Origin: a virus | Lineage: Duplodnaviria; Heunggongvirae; Uroviricota; Caudoviricetes | Virus record (IMG/VR): IMGVR_UViG_2698536392_000014 | Location: 1 to 7,970 of that record | Length of the DNA: 7,970 nucleotides | Strand: one strand, 5' to 3' | Part shown: in pieces, positions 1 through 7,970 of the stretch | How the letters are laid out: each line of letters starts with the position of its first letter | Numbering within the stretch: the stretch's first letter is position 1 | Made by a program: the position numbers and the translations under genes | Notes under the pieces: generated by a model | The model's database searches: none | Told to the model about the DNA's origin: nothing | Seen by the model: the letters and a program-made list of their open reading frames with translations, nothing else

Positions 1-378
1 CGCATGACAAAAGAGTTGACAGGTAAAACTCTGTTTATGGCGCTCAGGAGCCAGCGCCCACCTGCCGGGATAATCCACCACTCTGATCGAGGTTCACCGT
101 ACTGCGCATACGATTACCTGGTCATACAGGAGCAGTTTGGTCTGAGAACATCAATGTCGCGTAAAGGTAACTGTTACGACAACGCTCCGATGGAAAGCTT
201 CTGGGGAACGCTGAAAAATGAGAGCCTGAGCCACTATCGTTTTAATAACCGGGATGAAGCCATCTCAGTAATACGGGAATACATTGAGATTTTCTACAAT
301 CGTCAGCGTCGTCACTCTCGTCTGGGGAATATCTCCCCGGCAGCCTTCAGGGAAAAATATCATCAGATGGCTGCTTAA
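1..378 (+). CDS. IS3-family transposase OrfB (DDE integrase core), C-terminal 125 codons; 5' end outside window
   Basis: Frame is open from position 1 to TAA at 376-378. The translation (...HHSDRGSPYCAYDY...SMSRKGNCYDNAPMESFWGTLKNE...FYNRQRRHSRLGNISP...) matches, from memory, the C-terminal catalytic region of IS3-group OrfB proteins (compare IS3 InsF ...HTDRGGQYCSADY...[24 protein letters not shown]...YNRWRRHS...). Confidence 0.85.
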   Translation, partial: RMTKELTGKTLFMALRSQRPPAGIIHHSDRGSPYCAYDYLVIQEQFGLRTSMSRKGNCYDNAPMESFWGTLKNESLSHYRFNNRDEAISVIREYIEIFYNRQRRHSRLGNISPAAFREKYHQMAA

Positions 379-395
379 AAAAAGAACAAATGGTA

Positions 396-421
396 GTGTC
401 CGCTATTGCCAGTACACCTCA
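396..421. repeat. putative right terminal inverted repeat of the IS3-family element
   Basis: GTGTCCGCTATTGCCAGTACACCTCA resembles the inverse of the IS3 left end as I recall it (..CAGCAATAGTGGACAC.., terminal TGA/TCA); about 19 of 26 positions agree. The IS3 reference is recalled, not looked up. Confidence 0.4.
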
Positions 422-1482
422 AGAGTGTCAGTTGCGCTCTGATTTGTTCCTTCATCTTCAAACACGCCCTTTGTAGTCAGGTATTCAGTAATGTATTTGT
501 TCAGTGCCACAGGGTCTTTGTGAATGTCGATCGGACGTTCACGGACAAGGCCAAAAATAGTCTGGCGGTCGTAGCGAAGGGCATCAGGCTGTTTGCGCAT
601 TGATGCCGAGATACGCTTCCAGTCTTCGCGGCCGTTGTCGATAACTTCATTTTTTGCCCAGCGATGGATGCTGCCGTCAATGTTTCCGGCATCCACATCA
701 CCAGGCCAGAGAGCGTAGGCCAGTTCGTCATCCAGTGTTTTCCATGTCTGCTTGTATTCGCGATGAATGGCAGCAATGACCGGGCTGATTTTTCCTGTTG
801 AATTTTCAGTGTACTGTTGATTGGCTCTGGCGCGGGCGAGATCAACAACAGACGTGTATTTTCCGGTTTCCTTGCGTTCACCTTCGCGACGTTTTTTCCA
901 GATGCGCATTTCTGTCTGAATTTCGGGCCATTTGGCACCAGGCTTACATTTATGCTTAACCCACCCGATAGCATGCAGCTTAAGCTCCGGATACATGGCG
1001 TTAACTTCTGGCATTTTCATCAACGCTTCAACGATATGTCCGTCGAATGTTGCCATGTCTTCCTGCAACAATTCCTGCGCGCTAATCACCATATCAACGG
1101 TGATGTTTTCACATGTGTCGAACTTAACCATGACAGCGTTCTGTACTTCAGGGGCCAGCTTGTCAAAAGCGACGTTCATCGGATCTGATTCAGTCTCAAC
1201 CGGGACAAAGGAAGCAGACTCCTCATCCCAGCGGTTTTCCTGCATATATTCAGCATCCCAGGAATAGAGGGCAGGGCGGGGTATACCGGGTTTATCCTCG
1301 CAAACAAGAAATTTATAAGCGCAGTCCTGAGCAGCCGGATAATGCTCCAGGAATTGCCAGTGAAATTTTGCGCGGGCGCGACGTTCATCACCGGCTTCAA
1401 TGGCAGTGGCTACAGCGACTGCACCTTCTTCCTTTATTGCCTGTTCGTCCGGAATGGCGGCGCAAATAAAGACTTTACTCAT
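403..1482 (-). CDS. hypothetical protein, 359 aa; 3' end probably truncated or replaced by the IS insertion
   Basis: Long ORF with ATG at 1482 and a GAGG Shine-Dalgarno 9 nt upstream. Several shorter ORFs on both strands inside it look like shadow ORFs. Its last ~6 codons and TAG stop (403-421) lie inside the putative IS terminal repeat. No catalytic motif recognised by eye. Confidence 0.7.
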   Translation of the reverse strand: MSKVFICAAIPDEQAIKEEGAVAVATAIEAGDERRARAKFHWQFLEHYPAAQDCAYKFLVCEDKPGIPRPALYSWDAEYMQENRWDEESASFVPVETESDPMNVAFDKLAPEVQNAVMVKFDTCENITVDMVISAQELLQEDMATFDGHIVEALMKMPEVNAMYPELKLHAIGWVKHKCKPGAKWPEIQTEMRIWKKRREGERKETGKYTSVVDLARARANQQYTENSTGKISPVIAAIHREYKQTWKTLDDELAYALWPGDVDAGNIDGSIHRWAKNEVIDNGREDWKRISASMRKQPDALRYDRQTIFGLVRERPIDIHKDPVALNKYITEYLTTKGVFEDEGTNQSATDTLEVYWQ

Positions 1483-1761
1483 TTTGTTTTACCTCATTAC
1501 AGATTTCAGAGTGAACGAATCCCTGCCATTGCTGGCATTTTTAATCCGTTGGTATGGTGTTAATATGGCTGGAGGGTTATCCAGCCGGTGTTTCGTTATT
1601 CAGGTACAGCGATACTTTTTTTACCGGGAGGCATTCACCAGAAATTTTTTGCTCGTCTCTTGCCTGGAGGCAGGATTCTTTACTGGCATAAATTCCGGTA
1701 ATCACATTCTGTGATTCACCCGTTATAAGAAAAACCGTCATCATCAGTGCAAATGCTGAAG

Positions 1762-1950
1762 TTATTGACGTTCTCCGAAAATACCAAGTTCAAGAAGAGC
1801 AATTCGGGAAAGTATGGAATTATCATTGAGCAGATAAGGCTCATATTTCCTCATATTAATGGCATCTTCAGTAAACTCCCGGTTACTGAGCAGAACACCA
1901 ATATCAAAACAACCTTCAGACGTATTAACGTTTGGTAATAACGTTTCCAT
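1762..1950 (-). CDS. small hypothetical protein, 62 aa (METLLPNVNTSEGCFDIGV...)
   Basis: The ORF track gives 1762..2055 from a GTG; an internal ATG at 1950 is preceded by GAGGA 7 nt upstream and is the more plausible start. Same strand as neighbouring leftward genes. No family recognised. Confidence 0.4.
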   Translation of the reverse strand: METLLPNVNTSEGCFDIGVLLSNREFTEDAINMRKYEPYLLNDNSILSRIALLELGIFGERQ

Positions 1951-2055
1951 TATCGCGTCCTCAACAATGAATTTTGTGATGCGGTGCCTGGTGCCTCCAG
2001 GTGACGTTAACCAGTTAACAATTAACGCCGGATACAGAGAATCCACCCATAACAC

Positions 2056-2518
2056 TGTTTTTGGTTTTAACTGTTCCGCGTGCGCTGAGCCGCATTCACC
2101 GCATCACAAAATTCACTTTAAAAAGGGCGGCAGAGCAGCCACGGAGTAAAACTGATACCGCCAAACGTCACCAGAAAATTGATAACAGAGGGCGTTGCAG
2201 CGGGGTTGTCACTTAAGCGTATGGTCAACCTGACAACCCTGTGTCCTCAACGGGGGAAGGGATAACCCCGCCATACTTACCGCCGCGCCATTTCGCGGAT
2301 TGCCACAACCGGAAGCGCACGGTCGACGAAAATTTAACGACAGGCTATCTATGAACCAGCTACCTCGCCGTGCGCTTTCGCGTTATGGTCTGACTTTTCA
2401 GGGAAATATCCTTTCAGTAAACTGTCAGTGCCGGATGCTCACCCGTGTCCGGCGCACGCACTCCACCTCACCCGTGGAGAACTCCTTAATTACCAACCTT
2501 AGCTTCGTTGGTTAGCTA
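2056..2518. other. ORF-free, hairpin-rich region (about 460 bp) inside the leftward gene arm
   Basis: No ORF with a credible start on the minus strand (checked by hand in three frames). Contains an 11-bp stem (2201-2211 with 2231-2241), two adjacent stem-loops each carrying CTCACCCGTG (2438-2447, 2467-2476) and a 6-bp stem-loop at 2492-2512. Confidence 0.4.
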
Positions 2519-2737
2519 TTAACGCGGGTATGTAATCATTCTGGCAATGCTTAATGCCGCTGCTTTTTCCAGATTGGTGATATCCTGCTCCAGAGCGGAC
2601 AGATTTTCAGCCTGCTTAGCCCTGGCTTCATTGGCCCATTTCAGCTCCTGCGCTGCATTAATTTTCTGGTGCATCCACTCATAAAGTTCATCATCGGTAT
2701 AGTCTGGCGCGATGATGACGGGTTCTCGTTTCTGCAT
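2519..2737 (-). CDS. small hypothetical protein, 72 aa
   Basis: ATG at 2737 preceded by a consensus AAGGAG Shine-Dalgarno 5 nt upstream (reverse complement of CTCCTT at 2743-2748); TAA stop at 2519-2521. Predicted helical and charged. No family recognised. Confidence 0.55.
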   Translation of the reverse strand: MQKREPVIIAPDYTDDELYEWMHQKINAAQELKWANEARAKQAENLSALEQDITNLEKAAALSIARMITYPR

Positions 2738-2828
2738 GTCGGCTCCTTGTGGTTAGCGTTGCCTGCTTTTAACCACGTCAGGCGAGGTGGTATCCTTTGA
2801 GGGTCTGTTACTCGAGAGGAAATTGGTT

Positions 2829-3029
2829 ATGAATACAATCAAGTTTTCTTGCCCAGAATGTGGCGGCGAAGTCTTTGACACATCCTTTAAACCGCATGGC
2901 TCTGACAGTTTCGCGGGAGCCATCTGCAAAAATTGTGGTCACCTTGTAACTGAAGATGAGTCCTCGCAGTTTGATGACGAAATCGTTGACAATATCTTCG
3001 GTGCACTCACCAGAGACTTTCTGAAGTAA
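2829..3029 (+). CDS. small zinc-ribbon protein, 66 aa (CPEC-x22-CKNC)
   Basis: ATG at 2829 with GAGAGGA 8 nt upstream; two CxxC pairs with zinc-ribbon spacing; acidic C-terminal tail; no rare codons. Overlapped codon-on-codon by an antisense ORF (2808..3164), treated here as its shadow. Confidence 0.5.
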   Translation: MNTIKFSCPECGGEVFDTSFKPHGSDSFAGAICKNCGHLVTEDESSQFDDEIVDNIFGALTRDFLK

Positions 3030-3078
3030 AGGCGCATACCGCTTAGTTACCGCTCTGATAATTCTTACCTGTCCGGCA

Positions 3079-3116
3079 ATGGCGCTGATATCAATATAAA
3101 GCGCCATCGCTGTTTC
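3079..3116 (+). terminator. candidate terminator hairpin downstream of the zinc-ribbon gene
   Basis: Perfect 8-bp stem ATGGCGCT (3079-3086) with AGCGCCAT (3100-3107), 13-nt loop, followed by a T-rich tract CGCTGTTTCTTT. The long loop makes it atypical. Confidence 0.35.
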
Positions 3117-3342
3117 TTTGCTGATCCCAGGATGCCTTCCATTCTGATGTTTGACTTCGCCCACTGAGAAATCCTCTGTTTCCCCTTAACGCCGGGGTAG
3201 CGGAACAAAAAACCTGCTGCATAGTTAAACGTAATCCCCGCCGTCATGTTCATACGCCTCAGGCTGGCTACTTAACCCCTGACCACAGCCGGGTAACTCG
3301 AAGTATTGCCCTGCATTCTGTGAAGCGGGGTGGGTTGCAATG

Positions 3343-3371
3343 AATGTAAGAATATTTAGTTTTGTCGTCAA
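3343..3371 (-). promoter_or_regulatory. candidate leftward sigma70 promoter (PL-like) just downstream of the repressor gene
   Basis: On the minus strand: TTGACG (3371..3366), 17-bp spacer, TACATT (3348..3343). Would drive transcription away from the repressor 3' end into the leftward arm. Confidence 0.4.
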
Positions 3372-3372
3372 G

Positions 3373-3395
3373 TTGAATATAAATATTTTTAAGAT
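3373..3395. repeat. copy 1 of the motif TTGAATATAAAT(ATTTTTAAGAT), candidate operator or UP-like element
   Basis: First 12 bp are identical to 4102-4113; lies immediately upstream of the leftward -35. Confidence 0.45.
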
Positions 3396-3440
3396 AAAAG
3401 GCCGACAAAGCCGACCTCTGATTACAGGGCAAAGCGGGAG

Positions 3441-4085
3441 CTAGAGGCTGAACTGAACACCTTTTGCTACAGCAACGATGTTACATTCCGGTGTAAGTAA
3501 GGATGATTGATAGCGTGGGTTAAGGGGGGCTAAGTACACGAGCTTTCCATCAATAACTAATTTTTTTATAGTCATGGATGGTTCGTTTGTGAGTGGATCT
3601 GGGACTATTACTGCGACGATGCTACCATTTTTATATTTTTCGCCAGGCCTCATGATCACTGTGGCTCCAACTGGAATGCTTGGGGATCCTGATGGATTGT
3701 GCATAGTATCATCAGGCATTGAAACGGCAAAATCTCCCTCCTTGACATCAAAGAATGTGGTGATCCTGTCGACATTTCCCATAGTTTTCTCTCCTTTTAA
3801 TATTAGGAAAGAAATCGCTTCTCCCCAAGAAAGGTATGGGATTTGGGTACCTGGATTTTTCTGCACAAGGGATGATTCAGGTGATGATACTCCATACAGG
3901 AGATAGGACTCAGTAGTGCCTAGTGCTAGGGCTAATTTACTAAGAGCTTTGCTACCTGGTTCGTTTAGATCTTTCTCCCAGTATCCTATTGTTACCCCAG
4001 TTACGCCAGAAAGCTTGCCAAGTTCAACTTGGGTCAGACCTTTGTCTTTTCTGAGTTTCTTAAGCCTAATGCCAAGGCTTTCCAT
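3441..4085 (-). CDS. LexA/cI-type phage repressor (N-terminal HTH, C-terminal S24 autopeptidase domain), 214 aa
   Basis: N-terminal HTH (..KGLTQVELGKLSGVTGVTIGYWE..); C-terminal S24-like region with candidate catalytic Ser (..FAVSMPDD..) and Lys (..TIKKLVIDGKLVYLAP..); GGGAG Shine-Dalgarno 6 nt before ATG at 4085; divergent from a Cro-like gene. Confidence 0.9.
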   Translation of the reverse strand: MESLGIRLKKLRKDKGLTQVELGKLSGVTGVTIGYWEKDLNEPGSKALSKLALALGTTESYLLYGVSSPESSLVQKNPGTQIPYLSWGEAISFLILKGEKTMGNVDRITTFFDVKEGDFAVSMPDDTMHNPSGSPSIPVGATVIMRPGEKYKNGSIVAVIVPDPLTNEPSMTIKKLVIDGKLVYLAPLNPRYQSSLLTPECNIVAVAKGVQFSL

Positions 4086-4101
4086 TATTTTCTCCCGCGA
4101 A

Positions 4102-4123
4102 TTGAATATAAATTATTTTAGAT
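4102..4123. repeat. copy 2 of the motif TTGAATATAAAT(TATTTTAGAT) in the repressor/cro intergenic region
   Basis: Same 12-bp core as 3373-3384, same orientation. Its reverse complement contains a TATATT -10-like hexamer suitable for a PRM-like repressor promoter. Sits just upstream of the rightward -35. Confidence 0.45.
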
Positions 4124-4127
4124 TGTA

Positions 4128-4156
4128 TTGACCTAAAAAAAATTACCCTTTAATCT
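4128..4156 (+). promoter_or_regulatory. candidate rightward sigma70 promoter (PR-like) for the cro-like operon
   Basis: TTGACC (4128-4133), 17-bp spacer, TAATCT (4151-4156); about 30 nt upstream of the cro-like ATG, which has an AAGGGGAG Shine-Dalgarno. An imperfect inverted repeat ATTTTAG...CTAAAA spans the -35. Confidence 0.5.
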
Positions 4157-4184
4157 AAAAATACTTAGTTTTAAGGGGAGCGAA

Positions 4185-4412
4185 ATGCGAGTTGATGAAC
4201 TTGTCCAGTTTTTTGGTTCTGTCCAAAGAGTCGCTGATTTTTATGGGGTAACCCGAGAAGCTATATACATGTGGCGTAAGCGTCCCGGCGAAATAGTTCC
4301 CAAGGGGAGGGCTGCTGAAGCAGTTGCATACTCCAAGGGAAAATTATCGTTGAACCCAGAACTTTACAAAAAGAAGGATAACACCTCGAACGAAAGGAAA
4401 AATGATTCATGA
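4185..4412 (+). CDS. Cro-like HTH regulator (P22 Cro / YdaS-like), 75 aa
   Basis: Divergent from the repressor; strong Shine-Dalgarno; the HTH segment (..FGSVQRVADFYGVTREAIYMWRK..) resembles, from memory, the P22 Cro / YdaS pattern (..FGTQRAVAKALGISDAAVSQWK..). Confidence 0.8.
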   Translation: MRVDELVQFFGSVQRVADFYGVTREAIYMWRKRPGEIVPKGRAAEAVAYSKGKLSLNPELYKKKDNTSNERKNDS

Positions 4413-4705
4413 AAATCAAACATGAACACATCCGCATGGCGATGAATGCCTGGGCATATCCTGATGGTGAGAAAGTGCCTGCAGCTGAAATAGCCCGGAC
4501 TTATTTCGAACTTGGGATGACGTTCCCGGAACTGTACGACGACAGCCATCCGGAAGCCCTGGCCCGTAATACCCAGAAAATTTTCCGCTGGGTGGAGAAG
4601 GATACGCCTGATGCGGTTGAAAAAATTCAGGCGCTGTTACCGGCGATCGAAAAGGCGATGCCGCCTTTGCTGGTGGCCCGTATGCGCAGTCACAGTTCTG
4701 AATAA
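4409..4705 (+). CDS. YdaT-like / CII-analogue small regulator, 98 aa
   Basis: Start overlaps the cro-like stop (ATGA at 4409-4412), with AAAGGA 10 nt upstream. The N-terminus MKIKHEHI... matches my recollection of YdaT-family proteins that follow Cro-like genes in Rac-type prophages. The family assignment is recalled, not verified. Confidence 0.7.
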   Translation: MKIKHEHIRMAMNAWAYPDGEKVPAAEIARTYFELGMTFPELYDDSHPEALARNTQKIFRWVEKDTPDAVEKIQALLPAIEKAMPPLLVARMRSHSSE

Positions 4706-4855
4706 ATGGCTGAACTGCTGAATGATGCACATCCGGAATGGAGTTTAAGAACCTGTGAAAGACGCATTGAGCATTGGCTAAAGGTGGCAGAATTTATTTT
4801 GTACAAACCAATGGTTATGGCTTCTGGTATAGAGAAAAAAGTTATTGCTTTTTGA
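4706..4855 (+). CDS. possible small ORF, 49 aa, coupled to the preceding gene (TAAATG)
   Basis: ATG directly follows the TAA of the YdaT-like gene and ends before the intrinsic terminator; no Shine-Dalgarno of its own. Below the 60-aa cutoff of the ORF track; found by hand translation. Confidence 0.3.
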   Translation: MAELLNDAHPEWSLRTCERRIEHWLKVAEFILYKPMVMASGIEKKVIAF

Positions 4856-4933
4856 CGTAAAAACTGCTTCAATTCCGGTAAGCTTCGCAAAGCTGTACCG
4901 CGAGGCGAATAGCAGACATGGACATTTGAAAGA

Positions 4934-4955
4934 GCCCGCTTTTTGCGGGTTTTTT
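4934..4955 (+). terminator. intrinsic terminator ending the cro-like operon
   Basis: GC stem CCCGC (4935-4939) with GCGGG (4945-4949), 5-nt loop, then six T (4950-4955). Confidence 0.55.
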
Positions 4956-5077
4956 ATGACTGAAAAACGGCACGGGGCGTTAAATGCGCTGGTGGTTGCG
5001 AATACCGGTCTTTCTGCTTACTGGCTTTTTGGACAAGAATTATTGGTATGTCACGTTAACCAAAAGGGAAAAAAGAC

Positions 5078-5275
5078 ATGCTAAAACAGCAGGATATGAC
5101 AGAAACCGCCAGAGTGGTGTTTAATGAATTAAGCGTTACCGACCCGGCGACAGTCGGGGAGATTGCGCAGAATACTTACCTTTCACGCGAACGCTGCCAG
5201 TTAATACTGACCCAGCTTGTTATGGCGGGTCTGGCAGACTATCAGTTCGGTTGTTACAGACGCCTTCCGCAGTGA
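5078..5275 (+). CDS. small winged-helix-like DNA-binding protein, 65 aa; possibly a remnant N-terminal domain of an O-type replication initiator
   Basis: ATG at 5078 with AGGGA 7 nt upstream. The segment ..TVGEIAQNTYLSRERCQLILTQLVMAGL.. resembles, from memory, the lambda O N-terminal region (..LSEITKLPVKRCNEAKLELVRMNII..). Stop is embedded in a terminator. Confidence 0.5.
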   Translation: MLKQQDMTETARVVFNELSVTDPATVGEIAQNTYLSRERCQLILTQLVMAGLADYQFGCYRRLPQ

Positions 5276-5285
5276 AGGCTTTTTT
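5262..5285 (+). terminator. intrinsic terminator overlapping the stop of the 65-aa ORF
   Basis: Stem GCCTTC (5262-5267) with GAAGGC (5274-5279), 6-nt loop, then six T (5280-5285). Confidence 0.6.
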
Positions 5286-5302
5286 ATTTGTGGTAAATGG
5301 GC

Positions 5303-5333
5303 GGCTGGTGGGTGTTAGGGGCACCTACCAGCC
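5303..5333 (+). other. very stable stem-loop in the methyltransferase leader
   Basis: GGCTGGTGGGTG (5303-5314) pairs with CACCTACCAGCC (5322-5333): 12 bp including one G-U pair, 7-nt loop TTAGGGG, no following T tract. Two further hairpins follow at 5375-5393 and 5398-5416. Confidence 0.45.
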
Positions 5334-5425
5334 ATCTGCTCATGCGTTGGGTTCACAAGCAAACCTCAGGCCCACTGCTTTGCGCAAAAGCAGAATGAGC
5401 CTATCAGAGACAGGCTTAATGATCC

Positions 5426-6502
5426 ATGCTTAATACTGTAAAAATATCCAGTTGTGAGTTAATCAACGCTGATTGCCTGGAATTTATCCAGACCTTACCG
5501 GAAAACTCTGTCGATCTGATAGTCACAGACCCGCCATACTTTAAAGTGAAGCCCGAGGGCTGGGATAACCAGTGGAAGGGCGACGATGATTACCTGAAGT
5601 GGCTGGACCAGTGTCTGGTGCAGTTCTGGCGGGTGCTGAAACCTGCCGGAAGTCTTTACCTGTTCTGTGGCCATCGCCTGGCATCTGACATTGAAATCAT
5701 GATGCGTGAACGCTTCAATGTGCTGAACCATATTATCTGGGCGAAGCCGTCCGGACGCTGGAACGGGTGCAACAAGGAAAGCCTGCGGGCGTATTTTCCG
5801 GCCACAGAACGCATTCTGTTCGCGGAACATTATCAGGGGCCGTATCGTCCGAAAGATGATGGCGATGAGGCGAAGGGCAGGGCACTGAAACAGCATGTGA
5901 TGGCCCCGCTGATTTCTTACTTTCGTGATGCGCGTGCTGCTCTTGGGATAACGGCAAAACAGATTGCAGATGCCACAGGAAAGAAAAACATGGTGTCGCA
6001 CTGGTTCAGTGCCAGTCAGTGGCAGCTACCGAACGAAAGCGATTATCTGAAATTACAGTCGCTGTTTGCCCGGGTGGCAGAAGAGAAACATCAGCGGGGA
6101 GAACTGGAAAAGTCCCATTACCAACTGGTCAGCACATACAGTGAGCTGAACCGGCAGTATATGGAACTGCTGAGTGAATATAAGCATCTGCGGCGGTATT
6201 TCGGTGTGACGGTGCAGGTGCCGTACACCGATGTGTGGACGCATAAACCGGTGCAGTACTATCCAGGGAAACATCCGTGCGAAAAACCGGCAGAAATGCT
6301 GCGGCAGATAATCTGCGCGAGCAGTCGTCCGGGTGACCTGGTGGCGGATTTTTTCATGGGTTCTGGCTCAACCATAAAAGCAGCTATGGAGCTCGGGCGT
6401 CGTGCAACTGGTGTTGAACTGGAGGCAGAACGTTTTGCGCAGACCGTTAAGGAGATTAGTCACATCCTTACATGCTCAATTGATGACGGGAAGGATGGAT
6501 AA
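5426..6502 (+). CDS. DNA methyltransferase, beta-class amino-MTase (N6-adenine or N4-cytosine), 358 aa, apparently orphan
   Basis: Motif IV DPPY near the N-terminus (..VDLIVTDPPYF..) and AdoMet motif I near the C-terminus (..DLVADFFMGSGSTIKAA..); order IV-I defines the beta class, with a central target-recognition region containing an HTH-like stretch. No restriction endonuclease gene adjacent. ATG at 5426 has no obvious Shine-Dalgarno. Confidence 0.9.
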   Translation: MLNTVKISSCELINADCLEFIQTLPENSVDLIVTDPPYFKVKPEGWDNQWKGDDDYLKWLDQCLVQFWRVLKPAGSLYLFCGHRLASDIEIMMRERFNVLNHIIWAKPSGRWNGCNKESLRAYFPATERILFAEHYQGPYRPKDDGDEAKGRALKQHVMAPLISYFRDARAALGITAKQIADATGKKNMVSHWFSASQWQLPNESDYLKLQSLFARVAEEKHQRGELEKSHYQLVSTYSELNRQYMELLSEYKHLRRYFGVTVQVPYTDVWTHKPVQYYPGKHPCEKPAEMLRQIICASSRPGDLVADFFMGSGSTIKAAMELGRRATGVELEAERFAQTVKEISHILTCSIDDGKDG

Positions 6503-6613
6503 AGATATGGTCAGTTCAGGCTGTGAAGCAAGTAGACAGATAAGGCTGCAATAAAAACTGACAATAGTAAAATAGCTTTTTCCCAGGTAGTCATGAATAC
6601 GATCTCTTAAAGC

Positions 6614-6633
6614 GCCCGCTGATACCAGCGGGC
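6614..6633. other. GC-rich hairpin downstream of the methyltransferase gene
   Basis: Perfect 8-bp stem GCCCGCTG with CAGCGGGC and loop ATAC. Only a short T run on the minus-strand side and none on the plus side, so a weak terminator at best. Confidence 0.3.
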
Positions 6634-7271
6634 AATACATACTGGCATTAATGTTAAGTTCAGGGATAATTCATCGTATTTTGTGGTACGACGCTATCAA
6701 TATTAATAAACAGTATTTTTCATGTAAAATTTCTGTTTTTTGATCTGATTCTCGTTTCCTGGGTTATGATGTTGTTGTGAACCATGCTGTTGAATGATAA
6801 TGTTCGGGTATAAAATTGTTGCTGATATGTAGCGCAGTGAGCAGGTGGTATTTCTGTTGCTGAGTGTACGGATACAGTGCTTCCCTCCCTCAGCGGGGGG
6901 GCAGGTGTGCTGTGGTTTTAGAGACACCGGAAACGAGAATGATGCGGGTTTGCTGGTGCCGGGATAGAGTCGCCGGAGGTCATGACATAGAGCAAAAAAG
7001 GAATGTGCATGCAAATACACACCTCTTCGGAGATCTCTTCTTTATATGGATGAGCCTCAAGGTCAATAGTTTATCTGTTATGTATTCATATGTTGTTACT
7101 TATATAATCCATACGGGCATATCATCAGTACACACATACTATTATGGCATTTTATTTTTGTTTTAACTGAATTCCCGGGGCACTCTTTTTGATTTCTGAT
7201 AAGGAACCAGAATTTTCTGTTAAATGGTGTCACGTTGTAAATGGTTAATGGAAGCAGCTTATTATCCATAA

Positions 7272-7295
7272 TCACACCTGAGTTAACAGGTGTGA
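7272..7295. promoter_or_regulatory. perfect 9-bp inverted repeat TCACACCTG-AGTTAA-CAGGTGTGA, candidate binding site for a dimeric regulator
   Basis: Exact palindrome arms with a 6-bp spacer, inside an ORF-poor AT-rich region about 430 bp upstream of the next gene start. Confidence 0.35.
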
Positions 7296-7722
7296 GAATA
7301 CTTCCGGGTGGCAGGAACACATCTGACTGATACCAGATTATCAACTTTATTTTACACCATACAGTTGAAAACGTTATTCCGCTTGATGGGCATATCACTG
7401 TGTCAATAACTATCCATTCCATCTTTTAACCTTCTCGGTACACATTGCTTTCGATTGTTTTGCTAAAAATCATAGTCAATAAATCAGTGTAACTCATTGA
7501 AAAAGATCGTCTTCTTTGTCTTCCTGGGGTTTTCTTTTCTAATTTTGTATCACTTTGGTTCAAGTTGTTTCATTTTTTTGTAATACAAATTAGCAGGATG
7601 AGCGGGAATATAAAAAAATCGGATGTTTTTGTAATGGATATTATTTTTTGTAAAATAATGTATTTTTATTTAAATCTCTATCAGAAAAGAATTTATTGTT
7701 CCTTTATATGGTGGAAAAGGTC

Positions 7723-7970
7723 ATGGTATTTAAACACTACGATGTGGTCAGGGCGGCGTCGCCGTCAGATCTTGCGGAAAAGCTGACACAAAAACTGAAG
7801 GAGGGGTGGCAGCCATTTGGCAGCCCGGTGGCCATCACGCCTTATACTCTGATGCAGGCCATTGCTGCGGAAGGTGATGTCACCCCACCTGTGTTGGTGA
7901 AGCCGTCGGATGGAGAAGGCACAGTAATCAGCGCCACCAGAGACCCGGAGTATTACTTTGTTGTGGTTCT
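7723..7970 (+). CDS. hypothetical protein, 5' partial (first 82 codons; continues beyond window)
   Basis: Not in the ORF track because no stop is reached. ATG at 7723 (alternative in-frame ATG at 7708) preceded by AAAGG; translation MVFKHYDVVRAASPSDLAEKLTQKLKEGWQPFGSPVAITPYTLMQAIAAEGDV... is open to the window end, with a clear shift to higher GC and typical codon usage after the AT-rich spacer. Confidence 0.5.
   Translation, partial: MVFKHYDVVRAASPSDLAEKLTQKLKEGWQPFGSPVAITPYTLMQAIAAEGDVTPPVLVKPSDGEGTVISATRDPEYYFVVV

Follow-up and report, generated by a model that had tools for sequence, protein, structure and literature searches.

The right end of an IS600 copy truncates an exonuclease gene at a probable deletion boundary in a decaying, probably ompW-type prophage of Escherichia coli

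The DNA analysed here, referred to as the window, is a stretch of 7,970 nucleotides (IMG/VR record IMGVR_UViG_2698536392_000014, positions 1 to 7,970) that belongs to the early-left part of a lambdoid prophage in decay, probably one of those that integrate at ompW (PPompW type). Positions 1-421 (plus strand) are the 3'-terminal 421 bp, and thus the right end, of IS600, a 1264-bp element of the IS3 family (IS3 group) that occurs in Shigella and E. coli; the window starts within the element, and this part corresponds to positions 6001-6421 of a locus (L001) in the complete genome of E. coli 2013C-4830. Adjacent to it on the minus strand, 422-1482 hold what is left of a lambdoid-prophage exonuclease gene, namely its 5' part (codons 1-354), with the region for the catalytic domain missing, and just upstream of this gene are a DUF1482 gene and dicB (1577-1950, minus strand), as judged from Pfam DUF1482 and from the RefSeq annotation of the L001 equivalent. 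Further to the right, at 3441-4412, 5426-6502 and 7096-7422, the prophage has a pair of divergent genes for a LexA/S24-type repressor and a P22-Cro-like protein, a gene for an N6/N4 DNA methyltransferase, and iraM, which encodes an anti-adaptor for RssB. A second deletion junction, without any IS, lies at 4409-4855, where a YdaT-family gene that has lost its C-terminal end (4409-4702) runs straight into a DUF1133 gene that has lost its N-terminal end (4706-4855). In an intact relative (L080) the two parts are separated by ~3 kb with the remainder of ydaT, a DUF977 gene and genes for replication, so the replication module has been lost as well.

The plus-strand ORF at 4-378 represents the C-terminal 124 codons of the IS600 OrfB (DDE/rve) transposase, based on the ORF list, Pfam and the end of the RefSeq CDS. 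It contains the rve, rve_2 and rve_3 integrase-core domains expected of an IS3-family DDE transposase, and its TAA stop is at 376-378, in agreement with the orfB stop given in an earlier note on this DNA; in a near-identical genome the RefSeq CDS 'IS3-like element IS600 family transposase' ends at the equivalent of position 378. Window 1-440 matched at 6,601 places, spread over 2,973 of the 5,426 complete E. coli genomes; almost all of these matches have at least 95 % identity and fall under RefSeq CDSs of the same name. With a 440-base query so many matches mean that the likeness to IS600 is not due to chance. At least 80 % of the query was covered in 3,430 records, and nearly all best matches were at least 95 % identical. 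The IS part is 97.5-98.9 % identical to thousands of IS600-annotated copies, the closest one in the 5,426 genomes being 98.9 % identical. Compared with the copy at the same site in L001 there are five base differences, all in orfB (at 28, 70, 98, 119 and 146), and all five of these private substitutions are nonsynonymous: A>T, L>I, Q>P within the DRGSQY motif, R>L and K>R. They may reflect a decaying transposase or an assembly error in a repeat, and because of them the genome of the window is neither of the two complete genomes that match it (see below). Exact IS600 ends were also observed on short contigs (L033, L036 and L049) labelled as Streptomyces sp. UG1 (1,380 bp, coverage 1.3) and as metagenome-assembled genomes of Bacteroidetes and Proteobacteria; such records seem to be due to contamination or mis-binning and not to represent true hosts.

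The terminus of the element is base 421. Four IS600 copies, namely those of the window, of L001 (same site), of L002 (in a P4-type integrase gene) and of L003 (beside a Rha regulator gene), are identical through ...GCCAGTACACCTCA and diverge from 422, and the right-end letters common to them are ...GTACACCTCA, with 421 as the last base. The earlier note had placed the end of an IS3-type inverted repeat at about 421 and would have been contradicted by a terminus before 403; the multi-copy alignment fixes it at exactly 421. The right terminal inverted repeat (IRR), which ends in 5'-...CACCTCA-3', occupies 393-421 on the plus strand, its end being set by this break in identity. The left inverted repeat (IRL) of complete IS600 copies starts TGAGGTAGCCTGAG..., and IRL (TGAGGTAGCC...) and IRR (...GTACACCTCA) match at 19 of their first 27 positions, including TGAGGT...CGGACACT; imperfect inverted repeats with 5'-TG...CA-3' ends are typical of the IS3 family. 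The full element in L001, delimited by blastn of L001 against another genome, extends over 5158-6421 (1264 bp), position 6421 being window 421, and is 99.6-99.8 % identical to other IS600 copies. Elements of the IS3 family have overlapping orfA and orfB joined by a programmed -1 frameshift; at this site in L001, and likewise in L005 (genome of 2012C-4227), the complete IS600 bears the RefSeq label 'programmed frameshift' (orfAB), as annotation only.

The top megablast matches ran 12-19 bases past 421 (to window 433-440), with flanks similar to the window's GTGTCAGTT. A later terminus or a target consensus was considered for these matches and rejected: the terminus is fixed by the alignment of several copies, and the likeness of the flanks is an artefact of ranking by score. 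A right-flank consensus of IS600 was not found among 51 distinct right flanks, drawn from 70 additional loci, nearly all of S. flexneri SFBU1023 and E. coli ECMA0423, plus E. coli loci, as the columns reached at most 0.21 bit, below the multiple-testing null.

The minus-strand ORF of 359 aa at 403-1482 runs across this terminus. The end of its translation reads ...SATDTL followed by EVYWQ and a stop, and translation of 403-450 shows that this tail (403-420), with EVYWQ at 406-420 and the stop TAG at 403-405, is encoded by the IS. The third base of Leu354 (base 421) is also supplied by the IS, as are codons 355-359 and the stop, which bears out the earlier view that the ORF stops at 403 with IS-derived last codons. 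Residues 1-354 are identical at 348 of 354 positions (98 %) to the 816-aa protein WP_000048499.1 of strain E2865, after which no identity is left; the E2865 locus (L004) served only as a full-length exonuclease reference, its integrase being unrelated at the DNA level. The ORF matches positions 1-355 of 823 in the phrog_2082 'exonuclease' profile (E = 3.9e-274) and so shares the N-terminal homology of this family. The sole Pfam domain of the full-length exonuclease is an Rv2179c-like 3'-5' exonuclease domain (PF16473) at residues 635-806, whereas in the window's ORF no Pfam domain was found, and the C-terminal PF16473 catalytic domain by which it would belong to the family functionally is absent. 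Uninterrupted exonuclease genes, including alleles that are 100 % identical to window 422-481, read ...GGCGACGAG and then AGAGTGTCAGTTGCG... across the insertion point, the DNA continuing from ...GACGAG into AGAGTGTCAG.... The full gene has 816-823 aa, of which the ORF keeps 43 %. The IS does truncate the gene, as had been proposed from the sequence, but the loss is not confined to the end of a 359-aa gene: it amounts to 462-469 codons, and relatives without the IS, far from sharing the same gene end, read on for at least 462 codons. RefSeq describes the equivalent ORF in two genomes as 'exonuclease; incomplete; missing C-terminus'. As a chimeric ORF without the C-terminal Rv2179c-like domain, it is a pseudogene remnant and neither a natural gene nor a functional member of phrog_2082.

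The exonuclease remnant is transcribed towards the IS, convergently with orfB, and any read-out from the IS would be antisense to it. The suggestion that the outward-reading IS end could influence the expression of the neighbouring gene was not borne out. A pattern scan gave no sigma-70-like site on either strand in window 250-1750, and the outward-facing hexamer TTGCCA in the IRR (406-411) has no usable -10 partner at 16-18 bp in the flank, where the sequence is TCAGTT, CAGTTG or AGTTGC; an outward promoter from the IS end was thus rejected. In a circle junction (IRR, 3 bp, IRL) the hexamer TAGCCT of the IRL (within L001 5158-5170) would lie 18 bp downstream of TTGCCA, an arrangement which presumably resembles the junction promoters of other IS3-family elements. 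The same pattern scan revealed a weak terminator-like hairpin directly past the IS end (422-440, plus strand; AGAGTG-TCAGT-TGCGCTCT, then GATTTGTT). It consists of exonuclease coding sequence, is present inside uninterrupted genes too, and is probably incidental.

The original arrangement of the left arm can be read from intact prophages, in all of which, as far as examined, the order int-xis-exonuclease-DUF1482-dicB is the same. The map of PPompW_132418 (LC567822.1) shows an attL repeat, intE at 255-1385, xisE at 1363-1611 and the exonuclease gene at 1676-4143, and PPompW-type prophages have no separate bet/recT-type genes between xis and the exonuclease gene. The ompW prophages of Shiga-toxin-producing E. 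coli (PPompW_132418 and that of O157:H7 PV15-279) resemble the prophage studied here in the order int-xis-exonuclease-DUF1482-dicB-...-ydfC and in sequence, the integrase remnant being 99.1 % and the exonuclease remnant 92-98 % identical. They differ from it in that IS600 here takes the place of 2.38 kb belonging to int, xis and the exonuclease gene, in having dicA/dicC in the immunity region where the window has the LexA/S24-type repressor and the P22-Cro-like protein, and in retaining the replication module.

Since the window begins inside IS600 and contains neither attL/ompW sequence nor int or xis, the left side was read from near-identical genomes. Among 5,426 complete E. coli genomes just two have the exact junction, 2013C-4830 (L001) and 2012C-4227 (L005), both O165:H25 ST119; these are also the only complete genomes covering at least 80 % of the window, with 99.9 % identity overall and 100 % over 382-481. 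In both, the other end of IS600 adjoins the ompW-site prophage integrase gene at codon ~227, so that its last 150 codons are kept, and RefSeq describes this remnant as 'tyrosine-type recombinase/integrase, missing N-terminus'. The 538 bp to the left of the IS consist of a piece of ompW' and integrase codons 227-376; xis is missing, and on the ompW side there is an IS2 fragment instead. L001 4620-5157 corresponds to PPompW_132418 168-705 and L001 6422 onwards to PPompW 3083 onwards, with 2,377 bp absent between them; with the intact ompW prophage of O157:H7 PV15-279 as reference, the gap is 2,381 bp. This ~2.38 kb comprises ~1.4 kb of the exonuclease 3' part, xis and 0.68 kb of the integrase 5' part. 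The integrase remnant begins just past a TGQR motif, which we take to contain the box I catalytic Arg of lambda-type tyrosine recombinases, and it would accordingly have lost this residue together with the arm-binding and core-binding parts. The statement of the earlier note that the IS removes the rest of the left arm is therefore only partly correct: xis and the 5' part of the integrase gene are gone, while a piece of attL/ompW' and 150 integrase codons remain outside the window, and of the recombination genes that the note expected there only the exonuclease's own C-terminal part was there to lose. Based on the near-identity of the rest, the window's own genome probably shares the left junction of these two genomes.

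The published study of clonal complex 119 assigns the genomes of L001 and L005 to O165:H25 ST119, clade A; it also describes deletions that vary in length in the ompW_1 and ompW_2 prophages, and it locates the effector set nleG-1/espM-1/nleG-2 on the ompW_1 prophage (PMC10132054). In L001 positions 432-5157 contain nleG, espM1, a nleG-like DUF1076 gene, IS630 and IS2 fragments, a 44-bp ompW' repeat and the integrase remnant, which fits tandem ompW prophages with type III secretion effector cargo on the first. As these effector genes lie to the left of the integrase remnant, the window would belong to the second prophage of the pair. An IS1203 insertion near the exonuclease gene in O111 strains was also considered, but it is located in the nin region and not at this site.

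This IS600 copy has no target duplication. Its flanks in L001 and L005 read ...TCTGAA before the IS and AGAGTG... after it, i.e. GAA against AGA, so the check for a duplication at the other IS end, which the earlier note had proposed, gives none. The target of IS600 is 3 nt (PMC9397093), and other copies do show 3-bp duplications (GAG in L002, GGT in L003 and AGT in L008). A duplication was kept in 13 of 32 complete IS600 copies with distinct flanks, in a survey (loci L009-L078) that covered nearly exclusively S. flexneri SFBU1023 and E. coli ECMA0423, both rich in IS elements; copies without it, due to recombination or deletion, are thus common. The absence of the duplication here is evidence of a secondary deletion and not against membership in IS600, and together with the collinear gap it is the signature of an IS-bounded deletion. 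With no duplication, with the int' and exonuclease remnants joined and with ~2.38 kb missing in both genomes, the proposal that the IS marks a deletion boundary is supported.

The likely appearance of the locus before the deletion can be seen in E. coli 20.1 (L008 4158-5421) and RM6927, where this exonuclease gene is interrupted by an IS600 that has the orientation of the window's copy and is located 2 bp from its site, with an AGT duplication and with int, xis and both halves of the exonuclease gene intact. This shows that the stretch accepts IS600. The exonuclease allele interrupted in 20.1 is another one (~94 % identical, against 100 %), so the insertion in 20.1 and RM6927 is an event independent of that in the window. 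Two insertions in the same orientation, 2 bp apart and in different alleles and lineages make the site a candidate hot spot despite the lack of a general flank consensus. A local, structure-dependent preference of IS600 for exonuclease codon ~354, on the hairpin at 422-440, is nevertheless rather doubtful.

Taken together, the reading that we consider to be correct with a probability of roughly 0.9 is that the right end of IS600 truncates the exonuclease gene and that the IS replaces a collinear block of ~2.38 kb in a decaying ompW-type prophage. IS600, a copy-out/paste-in element, would first have interrupted the exonuclease gene and duplicated the 3-bp target AGA, and only afterwards would the DNA on its left have been lost; insertion as the first step is suggested by the simple insertion in 20.1, 2 bp away with its AGT duplication and intact int, xis and exonuclease halves. 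The loss may have been a one-sided, transposase-mediated deletion adjacent to the IS, possibly helped by the IS-excision enhancer (IEE), a route to which we would, as a rough estimate, give about even odds. Alternatively, RecA may have removed the block by recombining this IS600 with another copy in int in direct orientation; this route is, again roughly estimated, a somewhat less likely but serious candidate. Adjacent deletion and two-copy recombination yield the same product and are inseparable by sequence alone. IS600 is known to be a substrate of IEE, which also deletes regions flanking an IS (PMC9397093), and the locus is similar to IEE-type deletions in having an IS3-family element at the edge of a flanking deletion and no target duplication. 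It differs from them in that the sequence bears no sign of IEE and that O165:H25 CC119 sensu stricto is without iee: this group does not have the SpLE1-like element encoding IEE, which its ancestor lost (PMC10132054), and any action of IEE would have to predate that loss. IEE as the cause is thus unsupported, and we regard it only as a possibility.

A search for an ancestor carrying the exact insertion and an intact left side was made with the left-junction, the right-junction and the IS2'/ompW'/int' boundary as queries, and all returned the same two genomes only. Strain 90-3040, whose integrase segment is 100 % identical, was discarded as a guide to the ancestor, because it has a different IS-bounded deletion (int-xis'-IS3-family element-lysis genes) and is uninformative.

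Of the other explanations, the one that survives best, though improbable, is that the junction is chimeric and that no internal deletion took place, an IS600 in the integrase gene of one prophage having recombined with an IS600 in the exonuclease gene of another. These genomes have 23-33 IS600 copies and tandem ompW prophages (PMC10132054), an IS2 fragment already disrupts the attL side, and in comparison with PPompW the integrase remnant is 99.1 % identical but the exonuclease side 93.8 %. Mosaic identity is, however, normal in lambdoid prophages, and the ompW prophage of O157 matches both sides well (99.1 and 97.8 %). Furthermore, the integrase and exonuclease remnants have the order and orientation seen in every intact prophage examined, which a random exchange would not guarantee.

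It is less probable still, and in our judgement quite unlikely, that the window's genome has a simple insertion only, with the 3' half of the exonuclease gene, xis and int intact beyond the IS. The left end of the IS is outside the window, its IS600 is 5 SNPs away from the copies in the two deletion-bearing genomes, and an arrangement of this kind exists 2 bp away in 20.1 and RM6927. That insertion, however, shares neither the base nor the allele of the window's junction (~94 % compared to 100 %), and the only genomes with the exact junction and flank (100 % over 382-481, 99.9 % over 7,970) carry the deletion. The two readings differ in what precedes the IRL in the window's genome: ...GCAAATATCTGAA and the integrase remnant if the deletion is true, ...GGCGACGAGAGA and the exonuclease 3' half if the insertion is simple.

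That the 359-aa ORF could be a true short gene that by chance ends naturally beside the IS, as the short families phrog_5943 (257 aa) and phrog_31653 (81 aa), which match only the N-terminal region, might suggest, is refuted almost beyond doubt by the alignment of IS600 copies (its last five codons and stop lie in sequence that is invariant among copies at unrelated sites), by the break in exonuclease identity and by the IS-free relatives, since the genomes examined, out of more than 3,400 with the region, run on into the 816-823-aa gene and RefSeq flags the ORF as incomplete. The short PHROG families themselves most likely derive from similarly truncated genes.

Both the element and the event, a cryptic lambdoid prophage of pathogenic E. 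coli being eroded through an IS, are of a known kind, and this decay is already reflected in the RefSeq annotation and in the CC119 literature. Its significance hardly goes beyond correct annotation: the 359-aa ORF is to be recorded as a chimeric pseudogene, not as a protein-coding gene. With xis and the N-terminal part of the integrase gone, excision of the prophage is almost certainly no longer possible, and the prophage would be locked in the chromosome. Being present in 2 of 5,426 complete genomes, the junction could be used to recognise one lineage, clade A of O165:H25 ST119.

Follow-up and report, generated by a model that had tools for sequence, protein, structure and literature searches.

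At the far end of the leftward early operon of the prophage in the window (the whole stretch of DNA that was analysed, 7,970 nucleotides), an ORF encodes a 359-aa protein, and the locus raises the question of what that protein is and whether it does anything. A preliminary description, made without database searches, presented it as an orphan without recognizable motifs. We find that, on sequence homology, the ORF is not an orphan but corresponds to the 5' 43% of a prophage exonuclease gene already known, of the ydfE kind. With high confidence we read it as a gene whose nuclease end was lost to IS600 and a deletion, and which is most likely a functionless remnant. The features on which this reading draws are collected in Table 1.

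The placement of the ORF in the preliminary description is borne out by its ATG start and upstream GAGG on the minus strand, and its account of the product agrees with the residue counts and motif position: the protein is Trp-rich (11 Trp, 3.1%) and charged (61 acidic and 46 basic residues), carries RPIDIH at residues 316–321 and contains no P-loop. It was also right to report no catalytic signature; the 359-aa product contains no catalytic motif because the C-terminal nuclease domain is missing.

Table 1. Features of the ydfE-type remnant and of the adjoining early region, in window coordinates.
Feature	Position	Strand	Basis or remark
3' part of IS600 (IS3 family)	1..421	+	Only the last 421 bp of the element lie in the window; Pfam and PGAP
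IS600 transposase OrfB, C-terminus	4-378	+	Pfam rve, rve_2, rve_3
ORF under study, truncated ydfE-type prophage exonuclease gene (pseudogene remnant)	403..1482	-	ATG start, 359 aa
IS-encoded ORF tail (third base of codon L354, EVYWQ, TAG stop)	403..421	-	Codon read-out
Native remnant, residues 1-354	422..1482	-	Homology to the intact protein and to uninterrupted prophages
Residues 346-354, start of the long acidic linker, IS600 insertion site	422..447	-	pLDDT below 50
Domain 2, residues 240-345, helical; assigned to PF27432 YdfE_C	448..765	-	AlphaFold block, pLDDT 93-97
Domain 1, residues 1-225, alpha/beta then helical; assigned to PF27430 YdfE_N	808..1482	-	AlphaFold block and Pfam names on homologues
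Shine-Dalgarno GAGG	1492-1495	-	9 nt upstream of the ATG of the ORF
DUF1482 protein gene, position of K-12 Qin ydfD, same operon orientation	1577..1765	-	Pfam DUF1482, PGAP coordinates
dicB (cell-division inhibitor), upstream, same operon	1762..1950	-	PGAP on the near-identical locus
DicF small RNA	2125..2176	-	Rfam RF00039, 75 bits, E 1.3e-15
ydfC	2519-2737		Leftward early operon
cI/LexA-like S24 repressor	3441-4085		

Read leftward, the window contains the repressor, ydfC, DicF, dicB, the DUF1482 gene and then the ORF. This order agrees with the earlier assignment of the ORF to the leftward early arm, the site of recombination or nuclease functions in lambdoid phages. In intact phages the gene order is cI ... 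ydfC, DicF, dicB, ydfD, exonuclease, xis, int. The prophage in the window is decayed: its integrase is truncated, xis is lost, and the replication/nin region is replaced by joined YdaT and DUF1133 fragments, so that it is presumably unable to excise. The YdaT-family ORF (4409–4705) runs straight into the DUF1133 fragment (4706–4855), and PGAP calls both incomplete; based on this fusion of fragments, a deletion took the prophage replication and nin region. Three further genes were observed in the same region. Between ydfC and the repressor, a small plus-strand ORF with two CxxC pairs (2787–3029) runs against the direction of the early-left operon; PGAP annotates a shorter form of it (~2829–3029) as an 'ECs_2282 family putative zinc-binding protein'. 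The decayed prophage also encodes a 358-aa N6/N4 DNA methyltransferase that is apparently intact (5426–6502; Pfam N6_N4_Mtase, E 1.9e-42), followed by an iraM-like gene (7096–7422, minus strand) in AT-rich DNA.

The ORF matches the PHROG 2082 'exonuclease' profile with an E-value of 3.9e-274, its residues ~1–354 aligning to profile positions 1–355 of 823. With the N-terminus of its closest intact relative, the 816-aa WP_000048499.1 of E. coli E2865, it shares 348 of 354 residues (98%) in an ungapped alignment. A search of 5.8 billion proteins returned 775 matches; those listed bear the name 'exonuclease', and two newer Pfam families, PF27430 (YdfE_N) and PF27432 (YdfE_C), are assigned to them. 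Our local copy of Pfam-A places no family on the ORF because it predates these two families, which are found only in a newer Pfam release. The NCBIfam model NF007259 (exodeoxyribonuclease VIII equivalog) aligns residues 246–342 of the ORF to model positions 271–368 (E 3.6e-12) at 45.2 bits, far under the curated equivalog cut-off of 1269 bits; the intact parent, at 259.7 bits, is also under it.

The N-terminal two-domain match to the ydfE-type exonucleases (PHROG 2082; PF27430 and PF27432) runs end to end, and the gene order of the window, compared with three other loci (L001, L003 and L007), is that of the ydfE type with xis and part of int deleted. The C-terminal nuclease domain needed for a functional member is absent. 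The ORF is a ydfE-type exonuclease family member by descent, but a pseudogene, and nothing that we found contradicts its identification as a remnant of this kind. Public annotation already records the finding: NCBI contains the exact 359-aa product, one entry being a hypothetical protein from E. coli O165:H25 str. 2010C-4874, and at a near-identical locus in strain 2013C-4830 (L002) PGAP annotates an 'exonuclease; incomplete; missing C-terminus' with, as its neighbour, a 'tyrosine recombinase, missing N-terminus'.

Intact ydfE-type proteins are 816–823 aa long and include WP_000048499.1, TRITO_27 of phage Tritos, and the proteins of mEp460 and Evi (PHROG 2082). They are composed of YdfE_N (residues 1–225), YdfE_C (240–345), a ~290-residue linker that is acidic, mostly disordered and marked by a CxxC...CxxC motif, and a C-terminal Rv2179c-like 3'-5' exonuclease (635–806), which in WP_000048499.1 is recognized as the Pfam Rv2179c-like 3'-5' exoribonuclease domain of DnaQ-type fold (E 9.7e-66). 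Residues 1–354 of the window copy are 91–98% identical to these proteins and the synteny is the same, but residues 355 to the end, comprising the acidic CxxC...CxxC linker and the Rv2179c-like domain, are absent. In the viable phage Tritos, an intact 823-aa gene occurs in the same synteny and is followed by xis and int. This comparison with uninterrupted homologues, which the preliminary description had proposed, recovers the native C-terminus and upholds its suspicion that IS sequence had taken the place of the native 3' end, so that the protein is truncated and probably inactive. Without its nuclease end, the 359-aa product cannot be a nuclease.

The foreign end derives from IS600, annotated by PGAP in near-identical genomes as 'IS3-like element IS600 family transposase'. 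Its terminal inverted repeat ends at window base 421 (reverse complement TGAGGTGTACTGGCAATAGCGG), and uninterrupted prophages align to the window by megablast from 422 onward. The minus-strand sequence across the junction is ...ACT GAC ACT CT/T GAG GTG TAC TGG CAA TAG, where the slash marks the boundary; Leu354 is the last native residue, and the terminal EVYWQ and stop (GAG GTG TAC TGG CAA TAG) lie inside the IS600 terminal repeat. Among 5426 complete E. coli genomes, this exact junction is present in 2 and a near-identical one in 2 more.

Simple insertions of IS3-family elements produce a 3-bp duplication. The L002 locus contains the full-length element (1264 bp, positions 8158–9421), with terminal inverted repeats and a two-ORF transposase to which PGAP assigns a 'programmed frameshift', but its flanks, GAA/IS/AGA, show no 3-bp target-site duplication. 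Relative to the PPompW prophage, used as reference, the left flank breaks off within intE, the right flank resumes at codon 354, and 2377 bp are missing, comprising the exonuclease gene from codon 355 onward, xis and the N-terminal part of int. Due to the lack of a duplication and the position of the left flank in int, the likely history is therefore that IS600 inserted and a deletion next to it followed, or that two IS copies recombined. In the reading that we prefer, codon 354, where the linker begins, took the IS600 insertion, and the ~2.4 kb from codon 355 through xis to the N-terminal part of int was then lost in a deletion adjoining the element. The reading frame extends 16 nt into the IS600 terminal repeat and stops after five foreign residues. 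By analogy with K-12 ydfE, the remnant may still be transcribed with dicB once the prophage repressor is lifted, and its product would be a folded two-domain protein of 359 aa that has no nuclease activity and most likely no function.

Up to approximately base 6900, the window differs from 2013C-4830 only by five substitutions in IS600 (at 28, 70, 98, 119 and 146; window 1–150 compared with L002 9001–9150). Beyond this point the position-by-position comparison breaks down, which we take as an indel. Exchange or gene conversion with one of the many other IS600 copies of the genome may account for these differences in the window copy.

The part of the protein that is retained is predicted to be well folded. 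An AlphaFold2 model of the ORF, built on 66 diverse family sequences, has a mean pLDDT of 89.6. In domain 1, pLDDT is 92–98 over most of residues 1–200 (82 at 91–100) and 63–73 over residues 201–225; the linker at 225–235 and residues 346–354 are disordered in the model. Judged from this prediction, both retained domains are complete and the break lies inside a disordered linker. Searching the PDB with the sequence of the 816-aa parent gave matches in the nuclease domain only (8kel), the family profile had no match in the PDB, a Foldseek search against viral predicted structures (BFVD) gave no match at E ≤ 0.001, and a structural search of the PDB provided no informative neighbour for the ORF model. 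As modelled, neither YdfE_N nor YdfE_C matches a characterised fold. Of the structural checks suggested in the preliminary description, prediction thus delivered a confident two-domain model, while the similarity search in the PDB and BFVD delivered no informative neighbour.

The family as a whole is small, with 170 clusters at 50% identity among 1.84 billion representatives, and it is mosaic. The first module is either of the YdfE_N type or of the unrelated type seen in RecE residues 1–270, and domain 2 (YdfE_C) is found in nearly all representatives. Of the 66 aligned sequences (the window ORF and 65 representatives), 22 (Pfam Exonuc_VIII) and 14 (DUF3799) have a RecE-type C-terminus and 10 an Rv2179c-like one. 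A PHROG 7838 domain forms a third, uncharacterised C-terminus in ~18 full-length representatives, and one representative that we examined (P0126) has a PHROG 26058 C-terminus. These domain combinations suggest that the N-terminal region may be a portable targeting or adaptor unit.

The ~18 representatives with the third C-terminus (P0130–P0249; L008 2920–5052, from Stenotrophomonas phage BUCT708) carry a ~270-aa domain that also occurs as the stand-alone PHROG 7838 'exonuclease'. Its motifs FGPxGxGW and KKSLTDAxKKALSxLGFSADV are nearly invariant, and in its AlphaFold model (pLDDT 85) a long coiled coil comes after a beta-beta-alpha-beta(n)-alpha core. The domain has no match in Pfam or in a PDB profile search. 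In BUCT708, a Gp157-family gene lies downstream. We considered a Rad52/RecT-like annealase, with which the strand and helix order is compatible, but Foldseek found nothing in the PDB and hhalign against Rac RecT gave a probability of 0.1%, so this assignment is unsupported.

Truncation of the gene by IS600 is recurrent. Three different IS600 junctions fall within 4 bp of one spot (window 418–426; L006 2279–3542; L009 1735–1760). The window junction, ...GACACTCT/IS, yields the 359-aa product; the Shigella sonnei junction, ...GATAC/IS, yields a product of 358 aa; and in E. coli strain 20.1 the junction ...GATACT/IS belongs to a simple insertion with an AGT duplication, in which the IS supplies a TGA stop after 353 aa and both gene halves are still present. 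The flank contains a stem-loop-like palindrome, AGAGTGTCAGTTGCGCTCT (422–440), that partly resembles the IS600 end, suggesting that the site is an insertion hot spot. The IS-truncated alleles of 353–359 aa, which recur in other lineages, could reflect such a hot spot, or a fragment that is tolerated or useful.

Two other readings of the ORF have to be weighed against a functionless remnant. One, the leading idea of the preliminary description, is an orphan early gene outside known families with a new host-takeover or anti-defence function. The empty local Pfam result and the lack of an informative structural neighbour in the PDB and BFVD are what this reading would lead one to expect, but the ORF is homologous over its full length, at near identity, to ydfE and to the N-terminal region of a prophage exonuclease family that is widespread and already named; this leaves the orphan reading next to no chance, and we reject it. 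The homology search that the preliminary description had put forward as a check, with assignment to a characterised family counting against the orphan, made just such an assignment. The other reading is that the truncated product is a working stand-alone protein, in which YdfE_N and YdfE_C were retained as an autonomous adaptor or partner-binding module; a nuclease-free fragment of this kind could bind the target as a competitor, a regulator or a factor beneficial to the host. The break exactly in the disordered linker, with both domains whole, is consistent with this, as are the good ribosome-binding site that is kept and the fusion of the module to at least three C-terminal types (RecE-type PD-(D/E)XK, Rv2179c-like and PHROG 7838), as would be expected of a portable adaptor.

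The three separate junctions within 4 bp, giving products of 353, 358 and 359 aa in E. coli and Shigella sonnei, also favour a stand-alone protein, but a target hot spot at the IS-end-like palindrome accounts for this recurrence, and the strain 20.1 insertion is a simple one that keeps both gene halves. Moreover, the cut in K-12 ydfE falls at residue 257, within domain 2, and the truncations therefore share no 'useful' boundary. The prophage around the ORF has undergone heavy decay, and the literature searched for a ydfE function or phenotype yielded only pseudogene or list mentions. A low dN/dS (0.20 relative to the intact allele) would speak against an inert remnant, but it comes from only 14 differences that probably predate the truncation and is uninformative about relaxed selection. 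On balance we give a working stand-alone product a very slim chance. The more general proposition, that the YdfE_N/YdfE_C pair is an autonomous targeting or adaptor module and that IS-truncated stand-alone copies still bind its partner, we regard as improbable. According to this proposition, enterobacterial and other phages attach the module to RecE-type 5'-3' nucleases, DnaQ-type 3'-5' nucleases, and PHROG 7838 and PHROG 26058 domains, and if it were true, recombination, phage infection or host physiology would be influenced by stand-alone copies, among them the window ORF, K-12 YdfE and the 353/358-aa alleles of Shigella sonnei. The window contributes a further example of a gene disrupted by an IS in a decayed prophage, here from a Shiga-toxin-type E. 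coli lineage.

The closest parallel to this remnant is ydfE itself (b1577), a pseudogene of the Qin prophage of K-12 that is 96% identical to the ORF over the first 257 residues. It occupies the same operon position (ydfC, dicF, dicB, ydfD, ydfE), is also truncated by an IS, and is likewise followed by a damaged integrase gene (intQ'). The two copies differ in the element and in the point of truncation: K-12 ydfE was cut by IS2 (IS2E) within domain 2, whereas the window copy was cut by IS600 at residue 354, after domain 2. The immunity regions also differ, with a cI/LexA-like S24 repressor in the window and DicA/DicC in K-12 Qin. Transcription from dicBp in K-12 is described as capable of covering dicB and ydfD together with three pseudogenes, ydfE, insD7 and intQ (PMC11430063).

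A more distant parallel is RecE of the Rac prophage (exonuclease VIII, 866 aa), which like the parent of the ORF is a large early-left protein. Both contain the YdfE_C module, found at approximately residues 271–370 of RecE by BLASTP and NF007259, but RecE aligns to the intact parent only at parent residues 262–618 (38% identity), covering domain 2 and the CxxC...CxxC linker, and the first 270 residues of RecE are a different module from YdfE_N. The catalytic domains differ as well: that of RecE is a PD-(D/E)XK 5'-3' exonuclease (PF06630 Exonuc_VIII), while that of the parent is a DnaQ-type, Rv2179c-like 3'-5' exonuclease. A PD-(D/E)XK C-terminal domain is absent from the ORF, and the intact parent has no Exonuc_VIII match. 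RecE works with the adjacent RecT, encoded directly downstream of recE in Rac; no annealase (RecT-type) gene is annotated at the near-identical locus L002 or in the intact relatives L003 and L007. As the match is limited to non-catalytic regions, the catalytic domains differ and recT is missing, the ORF is not a RecE orthologue. The N-terminal region of RecE has no known function, and full-length RecE improves linear-linear recombineering (PMC11611040). The ~350-residue module retained in the window includes a domain in common with the N-terminal part of RecE, has a fold that is predicted with confidence, and occurs with several C-terminal partners; identifying what it binds would make it clearer how these large phage nucleases are directed to their targets. 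What the ORF has in common with RecE are thus non-catalytic modules.

Follow-up and report, generated by a model that had tools for sequence, protein, structure and literature searches.

DicF, a small RNA that blocks cell division, has been studied since 1989-1990, and its locus is long known. In Escherichia coli K-12, Ragunathan et al. 2023 (PMC10448788) showed, as had Faubladier et al. 1990 before them, that DicF derives from a polycistronic transcript starting at dicBp. RNase III makes the 5' end of a 190-nt species and RNase E makes that of the 53-nt species, and primer extension gave no internal promoter (PMC10448788). Transcripts ending at the DicF terminator and read-through transcripts were both seen in that strain, and the ydfA transcripts vanish in the absence of RNase III (PMC10448788). 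In the Qin prophage of K-12 the dicBF region has the order ydfC, about 340 nt, dicF, 174 nt, dicB and a ydfD-like gene.

The same order, with the same spacing, is found in the DNA analysed here, a window of 7,970 nt (the whole stretch, taken from a virus record of IMG/VR). A sequence-only reading had singled out positions 2056-2518 as about 460 bp without an ORF in a leftward early operon, and had suggested a structured non-coding RNA, possibly an sRNA or a processed-operon signal. This suggestion was right, the RNA being DicF with its processing signals, and the finding is already explained by the known locus. The segment is very probably the dicF region of the dicBF operon of a Qin-like lambdoid E. 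coli prophage, with DicF processing of the K-12 kind.

The dicF region and its operon

The identification as a dicF locus rests on the Rfam match, on the layout of K-12 Qin and on the single base that separates the two DicF sequences. The DicF family (RF00039) was matched at 2176..2125 with 75 bits against a threshold of 48 (E = 1.3e-15), over model positions 1-52 of 52. Compared with K-12 dicF (b1574), 52 of the 53 nt are identical; the sole difference falls in the apical part of the 3' hairpin, and the targeting region is identical to that of K-12. DicF is encoded between ydfC and dicB, on the same strand, in a prophage dicBF operon, and it has a single-stranded 5' targeting region and a 3' Rho-independent terminator as does K-12 DicF. 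The terminator scan placed the terminator hairpin at 2142..2127, followed on the minus strand by CCUUUUU, and the earlier statement that none of the hairpins has a following U tract was therefore wrong.

The only ORFs listed on the minus strand of the segment are one of 36 aa starting with TTG (2118..2228) and one of 31 aa starting with GTG (2225..2320), both within RNA features. In this respect the description of an ORF-free segment stands: there is no credible minus-strand ORF, because the product is an RNA. Its border at 2056, however, arose only because dicB had been read with a GTG extension (1762..2055). Since the Pfam DicB domain covers residues 1-62 of a 62-aa product and RefSeq annotates the equivalent of 1762..1950, the non-coding interval between ydfC and dicB is 1951-2518, that is 568 bp (Table 1).

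The operator-like repeats of the probable promoter region (3343..3401) also occur in the cro-side region at 4085-4174, and the promoter adjoins the gene of a 214-aa cI-like repressor (3441..4085) in which Pfam finds HTH and Peptidase_S24 domains. Because this repressor is an S24 protein of the LexA/cI type, the operon is probably SOS-inducible here. Beyond dicB follow a DUF1482/ydfD-like gene and a recE-like exonuclease gene truncated by IS600. Over positions 1700-2800 the window matches E. coli 2013C-4830 with 100% identity, and the flanking genes bear the names ydfC and dicB in that strain. Of 5426 complete E. coli genomes, 4747 contain related sequence, the median being two places in each genome.

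For comparison, about 300 loci were gathered with a DicF pattern, with leader patterns and from annotated phages. The DicF-pattern scan of genome contigs contributed 8 loci only, the plasmid scan gave mainly P1-like near-duplicates, and the metagenome scan, limited by a pattern in which conserved bases had to be fixed, gave few leader variants that were new. All dicF loci share a common homology from about 2398 down to dicB, whatever stands upstream. The upstream breakpoints of homology fall at 2398/2406, 2458, 2476, 2498 and 2737, and beyond them the loci carry differing genes, some of them on the opposite strand. This pattern of breakpoints defines a conserved core made up of the RNase III-type hairpin, the leader, DicF and the dicB UTR.

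Table 1. Features of the dicF region and of its operon, in coordinates of the window.
Feature	Position	Strand	Basis
Probable PL-type promoter and operators driving the operon	3343..3401	minus	promoter-like TTGACG-17-TACATT at 3371..3343
ydfC, 72 aa, last protein gene before the non-coding stretch	2519..2737	minus	ORF list; identical RefSeq sequence annotated 'protein YdfC'; K-12 order ydfC-dicF-dicB
6-bp hairpin just past the ydfC stop, ACCAAC/GUUGGU, 9-nt loop	2492..2512	minus	read from sequence: 2492-2497 / 2507-2512
Twin hairpins with 10-nt direct repeat CACGGGUGAG, in the mosaic-junction zone outside the conserved dicF core	2430..2479	minus	repeat search; homology breakpoints
Long imperfect hairpin, 86 nt, ~22 bp in three segments, putative RNase III substrate	2303..2388	minus	inverted repeat I2 and folding
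Conserved leader domain of the DicF precursor, 122 nt, five helices and a pseudoknot	2187..2308	minus	covariance model R1, 141.9 bits; pair counts; RNAalifold
Leader helix P0, closing	2309-2302/2201-2194	minus	comparative model
Leader helix P1	2298-2294/2287-2283	minus	comparative model
Leader helix PJ	2282-2279/2242-2239	minus	comparative model
Leader helix P3, pyrimidine-rich loop	2270-2266/2255-2251	minus	comparative model
Leader helix P4, the hairpin noted earlier at 2201-2241	2237-2231/2211-2205	minus	comparative model
Leader pseudoknot, GUAUGG with CCAUAC in the P4 loop	2276-2271/2224-2219	minus	comparative model
A/U-rich single-stranded linker, ..GUUAUCAAU↓UUUCUGG (arrow, predicted cut)	2178..2186	minus	identical to K-12
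DicF sRNA, 53 nt	2125..2177	minus	Rfam RF00039 and identity to K-12 dicF b1574
DicF intrinsic terminator: inner 3' stem-loop and U tract 2124..2120	2120..2142	minus	terminator scan; Rfam alignment structure line
Structured dicF-dicB spacer, the dicB 5' UTR	1951..2119	minus	sub-threshold Rfam STnc100 match; helix read from sequence
dicB, 62 aa, cell-division inhibitor, downstream of the DicF terminator	1762..1950	minus	Pfam DicB PF05358, E = 6.4e-37, residues 1-62; RefSeq

Downstream of the terminator, an 11-bp long-range helix (2107-2097 with 1986-1976) closes the dicF-dicB spacer, of which the segment singled out earlier had taken in no more than the first 64 nt. STnc100 (RF02076) could be aligned at full length over 2127..1918, with 37.7 bits against a threshold of 47 (E = 1.8e-6), and by sequence the spacer appears related to STnc100, although under the curated cut-off. 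A permissive Rfam search of 1900-2800 (E<=5) returned only DicF, the sub-threshold STnc100 and a chance-level match to the S. aureus tsr32.

Processing signals and the leader domain

The longest inverted repeat of the segment (2310-2322/2368-2380, 13 nt, 92%) belongs to the hairpin at 2388..2303, which has a folding energy of -37.4 kcal/mol and, folded as 2400..2296, a z of -3.18 against shuffles. Relatives conserve its base, GAAAGCGCACGG/CCGUGCGCUUCC, and have a hypervariable apex. Covariation in the stem is weak, the changes being mostly one-sided and some of them breaking pairs. This hairpin would be the substrate of RNase III. Placed by the length of the 190-nt form, measured from the 3' end of DicF, the cut would fall at about 2314-2310, in the 3' arm of the hairpin and directly before the leader. 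The RNase E cut predicted to give the DicF 5' end, between 2178 and 2177, was placed from the 5' end of K-12 dicF; its site in the linker presumably fits the RN↓WUU preference of RNase E. Comparison with shuffled controls, proposed by the sequence-only reading, gave a modest excess of structure for the whole 463 nt (z = -2.25, with 1 of 100 shuffles as good). That reading had missed DicF, its terminator and the longest inverted repeat, and had stressed the wrong elements.

Both cleavage steps and the lack of a promoter inside the region are taken from the K-12 experiments, and by analogy the present copy would be processed as it is in that strain. Transcription would start from the repressor-controlled PL-type promoter near 3343-3371 and run leftward via ydfC into the spacer. 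An internal promoter was considered and rejected, as the promoter scan found no promoter-like site on the minus strand within 2056-2518, in agreement with the K-12 primer extension. A cut by RNase III in the hairpin at 2388..2303 would then leave an intermediate of about 190 nt, consisting of the 122-nt leader, the 9-nt linker and DicF, and RNase E would cut the linker to release the 53-nt DicF (2177..2125). The 3' end of DicF would be set by its own intrinsic terminator, part of the polymerases reading on into dicB. Mature DicF would act together with Hfq by pairing with the ftsZ, xylR, pykA and manX mRNAs, as described in the K-12 literature.

The comparative model of the leader was built on 28 representatives (alignment A1) and then on 99 sequences (A3), the latter aligned by a covariance model without the pseudoknot. 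In A3, 96.8% of the cells are paired and 8 pairs have changed on both sides. At most one of 500 shuffles (0-1) reached a covariation score as high as that of the leader, and on A3 the score was above all 500 shuffles and the slid controls; close relatives dominate the alignment, with an effective sequence number of 1.4. Compensatory changes support the fold of the leader. At least five different stem sequences occur in P3, all of them able to pair, and the loop is pyrimidine-rich in every case (UCCU, CUCC or UCUU). A U-A pair of P4 has become C-G in P1/P7 and also in two other loci (L136/L169). In the pseudoknot, a change from U-A to C-G is seen in the P1 lineage and in locus L237, together with U.G intermediates, which amounts to about two independent compensatory events in its support. 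The junction and loop nucleotides of the leader are near-invariant. The present copy has A2240 where nearly every relative has C, and this breaks one PJ pair.

The same base bears on the 11-bp stem reported earlier at 2201-2241. A hairpin with a 19-nt loop does exist there, but on the transcribed strand its stem has 9 bp (2203-2211/2231-2239), because A2240.C2202 is a mismatch at the tenth pair on the minus strand and the 11 bp hold only for the plus strand. Seven of the nine pairs are supported by comparison. As an alternative to P4 we considered the inverted repeat I1 (2200-2214/2257-2271). By eye, it is lost in relatives with different P3 stems, and the local P3 and P4 were preferred for this reason. 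For the pyrimidine loop of P3 we also considered a pairing with GAGGA motifs of the leader and of the dicB ribosome-binding site, but it did not hold consistently among the variants. Folded as a single sequence, the 190-nt RNA is not unusually stable (z = -1.42) and differs from the comparative model.

In a BLAST search against phages, 2309..2186 stood out as a part of the spacer that is conserved by itself. The leader region is found in the cdtI, Ayreon and Stx2c phages and in a Salmonella phage with 82-89% identity, and in P1/P7 with 75-80%. It is followed by at least ten different cassettes of linker and terminator, of which DicF is the commonest. The Rac prophage keeps the RNase III-type stem and the sRNA KilS without the leader. 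The leader is therefore a module that can be separated from the rest, delimited by the two P0 strands, and it is not strictly required for sRNA production as such. Against Rfam the leader had no family match at E<=5. Its absence from Rfam makes it a modest new lead, although Faubladier et al. 1990 or Faubladier & Bouché 1994 may already describe the region. Rather than an inert stretch, the approximately 137 nt that lie between the two cleavage sites (RNase III and RNase E) in the DicF precursor form a conserved, pseudoknotted domain supported by covariation.

Competing explanations for the spacer and for the leader

The gap between ydfC and dicB is unusually long for a phage early operon, as would be expected if a protein-coding gene had decayed there, but we see virtually no chance that this is the case. 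A pseudogene was rejected after comparing the ORFs of 13 representative homologous loci, in which no sense ORF is conserved. The sequence-only reading had named intact genes in homologous prophages as the sign of such decay; none of more than 100 homologous loci has a sense-strand gene at this place, and the decay of a gene is therefore not the explanation. Antisense ORFs vary between loci (54, 97, 48 and 98 aa), the variation follows RNA helices and not codons, and the K-12 transcript is by experiment an sRNA precursor.

The repeated loop motif CTCACCCG had also been proposed as an element recognised by a protein. The two copies of the 10-bp direct repeat CTCACCCGTG, at 2438-2447 and 2467-2476, match exactly, and the twin stem-loops, as well as the 6-bp stem-loop after the stop of the 72-aa gene, are as they had been described when read from the sequence. 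One of the twins (2479..2461) pairs CTCCAC at 2461-2466 with GTGGAG at 2474-2479, giving a 6-bp stem and a 7-nt loop, and the other (2453..2430) pairs GCCGGA at 2430-2435 with TCCGGC at 2448-2453, giving a 6-bp stem and a 12-nt loop. An exact 10-nt repeat displayed in two adjacent loops of an early-left transcript would suit recognition of GGGUGAG by a phage protein, at a nut/boxB-type or operon-processing site. Among relatives, however, the stems persist and the loops vary, with GGAUAAG, GGGUCAG, GGGUGCG (in K-12) or GGGUAAA in place of GGGUGAG. Unrelated sequence stands in place of hairpin 1 in the 2458 and 2476 classes, three loci (L088, L106 and L132) have a 29-nt deletion exactly between the two repeats, and most dicF loci are without the region altogether, their homology starting at 2398. 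The variable loops, the replacement and the deletion make a motif-specific protein site unlikely. As a conserved short boxB hairpin with a fixed loop the twin hairpins fail, having variable loops of 7 and 12 nt and being often absent. The more general idea of a nut-like antitermination site fares no better. Nine matches to boxA with 3 mismatches were found against 8.0 expected, the sole one inside 2056-2518 lying on the non-transcribed plus strand, and the minus strand between the promoter and dicF has none. An N-type antiterminator gene was neither annotated nor detected here, or in the phages Tritos and mEp460. Taken together, recognition of the twin loops by a phage protein is extremely improbable. 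The twin hairpins could rather be dispensable junction hairpins which, once RNase III has cut, would shield the upstream ydfC fragment at its 3' end. Such a role, possible but doubtful, would fit the loss of ydfA transcripts from K-12 without RNase III. The 6-bp hairpin at 2492..2512 is present only in loci carrying ydfC.

For the leader, we tentatively propose a function as a cis-acting folding module, which would shield the 5' end of the 190-nt intermediate, expose the linker to RNase E and in this way set the yield of the sRNA; we would rate this at somewhat less than an even chance. A rather unlikely but wider proposal is that the leader is an unclassified cis-acting RNA module of lambdoid and P1-type phages, located in repressor-controlled early operons and combined with interchangeable seed and terminator cassettes, which would actively control the outcome at the terminator, either as a factor-independent antiterminator or as a module of sRNA maturation. 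Taken by itself, a factor-independent processive antiterminator like the put RNA of HK022, folding on the nascent transcript, binding RNA polymerase and directing read-through of the DicF terminator and of later ones to dicB, recE, xis and int, seems unlikely to us. It would account for the constant place of the leader, immediately ahead of an intrinsic terminator within an early operon under repressor control, and near-invariant junction and loop nucleotides in front of a variable cassette are expected if the RNA contacts a conserved host machine. The terminated and read-through transcripts of K-12 are also in keeping with it. In Tritos and mEp460_ev081, both deposited as complete phage genomes, dicB, ydfD, recE and xis lie beyond the DicF terminator and no N-type gene is annotated. 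With recombination and excision genes thus placed in complete-genome phages, read-through becomes a concrete question. Nevertheless, a leaky terminator alone could explain read-through, and Rac lost the leader, yet kept kilR downstream. Homology of the leader to HK022 put was considered and rejected: the best match of the leader model in the 10 kb HK022 early region reached only 6.8 bits (E = 0.52), which is not significant, and BLAST gave no match to HK022. The architectures differ as well, with five helices and a pseudoknot in 122 nt for the leader against two stem-loops in about 70 nt for put, and each locus has a single leader, with no second one near PR. With several helices meeting at a junction, a pseudoknot and unpaired nucleotides that are near-invariant, all just ahead of a terminator, the leader might also be taken for an aptamer sensing a ligand or signal, which would control termination at the DicF hairpin in the manner of a riboswitch. 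We regard this as very improbable, given that no alternative leader-terminator antiterminator pairing was identified by eye, that the leader is without an Rfam match, and that linker and terminator are freely exchanged among relatives, which is hard to square with a coupled expression platform.

Relationship to Qin, Rac, HK022 and P1

The K-12 Qin prophage is among the nearest known systems. Identity over the ydfC-dicB spacer is about 98% there, and this stretch takes in the RNase III-type hairpin and the leader as well as the linker and the terminator. Around this spacer the two prophages differ. The repressor is here the 214-aa protein with HTH and Peptidase_S24 domains instead of DicA, ydfA and ydfB are replaced, and a zinc-ribbon gene on the opposite strand stands upstream of ydfC. 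Within the RNAs, the differences from Qin are one base change in the apical region of DicF and one, A2240, in the leader.

The early transcripts of HK022, a lambdoid phage without N, likewise contain structured RNAs, putL and putR, in a comparable position downstream of PL and ahead of terminators. They come as two copies per phage, downstream of PL and of PR, in contrast to the single leader of each locus.

The KilS sRNA of the Rac prophage of K-12 (b4833, in the kilR 5' UTR) has the same RNase III-type stem, linker and GGCGG-type terminator hairpin, and downstream the same STnc100-like UTR followed by a cell-division killer gene. It differs in its seed and in being without the 122-nt leader, the junction running from CCGGUUGU directly into AAAUAACGACAUUG. 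The paper that named KilS does not mention DicF.

In P1/P7, the 'dicF-like region' that is annotated in P1, in the leader of the C1-controlled ban operon, contains the same leader domain (about 91-100 bits with R1). As in the present locus, the leader is followed by a terminator-hairpin cassette and lies just downstream of a repressor-controlled promoter. The P1/P7 leader is about 75-80% identical, the cassette behind it bears no relation to DicF, and dicB is replaced by tRNA genes and ban. The RNase III-type hairpin is missing there since the leader starts some 25-30 nt past the annotated ban promoters. These comparisons suggest that DicF, the KilS of Rac, the 'dicF-like' element of P1/P7 and several unnamed variants are one modular cassette family with exchangeable seeds, and a family of this kind would explain how prophages diversify the targets of their sRNAs.

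Control of the operon and state of the prophage

Following the annotation of the window (see table), the repressor gene was found to encode an HTH and Peptidase_S24 protein of the LexA/cI type, whereas the repressor of K-12 Qin is DicA. Operator-like repeats (TTGAATATAAAT...) are present on either side of this gene. From this repressor and its operators, the dicBF operon of the window is probably SOS-inducible, in contrast to that of K-12 Qin. The zinc-ribbon gene lies on the opposite strand within the leftward operon, with the promoter on one side and ydfC on the other. K-12 has ydfA and ydfB at this site, and opposite-strand genes likewise adjoin the dicF module in many relatives.

The recE-like gene, annotated without its C-terminus in RefSeq, adjoins the 3' end of the IS600 transposase gene; this truncated gene at the junction, together with the truncated ydaT and DUF1133 fragments, shows that the prophage is defective. 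To the right of the methyltransferase gene, iraM is found within an AT-rich stretch (6500-7700).

Coordinates of features in the window and in two comparison loci
Feature	Position	Strand	Remark
IS600 (IS3-family) transposase gene, 3' end	4-378	+	
recE-like exonuclease gene	403-1482	-	RefSeq: C-terminus missing
GUUGAGGAC, dicB Shine-Dalgarno region	1965-1957	-	
dicB 5' UTR	1918-2127	-	
11-bp long-range helix enclosing dicB 5' UTR	2107-2097 / 1986-1976	-	GUGAUGCGGUG / CACCGCAUCAC
GUUGAGGAC, leader copy	2250-2242	-	just 3' of helix P3
Zinc-ribbon gene, 66 aa	2829-3029	+	RefSeq: ECs_2282 family putative zinc-binding protein
Operator-like repeats	3343-3401, 4085-4174		
Repressor gene	3441-4085		HTH + Peptidase_S24
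Truncated ydaT and DUF1133 fragments	4409-4855		
Prophage methyltransferase gene	5426-6502		
iraM (anti-adapter protein IraM)	7096-7422	-	
STnc100-like element, part-length	L130 (P1) 2842-2961		
KilS sRNA (b4833) cassette	L297 (K-12 Rac) 2906-3090	-	

Variation in the leader and the twin hairpins

Window position 2240, within the pseudoknotted leader upstream of DicF, is A, versus C in nearly every other collected leader variant (CACAGGG versus CACCGGG) and U in one relative. The A disrupts one G-C pair of leader helix PJ and may make the domain slightly weaker in this prophage. The 9-mer GUUGAGGAC is present twice on the minus strand, and the P3 loop (UCCCUU; in relatives, UCCUU) shows complementarity to GAGGA. 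A possible sequestration of the Shine-Dalgarno region proved inconsistent among variants.

An E. coli-type leader (86.7 bits) was also found at about 1600-1780 of L174, recorded as Actinobacillus phage vB_Apl-pPE4, where the whole linker and sRNA-terminator cassette is tandemly duplicated 3' of the leader. The stated host is surprising because the neighbouring genes (dicA, ydaT, kil and exo VIII) look enterobacterial.

In three relatives (L088, L106 and L132), 29 nt are deleted exactly between the two CACGGGUGAG repeats (window equivalent 2447-2476), fusing the twin hairpins into a single one. The direct repeat acts as a substrate for recombination or slippage.

The dicB 5' UTR and the KilS cassette of Rac

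The dicF-dicB spacer, which forms the dicB 5' UTR, has strong structure of its own and matches Rfam STnc100 over its full length at 37.7 bits, below the threshold of 47. This STnc100-like element is also present in Rac, 3' of KilS, and P1 carries a part-length copy. The paper that named KilS makes no mention of DicF. The KilS cassette is a paralogue of the DicF cassette. It lacks the 122-nt leader and shares with the DicF cassette a stem of the RNase III type, a linker, a terminator hairpin of the GGCGG type and the downstream UTR.

Follow-up and report, generated by a model that had tools for sequence, protein, structure and literature searches.

The status of long antisense overlapping genes, in bacteria as in phages, is disputed: most of the proposed cases are young, confined to one lineage and backed by expression only, and annotation pipelines drop one of two overlapping partners by rule. 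Temperate phages are known to use convergent transcription as a switch—lambda PRE reads antisense through cro, and P22 carries sar/ant—with the antisense transcript being either regulatory or the message of a non-overlapping gene. The embedded antisense genes of E. coli O157:H7, such as ano and those of EDL933, are reportedly mostly young and narrow in distribution. The first of these, ano, lies inside ECs2385 (PMC5960689) and three further pairs are found in EDL933 (PMC9927249), the case for all of them being built on RNA-seq, Ribo-seq and phenotypes (PMC5960689, PMC9927249). In Pseudomonas aeruginosa, olg1 and olg2 are long antisense overlapping genes (957-1536 nt) located in housekeeping-type chromosomal genes of a high-GC genome (PMC8850804). 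Shadow ORFs lie opposite real genes in the -1 register and are non-coding (bioRxiv 10.1101/724807). Finally, the Qin cryptic prophage of E. coli K-12 carries a dicB operon with the order ydfA-ydfB-ydfC-dicF-dicB (PMC5069750).

The locus described here lies in the window—the whole stretch of 7,970 nt that was analysed—which matches, at 100% identity, an E. coli chromosome with repressor, ydfC, dicB and DUF1482 genes. The host element is a defective Qin-like prophage of E. coli. It displays the same operon skeleton as K-12 Qin, downstream of the immunity repressor and with ydfC, DicF, dicB and the DUF1482 gene present; unlike in K-12, however, the place of ydfA and ydfB is occupied by a module of a plus-strand zinc-ribbon ORF (ZR) and a minus-strand ORF antisense to it (AS), and only ydfC is common to K-12 in the 1-kb stretch. 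The features of the region are as follows:

2125-2176, minus strand: DicF (Rfam, 75 bits), located after ydfC and followed by dicB
2519-2737, minus strand: ydfC (PGAP annotation, phrog_1744), the next gene of the leftward operon
2769-2796, plus strand: candidate ZR promoter, TTAACC, a 16-nt spacer with TG, and TATCCT; extended -10 TGgTATCCT at 2788-2796
2808-3107, minus strand: AS, a probable conserved gene of 99 codons (ATG 3107 to TAA 2808) containing all of ZR; phrog_21318, open frame in relatives
2829-3029, plus strand: ZR, a 66-aa zinc-ribbon gene with an acidic C-terminal helix; "ECs_2282 family putative zinc-binding protein" according to PGAP in the 100%-identical record
3030-3107, minus strand: N-terminal 26 codons of AS, outside ZR, the segment that decides that AS is coding
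3065-3253, minus strand: 62-codon ORF, not a gene, located in the leader of the leftward transcript, where indels are frequent
3108-3164, minus strand: 5' extension of the AS frame, up to GTG 3164 and specific to the strain; AGAGGA upstream, not conserved
3343-3391, minus strand: PL-like promoter with operator-like repeats; -35 TTGACG at 3371-3366, -10 TACATT at 3348-3343
3391-3416, minus strand: terminator-like hairpin GGUCGGC-UUU-GUCGGCC followed by UUUUAUCUU, just past the repressor stop codon; read directly from the sequence
3441-4085, minus strand: LexA/S24-type prophage repressor (Pfam HTH_3 and Peptidase_S24, PGAP annotation), upstream of the PL-like promoter

The minus-strand order of repressor, PL-like promoter, AS/ZR region, ydfC, DicF and dicB is that of a lambdoid early-left (PL, dicB-type) operon, of which a promoter-like site, repeats common with the cI/cro region (candidate operators) and the ydfC/DicF/dicB genes downstream were all found. 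The PL-like site (TTGACG-17-TACATT, sigma-70-like, 9 of 12 matches in the promoter scan) is weak by itself because that scan returned 4 sites against 2.7 in shuffles. Three features support it: the site comes after the terminator-like hairpin, which the pattern scan missed because its stem contains G-U pairs; it overlaps the operator-like repeats 3343-3363 and 3356-3391, which have second copies at 4152-4172 and 4085-4120, in the interval separating the repressor gene from cro; and the scan detected no terminator-like site on the minus strand from 3343 to 2808. On these grounds, the proposal of an earlier note on this DNA—that a PL-like promoter would transcribe leftward through the region—is plausible. 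The possibility that the PL leader (3165-3336) forms a structured RNA was rejected, with a folding z-score of 0.94 and DicF as the only Rfam match above threshold in the window. The direction of AS matches that of the early operon in every context found, either after repressor and PL or after cro (PR context).

The three overlapping ORFs to which the earlier note drew attention were all recovered: one on the plus strand at 2829-3029 (66 aa), and two on the minus strand at 2808-3164 (118 aa, starting at GTG) and 3065-3253 (62 aa). The longest form of ZR starts at GTG 2787. The 118-codon ORF is indeed in exact antisense codon register with ZR, both using triplets that start at positions divisible by 3, and codon positions 1/2/3 of ZR correspond to positions 3/2/1 of AS, with position 2 facing position 2. 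On the minus strand, the GTG is likewise preceded by AGAGGA at a distance of 7 nt. That a 66-codon gene should have an ORF opposite it in the -1 register is unsurprising alone; what exceeds chance is the persistence of the AS frame and its extension past ZR in every clade examined.

The 62-codon ORF was rejected as a gene. Of 60 distinct E. coli-clade variants, 57 have its frame shifted by a 1-nt indel at 3207, its start motif is missing in most variants, and many indels in 3194-3250 are not multiples of 3. Searches of Pfam, NCBIfam and PHROGs gave no family match for it except a weak PHROG hit of 18 residues. The earlier note had offered a choice between a real minus-strand ORF and a leftward transcript antisense to a zinc-ribbon moron; both are probably true, AS being the minus-strand ORF that stands and the 62-codon ORF the one that falls.

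On the comparative evidence, we agree with the earlier preference for ZR as a real gene. The two CxxC pairs are present as described, although the motif reads CxxC-x21-CxxC rather than x22, since the cysteines occupy residues 8, 11, 33 and 36—a trivial correction. ZR matches NCBIfam NF047912 over profile positions 1-56 of 60 (E 1e-15) and reaches 57.4 bits where the curated cutoff is 37 bits; its four cysteines, the putative zinc ligands, are invariant in 9 clades. Within the overlap, the ZR frame carries the stronger signal of purifying selection (omega ~0.28, against ~0.84 in the antisense frame; pN 0.24), with 58/25/88 events by ZR codon position. The outcome that the earlier note would have taken to make ZR the shadow, i.e., purifying selection in the minus-strand frame only, is thus not what was observed. 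The Lar family of restriction alleviation proteins (TIGR03655) was rejected as an identity for ZR, at 15.9 bits (E 0.012) against a cutoff of 39.6. A scan of species-representative genomes yielded only unrelated zinc ribbons within larger proteins. In our view, ZR is most likely a small protein that binds a partner, nucleic acid or protein, in a zinc-dependent manner.

Could AS be the only real gene, with ZR a by-product of the antisense frame and its CxxC pairs due to chance? AS follows the operon direction everywhere, phage depositors annotate AS and not ZR, and AS gives the better AlphaFold2 model (pLDDT of 67.7 from an 11-sequence alignment, still mediocre, against a low-confidence 54.7 for ZR). 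Moreover, premature stops interrupt ZR in 23 of the ~140 related loci, about the neutral expectation; one of them, E14*, knocks ZR out in ~15% of the loci, and ZR is therefore dispensable there. We nevertheless regard this explanation as highly improbable, because ZR behaves as a protein well beyond close relatives: homologs with 39-70% identity agree with it in start, stop and length (62-68 aa), 13 columns including all four cysteines are invariant down to 39% identity, ZR matches a curated family model, and unrelated proteins carry similar ribbons at their N-termini. A promoter-like and Shine-Dalgarno element is also conserved upstream of ZR. The substitution pattern speaks against a lone AS gene just as directly. 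Four-fold sites of the AS frame are identical in 197 of 226 cases (87%) within the overlap and in 53 of 101 (52%) outside it, which places a second constraint on 'silent' sites of AS and rules out antisense-only coding; AS codon position 1 evolves faster than position 3 in the overlap (88 versus 58 events), which is impossible for AS on its own; and Phe 6, 16 and 28 of ZR are invariant while the opposite AS residues flip between K and E.

The earlier note had set the 118-codon ORF aside as a likely shadow of ZR, a judgement that the comparison did not support: AS is conserved as a protein in its own frame beyond ZR, begins at the edge of homology, is uninterrupted in all ~140 related loci and is co-directional with the early operon. 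AS is probably a real gene and no shadow. Like shadow ORFs, it is an exact codon-register antisense ORF that spans a real gene. A shadow should, however, end near the gene borders and show no independent selection outside the host gene, whereas AS extends at least 26 conserved codons past ZR with frame-specific constraint, its frame being both conserved and selected in 3030-3107.

The extent of AS follows from where homology ends. The match of AS to PHROG 21318 (E 3.3e-66) starts at Met20 and aligns residues 20-118 with profile positions 1-99 of 99, although this match alone is no evidence of coding, as the family consists of close relatives. AS is also annotated as a CDS in phage vB_EcoS-640R1. 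In the source strain the AS frame is open back to GTG 3164 (118 codons); this codon was rejected as a conserved start, a 1-nt deletion at 3156 putting it out of frame in 9 related loci and leaving only ATG 3107. The sequence from 3108 to 3164 is non-homologous between clades, and inter-clade homology stops at ATG 3107. At this homology edge, a Shine-Dalgarno sequence (AGGAG or GGAGG) before the ATG of AS is strong in other genera; before ATG 3107 of the source E. coli lineage it is weak.

The 78 nt that follow the ZR stop decide the case for AS, and the same stretch bears on the explanation that only ZR is real. AS would then be a shadow in -1, the favoured register, and this stretch would owe its conservation to a 3' UTR or another non-coding element. 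This segment evolves as coding sequence in the AS frame only, where omega is ~0.31, the lowest of the six frames, without stops, with pS 0.68 and pN 0.36 and with AS codon position 3 the most variable (40/20/27 events). For nearly all clade pairs, BLOSUM similarity is greatest in the AS frame, with a sum of 972 against 675 for the next frame, and protein similarity is kept at ~44-50% DNA identity, which is near random, with z-scores of 4-7 that are inflated in their naive form because clade pairs are not independent. The ATG and Shine-Dalgarno at the homology edge argue further against a non-coding element, as does the AS frame remaining open for 35-118 codons past ZR in clade-specific, non-homologous DNA. 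Indels in ZR and in the AS core are all multiples of 3, and no indels occur in 2808-3107 among 60 E. coli variants.

The persistence of the AS frame is also hard to attribute to ZR. AS is open in 8 deep enterobacterial clades, with ZR kept as well, and a ZR-only simulation on the tree gave a probability of at most 0.013 that AS would be stop-free in all 8, a value from a simulation that is imperfectly calibrated for amino-acid change. This tree-based approach replaced nulls built by independent codon resampling, which overstate significance because synonymous sites are not saturated. The orientation of AS with the early operon in both the PL and PR contexts also sits poorly with ZR as the sole gene. 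On the other side, the selection signal in the overlap is stronger in the ZR frame, four-fold sites of ZR (58% identical) are not clearly above a local neutral proxy (52%), and PGAP annotates ZR alone. In one remnant locus (L160), the N-terminus of AS is frameshifted while ZR is intact. A soil metagenome homolog (L145, ZR 41% identical) was rejected as a case of deep co-conservation: its antisense N-terminus is unlike AS (z ~0), its neighbours run with ZR, and it was not counted as evidence for AS. Taking both sides together, we judge ZR as the only real gene to be quite unlikely.

Comparison across clades shows, through the substitution pattern of each frame, that both reading frames are maintained, each under purifying selection specific to that frame. 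For AS this selection is clear in the non-overlapping 26 codons; inside the overlap the support is moderate. Rates at sites that count as 'synonymous' are lowered for both genes in the overlap (pS 0.54 for ZR and 0.39 for AS), below the value of the AS-only segment. Traces of AS are visible at individual ZR columns. Column 22 of ZR varies between P, S and T while AS stays Arg through five codons (CGG, CGA, CGT, AGG and AGA), and Ile21 of ZR is always encoded by the rare codon ATA (or, where it is Val, by GTA), keeping Tyr in AS, in seven clades outside E. coli—both patterns again opposing a lone ZR. The window itself has Lys/AAA at column 21, with Phe in AS. E-to-K substitutions in columns 10 and 14 of ZR leave AS unchanged (Phe). 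A contrast of the dNN/dNS type could reflect changes at ZR position 2 being more radical than those at position 1, and the non-independence of clade pairs inflates naive z-scores here as well.

The overlap also bears on an intermediate explanation, in which both ORFs are translated and the part of AS opposite ZR is a passenger, only ~26-45 N-terminal residues (an amphipathic helix) being functional and the rest a tolerated read-through. The clear AS-frame selection in the non-overlapping N-terminus only and an AS omega of ~0.7-0.84 in the overlap would agree with such a passenger. Several columns are, however, invariant in AS and variable in ZR (Arg at 22 and 25, Phe at 10 and 14, and Asp at 32), the VTT motif at columns 36-38 is invariant in both frames with the ZR four-fold sites there unchanged, AS is never shortened by a stop, and the confidence of its AlphaFold2 model peaks (70-80) in the overlapped part. 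In view of these observations, a passenger C-terminus appears very unlikely.

The explanation that we favour, and hold to be fairly probable on comparative grounds, is that two protein-coding genes are nested on opposite strands and spread together, as a single module, among lambdoid prophages of Enterobacterales. Two conserved proteins, the 66-residue zinc-ribbon and another of ~99 residues, appear to be encoded by the same ~200 bp. For AS, an exhaustive HMM search of 1.84 billion representatives for remote homologs gave 9 hits, all within its own family; therefore, no AS relatives independent of ZR were among them. Neither AS nor ZR had a structural or remote sequence relative, PDB sequence searches being empty, and nothing significant beyond the two self-families emerged when function was sought by homology in Pfam, NCBIfam, PHROGs and PADLOC. 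The most likely role of AS is that of an early accessory protein.

With both genes taken as real, the arrangement suggests how each might be expressed. AS would be the first gene of a repressor-controlled early-left operon (PL, AS, ydfC, DicF, dicB) and would be produced upon derepression of the prophage, with PL firing. ZR, in turn, may be made from its own conserved extended -10 promoter (~2769-2796) while PL is silent. The candidate ZR promoter has 8 of 12 consensus matches, below the threshold of the scan, and its function is presumptive; it overlaps an inverted repeat, ACCAC-N10-GTGGT (2772-2791). In diverged clades, TGnTATCYT and the inverted repeat are kept ~35-40 nt upstream of ZR, and the same 38-nt element precedes an unrelated plus-strand ORF of 66 aa in phage mEp460. 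A moron would have its own promoter and terminator, and the scan found no terminator-like site after ZR. Convergent transcription over the common 200 bp would lead to mutually exclusive expression states. A stronger version of this idea is a portable 'two proteins from one duplex' switch, in which a lysogen-state zinc-ribbon and an early lytic protein would be synthesised in a mutually exclusive manner via convergent promoters, one of them a repressor-controlled PL or PR; we put this forward tentatively and consider it doubtful. If it held, the module would report and reinforce the state of the prophage, and the two products may act oppositely on the same target.

The existence of single-base changes that knock out one frame only makes the proposed dual coding directly testable: C2967T introduces a stop at Q47 of ZR and is silent in AS (CTG to CTA, Leu), while T2945A introduces a stop in AS, at Lys55 of the 99-aa form, and is silent in ZR (CTT to CTA, Leu). 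The pair can serve as a test case for the evolutionary stability of dual coding, for codon sharing in the -1 register and for a possible coupling of nesting to the lysis-lysogeny state. For annotation, the implication is that the ECs_2282 family and PHROG 21318 refer to the same DNA, with RefSeq and GenBank phage records annotating opposite strands.

We found no paper mentioning ECs2282, and none of the overlapping-gene papers found covers the AS/ZR locus. As with ano and the EDL933 pairs, the genome is of the O157 type, one ORF sits antisense inside another, and standard annotation retains a single member of the pair. The present pair differs in being known from sequence comparison, in being kept in at least 8 deep clades—with genera that include Escherichia, Klebsiella, Citrobacter, Enterobacter and Serratia—and in that the 'annotated' partner, ZR, is the embedded one. 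As for olg1 and olg2, part of the argument for AS is purifying selection in the alternative frame; unlike them, AS/ZR is a ~300-nt phage module of ~47% GC that relocates as a unit between PL and PR operons, and it carries reciprocal codon-level signatures for both frames. This co-conservation over several genera, with codon-level constraint in each frame, distinguishes AS/ZR from most disputed candidates. Finally, as in lambda PRE and P22 sar/ant, a promoter inside or beside the immunity region would fire against the early lytic transcript, and in the Klebsiella and Citrobacter loci the plus-strand transcript of ZR would cross cro in antisense and head for the repressor gene. Unlike in those phage switches, however, both transcripts of the AS/ZR module would be mRNAs, for proteins encoded by the same codons.

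The three overlapping ORFs between 2808 and 3253 were all found as the earlier note had described them, as was the exact antisense register of two of them: the zinc-ribbon ORF (ZR, 66 residues, 2829-3029, plus strand) and the 118-codon ORF (2808-3164, minus strand) lie on the same triplets, with ZR positions 1/2/3 facing antisense positions 3/2/1. The two CxxC pairs of ZR are likewise present, with a real spacing of x21 rather than x22. The 62-codon ORF (3065-3253, minus strand) was rejected as a gene: among 60 distinct E. coli variants, 57 have a 1-nt indel at 3207 that shifts the frame, and the start is absent from most.

The genes lie in the early-left operon of a prophage that resembles Qin and is partly decayed. 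Around them, 1 kb matches the chromosome of E. coli 2013C-4830 with 100% identity. As signs of decay, PGAP annotates one end of an IS600 transposase and truncated genes for an exonuclease, YdaT and DUF1133.

Features of the locus (window positions)
4-378, 403-1482, 4409-4705 and 7096-7422: decayed-prophage features (PGAP)
2125-2176, minus strand: DicF (Rfam, 75 bits)
minus strand: dicB and a DUF1482 gene (annotated)
2519-2737, minus strand: ydfC (annotated)
2760-2797, plus strand: 38-nt element with the inverted repeat ACCAC-N10-GTGGT (2772-2791) and TGgTATCCT (2788-2796)
3371-3343, minus strand: PL-like promoter, TTGACG-17-TACATT (promoter scan)
3416-3391: hairpin and U-run closing the repressor gene, upstream of the PL-like site
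3441-4085, minus strand: LexA/S24-type repressor gene (annotated)

A sub-threshold STnc100 match (1918-2127, minus strand; 37.7 bits, gathering score 47) abuts DicF and overlaps the dicB start. A DNA methyltransferase lies at 5426-6502, and the iraM anti-adapter gene at the window's right end.

The PL-like promoter proposed earlier was recovered in the scan, following the repressor-gene hairpin and overlapping AT-rich repeats (3343-3391) that are found again in the repressor-cro intergenic region (4085-4172), e.g., AATnTAAGAATAyTTAGTTTT and TTGAATATAAATwTTTTA. These shared repeats are likely S24 repressor operators, their recurrence being what OL/OR operators would show. The scan found no terminator-like sites on the minus strand from this promoter down to 2808. 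A leftward early transcript would be expected to cross ZR, as the earlier note proposed. In close relatives the leader in between (3156-3364) is a hot zone for indels of 1, 3, 14 and 18 nt and has mosaic breakpoints near 3333-3364; no stable RNA fold was predicted for it (z 0.94). Its segment 3181-3344 is found at 85-94% identity in prophages carrying ydfA/ydfB in place of the ZR segment.

Databases are at odds over the strand annotated. PGAP annotates ZR alone, as 'ECs_2282 family putative zinc-binding protein' or 'hypothetical protein', while the GenBank record of phage vB_EcoS-640R1 carries the minus-strand ORF alone; NCBIfam NF047912 matches ZR at 57.4 bits (cutoff 37), and phrog_21318 matches the minus-strand ORF from its Met20. 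Protein searches and contig look-ups gave ~150 related loci (L numbers). ZR is matched over its full length in 141 of them; in none of these is the antisense frame (AS) interrupted across ZR, and 23 carry a premature stop in ZR itself, nearly all E14* and one E44*. The E14* allele (GAA to TAA, codon 14) occurs in ~21 of the 141, on several haplotype backgrounds, and also turns an AS-conserved Phe into Leu; ZR nonsense alleles fall in groups L068, L138, L082, L066, L137, L067 and L074, and in L086. Many E. coli prophages can therefore do without ZR.

Both ORFs are intact in eight deep clades, i.e., E. coli, Klebsiella/C. amalonaticus (L002, L006), C. freundii (L003), an Enterobacter-type (L091), L150, L151, Serratia (L158) and L159. 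Across these, ZR is 45-70% identical to that of the window, the AS stop always lies -21 to +3 nt from the ZR start, and the AS frame stays open for 35-118 codons past the ZR stop. Two further loci stand apart. L160 (3001-3204 and downstream), a remnant adjoining a molybdopterin oxidoreductase gene, has an intact 67-aa ZR (VTEDES to VTAAES) and an AS N-terminal segment broken by indels, a decay pattern opposite to that of the E. coli ZR-null alleles. In a soil metagenome (L145, 2986-3261), a 41%-identical ZR homologue adjoins an ISXO2/IS1595-like transposase with no recognisable prophage around; an antisense frame of 91 codons is open there too, with an N-terminal part unrelated to AS.

The earlier note took the 118-codon ORF for a likely shadow, a view that the comparison overturns. 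Since a shadow explains an open frame only across the 66 codons of ZR, five results that go further count against it. Homology between clades extends ~78 nt beyond the ZR stop, as far as a minus-strand ATG (window 3107); the sequence here reads AGGAG...ATGATG in L006, GGAGAGG...ATGATG in L002, GGAGG...ATG in C. freundii and AGGAAGTGATGATG in L159. Within this 78-nt segment, the AS frame has no stops and the lowest omega of all six frames (~0.31; 32 synonymous versus 27 non-synonymous events), and changes by plus-strand phase (40/20/27) peak at AS position 3. Its NG86 proportions are pS 0.68 and pN 0.36. Protein similarity across clade pairs is almost always best in the AS frame (sum 972 vs 675), a lead that holds at ~44-50% DNA identity, with L150-L151 scoring 42 (z 6.9) vs ≤25 in other frames. 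No indels occur within 2808-3107 among the 60 E. coli variants, against many non-multiple-of-3 indels in 3156-3364. In addition to these five results, AS runs in the direction of the flanking early operon wherever it occurs: directly after the repressor and PL in most clades, and directly after cro, in the PR operon, in L002 (4001-5476) and L006 (4001-5342), prophages of Klebsiella and C. amalonaticus.

The converse possibility, that ZR is the mere shadow of AS, was rejected on codon-position, 4-fold-site, Cys/length and upstream-element evidence. The comparison of synonymous and non-synonymous changes per frame, proposed in the earlier note, gave an overlap omega of ~0.28 for ZR and ~0.84 for AS. 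Events by ZR codon position were 58/25/88, so that AS position 1 evolves faster than AS position 3, which is not possible for a lone AS gene. AS 4-fold sites are identical among deep pairs in 197/226 cases (87%) in the overlap vs 53/101 (52%) in the AS-only segment. The start, stop, length and four Cys of ZR are retained down to 39% identity, and its upstream element is conserved. Together with the NF047912 match, these data bear out the earlier preference for ZR as a gene.

The overlap also shows signs of constraint from both frames. Column 22 of the ZR alignment varies among P, S and T, with AS keeping Arg in 8/8 clades (CGG, CGA, CGT, AGG, AGA); Ile at ZR position 21 uses the rare ATA without exception (and Val GTA), which keeps an AS Tyr in the seven clades outside E. 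coli; and ZR changes at columns 10 and 14 (E to K), 25 (S/P), 32 (I/V) and 47 (Q/E) are silent in AS. ZR codons 36-38 (TGT GGT CAC) are invariant, giving AS 'VTT', and AS flips K/E or A/T opposite the fixed Phe 6, 16, 28 and Cys codons of ZR. 'Synonymous' proportions in the overlap (0.54 for ZR, 0.39 for AS) are both below the 0.68 of the AS-only segment. Event rates per opportunity fall from silent in both through silent in ZR only and silent in AS only to silent in neither (7/73/36/37 events; expected shares 0.011/0.22/0.24/0.525). This contrast may alternatively arise if position 2 changes harm ZR more than position 1 changes, and identity at ZR 4-fold sites, 58%, does not clearly exceed the 52% of the neutral proxy, which comprises 26 codons only. 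The clade pairs compared are not independent of one another. When ZR-only selection was simulated on the NJ tree, the probability of a stop-free AS in all eight clades came to 0.013 under the most conservative calibration and to ~0 under the others. At the level of sequence comparison, both frames are thus co-conserved, each under frame-specific selection.

As for where AS starts, GTG 3164 is out of frame in 9 related loci through loss of 1 nt at 3156, and 3108-3164 has no homology between clades; this leaves ATG 3107 to TAA 2808 (99 aa) as the conserved gene. Because the Shine-Dalgarno before ATG 3107 is weak in the window's lineage, GTG 3164 with its AGAGGA may serve locally. AS measures 93-131 aa in other clades, with a 174-aa form in C. 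freundii. There (L003/L004/L089; L003 3995-4519, minus strand), an 80-residue N-terminal extension without a family match precedes an internal ATG and GGAGG ribosome-binding site kept at the usual start position, and two AS isoforms are possible.

The 38-nt element upstream of ZR carries TTAACC 16 nt before its TATCCT hexamer. Diverged clades keep the TGnTATCYT motif, the inverted repeat and the AAGAAGGA ribosome-binding site, with a compensated stem variant (CCACGC/GCGTGG) in L161. Phage mEp460 has the identical element before an unrelated plus-strand 66-aa ORF in the same place, L156 carries the element at 1501-1538, and the element alone, 100% conserved, occurs in many E. coli genomes and phages without ZR and ydfC. 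We infer a candidate rightward promoter for a variable plus-strand slot; other possibilities are an operator or, in the leftward transcript, an RNA hairpin.

AlphaFold2 predicted a helix-helix-helix-hairpin-helix arrangement for AS (pLDDT 67.7, pTM 0.49) and a poor model for ZR (pLDDT 54.7). No structural relatives of either protein were found, nor sequence relatives in the PDB or matches in defence and Pfam libraries; an exhaustive profile search returned the family itself only, and no paper mentions ECs2282. The best-supported reading, which we consider moderately probable, is that ZR and AS are two genes, nested antisense to each other, which move and are maintained as a single module. AS would be expressed from PL on derepression and ZR, while the prophage is repressed, from a promoter of its own, with convergent transcription making the two mutually exclusive. 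Reciprocal strand-specific knock-outs could be made with the single-base changes C2967T and T2945A.

Two known systems offer comparisons. The window shares the order from repressor to ydfC with the K-12 Qin prophage; however, ydfA and ydfB lie between these genes in Qin, and in many other prophages, where the window has the AS/ZR segment. In L002 and L006, a plus-strand ZR transcript would cross cro antisense toward the repressor gene, a geometry resembling that of lambda PRE.

Follow-up and report, generated by a model that had tools for sequence, protein, structure and literature searches.

The window analysed here, a stretch of 7,970 nucleotides, is part of a defective Qin/dicB-type lambdoid prophage from Shiga-toxin-type E. 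coli, and we consider it highly probable that its region 3343–4171, taken jointly with all operators and promoters assigned to it, constitutes an immunity switch (immC) on the plan of phage P22. In this switch, a dimeric c2/cI-type repressor and a Cro protein of the P22_Cro family would recognise 18-bp dyad operators and control the promoters PR, PL and PRM (Table 1). OR1 would cover the −10 element and start of PR, a weak OR2, probably filled cooperatively, would cover the PR −35, and OR3 would cover the repressor's own maintenance promoter. OL1 and OL2 are predicted to flank the −35 of PL just beyond the repressor terminator, with OL1 on the −10 and OL2 upstream. With repressor on OR1/OR2 and OL1/OL2, both PR (cro-ydaT) and PL (the ydfC-dicF-dicB cell-division inhibitors) would be turned off, and occupancy of OR3 would limit repressor synthesis. 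The model builds on the sequences of the sites, their symmetry, conservation and geometry, and on protein homology, from which we infer binding, order of occupancy, promoter activity and cooperativity.

Table 1. Genes, RNA, promoters, repeats and predicted operators of the window
Feature	Position	Strand	Evidence and remarks
dicB	1762–1950		annotated; on the other side of dicF from ydfC
DicF small RNA	2125–2176	−	Rfam RF00039, 75 bits (gathering score 48)
ydfC	2519–2737		annotated; on one side of dicF
OL1, predicted operator	3343–3362 (core 3344–3361)		AATGTAAGAATATTTAGTTT; 12/14 to AATCTAA-N6-TTAGATT; overlaps PL −10
PL-like promoter (dicBp equivalent)	−35 TTGACG 3371–3366; 17 bp; −10 TACATT 3348–3343	−	scanner 9/12
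Left (OL) 12-mer copy	3373–3384	+	exact match; non-conserved TTG flank plus left half-site of OL2
OL2, weak predicted operator	3376–3395 (core 3377–3394)		AATATAAATATTTTTAAGAT; 10/14, right half poor; upstream of PL −35
Terminator-like hairpin with U-run, after repressor gene	3397–3419	−	10-bp stem; minimum-free-energy fold −13.7 kcal/mol, z = −1.5
cI/c2-type repressor gene (214 aa)	3441–4085	−	Pfam HTH_3 (E 8e-12) and Peptidase_S24 (E 1e-10)
Right (OR) 12-mer copy	4102–4113	+	exact match; TTG plus left (cI-proximal) half-site of OR3
OR3, predicted operator	4105–4124 (core 4106–4123)		AATATAAATTATTTTAGATT; 13/14; overlaps both candidate PRM −10s
Candidate PRM −10 hexamers	TATATT 4110–4105; TAAAAT 4120–4115	−	inferred; neither with a good −35
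PR-like promoter	−35 TTGACC 4128–4133; 17 bp; −10 TAATCT 4151–4156	+	direct sequence reading; conserved
OR2, weak predicted operator	4130–4149 (core 4131–4148)		GACCTAAAAAAAATTACCCT; 9/14; overlaps PR −35 and spacer
OR1, predicted operator	4152–4171 (core 4153–4170)		AATCTAAAAATACTTAGTTT; 13/14; overlaps PR −10 and start
cro-like gene (75 aa)	4185–4412	+	Pfam P22_Cro PF14549, 37.2 bits (cutoff 30.2); RefSeq: Cro/CI family regulator
YdaT-type dyad, cro/ydaT junction	4402–4419		ATGATTCATGAAAATCAA; 1 mismatch to TTGATT-N6-AATCAA
Truncated ydaT, cII-equivalent position	4409–4705	+	Pfam YdaT_toxin; RefSeq pseudogene, C-terminus missing

The original prediction described a LexA/cI-type repressor gene bracketed by two outward promoters, and this arrangement of OL/PL, repressor, OR/PR and cro is well supported. 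Between the promoters, a minus-strand gene indeed encodes a protein with HTH_3 and Peptidase_S24 domains. Its N-terminal domain finds its best PDB match in P22 c2 (E 8.8e-7) and its C-terminal domain matches that of lambda cI (E 5e-5), at an overall identity to P22 c2 of 31%. The protein is identical to RefSeq WP_000444611.1 (LexA family protein) and occurs in other genomes as well. Repressor gene and cro diverge from a 99-bp intergenic region that holds the OR operators, and the OL operators lie downstream of the repressor gene. Here, the stem and a longer T-run of the hairpin are conserved in relatives, suggesting a terminator, albeit one that the scanner did not call.

Both promoters are found where they had been predicted. 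The leftward one (predicted start near 3336) is called by the consensus scanner and reads TTGACA-17-TATATT in the closest relatives and TTGACT-17-TAGATT in others. The rightward one (predicted start near 4163) scores 8/12 and is unlisted by the scanner because its −10 matches the consensus at only 3/6 positions; it is backed by conservation and by positional homology with P22 and mEp460. As for the maintenance promoter, the TATATT hexamer originally put forward as its −10 is a possible choice, but TAAAAT occupies the position homologous to that of the P22 PRM −10 (P22 position from the BK000583 annotation, mapped onto OR3), and a TAARAT hexamer is kept there in all distant relatives. A further scanner call on the minus strand, TTTATA-17-AATAAT (4112→4084), was rejected as PRM, as transcription from it would begin within the repressor ORF, ~8 nt beyond the ATG.

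What is the 12-bp repeat that had been noticed at both promoters? String matching recovers TTGAATATAAAT as two exact plus-strand copies, with no further copy in the window (next best, 2 mismatches) or in the 25-kb context (L001). When the two regulatory segments were subjected to local dinucleotide-preserving shuffles, an exact shared word of at least 12 nt appeared in 0.54% of 5000 trials (P ~0.005), and the sharing is unlikely to be due to chance. The original prediction had, however, doubted that the 12-mer itself is the operator, rightly so: its sequence suggests a composite of a TTG flank, a left half-site and two spacer bases of a larger 18/20-bp dyad operator, namely OR3 and OL2. Because these operator sites are palindromic, the puzzle of why both copies point the same way along one strand disappears.

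In related prophages, the two copies fared differently. The OR copy, TTG included, is invariant in all aligned E. coli relatives and in 44 IMG/VR contigs, whereas the OL copy is conserved only within the sub-lineage of the window (L009–L011) and is missing from 84%-identical relatives, such that only 6 of the 44 viral contigs with the same OR carry both. In other relatives, the OL2 position reads GGTAAATCTAGAT, GGGGAATCTAAAT or GTGTGATCTAGAT, that is, AATCTARAT with different flanks, and the AATATAA half-site variant of OR3 recurs at OL2 in the window's own sub-lineage. With its OL copy not conserved, the 12-mer was ruled out as the operator. A related reading takes it as a discrete site, bound by the repressor or another factor as a direct, non-palindromic repeat, for instance in OL-OR loop pairing. 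Although two exact copies in one orientation, an invariant OR copy and a similarity that extends, with indels, beyond the 12-mer (family D1) would fit such a site, we regard it as very unlikely: the OL copy is missing from most of those relatives whose recognition helix and OR are identical to the ones here, and at OL2 all variants agree only in ATNTARAT, the core of the left half-site, with the TTG and other flanks varying freely. Moreover, the copies had been placed immediately upstream of each −35, which is true at PL (1 bp) but not at PR (14 bp), and the 12-mer does not occur in OR1 and OL1, the strongest and conserved operators, located over the PR and PL −10 hexamers. Finally, the protein in question is a P22 c2-like HTH repressor, for which dimeric binding to dyads is to be expected.

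The dyad model accommodates these observations, with a predicted functional unit of 18 bp (ATCTAAR-N4-YTTAGAT) or, in its 20-bp form, AATCTAA-N6-TTAGATT. Allowing up to 3 mismatches, the 20-mer pattern matches the 7970 bp only at OL1, OR3 and OR1 (expected, 0.55; three matches in 3 of 200 shuffles), a consensus partly derived from the very sites that it then scored. Scanning the 25-kb context returned no sites beyond those three. The sequence scores of OR2 and OL2 are at chance level in the window, and both assignments draw on position and relatives. A de novo search for inverted repeats (7-N6-7) was discarded as a diagnostic, since symmetry by itself does not discriminate: unrelated GC-rich dyads were numerous, and a half-site was common to the two OR sites only. 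In a full-text literature search, the operator strings gave no matches, and a prior description of these operators was not found.

Comparison with relatives lends further weight to the dyads. The OR core (4102–4161) is the least variable stretch of the cI-cro region, with 3–10% variable columns compared to ~20% in the adjoining coding DNA; part of this strong conservation could be the outcome of recent recombination, not of selection. In relatives, the symmetry of OR1 is perfect (7+7 dyad, ATCTAAAAATACTTAGAT) and OR3 does not vary; Arsenophonus, Xenorhabdus and mEp460 each have a homologue of OR3 that precedes the −35 by 22 bp. The OR2 position relative to the −35, which corresponds to that of P22 OR2, holds good sites in Xenorhabdus (ATCTAAATGAAATTAGGA, ATCAAAATAAACTTAGAA), and OL1 reads AATCTAAAAGTATTTAGTTT or AATATAAGAATATTTAGTTT in relatives. 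Even next to repressors of 41–53% identity (Arsenophonus, Phlomobacter, two Xenorhabdus species and phage mEp460), ATCTAAR half-sites are retained at OR3, OR2 and OR1 relative to the −35, as is the OL1 half-site wherever the OL region is readable, and the recognition helix of these proteins is nearly identical (GV[TS]GVTVGYWEKD). Among the E. coli sub-lineages, the helix is identical and no co-variation of helix and half-site was found; judging from the sequences, position 3 of the half-site seems to tolerate C, A or G.

Could the region instead be a decayed remnant with no working switch, its promoter hexamers non-functional and its repeat a product of chance in two AT-rich intergenic segments? 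The base composition (64–74% A+T) and the number of promoter-like matches across the region, which equals the shuffle expectation, would be compatible with this, as would the private changes of the window in OL1 and the PL −10 (TACATT for TATATT) and the defects of the prophage, comprising a truncated ydaT, a truncated exonuclease, IS elements and the absence of replication genes. Yet we deem this extremely improbable given the P value of the 12-mer, an OR core that is the most conserved segment, intact repressor and cro genes (the former identical in other genomes) and an operator geometry kept across genera. By analogy with Qin, the repressor would also be expected to be needed for silencing toxic dicB/dicF (PMC10448788).

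The original prediction likened the layout to the two-operator architecture of lambda. The layout itself holds, but P22 immC is the closer model. While the overall logic is shared with lambda and the repressor C-terminal domain is homologous to that of lambda cI, lambda operators are 17 bp long and unrelated in sequence, and OL and OR are 2.4 kb apart rather than 0.8 kb. P22 immC has the same gene order as the window and likewise an 18-bp dyad with 7-bp half-sites and a 4-bp centre, the half-site differing essentially at one position (ATCTAAR here, ATTTAAG in P22). Measured against the P22 operators and promoters of BK000583, an inferred (TPA_inf) GenBank annotation, site spacings and −35 positions agree within 1–2 bp: OR3-OR2-OR1 centres are spaced by 25/22 bp here and 25/23 bp in P22, and OL1-OL2 centres by 33 and 35 bp, respectively. 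In both, the PR −35 begins 4 bp past OR3 and reaches 3 nt into OR2, and OL1 ends 4 bp before the PL −35. The distance from OL1 to OR1 is 809 bp, compared to 819 bp in P22. Differences exist as well. The specificity residues of the recognition helix (VTGVTIGYWEKD here, VSNVAISQWERS in P22 c2) are not the same, pointing to a different immunity type. P22 has OL1–3, whereas two OL sites are recognisable here and a third was not found; a 20-bp leader with a Shine-Dalgarno sequence intervenes between OR3 and the repressor ATG; and ydaT takes the cII position that c1 occupies in P22.

To the left, the PL-like promoter is likely to drive a ydfC-dicF-dicB operon, with co-transcription assumed from Qin (PMC10448788). 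DicF was the sole match in an Rfam search of the window. Unlike in P22, where gene 24 (N) and nutL are present, neither an N-type antiterminator gene nor a nut site was found beyond PL; PL appears to serve ydfC, dicF and dicB instead. A nut- or put-like RNA structure in the conserved PL leader (3226–3338) was considered and dismissed, with neither compensatory changes nor an Rfam match, and the conserved leader 3238–3327 is likewise without covarying structure.

The leftward operon, with its PL-equivalent promoter adjoining the repressor gene, is the same as that of the dicA-dicC/dicBp region of Qin in K-12. There, dicBp and dicCp are repressed by DicA, which acts at inverted-repeat operators of 20 nt, and such operators together with a bistable cI/Cro-like pair are features common to both systems (PMC3441716; PMC10448788). 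The N-terminal domain of the repressor resembles the DicA model weakly, as Cro does the DicC model, with NCBIfam cutoffs not reached (42.2 vs 101 bits for the repressor, 32.5 vs 130 bits for Cro), and DicA, at 135 aa, has no counterpart to the S24-like C-terminal domain of this repressor. Searches of both regulatory regions for Oc, the operator of Qin DicA (TTGTTAGTCATAACTAACAA; TTGTTAG-N6-CTAACAA), found nothing at up to 3 mismatches.

CP-933P (paaR2/ydaS/ydaT) and Rac (racR/ydaS/ydaT) resemble the window in having a cro-like gene followed by ydaT in the cII position, the latter truncated only here, and in a YdaT-type dyad at the cro/ydaT junction (PMC9986795). As the footprinted OM site of CP-933P YdaT has the same location (PMC9986795), the dyad is a possible PRE-like control site. 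For CP-933P, an OR/OL/PL logic was shown experimentally (PMC8630535). PaaR2 and RacR, however, have no S24 domain and represent a different repressor family, and the CP-933P operator consensus consists of GTTTAGTAA-type repeats, unlike the one described here.

Conceptually, none of this is new: the classic P22/lambda switch recurs here with another specificity, and the repeat is real but ordinary. What the analysis yields is a testable map of five sites, a consensus and three promoters for one common immunity type of dicB/dicF prophages, found in 474 of 5426 complete E. coli genomes (O157:H7, O145 and O111 among them); strains O145:H28 RM13514 and EDL933 carry a related prophage. Such an operator map indicates which bases would have to be changed for DicF and DicB, the cell-division inhibitors, to be derepressed or locked.

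The repressor itself displays a peculiarity. Aligned with P22 c2, mEp460 and lambda cI, it reads Ala-Ile at the cleavage site (canonically Ala-Gly) and Thr (DDTM) at the position of the catalytic Ser (GDSM), with the Lys kept, and does not bear the canonical signature of RecA-stimulated self-cleavage (Ala-Gly plus Ser/Lys dyad). An antirepressor-like gene of the prophage lies at 20168–20737 of the 25-kb context (L001). Tentatively, and with more doubt than conviction, we suggest a clade of P22 c2-like repressors, spanning E. coli, Arsenophonus, Phlomobacter and, in part, Xenorhabdus, that lost RecA-dependent self-cleavage (Ala-Gly to Ala-Ile or Ala-Leu, Ser to Thr) and kept the S24-like domain only for oligomerisation. 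If true, exact identity of the OR3 and OL2 half-sites in the sub-lineage could mark a preferred OL-OR pairing, and the switch controlling dicBF in Shiga-toxin-type E. coli would be blind to the SOS response, flipping by antirepressor or stochastically, as for DicA/Rem in Qin.

What does the repeated 12-mer contribute to this switch? TTGAATATAAAT indeed occurs as two exact plus-strand copies, at 3373-3384 and 4102-4113, and a search for unrelated copies in the 25-kb genomic context found none besides these two. Dinucleotide-preserving shuffles of the two regulatory segments (n=5000) gave a shared exact word of at least 12 nt in 27 trials; the repeat thus exceeds what AT-richness yields. The original prediction placed the motif immediately upstream of each -35 hexamer, which holds for the leftward promoter PL (1 bp away) but not for the rightward promoter PR (14 bp away). 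Conservation of both copies did not bear out: the left one is kept only in the window's own sub-lineage (loci L009-L011, with an identical repressor protein), while the remaining relatives carry GGTAAATCTAGAT, GGGGAATCTAAAT or GTGTGATCTAGAT at this position, and merely 6 of the 44 IMG/VR contigs bearing this OR contain the 12-mer twice. Every variant retains the half-site core ATNTARAT there, with a freely variable TTG flank. Given the dyad match at OR3 (see table), the right copy consists of TTG, the left half-site AATATAA and two spacer bases of that operator. The 12-mer is therefore no more than one half of a conventional dyad operator, and its presence in two copies is a lineage-specific trait.

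Repeat analysis revealed a second shared element, AATGTAAGAATATTTAGTTTT (3343-3363) and AATCTAAAAATACTTAGTTTT (4152-4172), and identified 4102-4124 and 4152-4174 as inverted copies of one another. Allowing up to three mismatches, the 20-mer pattern AATCTAA-N6-TTAGATT matches the window only at OL1, OR3 and OR1, with 0.55 matches expected and three reached in 3 of 200 shuffles; the 25-kb context holds no further match. When the window is aligned to relatives sharing ~84% identity in the repressor gene, the right-hand region from 4102 to ~4172 is nearly invariant, and OR1 in these relatives is the perfect dyad AATCTAA-AAATAC-TTAGATT. In a six-lineage comparison, no part of the region varies less than the OR core (4102-4161), with 3-10% variable columns versus ~20% in flanking coding DNA, and variation in OL1 is confined to half-site position 3 and the spacer. 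The predicted operators are symmetrical and conserved, and they overlap promoter hexamers. The A-run at 4134-4142, lying in OR2 and the PR spacer, has eight A in the window and most contigs of IMG/VR loci L044-L087, seven in two and nine in three (one of these also with a C-to-A change beside it); its length alters both PR spacer length and OR2 half-site spacing.

Predicted operators, promoters and genes of the immunity region
Feature	Position	Strand	Description
dicB	1762-1950	minus
DicF small RNA	2125-2176	minus	Rfam, 75 bits
ydfC	2519-2737	minus
Zinc-ribbon ORF	2829-3029	plus	ECs_2282 family; antisense to PL transcription
OL1	3343-3362		20-mer pattern match
PL	3371 to 3343	minus	TTGACG-17-TACATT
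OL2	3376-3395		AATATAA-N6-TTAAGAT; 10/14 match, alone at chance level; holds left 12-mer copy
Repressor gene	3441-4085	minus	214 aa; HTH_3 and Peptidase_S24 domains
OR3	4105-4124		20-mer pattern match
PRM -10 candidate	4110 to 4105	minus	TATATT
PRM -10 candidate	4120 to 4115	minus	TAAAAT
PR	4128-4156	plus	TTGACC-17-TAATCT
OR2	4130-4149		GACCTAA-N6-TTACCCT; 9/14 match, alone at chance level
OR1	4152-4171		20-mer pattern match

The proposed layout, a repressor gene bracketed by operator/promoter regions, was right, and its closest counterpart is phage P22. When the 18-mers of P22 were located within its GenBank record, which annotates OR1-3, OL1-3, PR, PRM and PL, the predicted operator geometry of the window was almost superimposable: OR3-OR2-OR1 centres are spaced 25 and 22 bp apart (P22, 25 and 23), OL1 and OL2 33 bp (35), and OL1 and OR1 809 bp (819). 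In both, the PR -35 hexamer starts 4 bp after OR3 and covers the first 3 nt of OR2, and OL1 ends 4 bp before the PL -35. The architecture would be that of P22 immC, with a probably different binding specificity. In 18-mer form the window sites read ATCTAAR-N4-YTTAGAT, and the P22 consensus reads ATTTAAG-N4-CTTAAAT.

The strongest evidence that the dyads, rather than the 12-mer, would be the functional units comes from distant homologues. Scanning species-representative genomes yielded repressors with 45-53% identity to that of the window in Arsenophonus nasoniae, Candidatus Phlomobacter and two Xenorhabdus species; phage mEp460 encodes one that is 41-43% identical. The recognition helix (GV[TS]GVTVGYWEKD) is nearly the same in all of them. 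Their repressor-cro intergenic regions are very unlike that of the window, yet ATCTAAR-type half-sites stand at three positions that coincide with those of the window when measured from the -35. OR1 in Xenorhabdus is a perfect dyad (ATCTAAGTTTACTTAGAT), and OR2, weak in E. coli, is good there (ATCTAAATGAAATTAGGA, ATCAAAATAAACTTAGAA); in Arsenophonus, OL1 (ATATAAAATAACTTAGTT), the -35 hexamer and an OL2-like site follow in matching order.

Of the two promoters predicted originally, PL was recovered by a consensus scanner; PR lies at the predicted place, but its -10 matches at only 3/6 and the promoter is absent from the scanner list. PL is near-consensus in the closest relatives (TTGACA-17-TATATT). 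Comparing 3346 and 3366, the TACATT -10 of the window is a private substitution; its TTGACG -35 recurs in one of the three closest relatives, the other two having TTGACA. Such window-strain substitutions in OL1/PL may weaken either PL or OL1. For the maintenance promoter PRM, the TATATT favored originally is a good -10 hexamer and implies a leader of 13 nt, whereas TAAAAT is the positional homologue of the annotated P22 PRM -10 (TAAGAT); P22, mEp460, Arsenophonus and Xenorhabdus all have TAARAT there, its final AT contributed by the spacer. A -35 is not recognisable for either candidate, as would be expected of an activator-dependent promoter. A third scanner promoter (4112 to 4084) was rejected as PRM, since its start would fall within the ORF. 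The scanner also reported a terminator-like hairpin with T-run (4062-4080, plus strand) inside the repressor gene 5′ end, just upstream of OR; its count is within chance expectation.

The core (3200-4450, 1.25 kb) matches the E. coli strain 2013C-4830 chromosome at 100% identity. Of 5426 complete E. coli genomes, 474 contain the repressor-operator segment (3300-4200) at ≥80% coverage, O157:H7 EDL933, O145:H28 and O111 strains among them. By its RefSeq annotation, the surrounding 25 kb is a decayed lambdoid prophage with, from left to right, IS600, a truncated exonuclease, a DUF1482 gene, dicB and ydfC, the zinc-ribbon ORF, a 'LexA family protein', a 'Cro/CI family regulator', truncated ydaT, a DNA methyltransferase, iraM and lysis genes. 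Together with the Rfam DicF match, this places the switch within a defective prophage of the Qin/dicB type, in its immunity region. Decay is visible at 1-1482, where IS600 adjoins the exonuclease fragment, at 4409-4855, where truncated ydaT is fused to a DUF1133 fragment, and in the loss of replication genes found in relatives. Where relatives carry ydfA/ydfB, the window has unrelated DNA (2740-3237) with the zinc-ribbon ORF. The initial ~90 nt transcribed from PL (3238-3327, minus strand) are strongly conserved, with no compensatory base-pair changes among the relatives compared.

By analogy with the P22 and lambda paradigm and with Qin (PMC3441716; PMC10448788), PR (cro, ydaT) would be blocked by repressor dimers sitting on OR1 and OR2, and PL, hence the ydfC-dicF-dicB operon, by dimers on OL1 and OL2. 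With DicF and dicB downstream of PL, the switch would control cell-division inhibitors, as in Qin. Since OR3 overlaps PRM, high levels of repressor or Cro would shut it off. In its left operon the region carries the Qin cargo, and its cII slot is ydaT-like, a trait shared with Rac and CP-933P. Membership in the DicA/DicC families was rejected: scores fall far under the family cutoffs, and neither regulatory region contains the DicA operator Oc. No papers containing the window operator strings were found; this particular operator map appears undescribed, yet of a thoroughly known kind.

The repressor is 31% identical to P22 c2 overall; the closest solved structure is the P22 c2 DNA-binding domain for its N-terminal domain (E 8.8e-7) and the lambda cI C-terminal domain for its own C-terminal domain. 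Residues ~90-91 are Ala-Ile, versus the Ala-Gly cleavage site of P22 c2, mEp460 and lambda cI, and residue ~127 is Thr (DDTM) instead of their nucleophile Ser (GDSM), with the Lys kept. Both changes are shared with the Arsenophonus and Phlomobacter homologues, whereas Xenorhabdus has Ala-Leu with Ser. This suggests a repressor that may be uncleavable in the SOS response, and an SOS-independent switch like DicA/Rem (PMC10448788). To the right of the repressor gene lie a P22_Cro-family protein and a YdaT-family fragment. Where cro stops and ydaT starts, a location described as PRE-equivalent in CP-933P, a dyad (ATGATTCATGAAAATCAA, 4402-4419) differs by one mismatch from the footprinted YdaT site TTGATT-N6-AATCAA (PMC9986795); ydaT itself is truncated here.

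Follow-up and report, generated by a model that had tools for sequence, protein, structure and literature searches.

The late operon of lambdoid phages (lambda, 82 and 21, and likewise SfV and N15) opens with the antiterminator gene Q, a short terminated pR'-tR' leader and then the late genes, with a strong terminator about 100 nt after Q. In the com-mom operon of phage Mu, a late and toxic DNA-modification gene lies directly behind a small gene, and its start is occluded by mRNA structure; Mu Com is of the zinc-finger type, and a single hairpin forms the mom operator. The put element of HK022 consists of two stem-loops. Riboswitches and other leaders with expression platforms combine a junction domain with helices that exclude each other, the start region being covered by one of them, and they precede non-homologous genes of related function. 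In the antQ - isrK - orf45 - anrP locus of Gifsy-1, translation of anrP depends on RNA refolding (PMC4825925). Non-specific adenine methyltransferases, M.EcoGII and M.EcoGI, were described from prophages of E. coli O104:H4, and the M.EcoGII family is reported to be silent in lysogens and harmful if expressed (PMC5778455).

Here we describe a locus that has features of several of these systems, within a stretch of 7,970 nt of viral DNA that was analysed as a whole (hereafter, the window). The order of Q, terminated leader and late genes and the strong terminator behind Q are shared with the lambdoid pR'-tR' leaders. Unlike those leaders, the window has two serial terminators that flank a protein gene, the second being followed by a structured RNA, and the Q of the window is of the DUF1133 type and truncated. 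The arrangement of com-mom is likewise shared, including the small upstream gene and a predicted masking of the start, and a Mom-family gene is itself among the genes that carry the leader described below. Unlike Mu Com, however, the 65-aa protein of the window lacks the four cysteines; the RNA is a multi-helix element of 130–150 nt, and there is no sequence relationship. With Gifsy-1 the locus shares a Q-like gene, a short terminated RNA and a small ORF followed by a downstream gene, but the downstream gene of Gifsy-1 encodes an antirepressor rather than a methylase, and conservation at the protein level, seen for the 65-aa ORF, is lacking in orf45. The features listed above for riboswitch platforms all recur here; unlike them, the window RNA has no Rfam match, and its fold stability varies strongly among lineages.

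The window carries a decayed prophage in which the immunity genes have been kept. An intact repressor of the cI/LexA type, with a helix-turn-helix and an S24 peptidase domain, is encoded at 3441–4085 on the minus strand (Pfam HTH_3, 8e-12; Peptidase_S24, 1e-10; annotated in the record as LexA family protein), and a cro-type regulator at 4185–4412 on the plus strand (Pfam P22_Cro, 2.6e-9; annotated as Cro/CI family). A truncated ydaT/cII-like gene follows at 4409–4705 (plus strand), with 98 codons versus 141 in an intact relative, L003, when the translations are compared. It belongs to PHROG 163 (cII-like), its match to Pfam YdaT_toxin is limited to profile positions 1–45 of 92, and PGAP treats it as a pseudogene without its C-terminus. 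We mapped the end of this gene base by base against two intact relatives, L002 and L003. Homology to ydaT of L003 stops at 4704, and homology to DUF1133, from codon M136 onward, begins at 4704/4705; at this joint (4704–4705, with an overlap of 1 nt) 7,371 bp are missing relative to L003. The deletion took the C-terminus of ydaT, the O-like and P genes, nin-type genes, hok, DUF968, rusA and 135 of the 184 Q codons. What is left of Q is a 3' remnant of 49 codons at 4706–4855 on the plus strand (Pfam DUF1133 positions 136–174 of 176, 7e-18), to which the ydaT remnant is directly fused; the window thus retains only Q codons 136–184 and no full-length Q. Proteins of the DUF1133 family (PF06576) are annotated as Q in Rac-type phages, and a full-length relative matches PHROG 753, 'anti-termination protein Q-like' (5e-81), as well as PF06530 Phage_antitermQ (5e-8). 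The fusion of the two remnants had been overlooked by the original prediction for this DNA. The joint is rare, being found in 2 of 5,426 E. coli genomes. The locus matches E. coli 2013C-4830 at 100% identity, and in that strain PGAP calls both remnants pseudogenes, that of ydaT and that of DUF1133.

The idea that this is a replication-defective remnant that keeps its immunity switch, as the original prediction had it, is supported, since the repressor and cro are kept and the replication genes are gone. It had also suggested a synteny comparison with intact relatives, and this comparison identified the deleted genes and mapped the joint. The same comparison contradicts its proposal that the replication module had been "replaced" by the small ORF and the methyltransferase gene: in intact relatives both are native genes directly after Q, and it is solely the loss of 7,371 bp that brings them next to cro and ydaT here. 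Downstream of the methyltransferase gene, the annotated record has iraM on the opposite strand, then a sialate-esterase-type pseudogene and lysis genes. No tRNA was found in the window by ARAGORN; in related phages, tRNAs sit in the corresponding region.

Positions 4706–6502 are very probably the late-operon head of a Rac-like lambdoid prophage, moved behind cro and the truncated ydaT by the 7.4-kb internal deletion. The native order, which is widely conserved, is Q, leader, terminator 1, 65-aa gene, terminator 2, a structured RNA of 150 nt and methyltransferase. The small ORF and the methyltransferase gene are the usual first genes after Q in thousands of lambdoid prophages, and the synteny of Q, terminator, small ORF, methyltransferase and lysis genes extends to SfV, PPyecE, N15 and 34 species. 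Between Q and terminator 1, the late-leader region (4856–4928, plus strand) matches the position of the pR'-tR' leaders annotated in SfV and N15. It includes a 5' hairpin around 4882–4906; an isrK-like match at 4882–4955 is weak (19.8 bits versus a gathering score of 50) and is a lead only. A consensus scan of 4856–4928 for a late promoter returned no sigma-70-like site of 9/12 or better.

Terminator 1 (4929–4957, plus strand) is tR'-like, with a hairpin at 4929–4955 whose 3' arm runs into U6; at −16.2 kcal/mol (z = −4.5), it was equalled by 0 of 200 shuffled sequences. Behind three different Q families a hairpin with a U-run occupies this position, its stem sequence differing from one to the next, and the SfV record annotates a terminator there. 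The 5' untranslated region of the small ORF (5010–5077, plus strand; CTTRCTGG...CAGARTTAT..GTATGTCAC) is conserved among loci with different Q types (alignment A7). A further terminator-like site from the scan, at 4988–5009, was rejected, as it was no better than shuffles. Terminator 2 (5262–5289, plus strand; scan match and fold) overlies the small ORF's stop codon: its stem, 6 bp long and GC-rich, lies at 5262–5279 and is followed by UUUUUUAUUU (U6AU3), and the TGA at 5273–5275 sits in the loop and 3' arm. By energy alone this hairpin is unremarkable (z about −1). It is kept with altered arms in most Enterobacteriaceae and is missing in Proteus and Providencia, the U-run being variable among genera, and the same position, directly before the RNA, is taken by a canonical terminator in loci of the N15 type and others. 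Window-wide, 13 terminator-like sites were found versus 8.0 ± 3.3 expected, which is no significant enrichment. With their GC-rich hairpins, U-runs and conserved positions, 4929–4957 and 5262–5289 are predicted intrinsic terminators. Both terminators, the 65-aa ORF and the 358-aa methyltransferase gene are present where the original prediction had placed them, but we read the terminators as the Q-dependent barriers that are usual in a late leader and not, as it did, as insulators of a new module.

The methyltransferase gene (5426–6502, plus strand) encodes a full-length beta-class N6-adenine DNA methyltransferase of the M.EcoGII family, 358 aa in length (PF01555 N6_N4_Mtase, 1.9e-42). In the beta-class layout, motif IV (DPPY) is N-terminal, target recognition is central and motif I (FxGxG) is C-terminal; the window enzyme follows this order, with DPPY at residues 35–38 and FFMGSGS at 309–315, both invariant in an alignment of 9 homologues. 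Homologues occur in Stx2 phages, SfV and N15, and the nearest solved relatives, 8urk, M.RsrI and CcrM, are all beta-class. In a comparison with M.EcoGII, 318 of 350 residues were identical (~91%, E = 0); the reference sequence came from the machine-converted supplement of PMC11551740, so a few of the differences may be reading errors. With M.EcoGII and M.EcoGI the enzyme shares the beta-class motif order, the prophage location and the orphan status, whereas M.EcoGII has 349 aa, and the window enzyme differs in its C-terminal tail and in the deletion of its antiterminator. On sequence grounds, it is a member of this already characterised family, and from the ~91% identity we assume that it methylates adenine non-specifically. 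The annotated record has no nuclease gene adjoining the methyltransferase gene, in agreement with the earlier description of an orphan amino-methyltransferase of phage origin. The available part of PMC5778455 makes no mention of a leader RNA or of an upstream small ORF.

The small protein encoded between the two terminators (5078–5275, plus strand) has 65 aa, is conserved and may be a winged helix; it belongs to phrog_331 (2.8e-37), a family of unknown function. It has 333 homologues, in a full-length family of 63–67 aa, the gene is under purifying selection (pN 0.09–0.16 versus pS 0.6–0.9 among Enterobacteriaceae), and the protein has an invariant core, RCQLILTQL.MAGL. The only Pfam match is to the TrmB winged helix, at 17.3 bits and below the cut-off of 25.6. 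In some sources the protein is named TrmB family regulator. Homologues gave weak profile matches to SgrR_N (the Proteus homologue) and PCI (N15 gp51), and the best hit in a profile search of PDB sequences had E = 0.12. AlphaFold2 models made from the sequence alone and with 28 homologues had three helices and low confidence (pLDDT 55.9 and 59.7), and a Foldseek search of the PDB returned nothing at E ≤ 0.001 (best E = 4.4). Gp51 of N15 is a distant homologue (hhalign E 2.9e-4, probability 40%; also found by hmmsearch). The protein searches that had been proposed divided: the N6/N4 methyltransferase family was matched, and for the 65-aa protein neither a Pfam scan (E ≤ 0.01) nor NCBIfam gave any similarity to a replication initiator. 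The view that it is the N-terminus of an O-type initiator has to be abandoned, because it lacks such a match and is a complete member of its own family of 63–67 aa. In intact relatives the small ORF follows Q, and about 7 kb separate it from the O-like and P genes upstream. The 65-aa protein is encoded by a real gene, and it may serve this module as an accessory that binds nucleic acid.

The spacer between terminator 2 and the methyltransferase gene holds a conserved structured leader RNA of 130–150 nt (about 5290–5425, plus strand; covariance-model match 5278–5431, 124.7 bits). When the model is mapped onto the window, Fold A comprises P1 (5298–5302/5370–5374), P2 (5303–5314/5322–5333), P3 (5335–5343/5355–5363) and P4 (5376–5380/5387–5392). 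Fold B comprises P1' (5297–5302/5338–5343), a long-range helix (5351–5360/5414–5424) and a further pairing (5368–5371/5399–5402). The two folds are mutually exclusive. In Fold B, the 3' side of P3 pairs with the 11 nt directly before the methyltransferase AUG, and the start region has no Shine-Dalgarno sequence.

Covariation was found for the helices of both folds. In P1–P4, counted on a model-fitted alignment in which cells are not independent events, 85.1% of cells were paired, versus 73.1% in shuffles and at most 41% with partners slid; changes on both sides occurred in 25 of 32 pairs, and 0 of 500 shuffles reached the observed values. P2 alone has 48 distinct pairs of complementary arms. 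The long-range helix to the start region had both-side changes in 8 of 9 pairs, in columns that are unpaired in the model. P3 (columns 61–69/83–91 of alignment A5) and the long-range helix (columns 79–88/149–159) share columns 83–88 and both covary, and column 86 shows covariation with each of its two possible partners. A candidate fifth helix, P5, set at fixed columns (A5 131–135/147–151) was weakly supported, with 52.7% paired and a register that differs among lineages. In the window, the fold that sequesters the start has an advantage of about 7 kcal/mol when a forced long-range helix is compared with forced Fold A. N15-type and some other loci favour Fold A by 7–14 kcal/mol and have weak long-range pairing. 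Since the balance between the folds differs among lineages, masking of the start may not be universal. For the window leader and five variant leaders, no Rfam 15 family scored above noise, and a literature search on the RNA core sequence or a described motif gave nothing relevant.

The covariance model found exactly one match, on the plus strand and abutting the methyltransferase ATG, in 87 of 91 loci, and none elsewhere in 433 kb. Querying IMG/VR with the methyltransferase alignment gave near-identical loci only, the diverse loci having come from a query with the N15 enzyme. A pattern scan blind to the methyltransferase placed an ATG 52–55 nt after the motif, nearly always 53–54, in 96 loci. 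The same 5' domain of the RNA precedes a C5 methylase, Mom or ParB_N gene in 8 loci and a holin gene in one. With these other downstream genes the long-range pairing takes in the start codon; in four of the loci examined (L287, L202, L247 and L245), GGUCAU of the RNA pairs with an AUGACC/GUGACU start. The leader RNA is present in about 30% of complete E. coli genomes, in up to 6 copies per genome; E. coli 2013C-4830 carries 3. Carriers include Stx2a, Stx2c and Stx2d converting phages, phiP27, SfV and mEp460, as well as Citrobacter rodentium phage phiNP and N15-like phages. Among the records listed, nothing besides the methyltransferase gene is annotated under the RNA match, and these records put that gene, with the RNA upstream of it, in the late region. 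In L003, the methyltransferase gene has been replaced, and the 3' half of the RNA is lost.

On the most far-reaching reading, and at somewhat less than even odds (a probability of about 0.45), the leader RNA represents an undescribed regulatory class for DNA-modification genes that head the late operons of Enterobacterales temperate phages, and is a candidate translation gate awaiting a lytic-phase signal. Such a class would span M.EcoGII-type adenine methylases, C5-cytosine methylases, Mom and ParB_N proteins, and it would couple a conserved three-way-junction domain to a helix re-tailored to the start codon of each gene. The signal could be, for instance, a metabolite or a protein of phage or host, or it could lie in the folding kinetics under Q-modified RNA polymerase.

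Other explanations place the origin of this conservation or the control of the enzyme elsewhere. One of them is the scenario in which a new two-gene module replaced the replication module and the 65-aa ORF is a leftover N-terminus of an O-type initiator. The ORF does follow cro and a cII-like gene, where lambda has O, and weak winged-helix-like matches exist, but the mapped deletion accounts for the adjacency and synteny refutes the scenario, which we hold to be very improbable. It is barely credible that the conservation at 5290–5425 reflects a protein-coding ORF or a DNA-level site instead of RNA structure. Spacer lengths of 134–153 nt differ by numbers that are not multiples of three, compensatory substitutions occur in four helices and the model matches one strand only, even though a 60-aa ORF (5251–5433) spans the spacer and a GATC Dam site (5421–5424) is conserved directly before the ATG. 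The 65-aa protein might also be a dedicated regulator of the methyltransferase, either DNA-binding in the manner of a C protein or, like Mu Com, an RNA-binding translation activator that acts on the leader. This is unlikely, though a real contender. The methyltransferase gene follows the small ORF by about 150 nt in 31 of 34 species loci, the small protein combines purifying selection with an invariant core, its distant homologue N15 gp51 adjoins the same RNA and methyltransferase, and, as in com-mom, the leader is predicted to cover a start that lacks a Shine-Dalgarno sequence. Set against these points, several phage types have the RNA and methyltransferase without a detectable homologue of the small ORF, and by tblastn the C5, Mom and ParB_N contexts are without it too; the N15 homologue lies upstream of the late promoter, L003 keeps the small ORF without the methyltransferase, and the protein has low-confidence fold models and no Com-like zinc-finger cysteines.

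Two further explanations concern what the RNA itself does. It could act on transcription or on the fate of the mRNA, as a polymerase-modifying antiterminator like put of HK022, from which its architecture differs, or as an element for processing or stability of the late transcript. We consider this improbable. A terminator always directly precedes the RNA, which stands at the 5' end of the late operon, one copy (L279) stands directly before lysis genes, and the start region is unmasked in lineages that strongly favour Fold A; however, the distance to the start codon is fixed at 52–55 nt in 96 loci, complementarity to the start region has been re-created for four unrelated genes, and where the methyltransferase was replaced (L003) the 3' half of the RNA is gone. 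A riboswitch that senses a metabolite such as S-adenosylmethionine or S-adenosylhomocysteine would agree with a three-way junction that has conserved nucleotides, with two folds and an expression platform pairing with the start region, and with downstream genes that are non-homologous but of one functional class, mostly SAM-dependent methylases. We think it quite improbable, as the genes behind the RNA also include a Mom-family gene, genes for ParB_N proteins, which are not known to be SAM methylases, and at one locus a holin gene, and the RNA bears no likeness to any Rfam riboswitch class.

Returning to the translation gate, we infer that the leader RNA restrains toxic DNA-modification genes at the level of their starts, and the following course of events is proposed. 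In an intact phage, RNA polymerase modified by Q would leave a pR'-type promoter and pass both terminators late in infection. The methylase would then be made and would methylate progeny DNA against host restriction. In a lysogen, the toxic enzyme would be kept off by repression of Q, by the two terminators and by the leader RNA masking the start. In the remnant, Q is destroyed, so the methyltransferase would be expressible only by leakage through the terminators from pR or by Q in trans. Leakage could follow pR transcription after SOS cleavage of the repressor, and a matching Q could come from another prophage.

For the most part the original observation describes ordinary things, namely a prophage in decay, whose deletion is now mapped, and an enzyme of a characterised family, M.EcoGII; the leader RNA is the part worth pursuing. 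If the RNA gates translation, this would explain how phages can safely carry a promiscuous, host-toxic methylase. It would also provide a tractable new RNA switch, one that may matter for the heterologous expression of M.EcoGII-type enzymes.

At 100% identity, the DNA corresponds to a degraded, IS-rich prophage of E. coli 2013C-4830. In it, the 3' end of a transposase gene of the IS3 family (4–378, plus strand; labelled IS600-like in the annotated record) adjoins an exonuclease gene without its C-terminus (403–1482, minus strand), a further decay event in the same prophage. The DicF sRNA (2125–2176, minus strand; Rfam, 75 bits versus a gathering score of 48) and a sub-threshold STnc100-like match beside it (1918–2127, minus strand; 37.7 bits versus 47) fit the dicB-ydfC region of a Qin/Rac-type prophage. 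DicF and ydfC lie ahead of a LexA-type repressor (3441–4085, minus strand), after which come cro (4185–4412), a ydaT/cII-like ORF matching only the first half of its family and, directly, the 49 3'-terminal codons of a DUF1133 gene (4706–4855). Both of the latter pieces were labelled pseudogenes by PGAP. In an intact relative, L003, cro and ydaT are 99.8% identical to those of the window. Left-hand homology to L003 stops at 4704, and DUF1133 homology restarts at 4704/4705, inside the gene at codon Met136; the two sides overlap by 1 nt at the joint, and the window lacks 7,371 bp. Judged from L003, the lost DNA held the ydaT C-terminus, genes for a DnaT-like initiator and replication protein P, a number of small genes, hok, DUF968 and rusA, as well as 135 DUF1133 codons. 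The arrangement was found in only 2 out of 5,426 complete E. coli genomes.

The original prediction placed a 65-aa winged-helix ORF and an orphan methyltransferase where replication genes had been replaced. The six-frame ORF list contains both the 65-aa (5078–5275) and the 358-aa (5426–6502) reading frames; their origin is different. The full-length DUF1133 protein matches PHROG 753, "anti-termination protein Q-like" (5e-81), clears the threshold of Pfam Phage_antitermQ (5e-8), and carries the annotation Q in Rac-type phages. In these phages DUF1133 is the antiterminator of Q type, and therefore the small ORF and the methyltransferase sit at the start of a late operon. SfV has the order Q, terminator, small ORF, methyltransferase, lysis genes, with annotations for both terminators; this Q-to-lysis gene order also occurs in phage PPyecE and in 31 of 34 species-level loci across Enterobacterales. 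These syntenic loci carry three different Q families, and a hairpin with a U-run like that of the window follows each Q type, with differing stem sequences. Synteny across Q families, together with the post-Q hairpin, refutes the idea that the replication module was replaced: the small ORF and the methyltransferase belong natively to the late region, and the deletion brought them beside the immunity genes. The earlier observation was largely right and its interpretation largely wrong.

A terminator had been predicted before the small ORF, and a strong hairpin running into a U-tract indeed lies at 4929–4955 (-16.2 kcal/mol, z = -4.5, matched by none of 200 shuffles). It was not called by a consensus scan and is evident from folding against shuffled sequences. 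The second terminator (5262–5279), followed by UUUUUUAUUU, contains the TGA of the small ORF, as anticipated; it is canonical and weaker than the first. A terminator-like site at 4988–5009 was rejected, being no better than shuffled sequence. From the Q remnant to the first terminator (4882–4955, plus strand), the layout of a 5' hairpin plus terminator resembles isrK, with a match of only 19.8 bits versus a gathering score of 50; the segment is placed like the Gifsy-1 IsrK sRNA, downstream of antQ. In the 5' untranslated region of the small ORF (5010–5077, plus strand), CTTRCTGG...CAGARTTAT..GTATGTCAC is kept across three Q families and is a candidate internal promoter or further RNA element.

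The 65-aa protein belongs to phrog_331 (2.8e-37) and has 333 database homologues. Identity across Enterobacteriaceae is 81–98%, and the core RCQLILTQL.MAGL does not vary as far out as Proteus and Plesiomonas. Non-synonymous divergence is 0.09–0.16 versus near-saturated synonymous divergence of 0.6–0.9; therefore the small ORF is a real gene. It had been read as the N-terminus of an O-type initiator, and profile searches found no similarity to replication initiators. Pointing to a winged helix are the name used by some sources, TrmB family regulator, and profile matches that agree with each other and are all sub-threshold; structure prediction yielded no confident model. By profile comparison, N15 gp51 (75 aa) is an apparent distant homologue (hhalign E 2.9e-4, probability 40%, 56 columns; also matched by hmmsearch). 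In phage N15, gp51 (2006–2233) lies upstream of an annotated late promoter and terminator (2276–2364); the leader RNA described below (2366–2500) follows directly, and then gene 52, whose annotated start appears too far downstream.

The 358-aa protein matches Pfam N6_N4_Mtase (1.9e-42), and its motif order, DPPY near the N-terminus and FxGxG near the C-terminus, agrees with the beta class originally proposed. It is identical to M.EcoGII at 318 of 350 positions (reference sequence from the supplement of PMC11551740), 82–92% identical to the enzymes of Stx2a/Stx2c phages and to SfV orf48, and 57% identical to N15 gene 52. Sequence comparison gives good support to its place as a new member of the known M.EcoGII family; the window's allele is presumably active. 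PMC5778455 describes M.EcoGII as prophage-borne, methylating adenine in any context, silent in normal growth and deleterious if constitutively expressed. Unlike in SfV and N15, no terminator follows the gene in the window. The sequence 3' of it (6503–7970) is AT-rich (GC 0.33–0.44) and carries the anti-adaptor gene iraM (7096–7422) on the opposite, minus strand.

What makes the interval most interesting is the leader RNA between the small ORF and the methyltransferase. This spacer is almost constant in length across genera (134–153 nt), and its substitutions are visibly compensatory. A covariance model built from 61 diverse sequences hit 87 of 91 loci exactly once, each time on the coding strand and adjoining the methyltransferase ATG, with nothing further in 433 kb. 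In the alignment 85.1% of cells pair, versus 73.1% in shuffles and at most 41% with partners slid, and both sides have changed in 25 of 32 pairs. In Fold A, P1 (5298–5302/5370–5374), P2 (5303–5314/5322–5333; 48 different complementary arm pairs) and P3 (5335–5343/5355–5363) form a three-way junction, and a hairpin, P4 (5376–5392), follows. Fold B, obtained from RNAalifold and from minimum-energy folding of the sequence in the window (-61.1 kcal/mol, z = -3.7), pairs the 5' strands of P1 and P3, and joins 5351–5360 to 5414–5424, the 11 nt directly 5' of the AUG; a GC/AU exchange favours its third helix (5368–5371/5399–5402). The long-range helix has changes on both sides in 8 of 9 pairs, though it is absent from the structure of the covariance model. 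It shares six columns with P3, and one of these shows covariation with each of its two possible partners (C-G-C in 26 sequences, U-A-U in 25). The leader RNA is conserved, and its two pairings covary and exclude each other. On direct reading, the sequence before the methyltransferase ATG has no evident Shine-Dalgarno element. No Rfam 15 family matches any leader variant and the core sequence was not found in the literature searched; the RNA appears undescribed.

With Fold A forced on one side and the long-range helix on the other, the latter, locked fold led by ~7 kcal/mol in the window, whereas N15-type and some other lineages favour the junction fold and have weak long-range pairing. Since the balance varies by lineage, start masking may not occur in all of them, and the main role of the junction domain may be a different one. 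A GATC Dam site (5421–5424) lies 1–2 nt before the ATG and is kept in most Enterobacteriaceae copies; the P3 loop is GGUC or GAUC, and pairing with this site is possible.

IMG/VR was scanned with a leader pattern independent of the methyltransferase, returning 120 loci. In 96 an M.EcoGII-like ATG follows the motif by 52–55 nt (nearly always 53–54), and 2 further copies reach contig ends; 13 matches, rejected by the covariance model, were due to chance. The other 9 are genuine, lower-scoring copies (31–60 bits) with the 5' domain kept, GGUCAUGAG on the 3' side of P3, and a different gene downstream: a C5-cytosine methylase (L202, L263, L289; PF00145, 1.5e-41), a ParB_N-domain protein (L245, L247, L255; PF02195, 24.3–25.6 bits, just under the cut-off of 26.3), a Mom-family protein (L225, L287; PF25680, 7e-71) or, in one locus, a holin (L279). 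The genes of L287, L202, L247 and L245 start with AUGACC, AUGACU or GUGACU, complementary to P3 GGUCAU, so that the start codon itself falls within the predicted long-range helix. The best predicted duplex of L255 stops short of the start, and L279 has no such start-region pairing. The leader RNA is thus not tied to one gene family.

By blastn the leader occurs in 58 deposited phage genomes, including Stx2a/Stx2c/Stx2d converting phages, phiP27, cdtI, mEp460, SfV and Citrobacter phage phiNP, where nothing but the methyltransferase gene is annotated under the match. By megablast it occurs in 1,651 of 5,426 complete E. coli genomes, with three copies in 2013C-4830. In L003 (22302–22650) the small ORF is present and the leader is cut to its 5' half; an AraC-type HTH gene and tRNA genes follow in place of the methyltransferase. 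The halved leader places a recombination breakpoint inside the RNA. Another locus, L023, kept the leader and lost the methyltransferase. In L168, L169 and L175 (~1090–1200), M.EcoGII-like genes are preceded by a terminator and by another, GC-rich leader, which the covariance model does not match; judged by eye, this leader could fold into a similar three-way junction (GCCCG...CGGGC around two hairpins).

Taken with its two terminators, the leader is a variant form of the late leader that depends on Q, and the Gifsy-1 antQ-isrK-orf45-anrP locus is a positional analogue (PMC4825925). A small gene and a masking RNA ahead of a toxic DNA-modification gene would also recall Mu com-mom by analogy; however, the 65-aa protein lacks the zinc-finger cysteines and the RNA is different, which sets it outside that system. 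Gene order, the deletion, the enzyme family, the terminators as sequence features and the conserved RNA with its two alternative pairings are established, and from known lambdoid late regulation (the Q/pR'/tR' system) and the M.EcoGII paper we infer how the module may work. Transcription from a promoter just after Q would halt at the two terminators unless Q modifies the polymerase. The methylase would then be produced only late in infection and would protect progeny DNA, with the leader as an added translational lock. Because Q is destroyed here, this methyltransferase copy would be expressible only via pR leakage after repressor cleavage, or through another prophage's matching Q.

Follow-up and report, generated by a model that had tools for sequence, protein, structure and literature searches.

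Gene content of the locus

The window, meaning the whole 7,970-nt stretch of DNA that was analysed, shows 100% identity to part of a decayed lambdoid prophage of E. coli 2013C-4830 (features in Table 1). A truncated YdaT-like gene lies between cro and the remnant of a DUF1133 protein, which is regarded as the remainder of the Q antiterminator because Q occupies that position in intact relatives. The order of Q, tR', small open reading frame (ORF), spacer, methylase and lysis genes is found in SfV, mEp460, phiNP and phages of Morganella and Providencia. phiP27 shows the same order through the methylase, with tRNA and stx genes intervening before the lysis genes. This arrangement in the relatives identifies the spacer as an internal leader of the Q-dependent late transcript; within this lambdoid late operon, no other enzyme gene precedes that of the methylase. 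Since most of Q has been lost from the prophage in the window, the local copy may never be expressed; it is probably silent unless Q from another prophage acts in trans.

The single-sequence AlphaFold2 model of the 65-residue small-ORF product, with a pLDDT of 56, is unusable. This ORF ends with a TGA (5273-5275) that falls within the loop of a terminator-like hairpin (5262-5279), so that translation reaching the stop could interfere with hairpin formation. In many homologues a UAA or UGA is found in the same loop, e.g., GCCUCCAGUAAUGGAGGC. The hairpin with its T-run corresponds to the terminator that the original prediction had placed upstream of the methyltransferase gene.

A full-length DicF sRNA is present at 2125-2176 on the minus strand (75 bits versus a gathering score of 48), adjoining dicB and ydfC. 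Directly downstream on the same strand follows a subthreshold STnc100-like match (1918-2127; 37.7 bits versus 47). A short RNA-like unit on the plus strand, directly after the Q remnant (4882-4955), carries a strong terminator at its end (AGCCCGCTTTTTGCGGGTTTTTT). Its IsrK-like Rfam match is weak (19.8 bits; E = 0.75), and it occupies the place of the PR'-tR' short transcript, the source of StxS in Stx phages. The A+T-rich spacers around iraM (region 6500-7620) correspond to the moron-flanking sites at which the convergent anti-sRNAs AgvB and AsxR were mapped (Tree et al. 2014), and no terminator-like site was found in these spacers. These two enterohemorrhagic E. coli (EHEC) prophage sRNAs were rejected as candidates for the leader, as both map downstream of moron genes instead.

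Table 1. Features of the window and segments of the predicted leader RNA
Feature	Position	Strand	Remarks
cI-like repressor	3441-4085	-	
cro	4185-4412		
DUF1133 protein remnant, 49 aa	4706-4855		Read as Q-antiterminator remnant
tR'-like terminator	4932-4955		Between Q remnant and 65-aa ORF
Small ORF, 65 aa, PHROG 331	5078-5275	+	Weak TrmB-like winged-helix signal; precedes leader at most, not all, loci
Terminator-like hairpin (5262-5279) plus TTTTTT	5262-5285	+	Upstream of leader
Whole leader RNA, ~135 nt	about 5290-5428	+	
Segment Z, GUGGUAA (consensus UGUGRAA)	5290-5296	+	Conserved 5' flank
Segment A, AUGGGCG	5297-5303	+	Invariant in 82 leaders; partner B (fold I) or D (fold II)
P1 hairpin, 12 bp here	5303-5333	+	Both folds
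Segment B, AUCUGCUCAUG	5334-5344	+	Pairs with A (5297-5302 x 5338-5343) or C (P2 helix)
Segment C'/C, GGGUUCACAAGCAAACC	5349-5365	+	Pairs with B (fold II) or F/F' (fold I, long range)
Segment D, GGCCCAC (GCCCA invariant)	5369-5375	+	Pairs with A (junction closure) or E (P3 base)
P3 top hairpin, CUGCUUU/AAAGCAG, 7 bp	5375-5393	+	Both folds
Segment E, AAUGAGCCU	5394-5402	+	Pairs with D (fold I) or F (fold II; P4, the earlier third hairpin)
Segment F/F', AGGCUUAAUGAUCC	5412-5425 (-14 to -1)	+	No Shine-Dalgarno; pairs with C'/C (fold I) or E (fold II)
DNA methyltransferase CDS, 358 aa	5426-6502	+	PF01555
iraM (RssB anti-adaptor)	7096-7422	-	Antisense within late region

Identity of the methylase

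The methylase encoded in the window shows 91% identity with M.EcoGII over 349 amino acids, the reference sequence being taken from PMC11551740 Table S1, and matches PF01555 with an E value of 1.9e-42. The enzyme is a beta-class N6/N4 methyltransferase, a class marked by an N-terminal DPPY and a C-terminal FxGxG motif. Judged by domain, identity and location in a prophage late operon, the gene served by the leader is a member of the M.EcoGII family. The original prediction had called the gene a methyltransferase and had missed its M.EcoGII-type non-specific identity, and hence the reason for its control. M.EcoGII methylates adenine in any sequence context, in DNA as well as in RNA, and is silent in lysogens and deleterious under constitutive expression (PMC5778455). 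This toxicity and the silence in lysogens give a clear reason for tight control of the methylase. Non-specific adenine methylation is predicted for the copy in the window from its relationship to M.EcoGII. Murray et al. name phage 1720a-02 as a carrier of a methyltransferase very similar to M.EcoGII, and this phage carries the same leader with 96.7% identity. A protein scan of IMG/VR with the methylase of the window recovers close relatives only (89 to 99% identity) and adds little diversity.

Hairpins and start region of the leader

Three hairpins had been described between the upstream terminator and the methylase start, and all three are found. The first stem is formed by GGCTGGTGGGTG (5303-5314) and CACCTACCAGCC (5322-5333), with 12 bp, a 7-nt loop and a single G-U wobble at 5310/5326, as claimed; no other G+C-rich inverted repeat with a short loop in the window is as strong. 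The second comprises 7 bp (5375-5381/5387-5393) and the third 6 bp (5397-5402/5412-5417), the latter belonging to an alternative fold and not to the minimum free energy (MFE) structure. The leader region folds more stably than expected by chance, with z-scores of -3.7 (5256-5445) and -3.0 (5286-5440) and none of 200 dinucleotide shuffles folding as well.

The in-frame TGA at 5420-5422 leaves the ATG at 5426 as the sole start after it, again in agreement with the original prediction, and the RefSeq annotation of the identical genome uses the same start. The absence of a Shine-Dalgarno (SD) sequence is likewise confirmed, with an anti-SD hybrid energy of -3.3 kcal/mol at the methylase start, compared to -5.3 to -8.3 kcal/mol for the neighboring genes and -2.6 kcal/mol for random 18-mers from the window. 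All 82 homologous leaders lack an SD sequence (mean anti-SD energy, -2.96 kcal/mol). A GATC just before the ATG (5421-5424) is near-universal among them. In fold I, described below, it is paired with a GAUC-like stretch, GRUCA, in segment C (5350-5355), corresponding to columns 147-151 and 72-76 of alignment A4; one leader, L038, has lost the two together. Most homologues are also predicted to form a 9-bp hairpin (CAGUGUUGA/UCAACGCUG) within the opening 50 nt of the methylase gene, e.g., at about 1525-1548 of locus L013, equivalent to 5450-5473 of the window.

Distribution and conservation

A 155-nt leader query matches 2,882 of 5,426 complete E. coli genomes, nearly always directly upstream of an annotated DNA methyltransferase, as well as 59 phage records from Escherichia, Shigella, Citrobacter, Klebsiella, Morganella and Providencia. 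Among loci encoding methylase relatives in Enterobacterales genomes, about 50 of 80 carry the leader. A degenerate pattern scan of IMG/VR gives 119 matches, 3 of which are chance hits. Of the 113 genuine matches that extend far enough downstream, 112 have the methylase behind the leader; the sole exception (L254) is a leader truncated behind segment E. The invariant AUGGGCG lies 127 to 132 nt from the methylase ATG, and the small ORF is absent from about 14 leader-bearing loci.

A scan of the whole window against Rfam 15 shows no family match in 5286-5425 at an E value of ≤1. With lax filters, 231 nt of the region and one homologue yield chance-level matches only (≤18.2 bits versus gathering scores of 36 to 90). 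In the literature, no description of an RNA element upstream of M.EcoGII-type genes was found; the leader sequence, like the words methylase and methyltransferase, is absent from the supplements of PMC4104026.

Within the leader, P1 exceeds all other elements in stability and in depth of conservation. Its stem, formed in E. coli by GGCUGGUGGGUG/CACCUACCAGCC, is replaced entirely by compensatory changes in Proteus (GACAGUGAGGAUG/CAUCCCCGCUGUC and GACUGUAAAAGUG/CACCUUUACAGUC) and in some IMG/VR phages (GGCAGAAGAGUG/CACUGCCUCUGCC). The loops of P1 and P2 vary among leaders, and for segment Z no consistent pairing partner was found among the homologous leaders.

Leaderless homologues in Proteus hauseri and Proteus cibi (L088 and L090) carry an AAAAGGA SD sequence. 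Methylase relatives in Photorhabdus and Xenorhabdus (L054-L080) have a shorter leader of 70 to 90 nt (about 1410-1500), which retains GGUGAAAUG and a P1-like hairpin; in Xenorhabdus this hairpin is followed by a U-run and thus looks like an intrinsic terminator. Some short leaders of this type (Xenorhabdus) also possess an SD sequence. Given the SD sequences of the leaderless Proteus and some Xenorhabdus relatives, possession of the elaborate leader goes hand in hand with absence of an SD sequence. Mosaic junctions occur inside or just after P1 (L009, 2512-2575; L008, 2501-2540). Phage phiSTEC1575-Stx2k (L009) keeps the small ORF and P1, followed by an HTH gene, tRNAs and stx2k; PhiR5_1 (L008) has the left P1 arm only, without a methylase.

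Two alternative folds and their covariation

Across 82 distinct leaders, each of the segments A to F has two possible partners. Fold I is comprised of A:B, which extends P1, D:E, which forms the base of a long P3 hairpin, and the long-range helix C:F, which buries positions -16 to -3 before the ATG; in the window, the predicted helix covers the AUG too (5344-5347 x 5426-5429). Fold II has a three-way junction that encloses P1 and P2 (B:C), with A:D as its closing helix, together with the short P3 top and P4 (E:F), and leaves -4 to -1 free. The A:D closure was picked independently by RNAalifold. The hairpin set of the original prediction represents only one of two mutually exclusive, co-evolving folds, the second having been missed.

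A covariance model built on fold II was used to align 51 and then 82 distinct leaders. For fold II, 88.8% of cells hold standard pairs in the 82 leaders, with two-sided changes in 19 pairs and 31 to 41% pairing in slid controls; for fold I, 92.6% of cells hold standard pairs, with two-sided changes in 15 pairs and 32 to 42% pairing in slid controls. As the alignment was fitted to fold II, the result for fold I is the more conservative of the two.

The alignment shows covariation in the predicted helices specific to each fold, namely, C:F for fold I and B:C and E:F for fold II. Two-sided changes are found in 5 of 10 pairs of B:C (pair 54-82: UA 31, CG 28, AU 9 and UG 4), 5 of 11 pairs of C:F (pair 80-142: GC 60, AU 14 and GU 8) and 5 of 7 pairs of E:F, compared to 1 of 6 pairs of D:E. 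A:B as the sole partner of B was rejected, as column 54 of alignment A1 covaries with column 76 (P2) and not with column 15. Changes in A:B occur on one side only, and A:D is invariant. As neither A nor the GCCCA core of D shows any variation, the support for A:D and A:B is their complementarity.

The C strand CACAAGCG is changed to CACGGAUA, CACGGACA or CACGGGCG with both partners altered alongside, B to CCCGUU and F to GGUUACCCGG or GGUUCUCCUG. Cognate duplexes are predicted to be more stable than non-cognate duplexes combined from other clades: -6.8 versus -4.9 kcal/mol for B:C (cognate better in 40 of 41 combinations), -10.1 versus -7.8 kcal/mol for C:F (40 of 50 combinations), -7.5 versus -6.4 kcal/mol for D:E and -8.6 versus -7.1 kcal/mol for E:F. 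The frequent G-U pairs (e.g., at alignment pair 15-57 in 59 and at pair 73-150 in 39 of the 82 leaders) place the structure on the plus-strand transcript. The two-sided changes come largely from a few divergent clades (Morganella, Proteus and one IMG/VR clade) and thus represent few independent events, and C:F is down to a few pairs in one IMG/VR clade (L228, L233, L247 and L272). A comparison across homologous methyltransferase loci had been proposed as a check on the original prediction, and it reveals a structure conserved with compensatory base changes. This conservation across genera is stronger evidence than the shuffle z-scores.

Energetics and folding order

With either fold enforced, the free energy difference between fold II and fold I is 2.5 ± 3.4 kcal/mol for 48 sequences and 2.6 ± 4.2 kcal/mol for 82 sequences extended by 40 nt into the coding region. 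The balance usually favors fold I, in the window by 6.2 kcal/mol. In unconstrained ensembles, the occupancies of P2, A:D and P4 vary together and are opposed to those of A:B and D:E. Positions -6 to -1 are unpaired in 10 to 23% of sequences in fold I, and positions -4 to -1 are unpaired in 57 to 72% in fold II. The predicted difference in start accessibility is modest, since F (-12 to -9) is paired in both folds.

Predicted MFE structures of the growing transcript contain A:B in 81 of 82 leaders once B has been made and the A:D junction in 47 of 82 once D has been made. After synthesis of E, A:B plus D:E predominates (63 of 82); after synthesis of F, the outcome is mixed (42 versus 24), and at full length fold I is predicted for 65 of 82.

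A proposed two-state leader at a start without a Shine-Dalgarno sequence

In the absence of an SD sequence, initiation depends on an open start region, and the balance and timing of the two folds should therefore set the frequency of translation. The leader is moderately probable to be a cis-acting, two-state element that gates initiation at the SD-less start and acts as a translational throttle or switch. The default state of the full-length leader would be the closed fold I, in which the C:F helix would close the start by pairing -16 to -3; fold II would be the open state, single-stranded from roughly -4 onward. On the modeled structures, fold II would thus be the ON state. The folds would interconvert in vivo, and translation would be confined to a brief co-transcriptional window or to a minor open population, which would keep the enzyme low despite very strong late transcription. 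No dedicated ligand or protein would be needed; were there a dedicated trigger, an RNase would be a candidate for it, next to a small molecule, the small protein encoded upstream and the methylase. This two-state model is built throughout on comparative and thermodynamic evidence, and under it the leader most likely keeps translation of the toxic methylase tightly limited.

The general idea of the original prediction, post-transcriptional control of the methylase mRNA, is upheld by the covariation conserved on the plus strand, the fixed distance to the start, the pairing of the 3' segments before the ATG and the linkage to the gene in 112 of 113 cases. Two of the more specific proposals are not upheld. 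A classical transcription attenuator is not supported, as P1, P3 and P4 are not followed by U-runs, and an intrinsic terminator within the leader was rejected, the only hairpin with a U-run being that at 5262-5279, upstream of the leader. A separate small RNA is not supported either, given the lack of a promoter-like site and of a 3' terminator and a structure that takes in the translation-initiation region.

Alternative explanations

It is conceivable, if unlikely, that the leader is a switch operated by a ligand or protein, with the A:D junction as a binding domain whose occupancy favors the open fold. The effector could be SAM or SAH, the upstream winged-helix protein or the methylase itself, the last via m6A in the leader. 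The mutually exclusive, co-evolving helices, the compact three-way junction with invariant closing strands and the near-isoenergetic folds, as expected of an element poised for a trigger, agree with such an operation. The small ORF adjoins the leader at most loci, and M.EcoGII acts on RNA (PMC5778455). Characteristic features of riboswitches are found in the leader: a conserved, aptamer-like structure whose stems covary (P1 and P2, with A:D closing the junction) and mutually exclusive expression-platform helices at the ribosome-binding region (C to B or F and E to D or F, with F at -14 to -1). Against this stand the lack of any Rfam riboswitch match even at an E value of ≤10, with no similarity to known SAM or SAH riboswitch classes in the Rfam scans, a very small junction, and the poorly conserved loops of P1 and P2. 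The small ORF is missing at the leader-bearing loci mentioned above, which weakens the small protein as an obligatory partner, and the invariance of A and D is explained just as well by their having two partners each. A true sensor, whose invariant A:D junction binds an effector and flips the leader from closed to open, is quite unlikely.

A static processing or stability element is another reading of decidedly low probability. Here, P1 and A:B would serve as an RNase III site or a 5' stabilizing hairpin and separate the methylase mRNA from the upstream late transcript, the other helices being incidental. Processing elements of this kind have precedents in the RNase III sites of the lambda N leader and of the T7 early region. 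This reading accounts for the stability and deep conservation of P1, for its retention together with the small ORF even where the methylase has been replaced (L009) and for the terminator hairpin at the same position in related Xenorhabdus loci. For an RNase III site, cleavage and a coaxial duplex of at least about 20 bp would be expected; P1 (12 to 14 bp) and A:B (6 bp), with a 4-nt asymmetric loop between them, give about 18 to 20 bp in total. The static reading leaves unexplained the compensatory changes in B:C, C:F and E:F as well as the fixed spacing to, and pairing with, the SD-less start.

Coupling to a leader peptide is very improbable. In this scheme, an upstream ORF (uORF) would start at the AUG at 5297, and its translation would melt A and P1 and open the methylase start. 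The AUGGGCG is invariant, and a GUGA or GUGG 1 to 3 nt upstream could pair with the 3' end of 16S rRNA; the flank, on the other hand, is strictly UGUGRA and never a canonical SD variant. The uORF has 3 to 45 codons and encodes unrelated peptides, most copies stopping after 7 codons in the P1 loop, and C:F and the closed start persist in silico when Z, A and the left P1 arm are masked. An attenuator of the ermC/cat type was rejected on the grounds of this variable uORF, its unrelated peptides and a start that masking does not open.

The same slight chance is given to a DNA-level element, such as Chi or a recombination junction, or an independent sRNA gene between the ORFs. A Chi octamer (GCTGGTGG) lies in the left arm of P1 (5304-5311, plus strand) on the late-sense strand, an orientation that in a lambdoid phage is recognized by RecBCD entering from the cos side, as established by lambda genetics. 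It is conserved in most copies from Enterobacteriaceae and Morganella, and the mosaic junctions fall inside or just after P1. The asymmetry between the P1 arms is explained by G-U tolerance. In 9 of 51 leaders Chi is lost and the pairing kept; Chi as the sole cause of conservation was rejected, as the stem persists without it in Proteus, L017, L027, L038, L045, L048 and L050. The covariation, together with the many G-U pairs, points to a structure formed by the plus-strand RNA, and an sRNA gene is further opposed by the lack of a promoter-like site in 4700-5700, of a U-run terminator after P3 or P4 and of an Rfam sRNA match, and by the fixed position relative to the methylase ATG.

Relation to known systems and significance

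The proposed two-state leader resembles the hok mRNA of the hok/sok system of plasmid R1 and its relatives, whose metastable and alternative folds prevent translation of a toxic gene, in that the product is harmful, long-range pairing closes the translation-initiation region, mutually exclusive helices show covariation, and the order of folding during synthesis matters. The leader shows no sequence similarity to hok, and neither an antisense RNA nor a 3'-end processing element was found at the leader; no promoter-like site lies on its minus strand, as an antisense RNA of the hok/sok type would call for. Pairing in hok joins the 5' and 3' ends, compared to pairing within a 135-nt 5' leader here, and hok belongs to a plasmid addiction module, in contrast to a phage late operon.

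In the lambda cIII mRNA and the leader of the MS2 maturation gene, as in the two-state model, two conformations of the start region decide initiation, and in MS2 only nascent chains whose leader has yet to adopt its final fold are translated. Both have other sequences and architectures, the alternative fold of the methylase leader being a three-way junction; the cIII mRNA also has an SD sequence and is modulated by RNase III, whereas the methylase leader lacks an SD sequence. Translational riboswitches share with the leader a conserved structured 5' leader, covarying stems and exclusive helices at the start. They differ from it in that the leader has no Rfam match, a small junction and variable loops and serves one gene family in a phage late operon. 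RNase III sites such as those of the lambda N leader and the T7 R sites are likewise long imperfect hairpins between phage cistrons; the P1 duplex of 12 to 14 bp with its 6-bp extension is borderline by comparison, and the RNase III model leaves the co-evolution of the B:C, C:F and E:F helices unaccounted for. The leader is a genuine structured RNA, widespread and apparently undescribed, that joins the known class of alternative-fold leaders controlling translation.

M.EcoGII and its relatives are widely used as chromatin- and RNA-footprinting reagents. The natural regulation of M.EcoGII-type enzymes is described only as silence in lysogens and toxicity upon forced expression (PMC5778455). The leader represents a well-populated candidate RNA family absent from Rfam, found in more than half of the complete E. 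coli genomes and in several genera, and it may prove useful both for studying how RNAs switch during transcription and for keeping toxic genes tightly OFF. Should the sensor reading be true, it would imply feedback control over a genome-wide hypermethylation program in temperate phages. As a two-state, SD-less element, the leader would provide a concrete mechanism for brief expression of the methylase from a very abundant late transcript.

Follow-up and report, generated by a model that had tools for sequence, protein, structure and literature searches.

The question raised by this locus is whether the AT-rich DNA that follows a phage methyltransferase gene is empty. The window analysed in this study, the whole 7,970-nt stretch of viral DNA, carries a phage N6/N4 DNA methyltransferase gene of the late operon at 5426–6502 on the plus strand (PF01555, E = 1.9e-42; RefSeq "DNA-methyltransferase"). 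The 5' end of a sialate O-acetylesterase-type gene with a DUF1737 N-terminus lies at 7723–7970 on the same strand (PF08410, E = 5e-17). The esterase gene is a pseudogene in the strain, where RefSeq gives it as "DUF6645 domain-containing protein, internal stop". A preliminary description had reported an AT-rich shift past the methyltransferase, long A/T runs and a return of coding sequence with higher GC at 7723. All three were confirmed. The GC content of 6503–7722 was 0.370, compared with 0.476 for 1–6502 and 0.514 for the methylase gene, and runs of at least six A/T were about 1.8 times as dense as upstream. GC fell to 0.243 at 7571–7722; the DUF1737 ORF begins at 7723, and GC rises to 0.544 in 7723–7970.

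The same description had found no credible ORF between the two genes, which proved to be incorrect. An intact gene of 108 aa is located at 7096–7422 on the minus strand. It starts with ATG, has the length of its homologues, and contains neither a frameshift nor a stop. Its product matched the NCBIfam IraM profile NF007393 over nearly the full length, residues 1–107 on profile positions 1–110 of 114, with 144.2 bits against a curated cutoff of 121. The solved IraM structure, PDB 8twd, matched the protein with E = 2e-29, and residues 1–77 aligned without gaps to its chain A, consistent at the sequence level with a PmrD-like beta-barrel core. The protein was 55% identical to K-12 IraM (E = 3e-46), 61% to CFT073 IraL and 84% to the STEC299 copy. 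Among 10 diverse homologues 37 columns were invariant, including four Cys and the C-terminal CPYG, and all of the database homologues that bear a name (26 of 26) are called IraM. The gene is an intact member of the IraM/IraL (RssC) family, in sequence and in synteny. The identities place its product, a predicted RssB anti-adaptor, as a third sub-lineage beside IraM and IraL.

The contrary reading denies the region any coding function: it would be a regulatory spacer silenced by H-NS, or a junk spacer, in which the 108-aa ORF is a chance frame or a dead copy. The GC content of the ORF with its flanks is indeed low (0.36), and the host prophage has undergone extensive decay: its Q is truncated, IS600 copies are present and the esterase gene is a pseudogene. 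The Pfam scan of the 108-aa protein also gave no match at E ≤ 0.1, whereas precomputed database annotation gives PF11183 for all homologues. This reading is nevertheless very improbable, given the full-length match above the curated IraM cutoff, the match to the solved structure, the undamaged frame of normal length, the invariant columns and a good Shine-Dalgarno sequence. Moreover, 29 genomes retain iraM with ≥99% identity, in contrast to the decay of its neighbours. The preliminary description had named an intact protein in homologous regions as an observation that would refute it, and an intact iraM-family gene was indeed found on the reverse strand here and in all relatives examined. With iraM counted, the gene-free DNA is reduced to 6503–7095 (593 nt) and 7423–7722 (300 nt), and the unusual non-coding length that had been claimed disappears. 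For genome scanning, this is a case of a small reverse-strand gene taken for empty DNA, in a region whose length is then ordinary. The other short ORFs (6703–7020, minus; 6864–7166, plus; 7426–7563, minus; 7565–7786, plus) had no Pfam or NCBIfam match. A 54-aa hydrophobic ORF at 6476–6640 on the minus strand was considered as a small toxin and rejected, as its substitutions by codon position (5/2/5 and 15/13/9) were not of a coding type. Its end was not conserved, and it was broken in SHP24.

The genomic context was obtained from NZ_CP013029.1 (E. coli 2012C-4227), to which the window was 100% identical and in which it lies within a degraded lambdoid prophage. RefSeq annotates iraM there exactly at 7096–7422 on the minus strand, flanked by methylase, esterase, holin and lysozyme genes. 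The annotated order is Q stump, methylase, the 6503–7722 region, esterase, holin, lysozyme and an Rz-type lysis gene. With Q/PR' and the methylase on one side and esterase-holin-lysozyme on the other, 6503–7722 represents the "moron" or cargo slot in the late operon of a defective lambdoid E. coli prophage. Co-linearity with Stx phages was judged from the annotated contexts of eight loci (L001, L003, L004, L005, L006, L007, L026 and L027). The order in Stx2a phage EH2201 is Q, methylase, three tRNAs, stx2AB, STnc100, iraM (minus strand) and esterase; in STEC299 it is methylase, three tRNAs, STnc100, iraM (minus strand) and esterase. In the CFT073 potB prophage, IraL lies between the tRNAs and DUF1737/holin. 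The flanks are thus those of the Stx/EHEC phage slot (e.g., EH2201, Sakai Sp5 and Sp10), and the cargo is of the same kind: tRNAs, STnc100 and a small antisense gene. The differences are that Stx phages carry stx2AB and tRNAs in the slot, while neither is present here; that Sakai Sp5 and Sp10 have AsxR or AgvB where iraM stands here; and that the STnc100 copy is decayed and Q truncated in this prophage. Conservation of the locus at ≥96% was seen in 29 complete genomes; most are STEC and EPEC, with O111, O121 and O103 strains among them.

The Q antiterminator was cut to 49 aa by a deletion of about 7 kb. With Q truncated, the prophage's own Q gives no strong late transcription that would run against the cargo gene. 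The low GC of the slot stems from horizontally acquired moron DNA. An earlier suggestion was that the AT-rich stretch marks a genomic island or prophage boundary. Apart from the abrupt GC change at both ends, the findings speak against it: the stretch is flanked left and right by late genes of the phage, and holin, lysozyme and Rz-type genes follow downstream; sequenced Stx phages have the same internal order; and neither an integrase nor att-like direct repeats adjoin the slot. The region is internal to the prophage, and the boundary reading, hardly credible on any count, is already refuted by annotation and synteny. It is highly probable that the region as a whole is a lambdoid moron slot with an intact reverse-strand iraM-family gene and otherwise typical non-coding phage DNA. 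The gene had been missed but was already annotated, and its phage context is well known; the only possibly new item is a hairpin block discussed below.

To IraM, the protein is homologous over its full length. The residues through which IraM contacts RssB have been listed as Clusters I–III (bioRxiv 10.1101/2023.01.07.523045). All five Cluster I contacts (I4, I6, W22, K26 and I42) were kept in the 108-aa protein. Cluster II reads S13, S14, F18 and W30 here and T13, C14, F18 and W30 in IraM, and Cluster III reads I61, Y62, N63 and V64, with positions 63–64 as in IraL. In total, 9 of 13 contact residues were identical and the other 4 were conservative substitutions (T13S, C14S, H63N and I64V). 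H63N and I64V are common to IraL; as a counterpoint, the two Cluster II differences from IraM, T13S and C14S, fall on contact residues. By homology, the product is predicted to bind RssB and stabilise RpoS. It would bind the adaptor RssB and keep it from handing the stress sigma factor RpoS over to ClpXP; the RpoS level in the lysogen would thereby rise. We infer that iraM is expressed in the lysogen. The identity to the two characterised members is only 55–61%, and those two themselves differ in RssB binding: IraM and IraL bind RssB differently from each other (PMC4045071).

The gene was compared with both characterised members. IraL (formerly YcgW) of uropathogenic E. coli CFT073, which has been characterised experimentally (PMC4045071), belongs to the same family and length class. 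It lies in the same lambdoid slot and orientation, after Q/tRNAs and before DUF1737/esterase and lysis genes. IraL has a C-terminal QQSP extension that the protein here lacks, and position 14 is S here but C in both IraL and IraM. The iraL promoter is ≥96% conserved among iraL strains (PMC4045071), whereas upstream similarity was confined here to the most distant part, around the start of DUF1737; with 61% protein identity, the gene is not IraL in the strict sense. K-12 IraM (b1160; structure 8twd) is a PhoP-induced RssB anti-adaptor of Mg2+ starvation. Its Cluster I residues as well as F18, W30, I61, Y62 and P66 are conserved here. The context of K-12 iraM differs: it lies between icdC and ycgX, just past the point where the annotation of the e14 cryptic prophage ends, and the DNA flanking it is unrelated to the flanks here. 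With no PhoP box above chance and no similarity to the K-12 flanks, the gene is not IraM of the K-12 type either.

IraM/IraL-type RssB anti-adaptors are thus recurrent cargo of a slot that also carries Shiga toxin genes. At least three sequence sub-lineages with unrelated promoters are indicated, and K-12 IraM itself is located elsewhere. The results suggested that temperate phages repeatedly give their E. coli hosts, O111, O121, O103 and other STEC/EPEC lineages among them, differently wired switches of RpoS stability.

The likely control signals of iraM lie on the minus strand. A Shine-Dalgarno sequence, GAGAAGG, lies at 7430–7436, 7 nt before the ATG, and is conserved in STEC299. A putative promoter at 7469–7510 was assigned by alignment with STEC299, with the −10 hexamer TATGAT at 7474–7469 and a weak −35 hexamer ATGAGT at 7497–7492. 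A 21-nt block, 7510–7490, was invariant between this prophage and STEC299 and overlaps the putative −35, and 7423–7570 falls within a 78%-identical alignment to STEC299 L005 (window 7022–7570). A probable intrinsic terminator of iraM was placed at 6994–7022, where GGUGUGUAU-UUGC-AUGCACAUUCC is followed by UUUUUU. The hairpin and its U-tract were present in the minimum-free-energy folds; a simple terminator scan gave no call at this position. The gene, running opposite to the late operon, would then be equipped with a promoter and a ribosome-binding site of its own and a probable terminator.

The promoter region of iraM had no detectable similarity to that of K-12 iraM or CFT073 iraL. A PhoP box upstream of iraM was tried as a candidate and rejected: 28 pattern matches were found in the window against 23.8 expected, not above chance, and none lay on the iraM strand upstream of the gene. 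K-12 iraM is reportedly regulated by H-NS (Battesti et al. 2012, J Bacteriol 194:2470, cited in PMC4428439), and by analogy silencing by H-NS of the iraM promoter region here, with a GC content of 24–32%, is plausible. In the preliminary description H-NS silencing had been proposed for the downstream gene, which begins at 7723; its target would be iraM instead. The spacer at 7571–7722 (24% GC), which separates the esterase gene from the control region of iraM, is absent from STEC299, and similarity to the esterase upstream regions of other phages begins only at about 7686–7720.

On the other side of iraM, a decayed sRNA gene of the STnc100/PasD type was detected at about 6885–7048 on the plus strand. 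STnc100/PasD RNAs are prophage sRNAs (bioRxiv 10.64898/2026.05.13.724894). An nhmmer profile built from five STnc100 copies matched with 9.2 bits and E = 0.0018, covering profile positions 42–181 of 195, so that the residual similarity extends over about 140 of the 195 positions. These statistics are weak, and the assignment is made together with position: the strand and location match those of intact STnc100 in relatives, and about 45 nt separate the end of the relic from the stop codon of iraM. Within it, 6992–7032 matched the 3' part of Sakai Sp10 STnc100 with 83% identity (E = 1e-5). In the alignment both the core helix (CCGGG/CCCGG) and the stem of the terminator were disrupted. Folding z-scores were +0.05 and −0.75, so that the relic was no more stable than shuffled sequence, compared with −2.1 to −4.3 for intact copies. 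Rfam gave no match to STnc100 (RF02076) at E ≤ 10, and 6885–7048 is classed as a relic rather than a family member. An STnc100/PasD-type gene normally ends beside the 3' end of iraM, as in relatives, and the copy here has decayed.

The tRNA array of the relatives is also lost. In most of them the array is preceded by a 255-nt non-coding cassette, here at 6503–6757 and referred to as Module A. It was 82–84% identical to STEC299 L005 4001–4263, 79% to E. ruysiae L025 1090–1353 and, from 6593 onward, 76% to SHP24. The right border was 6757 against STEC299 and E. ruysiae, and 6763 against SHP24. A consensus scan found a promoter-like site at 6703–6730 on the plus strand (TTAATA, 16-nt spacer, TAAAAT), pointing to where relatives have the array, with both hexamers largely conserved in STEC299, SHP24 and E. 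ruysiae. The prophage-lineage-specific spacer at 6758–6884 replaces about 970 nt of STEC299, including three tRNA genes, and ARAGORN found no tRNA genes or remnants in 6503–7095. The preliminary suggestion of a decayed pseudogene was therefore right as to decay, in the STnc100-type relic and the lost array, and wrong if a protein gene was meant.

The spacer 6758–6884 could not be assigned to a feature: no similarity was found beyond the 29–42 E. coli genomes with the locus, and no Rfam match. For 6758–7021, plasmids and sequenced phages gave no match that would indicate an origin. RNA structure in 6740–7040 was not unusually stable (z = −0.8 on the plus strand and −1.2 on the minus strand). 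A GU-rich run at about 6766–6780 was considered as a GcvB mimic or anti-GcvB and rejected, as it had no promoter, terminator or conservation outside the lineage. The search for known RNA families in 6450–7800 at E ≤ 10 gave only noise, namely a Trp leader at 16.9 bits and a CRISPR-DR on the hairpin of Module A.

That hairpin belongs to a near-invariant block at 6606–6667 on the minus strand, with the 8-bp stem-loop GCCCGCUG-GUAU-CAGCGGGC. The body of the block was 96% invariant over four lineages, compared with 51% and 29% for the flanks. The preliminary description had mentioned small RNAs for this region. The moron slot downstream of PR' is indeed a known home of phage small RNAs (PMC4104026), and the block is the one weak candidate found. 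It may be a gene for a small AsxR/AgvB-type anti-sRNA of about 55–60 nt, an Hfq-binding sponge with its own promoter, back-to-back with that of the tRNA array, whose single-stranded 5' part would titrate a host sRNA; this reading is rather doubtful. The putative promoter, from a consensus scan, is at 6673–6700 on the minus strand, with the −35 TTGATA at 6700–6695, a 16-nt spacer and the −10 TACGAT at 6678–6673, and would start a transcript near 6667. The −10 was conserved in three of four lineages, and the −35 was not conserved.

Several observations favour an anti-sRNA. The motifs CAGUAU, AUUGCCCG, the hairpin, CGGGC and UUU occur in the same order as in the published RNAs (PMC4104026 supplement). 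A covariance model of AsxR/AgvB/EcOnc03 matched 6610–6656 on the minus strand with 15.0 bits and E = 0.006, a single outlier in the window, where the next match had 7.5 bits. In a multi-locus covariance search the block was among the top three matches, with L005 and L006. Its score is at least that of the SHP24 relative in the canonical position (13.8 bits), itself unreported by Rfam at E ≤ 0.1. Folding predicts a layout like that of AgvB (z = −2.4), in which a single-stranded 5' region precedes a small hairpin and a GC-rich hairpin closes the RNA. The pattern of conservation, with the −10 and the body kept but the 5' end and loop variable, suits a small transcription unit. Like AsxR (RF02703), AgvB (RF02702) and EcOnc03 (PMC4104026), the block is antisense to the late operon in the same slot. 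AsxR and AgvB are short transcripts of 51–60 nt with a variable 5' seed and a conserved 3' terminator hairpin; the predicted layout and orientation of the block agree with this, but its U-tract is short.

Other features do not fit this family. Rfam AsxR and AgvB gave no match at E ≤ 10 in 6450–7800, with gathering scores of 63 and 56 bits; true members score 68–96 bits, and the Sakai genes 88 and 96 bits with the same models. The block differs from the published RNAs in a 6-nt deletion in the conserved CUCAUGC segment, in its stem sequence and in a U-tract of just 3–4 nt. The position is also different. Canonical anti-sRNAs are convergent with STnc100 and directly upstream of the esterase gene, where iraM stands here, and in Sakai the two 3' ends lie within 1–2 nt of each other. 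The block precedes the tRNA position and is separated from the downstream STnc100 relic by about 230 nt. No sequences bridging it and AsxR/AgvB were found among the examined loci. A scan of viral, genome and metagenome collections for the hairpin found only four lineages. The stem was invariant in all of them, so that covariation neither supports nor refutes the structure.

The chances are about even that the block is not a gene. It may be a "linker" at a mosaic joint that recent recombination among lambdoid prophages has kept identical. Alternatively, the hairpin may work within longer transcripts, where it would stabilise the 3' end of the methylase mRNA, serve as a processing signal before the tRNA array, or halt antisense read-through coming from iraM. 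The same right border of Module A, 6757, in STEC299 and E. ruysiae is consistent with a linker, and in E. ruysiae Module A has no adjacent methylase, as expected of a recombining cassette. The hairpin lies 110 nt past the methylase stop; its stem is invariant without covariation, and the weak U-tract is less in keeping with a strong terminator than with a stabiliser or pause site. However, a stabiliser hairpin alone leaves 27 invariant nt on one side of the stem and the −10-like hexamer unexplained, and recent recombination should have homogenised the flanks too, only 29–51% of which are invariant.

A broader version of the anti-sRNA reading takes the whole of Module A as a self-contained mobile regulatory cassette, with back-to-back promoters for the tRNA array and a new anti-sRNA. 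Its product would be an Hfq-type RNA of about 55–60 nt, running from 6667 to 6608 on the minus strand, a distant relative of AsxR/AgvB whose conserved candidate seed AACUUAACAUUAAUGCC would titrate a host sRNA. Such a cassette is unlikely. If true, the slot, with the adjoining IraM-type anti-adaptor, would reprogram host stress regulation at the levels of RNA and protein turnover. If the hairpin block is transcribed, it would be one more phage anti-sRNA candidate.

The GC content was 0.370 in 6503–7722, compared with 0.476 in 1–6502 and 0.514 in the DNA methylase gene on its left (5426–6502, plus strand; PF01555, E = 1.9e-42). The minimum, 0.243, was found at 7571–7722, and GC was 0.544 from 7723, where a DUF1737 domain begins (E = 5e-17). 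The AT-rich shift after the methylase and the restart of coding at 7723 with higher GC, both noted in the preliminary description, were confirmed. The same description found no credible ORF in this stretch, but a 108-aa ORF with an ATG start lies at 7096–7422 on the minus strand and is present in the mechanical ORF list. The region is truly AT-rich in composition and contains an overlooked reverse-strand gene that is annotated already. It is the moron slot well known from lambdoid prophages of EHEC type, the cargo stretch between the methylase and sialate-esterase genes of the late operon. The novelty is modest: the anti-adaptor gene belongs to a third IraM/IraL sub-lineage with a putative promoter of its own, the phage small RNA STnc100 is present as a decayed copy, and a conserved hairpin cassette might be distantly related to anti-sRNAs.

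The ORF at 7096–7422 is iraM in RefSeq and matched the NCBIfam model NF007393 ("anti-adapter protein IraM") over the full profile with 144.2 bits against a cutoff of 121. A Shine-Dalgarno sequence, GAGAAGG, is located 7 nt ahead of the ATG, and the gene is intact and looks functional. The protein was 55% identical to K-12 IraM (E = 3e-46) and matched crystallised IraM (8twd) at E = 2e-29. The RssB contact residues of IraM fall in three clusters (bioRxiv 10.1101/2023.01.07.523045). All Cluster I residues of K-12 IraM (I4, I6, W22, K26, and I42) are kept in the window protein. Cluster II reads S13, S14, F18, and W30, compared with T13, C14, F18, and W30 in K-12 IraM; Cluster III reads I61, Y62, N63, and V64, compared with I61, Y62, H63, and I64, and N63 and V64 are shared with IraL. 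By homology to IraM/IraL (PMC4045071, PMC3877760), the protein is predicted to bind RssB, and RssB bound in this way would not hand the stress sigma factor RpoS to ClpXP.

The alignment of ten diverse IraM/IraL homologues had 37 invariant columns, including four cysteines and the CPYG of the C-terminal tail. C81, C92, C97, C102, and CPYG (residues 81–105; 7096–7180, minus strand) were unchanged in all ten. The arrangement of the cysteines resembles a small metal-binding knuckle. In the solved structure of IraM the tail had been truncated; it was called less conserved and flexible (bioRxiv 10.1101/2023.01.07.523045). The window protein was 84% identical to the copy in E. coli STEC299, 82% to database cluster P0002, 63% to the Stx2a-phage copy, and 61% to IraL; these identities place it in a third IraM/IraL sub-lineage.

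The DNA upstream of the window iraM had nothing detectable in common with the iraL and K-12 iraM promoters, and the search for a PhoP box for iraM gave none above chance. In the alignment with STEC299, a −10 element (TATGAT or TATACT, 7474–7469) is conserved, as is a weak −35 element 17 nt upstream of it; a 21-nt block spanning this −35 (7510–7490) is invariant. These elements suggest a promoter that may be activator-dependent. A predicted hairpin followed by U6 at 7022–6994 (minus strand) is plausible as the iraM terminator.

Positions 6400–7970 matched E. coli 2012C-4227 (NZ_CP013029.1) at 100% identity, and 29 complete genomes, mostly STEC/EPEC including O111, O121, and O103 strains, carry the whole stretch at ≥96% identity. 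The RefSeq order in NZ_CP013029.1 is IS600, truncated exonuclease, dicB, ydfC, LexA-like repressor, Cro/CI, ydaT fragment, DUF1133 fragment, small hypothetical gene, DNA methyltransferase, iraM (minus strand; window 7096–7422), DUF6645/SASA esterase pseudogene, DUF1378, DUF826, holin, lysozyme, intervening genes, and lysis protein. This order places the locus in the interior of a degraded lambdoid prophage and not at an island or prophage boundary, one of the options named in the preliminary description. The esterase (DUF1737 N-terminus, SASA/DUF6645; window 7723 onward; L001 9324–11261) is an internal-stop pseudogene in the window's strain, but some near-identical genomes have it annotated as intact.

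DUF1133 is an antiterminator of the Q type (PF06530, 33 bits against a cutoff of 26). The related IMG/VR locus L011 encodes it intact, with 188 aa, whereas the window keeps only its last 49 aa behind the ydaT fragment (4706–4855, within 4701–4855 on the plus strand). A deletion of ~7 kb joins the two fragments; L011 has that DNA (DUF968, RusA, and others). The late operon cannot be antiterminated by the prophage's own Q, yet the reverse-oriented iraM is intact, a pattern that fits the retention of cargo beneficial to the host. The Q stump is followed by a strong terminator-like hairpin at 4882–4955 (plus strand), GCCCGCTTTTTGCGGG then T6, with a weak isrK-like Rfam match (19.8 bits, E = 0.75); the element may correspond to the short PR'-tR' transcript of the window's phage type.

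The slot that carries iraM here is also the one that houses the Shiga toxin genes. Stx2a phage EH2201 carries, in this order, Q, a small ORF, the methylase, three tRNAs, stx2A, stx2B, STnc100 (plus), iraM (minus), esterase, and holin; STEC299 has Q, the methylase, tRNA-Thr/Arg/Gly, STnc100 (plus), iraM (minus), and esterase. IraL of CFT073, the anti-adaptor characterised by Hryckowian et al. (PMC4045071), is placed in the potB prophage between a tRNA-Ile/Arg/Arg array and DUF1737/holin/lysozyme. Since these positions agree, iraM/iraL-type genes are recurrent reverse-oriented morons downstream of the Q-dependent late promoter. In phage vB_EcoS-640R1, three tandem STnc100-like copies (3198–3391, 3427–3602, and 3667–3855; 138, 30, and 132 bits) separate the tRNA from the iraL-type gene; amplification of STnc100-type genes inside the slot can thus occur.

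The 593 nt between methylase and iraM consist of three pieces by comparison with relatives. Module A (6503–6757) was 82–84% identical to STEC299, 79% to an Escherichia ruysiae genome, and 76% to SHP24 (from 6593), with its right border at 6757 against the first two and 6763 against SHP24. It precedes a tRNA array in STEC299 and SHP24 and occurs without methylase or tRNAs in E. ruysiae. ARAGORN found no tRNA genes in the window; 264 nt have replaced what in STEC299 is a stretch of about 970 nt with three tRNA genes. The second piece (6758–6884) was found only in the window's lineage.

The third piece (6885–7048, plus strand) aligns with STnc100; in every relative this gene is on the plus strand, and its end is about 45 nt away from the stop codon of iraM. 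A profile made from five STnc100 copies matched 6885–7032 (plus strand; E = 0.0018; profile positions 42–181 of 195), and the 3' part of STnc100 from Sakai Sp10 was 83% identical to 6992–7032 (E = 1e-5). Both the CCGGG/CCCGG helix and the stem of the terminator are broken, the Rfam scan gave no match here even at E ≤ 10, and the folding z-scores (+0.05 and −0.75) were no better than shuffles, compared with −2.1 to −4.3 in six intact copies. On these grounds we conclude that the piece is a decayed STnc100 copy. IMG/VR contigs L016 and L020, two viral contigs with this locus, lack 53 nt at its 5' edge (6848–6900), which is further evidence for decay; their DNA upstream of 6481 differs from the window. 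In NZ_CP027435.1 (strain 2014C-3599, O121-type), IS600 is inserted between the relic and iraM at about 7040, leaving the locus in two pieces. A second, better preserved STnc100-type sequence of the same prophage lies in the immunity-region context at 1918–2127 (minus strand; 37.7 bits, below the gathering score of 47; nhmmer E = 2e-5), directly against a full-length DicF sRNA gene (2125–2176, minus strand; 75 bits, E = 1e-15) that adjoins dicB/ydfC.

Within module A, a run of ~50 nt is near-invariant over four lineages (body 96%, hairpin 90%, flanks 51% and 29%), and the hairpin varies at loop positions only. The minus-strand sequence of this block is AACUUAACAUUAAUGCCAGUAUGUAUUGCCCGCUGGUAUCAGCGGGCGCUUUAAG. 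A 54-aa ORF overlapping it was rejected as not coding. AsxR, AgvB, and EcOnc03 are 51–60 nt anti-sRNAs that run antisense to the late operon in the slot; their 5' ends vary, and their 3' part is conserved (AGUAUCUCAUGCnnUUGCCCGAACCCAnUCGGGC-UUUU) (Tree et al., PMC4104026). With a covariance model built from these three published RNAs, the block was the sole outlier of the window (6610–6656, minus strand; 15.0 bits, E = 0.006; runner-up 7.5 bits), and the three best matches of a multi-locus search were all copies of the block, those of STEC299, of SHP24, and of the record to which the window belongs. Transcription from a promoter-like site (TTGATA, 16-nt spacer, TACGAT; 6700–6673, minus strand) would give an RNA of about 59 nt, whose predicted fold has the AgvB layout. 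However, the Rfam AgvB and AsxR models, which gave the Sakai genes 96 and 88 bits, found nothing at the block at E ≤ 10; the U-tract is only 3–4 nt, the −35 is not conserved, the position differs from the canonical one, and no collection gave stem covariation. For these reasons, a small RNA gene of AsxR/AgvB type is an unlikely candidate here, and the likelier reading is a recombination linker, or else a hairpin with a role in longer transcripts. SHP24 has a divergent AsxR/AgvB-like element in the canonical position (5093–5150, minus strand; 3' end 4 nt from the STnc100 end), which scored 13.8 bits with the covariance model of the three published RNAs and was likewise absent from the Rfam scan of that locus (E ≤ 0.1). 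The Rfam models probably cover only part of the anti-sRNA family.
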